A stretch of 21,382 nt of DNA from Gemmatimonadota bacterium. Lineage in GTDB: Bacteria; Gemmatimonadota; Gemmatimonadetes; Longimicrobiales; RSA9. The stretch is from positions 1-21,382 of the forward strand of contig JBBDRO010000086.1 in NCBI GenBank assembly GCA_040905425.1. Direction: 5' to 3'. This document shows positions 1-21,382 of the stretch, piece by piece. A program made the position numbers and the translations under genes. How positions within the stretch are numbered: the stretch's first letter is position 1; each line of letters begins with the position of its first letter. Under the pieces are notes generated by a model, which saw only the letters and a program-made list of their open reading frames with translations, had not been told where the DNA came from and did not search any database.

Positions 1-640
1 CGTGGACTACCTCGAGATCCCGGTGGCGCTGGACGGCCTTGCCGTGGTCACGAATCCCGCCAGCGACTTCGTGGCGTGCCTGACCACGGAGGAGCTGGCC
101 AGCGTCTGGGAGCCGGGCAGCACGGTGAACCGCTGGTCGCAGATCCGGGACGGCTTCCCCGACGAGGAGATCCGGCTCTACGGGCCCGGTACCAACTCGG
201 GGACCTTCGACTACTTCACCGAGGAGATCATGGGTGAGGCGGGGGCCAGCCGCTCCGATTACAGCGCCAGCGAGGATGACAACGTGCTGGTGCAGGGCGT
301 GGAGGGGGACCGCTTCTCACTGGGCTACTTCGGCTACGCGTATTACGAGGAGAACCAGGACCGCCTGAAGGCGCTCGGCGTGGACGGCGGCAGCGGCTGC
401 GTGCAGCCCACGCCGGAGGCCGTCACCTCCGGCGCGTACCCGATCGCGCGGCCGCTCTTCATCTACGTGAGCCGGAGCGCGCTGGAGCGCCCCGAGGTGC
501 ACGCCTTCGTGAGCTTCTACCTGGAGAACGCCGCGGAGCTGGTGCCCCAGGTGGGCTACGTGGCGCTCGACCCGACCGAGTACGAGAGCGCGCGGGCCGA
601 GCTCGGGGCCGCGCCGGCGCCCGGGCCCGCGGGGTCGTGA
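1..640 (+). CDS. pstS: Phosphate ABC transporter substrate-binding protein, 5'-truncated by the window edge
   Basis: Motifs [42 protein letters not shown] and [10 protein letters not shown]. First gene of a pstSCAB-phoU cluster. Confidence 0.95.
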
Positions 641-641
641 C

Positions 642-1586
642 GTGAAGGGGGGCGCAGCCGCGGCGGCTCAGGGCGCCTCCTTCGGCACCGGCGCGGCCGG
701 GCTGAAGCGACGCCATGTGAAGGAGCGCTTCGTGGAGGCGGTGCTGCTGGCCTTCAGCGCGGTCTCGATCCTGACCACGGTGGGGATCGTGGCGGTCCTG
801 CTCTTCGAGTCCCTGGCCTTCTTCGGTGAGGTGTCCCCCCTGACTTTCCTCACCGGGACCAAGTGGACGCCGCTCTTCCAGGACCAGAGCTTCGGCGTGC
901 TGCCGTTGCTCGTGGGATCGCTGGTAATCGCAGGGGGCGCGGCGCTCGTGGCGCTGCCGCTCGGACTGCTCGCGGCCATCTACCTGGCCGAATACGCACG
1001 CAACGGTGTGCGCCGCGTTTTGAAGCCCGTCCTGGAGATCCTGGCGGGCGTGCCCACCGTGGTCTACGGCTACTTCGCGCTCACCTTCGTGACGCCCATC
1101 CTGAAGGGCATCTGGCCCGGCATGGACACCTACAACGCCCTCTCCGCGGCGCTGGTCATGGGCGTCATGATCATCCCCATGGTGTCCTCCCTCTCCGAGG
1201 ACGCCATGAGCGCGGTGCCGCGCTCACTGCGGGAGGGCGCGTACGCGCTGGGCGCCACGAAGTTCGAGGTCGCCACGCGCACCGTGTTGCCAGCGGCGCT
1301 GTCGGGCATCGTCGCTTCCTTCATCCTGGCGGTCTCCCGGGCTATCGGGGAGACCATGATCGTGACCATCGCGGCCGGCGCCACCGCGAACCTTACGCTG
1401 AATCCGCTCAAGAGCGTGCAGACCATGACCGCCTACATCGCGCAGACCGCCACCGGGGAGGCGCCGCACGGGTCGGTGGAGTACCGGACCATCTTCGCGG
1501 TGGGGCTCACGCTCTTTGCCATCACCCTGCTCATGAACCTGGTGAGCGCCGTGGTGCTGCGCCGCTACCGGGAGGCCTACGAATGA
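642..1586 (+). CDS. pstC: Phosphate ABC transporter permease PstC
   Basis: Multi-TM protein with [13 protein letters not shown], the EAA loop [18 protein letters not shown] and SRAIGETM. The GTG start is uncertain. Confidence 0.95.
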
Positions 1587-2548
1587 GCGCGCAAGATCCG
1601 CGGGCGGACGCGGCCGCGGCGGAGTCGCCGGCCACCCAGGTGGACACGGCGGCGGGGCCGCATCCGGCGGTGCAACGGGACCCCGAGCGCTTTGCGCCGC
1701 GCCTGGTGGGTCGGCGGCGCTGGGGGGTGGCGTTTCAAGCTCTCTGCCTGGCGGCCACGCTGGTGGGCGTGGTGGTGCTGGCACTCCTGCTGGTGGACAT
1801 CATCATGGACGGGGCGGGTCGGTTGTCCCTGGCGTTCCTGGACAACTTCCCCTCCCGCTTCGCGGACCGCTCGGGGGTGAAACCGGCGCTCTGGGGCTCG
1901 GCGTGGGCGCTGCTCCTCACGGTGCTGATCGCCTTCCCGCTGGGTGTGGGGACCGCCATCTGGCTGGAGGAGTACGCGCCCGACAACCGCTTCACGCGGC
2001 TGGTGGAGACCAACATTGCCAACCTGGCGGGCGTGCCCTCCATCGTGTACGGCATCCTGGGACTGGCGCTCTTCGTGCGCGCCCTGGCCATGGGCCGGAC
2101 GCTGCTGGCGGCGGGGGCTACGCTGGCACTCCTCATTCTGCCGGTCATCGTGGTGGCCTCTCAGGAGGCCTTGAAGGCGGTGCCCGGATCCATCCGGCTG
2201 GGCGCGTACGCGCTCGGCGCCACCCGCTGGGAGGCGGTCCGCTACCACGTCTTCCCGCTGGCGCTGCCGGGGATCCTGACCGGCACCATCCTGGCGCTCT
2301 CCCGCGCCGTGGGGGAGACGGCGCCGGTCATCATGGTGGGTGCGCTGGCCTTCATGTCCTATGTGCCCGACCATCCACTGGACGATGGGTTCACCGTGCT
2401 GCCCTTCCAGCTCTATTCCTGGGTGGCCAAGCCGGGCGCCGACTTCCAGGAACTGGCCGCCGCCACCGGCATCGTGCTGCTGGTGCTGCTGCTCATCATG
2501 AACGGCGGGGCCATCTACCTGCGTAACAAGTTCACCGGGGAGCGCTAG
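1583..2548 (+). CDS. pstA: Phosphate ABC transporter permease PstA
   Basis: ATG 1583 overlaps the pstC TGA (ATGA). Motifs [14 protein letters not shown] and [10 protein letters not shown]. The track start at 863 is a spurious extension. Confidence 0.95.
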
Positions 2549-3357
2549 TGTCCACACACGGCAGTACCGTGGCGGAGAGCACCACCGAATCCATCCTGAC
2601 GCCGCCGGGGCAGCACGAGCTGGAGGCGCGGGAGCTGACTGTCCTCTACGGGGAGACGCCGGCGGTCAAGGGCGTGTCCATCAAGATCCCCGACCGCAAG
2701 GTGGTGGCCTTCATCGGCCCCTCGGGGTGTGGCAAGAGCACGCTGCTGCGCTGTTTCAACAGGATGAATGACCTCATCCCGGGCGCCCGGGTGGAGGGGG
2801 AGGCCCTCTTCCAGGGCCAGAACCTCTACGAGCGGCGCGTGGACCCCGTGGACGTGCGGCGGCGCATAGGGATGGTGTTCCAGAAGCCCAACCCGTTCCC
2901 CAAGTCCGTCCACGACAACATTGCCTTCGGCCCGCGCATCAACGGCTACAGCGGAGACATGGGCGAACTGGTGGAGCGCTCGCTGCGCCAGGCCGCGCTG
3001 TGGGACGAGGTCAAGGACCGCCTGGACGCCAGCGCGCTGGCGCTGTCGGGCGGCCAGCAGCAGCGGCTGTGCATTGCCCGCGCGCTGGCCGTGGAGCCCG
3101 AGGTGCTGCTCATGGACGAGCCGGCCTCGGCGCTGGATCCCATTGCCACGCAGAAGATCGAGGACCTCATCTACGAGCTGAAGCGCGACTACACGGTGGT
3201 CATCGTGACGCACAACATGCAGCAGGCGGCGCGCGTTTCCGACTACACCGCATTCCTTTACATGGGGGAGCTGGTGGAGTACGGTGCCACGAAGGGGATC
3301 TTCACGACCCCGCGGGAGGATCGCACGGAAGCCTACATCACCGGGAGGTTCGGATGA
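2548..3357 (+). CDS. pstB: Phosphate ABC transporter ATP-binding protein
   Basis: Walker [19 protein letters not shown], signature LSGGQQQR, Walker B LLMDEP, THNMQQA and C-terminal YITGRFG. Confidence 0.97.
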
Positions 3358-4061
3358 GCCAGCGTCACTTCCAGGACCAGCTGGACCTCCTCAAGTCCCA
3401 ACTGGTGGCCATGGCCGGCCTGGCGGAGGACGCGGTCAAGGAGGCGGTCCTGGCCCTCCTGAACCGGGATCCGGAGCGCGCGCAGCGGGTGATCGAGCGG
3501 GATGACGCCCTGGATGATCTGGAAGTTGAGATCGAGGAGCAGGCCGTGAATCTGCTGGCCCTGCAGCAGCCCATGGCGCGGGACCTCCGGCTCATCACCA
3601 TGGCCATGAAGATCTCCAGTGACCTGGAGCGCGTGGGGGATCACGCCGTCAACATTGCCGACACGCTGAGCTATCTCGTGGACGCGCCGGTCTTTCCGGT
3701 GCTCCCGGAGATCGAGGAGATGACCCGTGTTGCGGGGGACATGCTGGGGGAGTCACTCGACGCCTTCGTGCGGCGGGACAGCGAGCTGGCCCGCAAGGTG
3801 CTGAAAATGGACGACCGGGTGGACGAGCTGCACGACAACAACTTCCGCATTCTGCTCACCCACATGATGGAGGATCCGCGTAAGATCACCGCGGGCATGG
3901 ACCTGCTGCTCATCTCCGGCAACCTGGAGCGCATCGCCGACCTGGCCACCAACATCTGCGAAGAGGTCATCTACATGGTGGAGGGGCGCACGGTGAAGCA
4001 TCACCAGGAGCGTGGCGGGCAGCCGCCGGCGCCGGATGGGAGCGCGGCGGAACCGGCCTGA
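3354..4061 (+). CDS. phoU: Phosphate signalling complex protein PhoU
   Basis: ATG 3354 overlaps the pstB stop. Motifs [21 protein letters not shown] and [13 protein letters not shown] (two PhoU repeats). Confidence 0.96.
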
Positions 4062-4129
4062 GGGTGCCGGTGGGGAGCGCGGCGGAACCGGCCTGAGGGT
4101 GCTGGTGGGGAGCGCGGCGGAACCGGCCT
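4038..4129. repeat. 35-bp tandem repeat, about 2.6 copies, spanning the phoU stop codon
   Basis: AGCGCGGCGGAACCGGCCT occurs at 4041, 4076 and 4111 (period 35). Linkers GAGGGTGCCGGTGGGG and GAGGGTGCTGGTGGGG differ at one base. Confidence 0.95.
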
Positions 4130-4156
4130 CGCCGCGCCGGGTGGCCGACCCCTCGC

Positions 4157-4185
4157 TTGACACACCCCGCTCCGGGCGGCAATCT
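4157..4185 (+). promoter_or_regulatory. Putative sigma70 promoter for the SDR cluster
   Basis: TTGACA (4157-4162), 17-nt spacer, CAATCT (4180-4185), in a GC-rich intergenic region. Confidence 0.55.
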
Positions 4186-4334
4186 CCGCAGTCTTCGACG
4201 CGCGTGTGCGAGAGCGCCCGCGTGTGCGCCCCGATGGCCACGAACGCCGCCGCCGGACCGGGTGGCGCCCGCCGCGTCGTGGCGCTCTTCTTGACCAGCG
4301 CAGGGGAGGCGATGCCGGCTCGGGAGCGTACGCG

Positions 4335-5228
4335 TTGAAGGGCCGTGGCCAGCCCAACGGCAATCCCACCGTGGACACGGGGGAGCGCAGCGCCGGCCAC
4401 GCCGTGGAGCAGTTCCTGGCGGAGGTGGTGGAGGAGACGAAGCCCGCGCCGGTAGGGCGCGGCCAGGGGTTGCGCGGAGGGGTGGCGCTGGTGACCGGCG
4501 GGGCCACGGGCATCGGGCGCGCCATCGTGCTGGAACTGGCGCGGCAGGGTACGTCAGTGGCCTTCAACTACCTCGATGACGGGGAGGGCCGGGTGGCGGC
4601 GGATGCCGAGCGCCTGGGCGCCGAGCTCCGTCAGCTCGAGGTGCGCAGCTGGTGTCGGGAGTGCGACGTGCGCGATGCGGAAGATGTGGCGCGCTTCCTG
4701 AACGAAGTGCGTGAGCACCTGGGGGACGATCCGGGCATACTGGTCAACAACGCCGGCATCGCTCGTGACCATGCCCTGTGGCGGCTCACGGACCACGAGT
4801 GGTCCAGCGTTCTGGACACGAACCTGACCGGCGCCTTCAACATGATCCGGGCCGTGGCACCGGCCATGCGCGCTCGTCAGGACGGCAAGATCGTGAACAT
4901 TGCGTCCGTCCACGGCCTGCGCAGCGAATTCGGCCTGGCCAATTATGCGGCCTCCAAGGCGGGTCTGATTGGCCTGACCTATTCAGCGGCCATCGAACTG
5001 GGGCCGTCCAACGTGAACGTGAACGCCGTGGCCCCGGGTTACATCCGCACCACCCGGCTCACGGACGGGGTGCCGCCCGAAGTGCTCGATCGGGCGCGCG
5101 AGAAGGCCGTCCTCGGCCGGCTCGGGGATCCGCAGGACGTGGCCCATGTGGTGGTTTTCCTGTGCTCGGAGATGGCGCGCCACATCACGGGTGCCGTGAT
5201 TCCGGTGGACGGCGGCCACATTCTGTAA
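4335..5228 (+). CDS. Classical SDR oxidoreductase (FabG/3-oxoacyl reductase-like)
   Basis: TGGATGIG, NNAG, catalytic Ser (IASV), YAASK, NAVAPG and VDGG. Start uncertain: TTG 4335 follows GGGAG, and later GTGs are possible. Confidence 0.9.
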   Translation: MKGRGQPNGNPTVDTGERSAGHAVEQFLAEVVEETKPAPVGRGQGLRGGVALVTGGATGIGRAIVLELARQGTSVAFNYLDDGEGRVAADAERLGAELRQLEVRSWCRECDVRDAEDVARFLNEVREHLGDDPGILVNNAGIARDHALWRLTDHEWSSVLDTNLTGAFNMIRAVAPAMRARQDGKIVNIASVHGLRSEFGLANYAASKAGLIGLTYSAAIELGPSNVNVNAVAPGYIRTTRLTDGVPPEVLDRAREKAVLGRLGDPQDVAHVVVFLCSEMARHITGAVIPVDGGHIL

Positions 5229-5249
5229 GTGAAGCGGTGGAGAAATGCC

Positions 5250-6026
5250 ATGAGTGAGACCGAGTTCAAGTATATACGGCTGGAGGGACAGGATCAGGTG
5301 GCCACGCTCACGCTGGACCGCCCGCCCGCCAATCTCCTCAACATGGCCATGATGGAGGAGATCAATCAGGCGCTGCTCTCGCTGCGCGGCCGCGAGAATC
5401 TGGAGGTGCTGGTGATTCGCGGCGCCGCGGGCAACTTCTGCGAGGGCCTGGACCTGCGGGAGCACGAGAAGAAGCGCGTGCAACGCCTGCTGCAGGTCTA
5501 TTTTCGTATCTTCGAGTCCATCCGCATCGTGGACGTGATCTCCATTGCCGCCGTGGAGGGGCGGGCGTGGGGCGCCGGCTTCGAGCTGGCCCTGGGCTGC
5601 AACATGATCGTGGCCTCCGAGACGGCCTCCTTCGCCTTGCCGGAAGTGGCGCACGGCCTGATCCCGCCCGTGGCGGCGGCGGTCCTGCCGCGCATCGCAC
5701 CCCGCCGGCGCGCCATGGAGTGGATCCTGACGGGCAGCCAGATCAGCGCGCGGCGCCTGGAGCACGACGGAGTGGTGAACCGCCTCTTTCCGGTGGACGC
5801 CTTCGATGAGCCGCTGGCCGCCTTCGTGTCCCTCATCACGGGCAAGAGCGGCCCCGTCATGCAGCTGGCCAAGCGTGCGCAGATGGAGGCTTACTACCGC
5901 AACTTCCCGGATGCCCTGTCCACCATCCAGACGCTCTATCTGAAGGAACTCATGGCCCTCTCCGATGCCCGGGAGGGTCCCAAGGCCCAGCGGGAGAACC
6001 GCGAACCCGTCTGGAAGAACGCTTGA
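5250..6026 (+). CDS. Enoyl-CoA hydratase/isomerase (crotonase) family, resembling cyclohexa-1,5-dienecarbonyl-CoA hydratases
   Basis: LTLDRPPAN, GAGFELA and FALPEV (both catalytic Glu present), C-terminal LYLKELM...DAREG. ATG 5250 follows a GGAG. Confidence 0.88.
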   Translation: MSETEFKYIRLEGQDQVATLTLDRPPANLLNMAMMEEINQALLSLRGRENLEVLVIRGAAGNFCEGLDLREHEKKRVQRLLQVYFRIFESIRIVDVISIAAVEGRAWGAGFELALGCNMIVASETASFALPEVAHGLIPPVAAAVLPRIAPRRRAMEWILTGSQISARRLEHDGVVNRLFPVDAFDEPLAAFVSLITGKSGPVMQLAKRAQMEAYYRNFPDALSTIQTLYLKELMALSDAREGPKAQRENREPVWKNA

Positions 6027-6646
6027 GCGCGCCCCTCCGACGTTGGCTGGCCGCCGCCCTCCTGCTCATCGCGGGCTGCGGTGGCCGCGCTGCCCCACCA
6101 TCCCCCGATGCCGTGCAGACGCGCCCCCCGGGCATGGCGGGTCAACGGGTCATGGTGCTGCCCGCGCAGCCCGCGCGCGGGCAGGTGCCCGAGGCGGCGC
6201 GCCCGGAGGGCCCGCTCGAGGCAGTGCTGGGTCTGGACACCGCTTTGGCCGTGGGGCTCCAACGGACCGCTCCGGAGGTGGACTGGGTACATGCACCGCA
6301 GGTGGAGCGTGCCGCGGCCCGCAATCCCGCACTGCAGATCCGCCCGCGGCAGCTGGCCGTAGGCAGTTTCCACGGTGCGCGGGTCGTGAACATCGGCGAT
6401 CCCCTTTTCGGGGACCTGCGCACGCTGGCCGCCATCCTGGACGCCCGCTGGGCGCTGGTGCCGGTGGCCGCGGGATACGTGGAGGACGGGGCCGGGAGCG
6501 GCAGGGTGGAGGTGGCCGTGGCGCTCATCGACACCACGGGTGGTGCGGTGGTCTGGTACGGGGTGGTGGCGGGGGAGCCGGGGCCGCGAGGCCCGGATGC
6601 CGGGGCGTCAGCCGCCGCGGCGCTGGCGAGATTGTTCGAAAAGTGA
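6023..6646 (+). CDS. Hypothetical lipoprotein
   Basis: TTG start overlaps the upstream TGA. Signal peptide RRWLAAALLLIAG-C with a lipobox. Confidence 0.75.
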   Translation: MSAPLRRWLAAALLLIAGCGGRAAPPSPDAVQTRPPGMAGQRVMVLPAQPARGQVPEAARPEGPLEAVLGLDTALAVGLQRTAPEVDWVHAPQVERAAARNPALQIRPRQLAVGSFHGARVVNIGDPLFGDLRTLAAILDARWALVPVAAGYVEDGAGSGRVEVAVALIDTTGGAVVWYGVVAGEPGPRGPDAGASAAAALARLFEK

Positions 6647-6652
6647 AAGACG

Positions 6653-7189
6653 ATGCCATATATGACGCGTTCTATCATCGGCCTCCTGGCCGTTTTCGCA
6701 CTGCTGCCTGCCTGCGAATGGGTGACGCCTGACCGGCCGGATCTGACACTCCCGCCGGTGGACAGCGTGCGCGCCGTCTATGCGCGGGAGGGCATGGCCA
6801 CCCAGGAAATCGACTTCAACGGCAACGTGGTGGAGATCACCGTGCAGCAGCGTCCCGACGACCTGCAGCGTGGCGGCTCGTTGTGGGCCCGGGTGGGACC
6901 CTACATCTATCTCTTCACGCCGGGCACGCGGGAACTCTTCCTGAGGTGGGAGGGGATCGCCGGAGTGCGCGTGATCACGCAGGTGGGCGGCAGGGAGGTG
7001 GCCCGGGCGCTGTTGCTGCGTACCGAGCTGGAGGACCAGTTGTGGCACCGGTCGCTCAACCTGGTCGGCCGCGCCATGCAGGAGGGGACCGTACGGCCCT
7101 CGCGCCTGGAGGAGTTGGTGCGCTGGGGTGAGGAGCGTACCGAGTACGAATACAATCCCGAGTTCGTGTCCCGGCCCGGGTCAGAGTAA
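6653..7189 (+). CDS. Hypothetical lipoprotein
   Basis: Signal MTRSIIGLLAVFALLPA-C (start 6653 or 6662). Fills the gap in the operon with GC-biased codon usage. Confidence 0.8.
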   Translation: MPYMTRSIIGLLAVFALLPACEWVTPDRPDLTLPPVDSVRAVYAREGMATQEIDFNGNVVEITVQQRPDDLQRGGSLWARVGPYIYLFTPGTRELFLRWEGIAGVRVITQVGGREVARALLLRTELEDQLWHRSLNLVGRAMQEGTVRPSRLEELVRWGEERTEYEYNPEFVSRPGSE

Positions 7190-7205
7190 GGAAAGCAGAA
7201 CAAGC

Positions 7206-8228
7206 ATGAAGTCCACCGTAACGCTCGTACCCGGAGACGGGATCGGACCGTCCATCACCGCCGCGACCGTGCGTGTCCTCGAGGCCGCGGGCGCGGCCGT
7301 GGAATGGGACCGACATGTGGCTGGCGTGGCCGCCCTGGAGGAACACCAGCTCCACACGCCGCTGCCCGACGAGACGCTGGATTCCGTGCGCCGTCACGGT
7401 GTCATGCTGAAGGGGCCGCTCACCACCCCCGTGGGCGTGGGCTTCCGCTCGATCAACGTGGCGCTGCGCAAGGAGTTCGACCTCTACGCCAACGTGCGCC
7501 CCGCACGCACCCTCATGGCTGGCGGCCGCTACGAAGACATCGACCTGGTCCTCATCCGCGAGAACACGGAGGGCCTCTACGTGGGTGTGGAGCACTACAT
7601 CGGCATGGGGGACGATCCGCGCGCCGCCGCCGAATCGGTGATGCTCGTCACGCGCTTTGGCATCGATCGGATCCTGCGCTACGCGTTCGAATACGCCCTG
7701 GCCAACGGGCGCGGGAAGGTGACGCTGGCCCACAAGGCCAACATCCTGAAGTTCACGCAGGGTCTCTTCGTGGAGGAGGGCCGCAAGATCGCCGAGGAGT
7801 ACACCGGCCGCGTGGACTACGACGAGCGCATCATCGACGCCGCGGCCATGCAGCTGGTGCTCAACCCCTATCAGTTCGACGTGCTGGTGATGGAGAACAT
7901 GTTCGGGGACATCCTGAGTGACCTGATGGCCGGGCTGGTGGGCGGGTTGGGCATGGCGCCGGGCGGCAACATCGGCAAGGACGCCGCCATGTTCGAGCCG
8001 GTGCACGGCTCCGCCCCGGACCTGGTGGGGCAGGGGATCGCCAATCCCACGGCCATGATCCTGGCCGGCTGCATGATGCTCGACCACATCGGCCAGCCGG
8101 AGGCGGCGGCGCGGGTGCGCGGGGCGCTGGACGCCGCGCTGGCGGCCGGTGAGGGCCTCACCCCCGACCTGGGCGGCTCGGGCACCACGGACGGCTTTGC
8201 CGAGGCGGTGCTGCGCGAGCTGGGCTGA
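7206..8228 (+). CDS. icd: Isocitrate dehydrogenase, probably NAD-dependent (isocitrate/isopropylmalate dehydrogenase family)
   Basis: [15 protein letters not shown] (isocitrate-type Ser/Asn), [24 protein letters not shown] and [13 protein letters not shown] 7206 follows AAGGAAAG. Confidence 0.85.
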
Positions 8229-8328
8229 CGGCGCCGGCTCCGGTAAGCGACGTCCCCGCGCCACCCACCGGGCCGCGCGGCGTGCGCCGCGCCCGCCCTT
8301 CGATGGCTCCGCGCAGGTGCGTCCTCCG

Positions 8329-8524
8329 CTACGCGGCGTGGCGGTGGGGGAGGGTGCGCTCCGTCAGCTCGTCCGCGATGGTGCGGGCGGCGTCGGGGGC
8401 GGCCCATGCCCAGCGCCGCACTCGTGGTGAGGCCGCCGGGCTTGGTGACCACCACGTCGGCGGCGGCCAGCAGGTAGGGGACGTCCCGGCGGAAGCCCAG
8501 GGGGAGGAGCCGGTCCCTGCCCAC
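8329..8524 (-). pseudogene. Remnant of a GT28/UgtP (MGDG synthase-like) glycosyltransferase C-terminal domain
   Basis: [34 protein letters not shown], then in a shifted frame [22 protein letters not shown]. The N-terminal domain and the intervening segment are absent. Confidence 0.8.
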
Positions 8525-8827
8525 GTGGCGCGTCCGCTGGTGCCTCTTCTGGGTGCTGGATCTTCATCCCCGTGGGGCTCTGGCTCGACGTGGTGAGTCT
8601 ATAAGGACGCGTCCCGGCGTCCGCTCGCCGGGCCATCCTGCGCGTGCGCGCCGCTGCATCCCCGGCGGCCGCCCCGGACCGGGCGGAGCCCCGGTGCGTG
8701 GGCGCGGGGACGTCGCTTCATACGCACGCCGCGTCTGCGTCCCGGGAAGCGGCGCGGCGCCCTCGCGGCCCGGAGCGTGCGCCCGTACCTTGCCCGGCCC
8801 GTTCAGGACCTCAGGGAGAGACGATAG

Positions 8828-10006
8828 ATGCCGAAATTCCAGGGAATCGACTACTTCGACGCCGACAGCCTGCTCAGTGAGGAAGAGCGCATGGTGCGGG
8901 ACACCGTGCGCACGTGGGTGGATGACAACCTCATGCCCGTCATCCAGGACGCCTACATCCAGCGCACCTTTCCGAAGCAGCTCATTCCGCAGATGGCGGA
9001 GCTCGGGATGTTGGGCGCCAATCTTCCCGAGGAGTATGGCTGCGCCGGCCTGAACAACGTGGCCTACGGGCTCATTATGCAGGAGCTCGAGCGTGGCGAC
9101 TCGGGGATTCGCTCCTTCGCCTCCGTGCAGGGGGCGCTGTGCATGTACCCCATCTACGCCTTCGGCAACGAGGAACAGCGGCAGAAGTATCTGCCCGGCA
9201 TGGCGGCGGGGGAGATCATCGGCTGCTTCGGGCTGACGGAGCCCGACTACGGCTCCGACCCCGGCGGCATGATCACCACGGCCCGCAAGGACGGGGACGG
9301 CTGGGTGCTGAACGGCGCCAAGATGTGGATCACCAACGGCTCCATGGCGGACATTGCCATCGTCTGGGCCAAGACCGAGAAGGATGACGCCAGGAGTATC
9401 CGCGGCTTCATCGTGCCCACGGACGCGCCGGGCTTCACTGCGCGCGATCAGAAGGGGAAGCTCTCCCTCCTGGCCTCGGACACCAGCGAGCTGGTGCTGG
9501 AGGATGTGCGAGTGGGTGCCGAGGCGCTGCTGCCCGATTCGGGCGGGCTCAAGAGCCCCCTCTCCTGCCTGACGCAGGCCCGCTACGGCATTGCCTTCGG
9601 GGCGGTCGGGGCGGCCATGGCCTGCCTGGACGAGGCGCTGGCCTACGCCAAGGAGCGGGTCATGTTCGGCGAGCCCATCGGCGCCAAGCAGATCCAGCAG
9701 CAGCGGTTAGCGGATATGCTCACGGCCGTCACCCAGGGGCAGCTCCTGGTGATCCAGCTGGGCCGGCTCAAGGACCGGGATGTGCTCCGCCCGCAGCAGG
9801 TTTCCCTGGCCAAGCGCGCCAACTGTGACATGGCGTGCGACGTGGCCCGCGAGGCGCGCCGCCTGCTGGGCGCCAACGGGATCCTGGTGGAGTATTCGGC
9901 CATGCGGCACATGGCCAACCTGGAGTCCGTCTACACCTACGAGGGCACGCATGACATCCATGGCCTCATCCTGGGGCATGACCTGACGGGGCTGCCGGCG
10001 TATTGA
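8828..10006 (+). CDS. gcdH: Acyl-CoA dehydrogenase, glutaryl-CoA dehydrogenase-like
   Basis: ELERGDSGIRSFASVQ, GCFGLTEPDYGSDP, LNGAKMWITNG and NLESVYTYEGTHDIH. RBS GGAGAG. Confidence 0.85.
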   Translation: MPKFQGIDYFDADSLLSEEERMVRDTVRTWVDDNLMPVIQDAYIQRTFPKQLIPQMAELGMLGANLPEEYGCAGLNNVAYGLIMQELERGDSGIRSFASVQGALCMYPIYAFGNEEQRQKYLPGMAAGEIIGCFGLTEPDYGSDPGGMITTARKDGDGWVLNGAKMWITNGSMADIAIVWAKTEKDDARSIRGFIVPTDAPGFTARDQKGKLSLLASDTSELVLEDVRVGAEALLPDSGGLKSPLSCLTQARYGIAFGAVGAAMACLDEALAYAKERVMFGEPIGAKQIQQQRLADMLTAVTQGQLLVIQLGRLKDRDVLRPQQVSLAKRANCDMACDVAREARRLLGANGILVEYSAMRHMANLESVYTYEGTHDIHGLILGHDLTGLPAY

Positions 10007-10134
10007 GCGGCGGAGCCTTGCGTGCTCCCTGACTGGCGTGGCGCCGGCTTCCGGACCCGAGCCGGGCGGGGGCATATGGCTTGCACACCATGGGGGTGAC
10101 CGAACCAACGATCATCCCGCCAGGAGGTAGCCAT

Positions 10135-10572
10135 ATGAAGGCACGCGAACTCATGACCCAGAACCCGCAGAGCGTCACGCGCCAGGATTCGCTGCAGCGC
10201 GCCGCCCAGATCATGCGGGACCATGACACCGGCTTCGTCCCGGTGGTGGACAGCACCGAGGGCATGCGCCTGGAGGGGGTCATCACGGACCGCGACATTG
10301 CCGTCCGGCACGTGGCCGAGGGCCACACCGGCGAGTGCAGCGTGGAGGAGGCCATGTCCAAGGGCCAGCTTCGCATCTGCGGCCCCGAGGACAGCGACAA
10401 ACAGGTCATGGAGGCCATGAAGAGCGCCCAGGTGCGCCGCATTCCGGTGGTGGAGAATGACCGGCTGGTAGGGGTCATCTCCCAGGCCGACCTGGCGCTC
10501 CAGGAGAACGATCGCGAGACGGGCGACGTGGTGGAGAAGATCTCGGAGCCCACCGGCCAGCCGCGCGCCTGA
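10135..10572 (+). CDS. Stand-alone CBS-pair protein
   Basis: AGGAGG at 10122-10127 precedes ATG 10135. Motifs MKARELMT, GVITDRDI, VRRIPVV and LVGVISQADL. Confidence 0.92.
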   Translation: MKARELMTQNPQSVTRQDSLQRAAQIMRDHDTGFVPVVDSTEGMRLEGVITDRDIAVRHVAEGHTGECSVEEAMSKGQLRICGPEDSDKQVMEAMKSAQVRRIPVVENDRLVGVISQADLALQENDRETGDVVEKISEPTGQPRA

Positions 10573-10665
10573 GCCGGCGCGGCGCGGGGCCGCCACCGCC
10601 ATCCGCGACAACGCGCGGAAAAGGCGCCCCGGCGGAGGTCGGTGGCTGATCAAGAAGCCCCTGTG

Positions 10666-10705
10666 CCAGAGGGGGGTCCGGCGGTTGACGCCGACCCCCC
10701 TCTGG
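10666..10705. repeat. Inverted repeat/hairpin overlapping the stable-RNA promoter
   Basis: CCAGAGGGGGGTC (10666-10678) pairs perfectly with GACCCCCCTCTGG (10693-10705), with an inner GGCG/CGCC stem around a GTTGA loop. Confidence 0.85.
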
Positions 10706-10713
10706 ACTACATT
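10685..10713 (+). promoter_or_regulatory. Sigma70 promoter of the tRNA-rnpB-tRNA operon
   Basis: TTGACG, 17-nt spacer, TACATT, about 85 nt upstream of the first tRNA. Confidence 0.7.
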
Positions 10714-10796
10714 TGAACGTCTGGACTGCATCCGAATCGCCCCGCTCGCTCGAGTCCCGCGCGACTCCTACGGCGGGGCGCGCTGTCCGGCCCAGG

Positions 10797-10870
10797 GCGC
10801 CCGTAGCTCAATTGGATAGAGCACCTGACTACGGATCAGGAGGTTTCAGGTTCGAGTCCTGACGGGCGCA
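10797..10870 (+). tRNA. tRNA-Arg(ACG), CCA not encoded
   Basis: Acceptor GCGCCCG/CGGGCGC-A, D arm TAGCTCAATTGGATAGAGC, anticodon arm CCTGA-CTACGGA-TCAGG, T loop TTCGAGT. Confidence 0.97.
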
Positions 10871-10916
10871 TGATACACCATCCCCCGTTGGGGATCGCGG
10901 GCGGGTGACCGCCCGT

Positions 10917-10929
10917 TGCTGTTTGACAA
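10917..10929 (+). promoter_or_regulatory. boxA-like antitermination element preceded by hairpins
   Basis: TGCTGTTTGACA matches the E. coli rrn boxA TGCTCTTTAACA at 10 of 12 positions. It follows the stem GCGGGCGG/CCGCCCGT. Confidence 0.45.
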
Positions 10930-11303
10930 CCGGGAGACGAGTGCGGATCGCGGCCGCGGCCTGCGGGCCTGTGGTCGAGGAAAGTCCGAGCTCCGCAGGG
11001 CAGGGTGCCGGCTAACGGCCGGGCGCCGCGAGGCGATGGAAAGTGCAACAGAGAGTAGACCGCCGATGGCCCCTTCAGGGGCACAGGCAAGGGTGAAACG
11101 GTGGGGTAAGAGCCCACCGCGCTCCCGGCAACGGTGAGCGGCACGGCAAACCCCACCTGGAGCAAGGCCGAATAAGGAACGAGGCGTAGCCCGCGCCATT
11201 CGAGTTCCGGGTAGGCCGCACGAGGCATGATGAGAGTCGTGTCCCAGAGAAATGATCCGCCCGCGCTCCGGCGTGGACAGAACTCGGCTTATTCGTCTCC
11301 CGG
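10930..11303 (+). ncRNA. rnpB: RNase P RNA, bacterial type A
   Basis: P1 CCGGGAGACGAGT/ATTCGTCTCCCGG, P4 halves GAGGAAAGTCC and ACAGAACTCGGCTTA, plus GGAAAGTGCAACAGAG, GGGTGAAACGGTGGGGTAAGAGCCCACCG and GGAGCAAGGCC. Confidence 0.97.
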
Positions 11304-11344
11304 TGCACAGCGGCCGGCGCCCCGTAGGGGCGGCCCGGCATGAC

Positions 11345-11418
11345 GCGCCCGTAGCTCAGCTGGATAGAGCGCTTGCCTCCGGAGCAAGAGGTCACAGGTT
11401 CGACTCCTGTCGGGCGCA
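11345..11418 (+). tRNA. tRNA-Arg(CCG), CCA not encoded
   Basis: Acceptor GCGCCCG/CGGGCGC-A, anticodon arm CTTGC-CTCCGGA-GCAAG, T arm ACAGG-TTCGACT-CCTGT. Confidence 0.97.
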
Positions 11419-11426
11419 TTGATATG

Positions 11427-11475
11427 ACGACGAGAGCCCCACCCGGTGCCGCTGACCAGGTGGGGCTCTCGTCGT
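11427..11475. terminator. Strong hairpin between convergent units, likely bidirectional terminator
   Basis: ACGACGAGAGCCCCACC/GGTGGGGCTCTCGTCGT is a perfect 17-bp stem starting 8 nt after the tRNA. No U-tract. Confidence 0.7.
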
Positions 11476-11578
11476 GCGGGGCCGCGGCTCCCCGGGTGCA
11501 AGCCCCGACCCCGACGGCCCGGGTAGGTTCCGCCGCGGAGGCGGTGTCCGGTCTTCCGCGGCGCCGGTGGCCGGTTAT

Positions 11579-12103
11579 TCAGCCAGCCGCCTCCCCGCGT
11601 GGTGTGCGGCCGGCACGGGACTCCAGCAGGGACTCCGTGAAGCGCAGCCGCTCCTCCAGTCGTTCCAGCCTCTCCTCGAGCGCGAAGTCATCGCGCTTTC
11701 CCGGCGCTTCCACCCGGGCCTCCGCAGCGGCCTCGGCGGCCAGGCGCCTCCCCGGCAGCCACAGCCCGAGCCAGACCAGCAGGGACACCGCCAGCACGAG
11801 CAGTCCGAAGAGCGTGGTAATCAGCGATATGCCGAACCCGCCCCAGATCAGGGATGTGTGCATGGTGCCCGCCCGCTCCACATTACGGGCTATCTGCATC
11901 CACCCCACCACCGTGCCCAGGACGCCCAGCACCACGGCGAAACCGCCCCAGAAGGGTATGGCGGCGATCGCGGCGTGCGCTCGGGGCGAGCGCTCCGTGT
12001 CCAGCAGCCTGCGACCGCCCTTGGCAGCCAGGGCAAGGACGATGAGCGCGCACACGAGGATCGGCCACATCATGAAGCCGCCGTTGTGGAAGAGTTCGAT
12101 CAC
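11579..12103 (-). CDS. Small MotA/TolQ/ExbB-like 3-TM protein with a C-terminal coiled-coil tail
   Basis: GGFMMWPILVC, LGVLGTVVG and GISLITTLFGL match ExbB/TolQ TM motifs. GGAGG RBS; the GTG overlaps the upstream TGA. Confidence 0.8.
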   Translation of the reverse strand: MIELFHNGGFMMWPILVCALIVLALAAKGGRRLLDTERSPRAHAAIAAIPFWGGFAVVLGVLGTVVGWMQIARNVERAGTMHTSLIWGGFGISLITTLFGLLVLAVSLLVWLGLWLPGRRLAAEAAAEARVEAPGKRDDFALEERLERLEERLRFTESLLESRAGRTPRGEAAG

Positions 12104-12870
12104 GGGACACCTCCAGTTGGATTCGAGTGCGTGGCTGGCACGGGCTGGCCCGCCTCCGCCCGCTCGACGGCGAGCGCCCTCCGGCGCAGGTGGAACCAGG
12201 CAAGGACGCCGCCCAGCCCCGACGTCAGCCCCAGGGCAAAGACTTCTGAAGCGCGCCGGAGCCGGGGCAACAACATGTCGGCCGACATGTTGCCGAGCCG
12301 GTTGACGTCATCGGCGATGCGGGACATCTCCCACACCCAGCCGAATCCTCCCACCAGCACGGCCGCGGCGGCCAGGACCATGAGCGGCATGAGGCCGGCC
12401 CGCAGCGACCCCGGCCGGTGGTCCTGCTTCACGACGAGCCGGAAGAATACCGCGCCGGTCACGGCCAGCGTGCCCGCCGCAAGCAGCAGCACCGGCCACA
12501 AGAAGGGCGAGGCGTCATTCAGGATGCCCTGGCCGGCCAGCGCGTTCGCGCCGACCAGCATGCCCACTAGCGTGATGCCTGTCAGCAGCCCCCGCTCCAC
12601 GCGGTGCCGACTCCCGTCGGAGAAGCGCGCCAGCAGCCGCTCCCAGGCCGGGCGGTGCACCTGCACCAGCGCCTCCACCGCCTCGGGTGACGCCCCGAGC
12701 GCCGCCTCCGCCCGCCGCAGCGCGTCCGCCTCGGCCAGGCCACGAGCCCGATAGGCCGCGTACAGATCCTCCAGATCGGCGGCCATCTCGTGGAGGATGC
12801 ACGCCCGGGTCGGCTGCGGCACCGTGAGGCGCGCCTCGACGCGCTGGAGCACGGCAGCAAAGCGGGTCAT
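12100..12870 (-). CDS. Membrane protein with an N-terminal HAAS-like helical domain and a degenerate ExbB-like TM region
   Basis: N-terminus ILHEMAADLEDLYAAYRARGLAEADALRRAEAALG is typical of PadR-associated HAAS/permease-prefix domains. About 4 TM segments. Confidence 0.75.
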   Translation of the reverse strand: MTRFAAVLQRVEARLTVPQPTRACILHEMAADLEDLYAAYRARGLAEADALRRAEAALGASPEAVEALVQVHRPAWERLLARFSDGSRHRVERGLLTGITLVGMLVGANALAGQGILNDASPFLWPVLLLAAGTLAVTGAVFFRLVVKQDHRPGSLRAGLMPLMVLAAAAVLVGGFGWVWEMSRIADDVNRLGNMSADMLLPRLRRASEVFALGLTSGLGGVLAWFHLRRRALAVERAEAGQPVPATHSNPTGGVP

Positions 12871-12877
12871 CGGGTCC

Positions 12878-13243
12878 TCAACCCGTGGCCAGGCCCGGCA
12901 TCAGCCCGTTGCCGTCGCCGAGCACGCCGAGGAGGCGGGCAAACACCTCCCGCACCTCTCCGGTTCCCTCGCCCAGGCGCGCCCGTCCCGGACGCGTCAG
13001 CACGTATTCCTTGCGCTTCCGACCGTCCCCGGCAGACCACTCGCCCGCGATGAGCCCCTCGCGCTCGAGCCGGTGGAGGATGGGGTAGAGGGTGCCGTGC
13101 TGGAGGTTGAACATCCCCGCGCTCCGCTCCTCCAGCTCCAGGGCGATCTGGTAGCCGTGCATGGGGCCCTCCCGTAGCGCGGAGAGGACGAGGAGTTCGT
13201 TGATGCTCTTGGCGAACGACTGGGTGTCCAGCGTCGAGTGCAT
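12878..13243 (-). CDS. PadR-family transcriptional regulator
   Basis: LLVLSALREGPMHGYQI, GTLYPILHRLEREGLI and RKRKEYVLTRPGR. Confidence 0.95.
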   Translation of the reverse strand: MHSTLDTQSFAKSINELLVLSALREGPMHGYQIALELEERSAGMFNLQHGTLYPILHRLEREGLIAGEWSAGDGRKRKEYVLTRPGRARLGEGTGEVREVFARLLGVLGDGNGLMPGLATG

Positions 13244-13267
13244 GGGTCCGCAGCCTGTGTCGGCGGG

Positions 13268-13292
13268 CTATATGTTGACGATCTATACATAG
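13268..13292. promoter_or_regulatory. AT-rich imperfect palindrome, candidate PadR operator
   Basis: CTATATGTTGACGATCTATACATAG contains TATGT-N11-ACATA and lies about 25 nt upstream of the padR ATG. Confidence 0.55.
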
Positions 13293-13548
13293 CGTGTCTT
13301 TGCCTCGAGCGCAAGGCGGATGAGCAAGGAGCCCCACCCGGCGGCCGGGTGGGGCGAGGTGTGCATACGCATACAAGGCCATTGGAGGTGGGCTGCACCG
13401 TCCGTTAGGGACGCGTCCCCACAGCGGTCGCGGGCATCGCCCGACTGCGCCGCGCGCGGCCGGGTCCGATCATGGTACCGTCAACGCCCCCGCCTCATCG
13501 CGCGCAATCCGGGGCGTCCATCCCCGCCAGCCGCACAGGAGACGGCCC

Positions 13549-14373
13549 ATGGACCGACCCCGGCTGCCGCGCCGCGCCCATGCCCATGCCGCGCTCGCCA
13601 CCACGGCTCTGACCGTGCTCCTTGCGTGCCCGGCGCACCTGGCGGCGCAGTCGGCCGCGGGGTCGCGCTGGGCGGTGGACGCGGTGGTGGCCCGCACCGT
13701 CCAGTCCGACGAACTGGCCTCACCGCTCCGCTACCGCGGACTCGGACCGGGCGTGGCACTCGGCTACGAGCGGGTTGGGCCCACCTCACGCTCGGGTCTC
13801 CAACTCCTCTACATGCGACCTTCGCTCACGTCGGACATCTCGCGTGGGGCCACCTTCGTCGAGGCCGGCCACCGGATGCGGATAAGCGTGCCGCACCTGC
13901 GCAAGGTACGCGAGCGGCAGCGGCTGACGCTCCTGCTCGGCGGCCAACTGGCCGGCGACGCGTACTATCGCCGGCATGATTACGCGCCGTTCTCGGAGCA
14001 CTACCTCGACGCGTTCCTCCTGCTGCAGGTCATGACCGCGGTAGAGTGGCGCCCCGGCCCTGACCTCCGGATCGAGCAGCGCCTTGCGGTGCCGCTGGCA
14101 GGCGTGGCCTGGCGGGGCGCCTACACCGGCCTCAAGTACGGTCCATCGGCTCGCTTCGAGCTGCCGCACCGGCTCCAGGGACTCACCCACTCGGTGGGCG
14201 TGTCACGGGCGGTGGGCTCCGGCGTGGCGCTCCGCGCGGCCCACGAGGTCGGCATGCTGCGCCACCCGGATCCCTGGCGCTTGGCGGTGCTCACCCAGAG
14301 GCTCAGCGTGGGGCTGGAATGGCGGCGCGGTGGCGCGGCGATGGGGCCTGGGGTGACGGAGGCGGGACGATGA
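13549..14373 (+). CDS. Exported protein, probable outer-membrane beta-barrel
   Basis: Signal peptide ending LAA-Q, alternating amphipathic strands (GVALGYER, LSVGLEWR) and ASPLRYRG. GGAG RBS. Confidence 0.65.
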   Translation: MDRPRLPRRAHAHAALATTALTVLLACPAHLAAQSAAGSRWAVDAVVARTVQSDELASPLRYRGLGPGVALGYERVGPTSRSGLQLLYMRPSLTSDISRGATFVEAGHRMRISVPHLRKVRERQRLTLLLGGQLAGDAYYRRHDYAPFSEHYLDAFLLLQVMTAVEWRPGPDLRIEQRLAVPLAGVAWRGAYTGLKYGPSARFELPHRLQGLTHSVGVSRAVGSGVALRAAHEVGMLRHPDPWRLAVLTQRLSVGLEWRRGGAAMGPGVTEAGR

Positions 14374-15383
14374 GGGGCCGCGGATCCTTCGTGCCCGTGC
14401 TGGTGCTCCTCCTGGCCGGCTGCGACGCGCTCCTCTACGGTCCGGAGCCCGCCGCCGATCCGGAGACGGTCATCGACCTCATGTGGCGGGAGGTGGATCT
14501 CCACTACGCCGCGTTCGCCGAGAAGGGGGTGGACTGGGACGTGGTCCATGCCACCTACCGGCCTCGCGTGGGTCCGCACACCTCCGCGGTCGAGTTGCGC
14601 GCCACGGCTATAGCCATGCTGAGCGAGTTGCGGGACGGTCACGTCAGCCTGACCACGCCGCAGGGCGGGTGGGCCTGGGATGGCTGGAGGGCGGGTCGCC
14701 CGGAGAATTACGACCCGGCCGTGGTGCGGAAATACGTCGTGGGCGGTCTGTCAGGGACGCCCGGCGGGCGCATCACCTACGGGCGCTTGAACGGCGGAGC
14801 GGGCTACATCCACATTCGCGACTTCACAGGTGCCGGATGGGCCGGTGACATCGACCGTGCAGTGAGCGCCCTGGCGGACGTCCCCGCACTGGTGATCGAC
14901 GTGCGCGGCAACGGTGGCGGCACGGATAACCTGATGTACCCCATCGCGGGCCGCTTCGCCGACCGGAAGCGGCACTTCGCGACCGTCTACTTCCGCGACG
15001 GCCCGGCCCACGATGACTTCCATGAGGGCATCGAGCGTTTCATCGAGCCCCGGGGCGAGCGGCGCTTCACCGGGCCCACCATCCTGCTCACCAATCGCCG
15101 CGTGTTCAGCACCGGCGAGGCATTCGTATCCGCGCTCGGGGTGCTGCCGCACGTCACCGTGGTCGGAGACACCACGGGCGGCGGTGCCGGCAATCCGATC
15201 AATCGCGAGCTGCCCAACGGTTGGAGCTTTCGCGTGCCGCGCTCGAAGGCCGTGACCGCGGGCGGCCTGAATTACGAAGGTGTGGGCCTGCCCCCGGATG
15301 TCCCGGTGCAGATCGAGGAGGCAGACGCGGCGGCGGGGCGCGACACCATCCTGGAGCGCGCCCTGGCGCTGCTGGCCGGCTAG
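14370..15383 (+). CDS. S41-family (tricorn/IRBP-like) serine peptidase, lipoprotein
   Basis: ATGA overlap with the upstream gene. Lipobox LLAG-C, LRDGHV, GYIHI, LVIDVRGNGGG, catalytic FSTGEAF, VVGDTTGG and EGVGLPPD. Confidence 0.93.
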   Translation: MRGRGSFVPVLVLLLAGCDALLYGPEPAADPETVIDLMWREVDLHYAAFAEKGVDWDVVHATYRPRVGPHTSAVELRATAIAMLSELRDGHVSLTTPQGGWAWDGWRAGRPENYDPAVVRKYVVGGLSGTPGGRITYGRLNGGAGYIHIRDFTGAGWAGDIDRAVSALADVPALVIDVRGNGGGTDNLMYPIAGRFADRKRHFATVYFRDGPAHDDFHEGIERFIEPRGERRFTGPTILLTNRRVFSTGEAFVSALGVLPHVTVVGDTTGGGAGNPINRELPNGWSFRVPRSKAVTAGGLNYEGVGLPPDVPVQIEEADAAAGRDTILERALALLAG

Positions 15384-15519
15384 GCGGGCTGCCCATCGGT
15401 GGGTCAGGGCGCCGACGCGCTTGACCAGCGCGGCGCTCTCCGCCCAGGTTGCAGCCGGAAGTTGATCACGGCCGCTGTGCTTGCTTGTTCCCGGCGCCTC
15501 CTCGCAAACGACGCCCCCG

Positions 15520-16731
15520 ATGCGAACGATCCTCACGCTGCTCCCAGGACTGTGCCTTCTCCTCTCCGCGTGTGGCGCGGCGGACCCGACCGCGGACTTC
15601 GACCCCACCGCGGCCGTGCATGACAGCGCCGGCATTCGCATGGTGACCAATCCGGATGTCCCCCTGCCTCGCTGGACGGTGGACAGCGTCCCCGCGCTGA
15701 CCATCGGCACGCTGGAAGGACTGGACGGGCACGACCTGGGCAACCCCCGCGGCTCGGTGCGTCTGCCGGATGGCGGCGTGGCCATCTCCGATTATACCAC
15801 GCGACAGCTGCGGTTCTACGACCGCACCGGGAAGCACGTGCGCTCCGTGGGCGGCCGGGGGAGCGGGCCCGGAGAATTTGCCTCGGTGGCCGTCATTTAC
15901 AGGGGGCGTGGTGACTCGCTCGTGGTGTCGGACACCGGGCGGCGCCGGCTCACCATCCTGGACGCTCAGGGTGAGCTGGGACGAACCCTCTCGTTGGATG
16001 ACTGGGACGGACCGCAGCCGCTGCTGCGGGGGCTGCTGCACGATTCGATCGTGGTGTTCCGGGTCATCCATCGCGGGTCGGGTGTAGCGCCGATCGGGTC
16101 GTACCGCGAACCGGTGGAGGTTTTCTACCGTTCGCTTGACGGCGGTGCGTACCGATCTATCGGCCACTTCCCGGGTGGCCTGAGGTTCCGCATCGTGGAT
16201 CCCGACGGTGTGGGTGGCTGGGGTCCTGCGGTGCCCTACAACCGGGAGTTTCAGGCGGCCGTGACGGATTCACAGGTGTGGATCGGCGAGGCCGAAGGCT
16301 ACGGTTTCGAGGTCTATGACGTAGCCGGCCGGCTACGCTCGATCGTGCGGCTCGATCGGCCAGGCAGCCCGGTGGGCCCGGCCGAGCGTGACCATTGGCA
16401 CGAGCGCCAGCGGGCCCTGGACGATCGTGAGGTGTGGCAGCGGCGCGTGCGGCAGGCGGCGGAGCTGGTCCCGTTCCCGCCGGTCATGCCGCCGTATTCC
16501 ACCATGCTCGCGGACGCGAACGGGCGGATCTGGGTCGGCGAGTATCAGCCACCGGGTGCCACGGAGCCGCAAAGCTGGCGGGTGTTCGACGCGGACGGCC
16601 AGCAGCTGGCCACCACCACCATGCCGCAGGGCGTCAGCGTGCACCAGATCGGTGATGATTATGTGCTCGGCAGGTGGACGGGTAACCTCGGCGTACCCCA
16701 CGTAGGGGTGTTCCGCATTGCCTTCGAGTAA
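15520..16731 (+). CDS. Lipoprotein, probable 6-bladed beta-propeller (NHL-like)
   Basis: Lipobox LLSA-C, RFYDRTGKHVRSVGGRGSGPGEF, DANGRIWV and WRVFDADG. Confidence 0.82.
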   Translation: MRTILTLLPGLCLLLSACGAADPTADFDPTAAVHDSAGIRMVTNPDVPLPRWTVDSVPALTIGTLEGLDGHDLGNPRGSVRLPDGGVAISDYTTRQLRFYDRTGKHVRSVGGRGSGPGEFASVAVIYRGRGDSLVVSDTGRRRLTILDAQGELGRTLSLDDWDGPQPLLRGLLHDSIVVFRVIHRGSGVAPIGSYREPVEVFYRSLDGGAYRSIGHFPGGLRFRIVDPDGVGGWGPAVPYNREFQAAVTDSQVWIGEAEGYGFEVYDVAGRLRSIVRLDRPGSPVGPAERDHWHERQRALDDREVWQRRVRQAAELVPFPPVMPPYSTMLADANGRIWVGEYQPPGATEPQSWRVFDADGQQLATTTMPQGVSVHQIGDDYVLGRWTGNLGVPHVGVFRIAFE

Positions 16732-16756
16732 TCACGCACCGGCCCAACGCTGCCCC

Positions 16757-17673
16757 TCACACCCCCAGCAGCGTCGCCGCGGTCTCGTGGCTGATGGCCC
16801 GCCGCTCCGCCGCCGAGAGCCCCGCCCCCGCCAGCATCTCCTTCATGTGCGGGATGCTGCCGATCTGGTGCGGGTAGTCACTGCCGGCCAGGATCTGCGA
16901 GGCGCCGGCGAAATCAACGGCCAGGCGGAGCGCCGCAGGGTCGAAGTTCACGCCGTCGTAGTAGAAGGCGCGCAGGTACTCGGAGGGCGGGCGGTCAATG
17001 TGCTCGCGGCATTCCTCGAACGCGTGCCAGCCGCGGTCCAGCCGCGGTCCAGCCGCTCGGCCAGGTAGGGGATGGTCCCGCCCAGGTGCCCGAGCACCCA
17101 GCGGATGTTCGGAAAGCGCTCCGGGACGCCGCGGAAGACCAGGTGCGCGGCGGACAGGGTGGTATCCATCAGAAAGCCCACCAGCGGCATCAGCCAGTAG
17201 TCGGTCATGGCCTCCACGCCGGGCGGCGCGGTGGGGTGGATGTGGATCACCGCGCCCAGCGCGTCCGCCCGCTCCCAGAGGGGTAGGAAGCGGTCGTCGG
17301 CCAGCGCCATGCCGTTCACGTTGGCAAAGACCATGGCGCCCGGCAGCGCCAGTTCGCGGACGGCGCGCTGCAGTTCGTCGGCCGCGGCGGCGGGGTCGTT
17401 CAAGGGGAGCGTGGCGTACGCCGCGAAGCGGCCCGCAGGGCGCTTCGAAGCCGCCGCGAAATCGTCGTTTACGAGACGCGCCAGCGTCACCGCCCGCGCC
17501 GGATCTTCCACGTGGGTGCCCGGCGTGGTGAGGGAGACCACCTGCAGCTCCACGTCCTCGCCGGCCAGCACCTCTTCCCGGTAGTCCAGATCGCGATGGC
17601 CCTGCACGGCCACGTTGTAGTCACCCGGATAGTGGAGCAGCGGATTGCCCTCCTCGTCGTGCGTGATGCGCAC
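16757..17673 (-). pseudogene. Amidohydrolase_2 (ACMSD-like) pseudogene, frameshifted and 5'-truncated
   Basis: Motifs IHIHP, HLGGTIPYLAERLD, FYYDGV and AGSDYPH are split over two frames by an 11-bp duplication. No N-terminal HxH motif; in-frame TGA five codons upstream of 17673. Confidence 0.88.
17027..17056. repeat. 11-bp tandem duplication CCAGCCGCGGT x2 plus CCAGCCGC
   Basis: Read directly from the sequence. Removing one unit restores ERLDRGWHAFEECREHIDRPPSEYLRAFYYD. Confidence 0.95.
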
Positions 17674-17699
17674 GACGGCGCCGCGTCAGAATGGAGGCA

Positions 17700-18134
17700 T
17701 CAGACCACGGCCAGGTCCCGGCCGAATTCGTCGAGCAGCGCGTCATCGTAGCGGTCGGCCACGCCGGCGGTACGCAGCAGCAGGTCCTCGAGCTCGGCGG
17801 GGTCGATGTCCTCCAGCTTGCGCCCCGCCTGCAGCAGCACCACATCCTGCGCGTTCACGCTGAAGGCCGCCTTGCCACACAGGGCGTCGTTGAGCTCCAG
17901 CAGGCGCCGGTAGATGGGCTCGCGGTCCCCGTCGGGCAGGCGCATGATCTCACACACCGCCAGCACGTCGCCGCCGCCCGGCTCGTCCGGAGCTGGCTTC
18001 ACGAGCACGAGCCCCGTGGCCGAACCCTTCCGGAAGACCCACGAATTCTCGTCCAGGCGCTGCTCCTGGGCGTTGCCCCCGAAGCGCTCGATAATGCCGC
18101 CGATGATGGCGCGGATTTCCTCGATGCTGCTCAT
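17700..18134 (-). CDS. YbjN/CesT (T3SS-chaperone fold)-like protein, 144 aa
   Basis: GAGGAG RBS before ATG 18134. Acidic, with WVFRKGSA, YRRLLELN and ADRYDDALLDEFG. Confidence 0.78.
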   Translation of the reverse strand: MSSIEEIRAIIGGIIERFGGNAQEQRLDENSWVFRKGSATGLVLVKPAPDEPGGGDVLAVCEIMRLPDGDREPIYRRLLELNDALCGKAAFSVNAQDVVLLQAGRKLEDIDPAELEDLLLRTAGVADRYDDALLDEFGRDLAVV

Positions 18135-18234
18135 GCGCTCCTCGTCCCTTGAAGTAGGCCGGCAGAATGGGGCGCCTGGCGCTCCGCCGCAACGGGGCCG
18201 GGGCGCGAGCACGGCACTTGCCGGGAATTTCTGT

Positions 18235-18723
18235 ATGCGACGAGGCCCGTCCGACTCCACCTCCGAATCTACCCACGTAGCACGCGTCCGCGCGCTCAGC
18301 CGGGTGCTGGATGACGCCGTGCGCGTGCCGGGCACCAACATGCGCTTCGGCCTGGATGGGATCATCGGCTTGCTGCCGGGTGCCGGAGACCTGCTGGGCA
18401 GCGCCCTGGGTCTGTACGCCCTGGCGGCGGCGGGCGCGGCGGGTGCGCCGCGCAGCCTCATGGTGCGTATGGCGGGCAATCTGGCCGCGGACGCGGTGAT
18501 CGGTGCCGTGCCGGTGCTGGGTGACCTGTTCGACTTCGCCTTCAAGGCGCACCGCCGCAACGCCCGCCTGCTGGAGGGCTGGGCCGCGACTCCGGAACGT
18601 ACGGAGCGGGCCAGCCGCCTCACGGTCGTGGCCGTGGTGGCGGGCGTCACGGTGGTGCTGCTCGGGGCCCTGGTGCTGGGCGGCTGGCTGCTGGCCAGCG
18701 CGCTCAGGGTGCTGGTGCCCTGA
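18235..18723 (+). CDS. DUF4112-family membrane protein
   Basis: LDDAVRVPGTNMRFGLDGIIGLLPGAGD and GAVPVLGDLFDFAFKAHRRN. Start approximate. Confidence 0.88.
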   Translation: MRRGPSDSTSESTHVARVRALSRVLDDAVRVPGTNMRFGLDGIIGLLPGAGDLLGSALGLYALAAAGAAGAPRSLMVRMAGNLAADAVIGAVPVLGDLFDFAFKAHRRNARLLEGWAATPERTERASRLTVVAVVAGVTVVLLGALVLGGWLLASALRVLVP

Positions 18724-18735
18724 AGGCCCCCGTGG

Positions 18736-18942
18736 TCAGGCTGCCGGCGGCGGCGGCGGAGGCGGCTCGCTGCTGCTGCCGCCCCGCAGCTTGCTCACGA
18801 TCCACCAGATCACGGCCACGATGAGGACGATGATGATGGCCACCATCCAGAAGGCCAGCTCGAACAGGTCACCGATGAGGTCGCAGCCGCTGGCGGTCAG
18901 GGCCAACACGGCCAGGCTCAGGATGTTCAGTACGCGGCGCAT
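18736..18942 (-). CDS. Small 68-aa lipoprotein with a second TM helix and a poly-Pro tail
   Basis: GGGAGG RBS, signal MRRVLNILSLAVLALTASG-C, hydrophobic FWMVAIIIVLIVAVIWWIV and PPPPPPP. Confidence 0.8.
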   Translation of the reverse strand: MRRVLNILSLAVLALTASGCDLIGDLFELAFWMVAIIIVLIVAVIWWIVSKLRGGSSSEPPPPPPPAA

Positions 18943-19191
18943 GGGCGCCTCCCTCTCGTTCGTGCGCGGGCCGGCGGACCGCACTCCCGTGAGCCCCGCC
19001 GGATGGCGGGGCGGCCGGCAGGCCGGCGTAGGGGCAACGACCATGCCGGTGCCGGTGACGCGCCACCGGAAAGGTGCGCGGGGACGTCGCTTGGAGCACG
19101 TGGTGAAAAGGTGAACGTTCGTTCCACTGGACGCTGGTGCCGCAGCGCCGGCATATTGGACTTCCTTCCCACCTGAGCCCCGGAGGCAGTC

Positions 19192-19629
19192 ATGACCCTA
19201 GGTGACATCCTGCGCAACAAAGGCCACCATGTGGTGACCATCGAGCCGGATCGGACGGTGCTGGACGCCATGCGCCTGCTCGTGGAGCACGGCATCGGCG
19301 GGGTGGTGGTCATGCGGGAGGGGGCGGACATGGTGGGGATTCTGACCGAGCGCGATGTGCTCCGGCTGGGTGCCGAGGATCCGCGCCGGCTGACCGACAC
19401 GCCGGTCTCGGAAGCCATGACCACGGAACTCGTGGTGGCTACGCCCGAGGATGGTCTGAGCCACGTCATGGACGTGATGACGCACAACCGGATACGGCAT
19501 CTGCCGGTGGTGCAGGCCGGTCGGTTGGCGGGGATCGTGTCCATCGGGGACGTGGTCAACGCGTGCCGCAAGGATGTCGAGGGTGAGAACGAGCACCTGC
19601 GCAAGTACATTCACGGCGTTACGGCCTGA
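19192..19629 (+). CDS. Stand-alone CBS-pair protein
   Basis: GGAGG RBS. Motifs ILRNKG, VGILTERD, RIRHLPVV and GIVSIGDVV. Confidence 0.93.
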   Translation: MTLGDILRNKGHHVVTIEPDRTVLDAMRLLVEHGIGGVVVMREGADMVGILTERDVLRLGAEDPRRLTDTPVSEAMTTELVVATPEDGLSHVMDVMTHNRIRHLPVVQAGRLAGIVSIGDVVNACRKDVEGENEHLRKYIHGVTA

Positions 19630-19682
19630 GGCCGCCCGCGCACCCGGCGCCGGGCGCCCCGCCAGGCCCCCGCCCGAGTAGC

Positions 19683-21382
19683 ATGAGCGCACCCGCGGCA
19701 GCCTACGAGGAACGCCTGGAGCGGCACACGGCTGAGCGTGCCGCGGCAGCCGCCCGCTCCCGCGCGCTGGGATCGGCGCGGCTGCTCGTTTTCGCGGGCC
19801 TGGTGGCGACGGGCGTGTGGGCAGAGCAGGTGCCGGGGCCGCTCCCGTTCGCCGTGCTGGCTGCCGTGGCGGTGACCTTTCTGGCGCTGGTGGCGGCGCA
19901 CGCGCGGGTGCGCCGGCGCGCGCGCTGGGCCGCCGATCTGGTGCGCGTACAGGAGGACGGGCTGGCGCGCGTGGCGCGCGCCTGGGAACGGCTGCCGCCG
20001 CGTCCCGCGCCGACCGGCGTGGATGACCATCACCTGGCCGCCGACCTGGACCTCTTCGGCCGCCCGGCGCTGGCCCAGCTGCTGGGCCCCACGGGTACGC
20101 CCGCGGGGCGGCGCACGCTGGCCGGCTGGCTGCTGGAATGCGCGCAGCCCGGCGAGGTGGCGGCGCGCCAGGCGGCGGTGCGTGTGCTGGCGGATAGCGC
20201 GGCGTGGCGGGATGCCATGGCCGTGCACGCCCACCGCGCCGCCTCCGTCACGCGCGCGGACGCCGAGGCCTTTCTGGACTGGGCGGAAGCGGAGCCGTGG
20301 CTGACCCGACGGCCGGCTCTGCTGTGGACGGCGCGCCTGCTGCCGCTGGTCACGCTGCTGCTCGCCGGACTGGAGCTGGCGGGCGTGCTGGAGCCGTCCC
20401 TCTGGATGCTCTCGCTGGCGGCGGCCGGCGTGCTGGCGCTCGGCCCCGCGGGCAAGCGGGTGGAGGCCACCTTCGATCGCGCCTTCGGCCGGGAGGGGAT
20501 CTTTCACGAGATCCCCGAGCTGCTCACACTGGCGGCGGACGTGCCGGAGGGGGCCGCCCGGCTCGAGGAGGTCCGGGCGCGGGTGGCCGGTGGCGGTGGC
20601 GCGCCGCGCGCGCTCGGGCGGCTGCGCCAGCTCATGTACAGCGCGGACGTGCGCCACGGCCCCGGGATCTTCTATGTGCCGCTGGTACTCCTCACGCTGT
20701 GGCCCTTCCACGTGCTGGCACGGCTGGAGCGCTGGCAGGCGCGCTGTGGGCCGCATGCGCGGGACTGGCTGGACGCCCTGGGTGAGCTGGAGGCGCTGGC
20801 CGCGCTCGCGGCGCTGGCGCACGACAACCCCGGCTGGGGCTACCCGGAGGTGGCGGCGGACGCCGGGTGGCTGACGGCGGAGGCGCTTGGCCACCCCATG
20901 CTGCCGCCCGCGGTGCGGGTGGACAATGATGTGGAGGTGGGGCCTCCCGGGACGTTTCTGCTGGTGACGGGCTCCAACATGTCGGGCAAGAGCACGCTGC
21001 TGCGCGCGCTCGGCGCCAACGTGGTGCTGGCGGGGGCGGGCGCGCCGGTGTGCGCGGCGCGGCTGCGCATGCCGCCCGTGGAGCTCCGCACCAGCGTGCA
21101 CGTGGAGGACTCCCTCACGGAGGGGATCTCCTTCTTCATGGCCCAGTTGCGCCGCGTGCGGGAGATCGTAGCGGCCGCCGACGCCGCGGCGGAAGGCGGG
21201 CCGCGCGTCTGCTACCTGCTGGACGAGATCCTGGCGGGGACCAACTCCGCGGAGCGGCGGGTGGCCGCCACGCGGGTCATCGGCCACCTGGTGGAGCGCG
21301 GCGCCATCGGCGCGGTCTCGACCCATGATCTGGAGCTGGCGGGGGAGGGCGCGCTGGGCGGGGCGGCGGGGGGGGGGGGGGG
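19683..21382 (+). CDS. MutS-related ATPase (domain V) with N-terminal TM segments, 3'-truncated by the window edge
   Basis: Open frame from ATG 19683 to the window end, absent from the ORF track. Motifs DLDLFG, LGHPML, TGSNMSGKSTLLR (from 20967), EDSLTEGISFF, LLDEILAGTNS and STHDLEL. Confidence 0.92.
   Translation, partial: MSAPAAAYEERLERHTAERAAAAARSRALGSARLLVFAGLVATGVWAEQVPGPLPFAVLAAVAVTFLALVAAHARVRRRARWAADLVRVQEDGLARVARAWERLPPRPAPTGVDDHHLAADLDLFGRPALAQLLGPTGTPAGRRTLAGWLLECAQPGEVAARQAAVRVLADSAAWRDAMAVHAHRAASVTRADAEAFLDWAEAEPWLTRRPALLWTARLLPLVTLLLAGLELAGVLEPSLWMLSLAAAGVLALGPAGKRVEATFDRAFGREGIFHEIPELLTLAADVPEGAARLEEVRARVAGGGGAPRALGRLRQLMYSADVRHGPGIFYVPLVLLTLWPFHVLARLERWQARCGPHARDWLDALGELEALAALAALAHDNPGWGYPEVAADAGWLTAEALGHPMLPPAVRVDNDVEVGPPGTFLLVTGSNMSGKSTLLRALGANVVLAGAGAPVCAARLRMPPVELRTSVHVEDSLTEGISFFMAQLRRVREIVAAADAAAEGGPRVCYLLDEILAGTNSAERRVAATRVIGHLVERGAIGAVSTHDLELAGEGALGGAAGGGG

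Follow-up and report, generated by a model that had tools for sequence, protein, structure and literature searches.

A conserved padR operon of Gemmatimonadota joining a HAAS-type domain to an ExbB/TolQ-like membrane module without an ExbD-type partner, probably a membrane-signalling switch

The window, a stretch of 21,382 nt of Gemmatimonadota DNA, carries three closely packed genes on the minus strand. The first, padR (12878-13243), encodes a short single-domain winged-helix repressor of the PadR family of 121 aa. It is followed by gene 2 (12100-12870, 256 aa), whose product combines an N-terminal HAAS-type domain, an extra transmembrane helix (TM0) and a degenerate ExbB/TolQ-like module, and by gene 3 (11579-12103, 174 aa, GTG start), which encodes a three-helix protein of the MotA/ExbB/TolQ family. 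Only 7 nt separate the padR stop codon from the start of gene 2, and the stop codon of gene 2 overlaps the GTG start of gene 3 by 4 nt (GTGA). The compact three-gene operon described in the original prediction was thus recovered with all its open reading frames, its gap and its overlap. A scan of positions 11300-13700 returned no sigma-70 promoter site and a single terminator-like site, located inside gene 2 and not exceeding the chance expectation.

The padR product matched PF03551 over residues 19-91 (E 3e-25; 88.5 bits, cut-off 27), as well as TIGR03433 padR_acidobact with E 2.5e-23, under the cut-off of that model. An AT-rich repeat element (13268-13292, minus strand) precedes padR at a distance of 25-49 nt from its start codon and, judging from its sequence, is a candidate promoter and PadR operator. 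Comparison of 29 upstream stretches (110 nt each) gave 33 copies of an ATAWAG-type hexamer against 4 in approximately 103 kb of other DNA from the loci, an enrichment to be read as that of a motif chosen post hoc, after the data had been seen. At least one copy was present upstream in 18 of the 29 loci and none in the 110 nt examined in 11, while a perfect 10-nt inverted repeat preceded padR in 8 loci.

The order padR-gene 2-gene 3 was retained in 29 of 30 loci within the phylum, with a padR homologue directly upstream of gene 2. A profile scan of genome contigs placed gene 2 upstream of gene 3 in 46 of 80 loci, and PadR was encoded there as well in 45 of the 46. This neighbourhood survey upheld the claim of a conserved triad with no exbD nearby. 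Nearly all triad loci are labelled Gemmatimonadota, and the spacing between gene 2 and gene 3 is tight, with a median of 2 nt and at most 25 nt in 27 of 29 gaps. The gene 2 family comprised 336 clusters at E ≤ 1e-30, the best 150 of which all measured 222-295 aa. The family is unannotated, lacks a Pfam or NCBIfam family model of its own and occurs mostly in Gemmatimonadota. As a separate observation, 8 of 21 loci had, close to the triad, a homologue of another open reading frame of the window (15481-16731), which encodes a beta-propeller; since this family has 100 matches in the genome, the closeness may be due to chance.

The N-terminal part of gene 2 (12619-12870, minus strand; residues 1-84) corresponds to a HAAS-type helical domain ('permease prefix 1', NF038403), predicted to be cytoplasmic. 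The window protein itself matched NF038403 with E 5.7e-5 and 22.9 bits, short of the curated cut-off of 30, whereby the same model matched 14 of 15 family members with a best E of 2.6e-8. The prefix profile region of gene 2 also matched MacB_PCD/FtsX permeases, each with padR upstream, which we take to be ADOP-type. Such padR-linked prefix permeases exist in the same phylum (loci L138 and L139, with further matches in open frames of 900-1000 aa) and share with gene 2 the N-terminal prefix domain and the upstream padR. They differ in that their prefix is joined to a permease of 570-925 aa instead of TM0 and an ExbB-like module and, unlike the triad, they are not accompanied by a paralogous small subunit. 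Their architecture is among the HAAS fusions given in the available text of PMC11237479. Together, the presence of NF038403 in nearly all members and the padR-linked FtsX permeases with a homologous prefix connect gene 2 to HAAS; with the adjacency of padR, they bear out the HAAS-like N-terminal domain suggested for gene 2.

According to the same portion of that paper, a standalone PadR-like wHTH gene is always adjacent to HAAS, which lies N-terminal to a multi-TM or sensory domain (PMC11237479). In our case, gene 2 is next to a standalone padR in 29/30 and 45/46 loci, and residues 1-84 precede four predicted membrane helices. The published fold, as far as described there, has a core of three helices, the third of which bears a kink at a conserved GxP motif. 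The AF2 model of the gene 2 N-terminus has helices at 5-14, 21-42 and 47-59, a break at G59-P62, and then helices at 62-71 and 75-81. At the GxP position, the window protein has a GxxP variant (G59-A-S-P62) that falls at the break between helices 47-59 and 62-71; in the family, position 59 is occupied by G in 13 and by V in 13 of 34 members, and position 60 by P in 19 of 34. The Pfam families DUF1700, DUF1129 and DUF1048, which the accessible part of PMC11237479 ties to HAAS, gave no match in the 15 gene 2 family members at E ≤ 1 among the matches listed, which covered 25 of the 26 families, and PDB 2O3L was absent from the matches of the family profile against PDB at E ≤ 10. The HAAS domain was kept in every full-length family member seen, and the best 150 representatives span the whole profile.

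Gene 3 is the less diverged of the two membrane proteins. Its residues 1-125 (11729-12103, minus strand) form a three-helix MotA/ExbB/TolQ core without the large cytoplasmic domain, which matched PF01618 (MotA_ExbB) with 37.2 bits against a cut-off of 22.9. The family aligned with 35 canonical ExbB sequences at a hhalign E of 2.7e-22, and its profile recovered MotA (3.4e-7), TolQ (1.8e-6) and ExbB (1e-4) from PDB. In a HMMER alignment to the solved TolQ, T64 and T97 of gene 3 fall on TolQ T145 and T178, the pore-lining threonines of TM2 and TM3. T or S occupies the T64 position in 39 of 40 members and the T97 position in 36 of 40, and the channel threonines that gene 3 was proposed to keep are indeed there. 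The conserved Glu before TM3 (TolQ E173/ExbB E176) is replaced by I92 in the window protein; of the 40 family members, 29 have V at this position, 6 have E and 3 have I. A C-terminal helical extension (11579-11728, minus strand; residues 126-174 plus the stop codon) was present in 5 of 24 aligned sequences, i.e., the window protein and its closest relatives only (P0018, P0019, P0020 and P0021); in the AF2 model it continues one long helix spanning residues 83-164. Two further candidate assignments were dropped: BPSS1780 scored 26 bits against a cut-off of 90, and TIGR02805 (exbB2) matched weakly at E 2.8e-4, with 21 bits against a cut-off of 135.

The membrane part of gene 2 (12148-12528, minus strand; residues 115-241) is, by profile homology, a degenerate three-helix module of the ExbB/TolQ type. 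Aligned by hhalign, the gene 2 and gene 3 families reached probabilities of 97.5-98% with E-values of 7.9e-12, 3.8e-12 and 2e-13 in alignments of 123-126 columns that took in all three helices; the reversed control gave E 0.089 and 30 column shuffles gave E ≥ 0.18. BLASTP of the two window proteins was not significant, with a best E of 0.16 restricted to the first helix, and the relationship is therefore visible to profile methods only. Hence, the resemblance first noticed by eye holds for the families, with shuffle controls, but is not significant for the window pair taken alone. The gene 2 module is nearest to gene 3, with a score of 84.9 across 125 columns; for canonical ExbB the score was 43.6 across 85 columns.

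Against PDB, the gene 2 family profile gave 8 matches, the first 7 of which were TolQ or ExbB, with the best E of 5.6e-5 for TolQ. All the top Foldseek matches of the gene 2 model were ExbB/TolQ, albeit weak (E approximately 0.04) and barely covering the HAAS part. VIA-align gave Z-scores of 10.3 for ExbB, 9.2 for TolQ and 10.5 for CorA, a range common for helical bundles; the tie between ExbB and CorA means that a fold search alone does not tell ExbB apart from long helical bundles of other kinds. The profiles (TolQ and NF038403) accordingly gave both the ExbB-type and the HAAS matches expected of gene 2, whereas the structural matches stayed weak. PF01618 was not detected in the window protein and matched 1 of 15 family members (E 7.9e-4). 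At the two pore positions, gene 2 has W178 and F211 in place of TolQ T145 and T178 in the HMMER alignment to the solved TolQ, and most of the family has A and L at these sites, confirming the proposed loss of the channel threonines. A weak VIT1 match of gene 2 (E 0.013) was under the cut-off and was rejected. Overall, these sequence comparisons support gene 2 as a HAAS-type domain fused to an ExbB/TolQ-like membrane module, and gene 3 as its paralogue with the pore threonines retained.

Between the two parts of gene 2 lies TM0 (12532-12618, minus strand; residues 85-113), an extra transmembrane helix in the AF2 model, which places the HAAS domain in the cytoplasm and had gone unnoticed in the original prediction. 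Its cytoplasmic end carries E92 in 29 of 34 and R93 in 27 of 34 family members. This arrangement might suggest that gene 2 brings its own axle, the TM0 helices with E92 sitting inside the ring as a substitute for ExbD and forming a proton-driven rotary unit that is read by HAAS. TM0 has the same in-to-out orientation as the ExbD helix, its acidic E92 is widely conserved, and E or D is also present at position 181 of TM2 in 24 of 34 members. However, hhalign revealed no resemblance between TM0 and the membrane-spanning part of ExbD (E 0.86), for which reason TM0 was rejected as an ExbD-like helix; in addition, E92 is positioned at the membrane boundary beside R93. We consider such a self-contained rotor very improbable.

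The original prediction had remarked that no MotB/TolR/ExbD partner gene was in the window; indeed, no ExbD-like ORF was present there, and a Pfam scan of the 29 window ORFs found none either. No ExbD-like ORF occurred within approximately 8 kb on either side of the triad in 21 loci, nor within 3.5 kb on either side in 46 loci searched with the ExbD HMM. With the same HMM, ExbD was adjacent in 30 of the 34 remaining loci, mostly those of canonical ExbB from other phyla. The genome of the window has three ExbD genes, each adjoining a canonical ExbB gene, and 5 of 5 relatives likewise had exactly 3 Pfam ExbD matches, each more than 250 kb from the triad or on another contig. A TonB or TolA gene was also lacking in the operon.

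These data bear on the possibility that gene 3, alone or together with gene 2, supplies an alternative A subunit acting in trans with ExbD/TolR encoded elsewhere, making up a PadR-controlled variant of the Ton/Tol motor. Gene 3 genuinely belongs to PF01618 and has the two pore threonines, short forms of ExbB exist (TIGR02805, with a weak match here), and the genome contains three ExbD genes. Such a motor variant is nevertheless improbable: all three ExbD genes adjoin canonical ExbB, none was near the triad in either survey or in any of the relatives, the operon is devoid of TonB and TolA, and gene 3 lacks the cytoplasmic domain and, in 34 of 40 members, the Glu at the TolQ E173 position. As no ExbD-type partner accompanies it, the operon probably acts as a membrane-signalling switch rather than as a motor.

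The reading that we favour, at a probability of roughly 55%, is that of an autoregulated HAAS-PadR membrane-signalling operon with a sensor built from ExbB/TolQ-type channel subunits. A PadR dimer would act on the AT-rich repeats in front of padR and so repress the operon. Four helices would hold gene 2 in the inner membrane, with TM0 keeping HAAS in the cytoplasm and TM1-3 being the degenerate copy of the ExbB/TolQ three-helix module shown by homology. Gene 3, the paralogue with the pore-lining hydroxyl residues and no cytoplasmic domain, would most likely form together with gene 2 an ExbB-like ring devoid of the ExbD/TolR/MotB axle; their paralogy, strict co-occurrence and tight gene spacing argue for such co-assembly. 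A complex prediction with gene 2 (85-245) and gene 3 (1-130), both entered as alignments and without control runs, scored 0.00 and spoke neither for nor against such a ring. A change in the membrane, such as in proton-motive force, lipid packing or envelope damage, would alter the ring, and HAAS would then capture or release PadR, switching the operon on. This last step follows the model predicted for HAAS-PadR dyads in the available sections of PMC11237479. The more specific version, in which the two-paralogue ring without an axle detects membrane state or proton-motive force and its HAAS-bearing subunit directly captures PadR, is put forward only tentatively; if true, a one-step transcription switch would have acquired the stator of a 5:2 motor as its input domain.

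Genes 2 and 3 might instead be mainly the regulated output, a stress-induced membrane effector, with PadR sensing a small molecule and HAAS providing only feedback. PadR repressors commonly control membrane effectors of their own operon, and the T/S residues lining the gene 3 pore in 36-39 of 40 members suggest that a conducting pore is maintained. The phenotype of the Listeria lltR mutant was traced to the membrane genes of the operon, as stated in the accessible text of PMC6624303. The retention of HAAS in every full-length member seen, with the best 150 spanning the profile, argues for a signalling contact with PadR. We regard this output role, for instance as a small channel for cations or proton leak or as a ring that stabilises the membrane, as unlikely; it is, moreover, compatible with the sensor explanation and not exclusive of it.

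Among known systems, the triad resembles the HAAS-PadR dyads defined in PMC11237479, with Listeria LltR-Lmo0600-Lmo0601 (PMC6624303) as an experimental example: a short standalone padR is directly followed by a membrane protein that carries a three-helix signalling domain at its N-terminus, and then by a third gene. Both arrangements appear autoregulatory, and in the lltR operon, where PadR is encoded together with a DUF1700 membrane protein and one further gene, autorepression exceeded 100-fold according to the available text of PMC6624303. The triad differs in having an ExbB/TolQ-like membrane module, with the third gene being its paralogue. The HAAS fusions listed in the consulted portion of PMC11237479 are PspC, LiaI-LiaF-TM, Toastrack, FtsX, FtsW/RodA, VanZ and uncharacterised 6TM, 4TM and 2TM domains. 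An ExbB/TolQ module is not named in that list, although the gene 2 family may be among its unnamed 4TM classes. Since dyads with uncharacterised 2-, 4- and 6-TM domains have already been published, the present system is not wholly new.

With the A subunits of the 5:2 motors ExbB, TolQ and MotA (PDB 5sv0, 8odt, 6ye4), gene 3 shares the three-helix core, the N-out/C-in topology and two motifs, G-x-x-G-T and T/S-x-x-G; gene 2 has the same fold and keeps their conserved Pro and Gly landmarks. In contrast to the motors, searches with ExbD models located no B subunit (ExbD/TolR/MotB) within or around the operon, TonB/TolA are absent, a loop of approximately 20 residues is what remains of the cytoplasmic domain, gene 2 is deprived of both pore Thr and of the Glu, and two tandem paralogues stand in place of one A-subunit gene. 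The available text of a study on MotAB evolution analysed A-B pairs only (PMC12505986). In the literature searched, no description of a combination of PadR/HAAS with ExbB/TolQ was found.

MotA, ExbB and TolQ are stators, in which the B-subunit dimer is required to convert ion flow into work. A conserved pair of A-type paralogues free of a B subunit, one of them wired to a transcription factor, would show that this fold can be reused for signalling and would offer a simple system for studying what an ExbB-like ring does alone. It would also provide a membrane module of defined type for the HAAS-PadR dyads, a proposed alternative to two-component systems whose sensors are mostly unnamed, and would do so in the Gemmatimonadota, in which few regulatory systems have been studied.

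The three genes lie close together on the minus strand: padR at 12878-13243 (121 aa), gene 2 at 12100-12870 (256 aa) and gene 3 at 11579-12103 (174 aa, with a GTG start). Seven nucleotides separate the padR stop from the gene 2 start, and the gene 2 stop shares four nucleotides with the GTG start of gene 3, as expected from the compact operon with a 7-nt gap and a GTGA overlap proposed in the original prediction. The first feature downstream is a convergent tRNA-Arg (CCG) gene (11345-11418, +) and upstream lies a divergent ORF without a Pfam match (13549-14373); therefore, the unit comprises exactly three genes. The convergent cluster (10797-11418, +) consists of a bacterial class A RNase P RNA gene (10933-11304, +; 274.8 bits) flanked by two tRNA-Arg genes, the second being tRNA-Arg (ACG) at 10797-10870 (+). 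According to the Pfam scan, the rest of the window encodes pst/phoU, fatty-acid and dehydrogenase genes, CBS proteins, an S41 peptidase and others, the phosphate-uptake cluster at 1-4061 (+) being composed of a PstS-like binding protein, two permeases, an ABC ATPase and PhoU.

The padR product matches PF03551 (E 3e-25), and gene 3 exceeds the gathering threshold of PF01618 (MotA_ExbB; 37.2 vs 22.9 bits). No Pfam family reached the cut-off for gene 2. Its residues 25-66 matched the NCBIfam model NF038403 ("permease prefix domain 1") below the cut-off (E 5.7e-5), and the same model was matched by 14 of 15 members of the gene 2 family (best E 2.6e-8). In the ESM Atlas, the protein falls into unnamed Gemmatimonadota clusters. 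The AF2 model of gene 2 (pLDDT 86.5, alignment of 34 sequences) has a helical N-terminal domain (5-14, 21-42, 47-59, 62-71 and 75-81) followed by four long helices, namely TM0 (85-113), 124-146, 153-192 and 197-241, while the gene 3 model (pLDDT 79.9) consists of three. Loop charges read from the gene 2 sequence fit a cytoplasmic HAAS domain, an outer loop and then an ExbB-like N-out/C-in arrangement of the last three helices.

PMC11237479 describes HAAS as a three-helix domain with a GxP kink in its last helix, obligatorily paired with a standalone PadR-like gene; among its many membrane fusion partners are FtsX/MacB permeases and "uncharacterised 6TM, 4TM and 2TM domains". The gene 2 model has a helix break at G59-A-S-P62, and the motif is loose in the family, which has G or V at position 59 and, in 19 of 34 members, P at position 60. 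None of 15 family members matched the Pfam models that the paper ties to HAAS. The N-terminal stretch of the gene 2 profile also matches MacB_PCD/FtsX permeases of 570-925 aa from the same phylum, and each of these has padR immediately upstream. On this context and on NF038403, the N-terminal domain was provisionally filed as HAAS-type.

A direct BLASTP comparison of the two window proteins was not significant (E 0.16), but the likeness between the membrane part of gene 2 and gene 3, originally drawn by eye, was borne out by family profiles. Comparison of the 15- and 24-sequence alignments by hhalign gave a probability of 97.5% (E 7.9e-12), that of the 34- and 40-sequence alignments E 3.8e-12, and the C-terminal part of gene 2 alone matched the gene 3 family at E 3.3e-13 with a score of 80.9, against 15.8 (E 0.089) for the reversed gene 3 alignment and at most 13.9 (E >= 0.18) in thirty column shuffles. 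Three independent lines agree with this kinship. Seven of the eight PDB matches of the gene 2 family profile were solved TolQ or ExbB chains (best E 5.6e-5); in whole-genome searches, the gene 2 profile also detected the adjoining gene 3 (E 1e-7 to 5e-12); and the top Foldseek matches of both models, although weak (E 0.01-0.05), were all ExbB/TolQ. The fold search alone is not decisive, because VIA-align returned CorA (Z 10.5) beside ExbB (10.3) and TolQ (9.2). By hhalign score, the gene 2 module is nearer to gene 3 (84.9 over 125 columns) than to 35 canonical ExbB sequences (43.6 over 85 columns). Gene 3 itself scored 146 against canonical ExbB (E 2.7e-22), which in sequence terms makes it firmly ExbB-like. 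This score pattern fits a tandem duplication after which the copy that gained TM0 and the N-terminal domain diverged faster.

Pore positions were read from alignments to the TolQ proteins of E. coli and A. baumannii. In line with the earlier reading, two pore threonines are kept in gene 3 (T64 and T97; T or S in 39/40 and 36/40 family members, respectively) and lost in gene 2, where W178 and F211 occupy these positions. The position of TolQ E173 is I92 in gene 3, with E in only 6 of 40 family members, and R206 in gene 2. The gene 2 family conserves residues of its own: E92 (29/34), R93 (27/34), W125 (33/34), G177 (31/34), E or D at 181 (24/34) and W225 (34/34). That the pair serves chiefly as a regulated effector channel is a rather unlikely alternative, albeit compatible with a signalling role.

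The triad is conserved within the phylum. Strong profile matches (E <= 2e-12) occurred at 45 places in 43 of the 401 genomes searched, two of these genomes having two copies; the overall tally of 87/401 also takes in partial matches to canonical ExbB and to FtsX permeases, as well as a single weak match in genome G097, which carries no weight here. Among the 30 best loci, 29 have the order padR-gene 2-gene 3, and spacing is tight, with median gaps of -4 and 2 nt (start codons picked by script). Variants include locus L013, with gene 2 split over two frames, and L012 and L087, where gene 3 is immediately followed by another gene 3-like paralogue, so the small subunit was duplicated again in some lineages. 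Locus L029 (genome G367) has padR followed by a HAAS-only stub of 151 aa (profile positions 3-91) without the membrane module or gene 3; this degenerate variant also has a second padR-like ORF nearby. When GTDB representative genomes were scanned separately, the gene 3 family as query yielded 80 loci, 46 of them with gene 2 upstream and 45 of these also with PadR. These 46 are labelled as Gemmatimonadota-type (41), Gammaproteobacteria MAGs (4) and "uncultured bacterium" (1). Among 1.84 billion representatives, the gene 2 family forms 336 clusters (50% identity, E <= 1e-30), the best 150 of which are all 222-295 aa long and matched over nearly the full profile.

A 416-aa ORF at 15481-16731 (+) weakly matches a six-bladed beta-propeller family (DUF5128, E 1.2e-4). 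Its family is hugely expanded, with 100 matches in the 4.1-Mb genome. Of 21 wide loci, 8 have a homologue close to the triad, and in six of these it immediately precedes padR on the same strand. At L057:9063-10568 (+) in genome G239, the gene 3 homologue continues in frame, without a stop, into an extra membrane helix and a 375-aa domain homologous to this ORF (BLASTP E 7e-11); this represents either a true fusion or a misassembly.

As regards ExbD, the originally noted lack of a partner gene holds beyond the window, whose genes include no ExbD, TonB or TolA by Pfam scan. With a three-sequence ExbD HMM, none of the 46 triad loci had ExbD. Of the other 34 loci, two are gene 3-type loci at contig ends, and 32 hold canonical ExbB genes of greater length (from Planctomycetota, Verrucomicrobiota, Ignavibacteria and others); in 30 of these 32, ExbD directly adjoins, which serves as the positive control for the HMM. 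ExbD was also absent within ~8 kb on either side of the triad in 21/21 loci. The Pfam ExbD model found exactly three ExbD genes in each of five relatives, all far from the triad, and the three of the window's genome sit beside two of its three canonical ExbB genes. Borrowing of ExbD/TolR by gene 3 in trans is improbable given this fixed count of three, all at canonical loci in the window's genome, and a gene 3 product devoid of the cytoplasmic domain and the Glu. More improbable still is TM0 as a built-in axle, for which the sequence offers no support. The window's genome encodes a second A-type subunit without linked ExbD, a canonical 229-aa MotA_ExbB protein (L001:1453-2142, -, contig C28; E 2.8e-33) adjoining a 484-aa GWxTD-domain protein, with no Pfam ExbD match nearby.

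Upstream of the operon, an AT-rich element at 13268-13292, in DNA of 70% GC, lies 25-49 nt before the padR start. Repeats of this kind recur upstream of padR in related loci, eight of which have a perfect 10-nt inverted repeat (3-nt spacer). Twenty-nine upstream stretches of 110 nt contain the hexamer ATAWAG 33 times in all (at least once in 18, none in 11), against 4 times in ~103 kb of other locus DNA; since the motif was picked with the data in view, this apparent enrichment is suggestive only. The element is a putative PadR operator. In Listeria lltR, PadR is documented to autorepress an operon of padR, a HAAS-membrane-protein gene and a third gene (PMC6624303).

HAAS-PadR dyads and ExbB-family proteins are both already known. 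Within the portions of the literature consulted, Pfam and NCBIfam, there is no description or family model of HAAS fused to an ExbB/TolQ-like module, nor of the obligatory partnership of such a fusion with a short ExbB paralogue and its consistent lack of a B subunit; the family may be among the unnamed 4TM fusions of PMC11237479. Our best-supported reading, given a probability of roughly 55%, is a HAAS-PadR signalling dyad in which gene 2 and gene 3 would co-assemble and a presumed membrane signal would govern capture of PadR, the membrane input being an ExbB-derived module that works with its paralogue and dispenses with the axle subunit.
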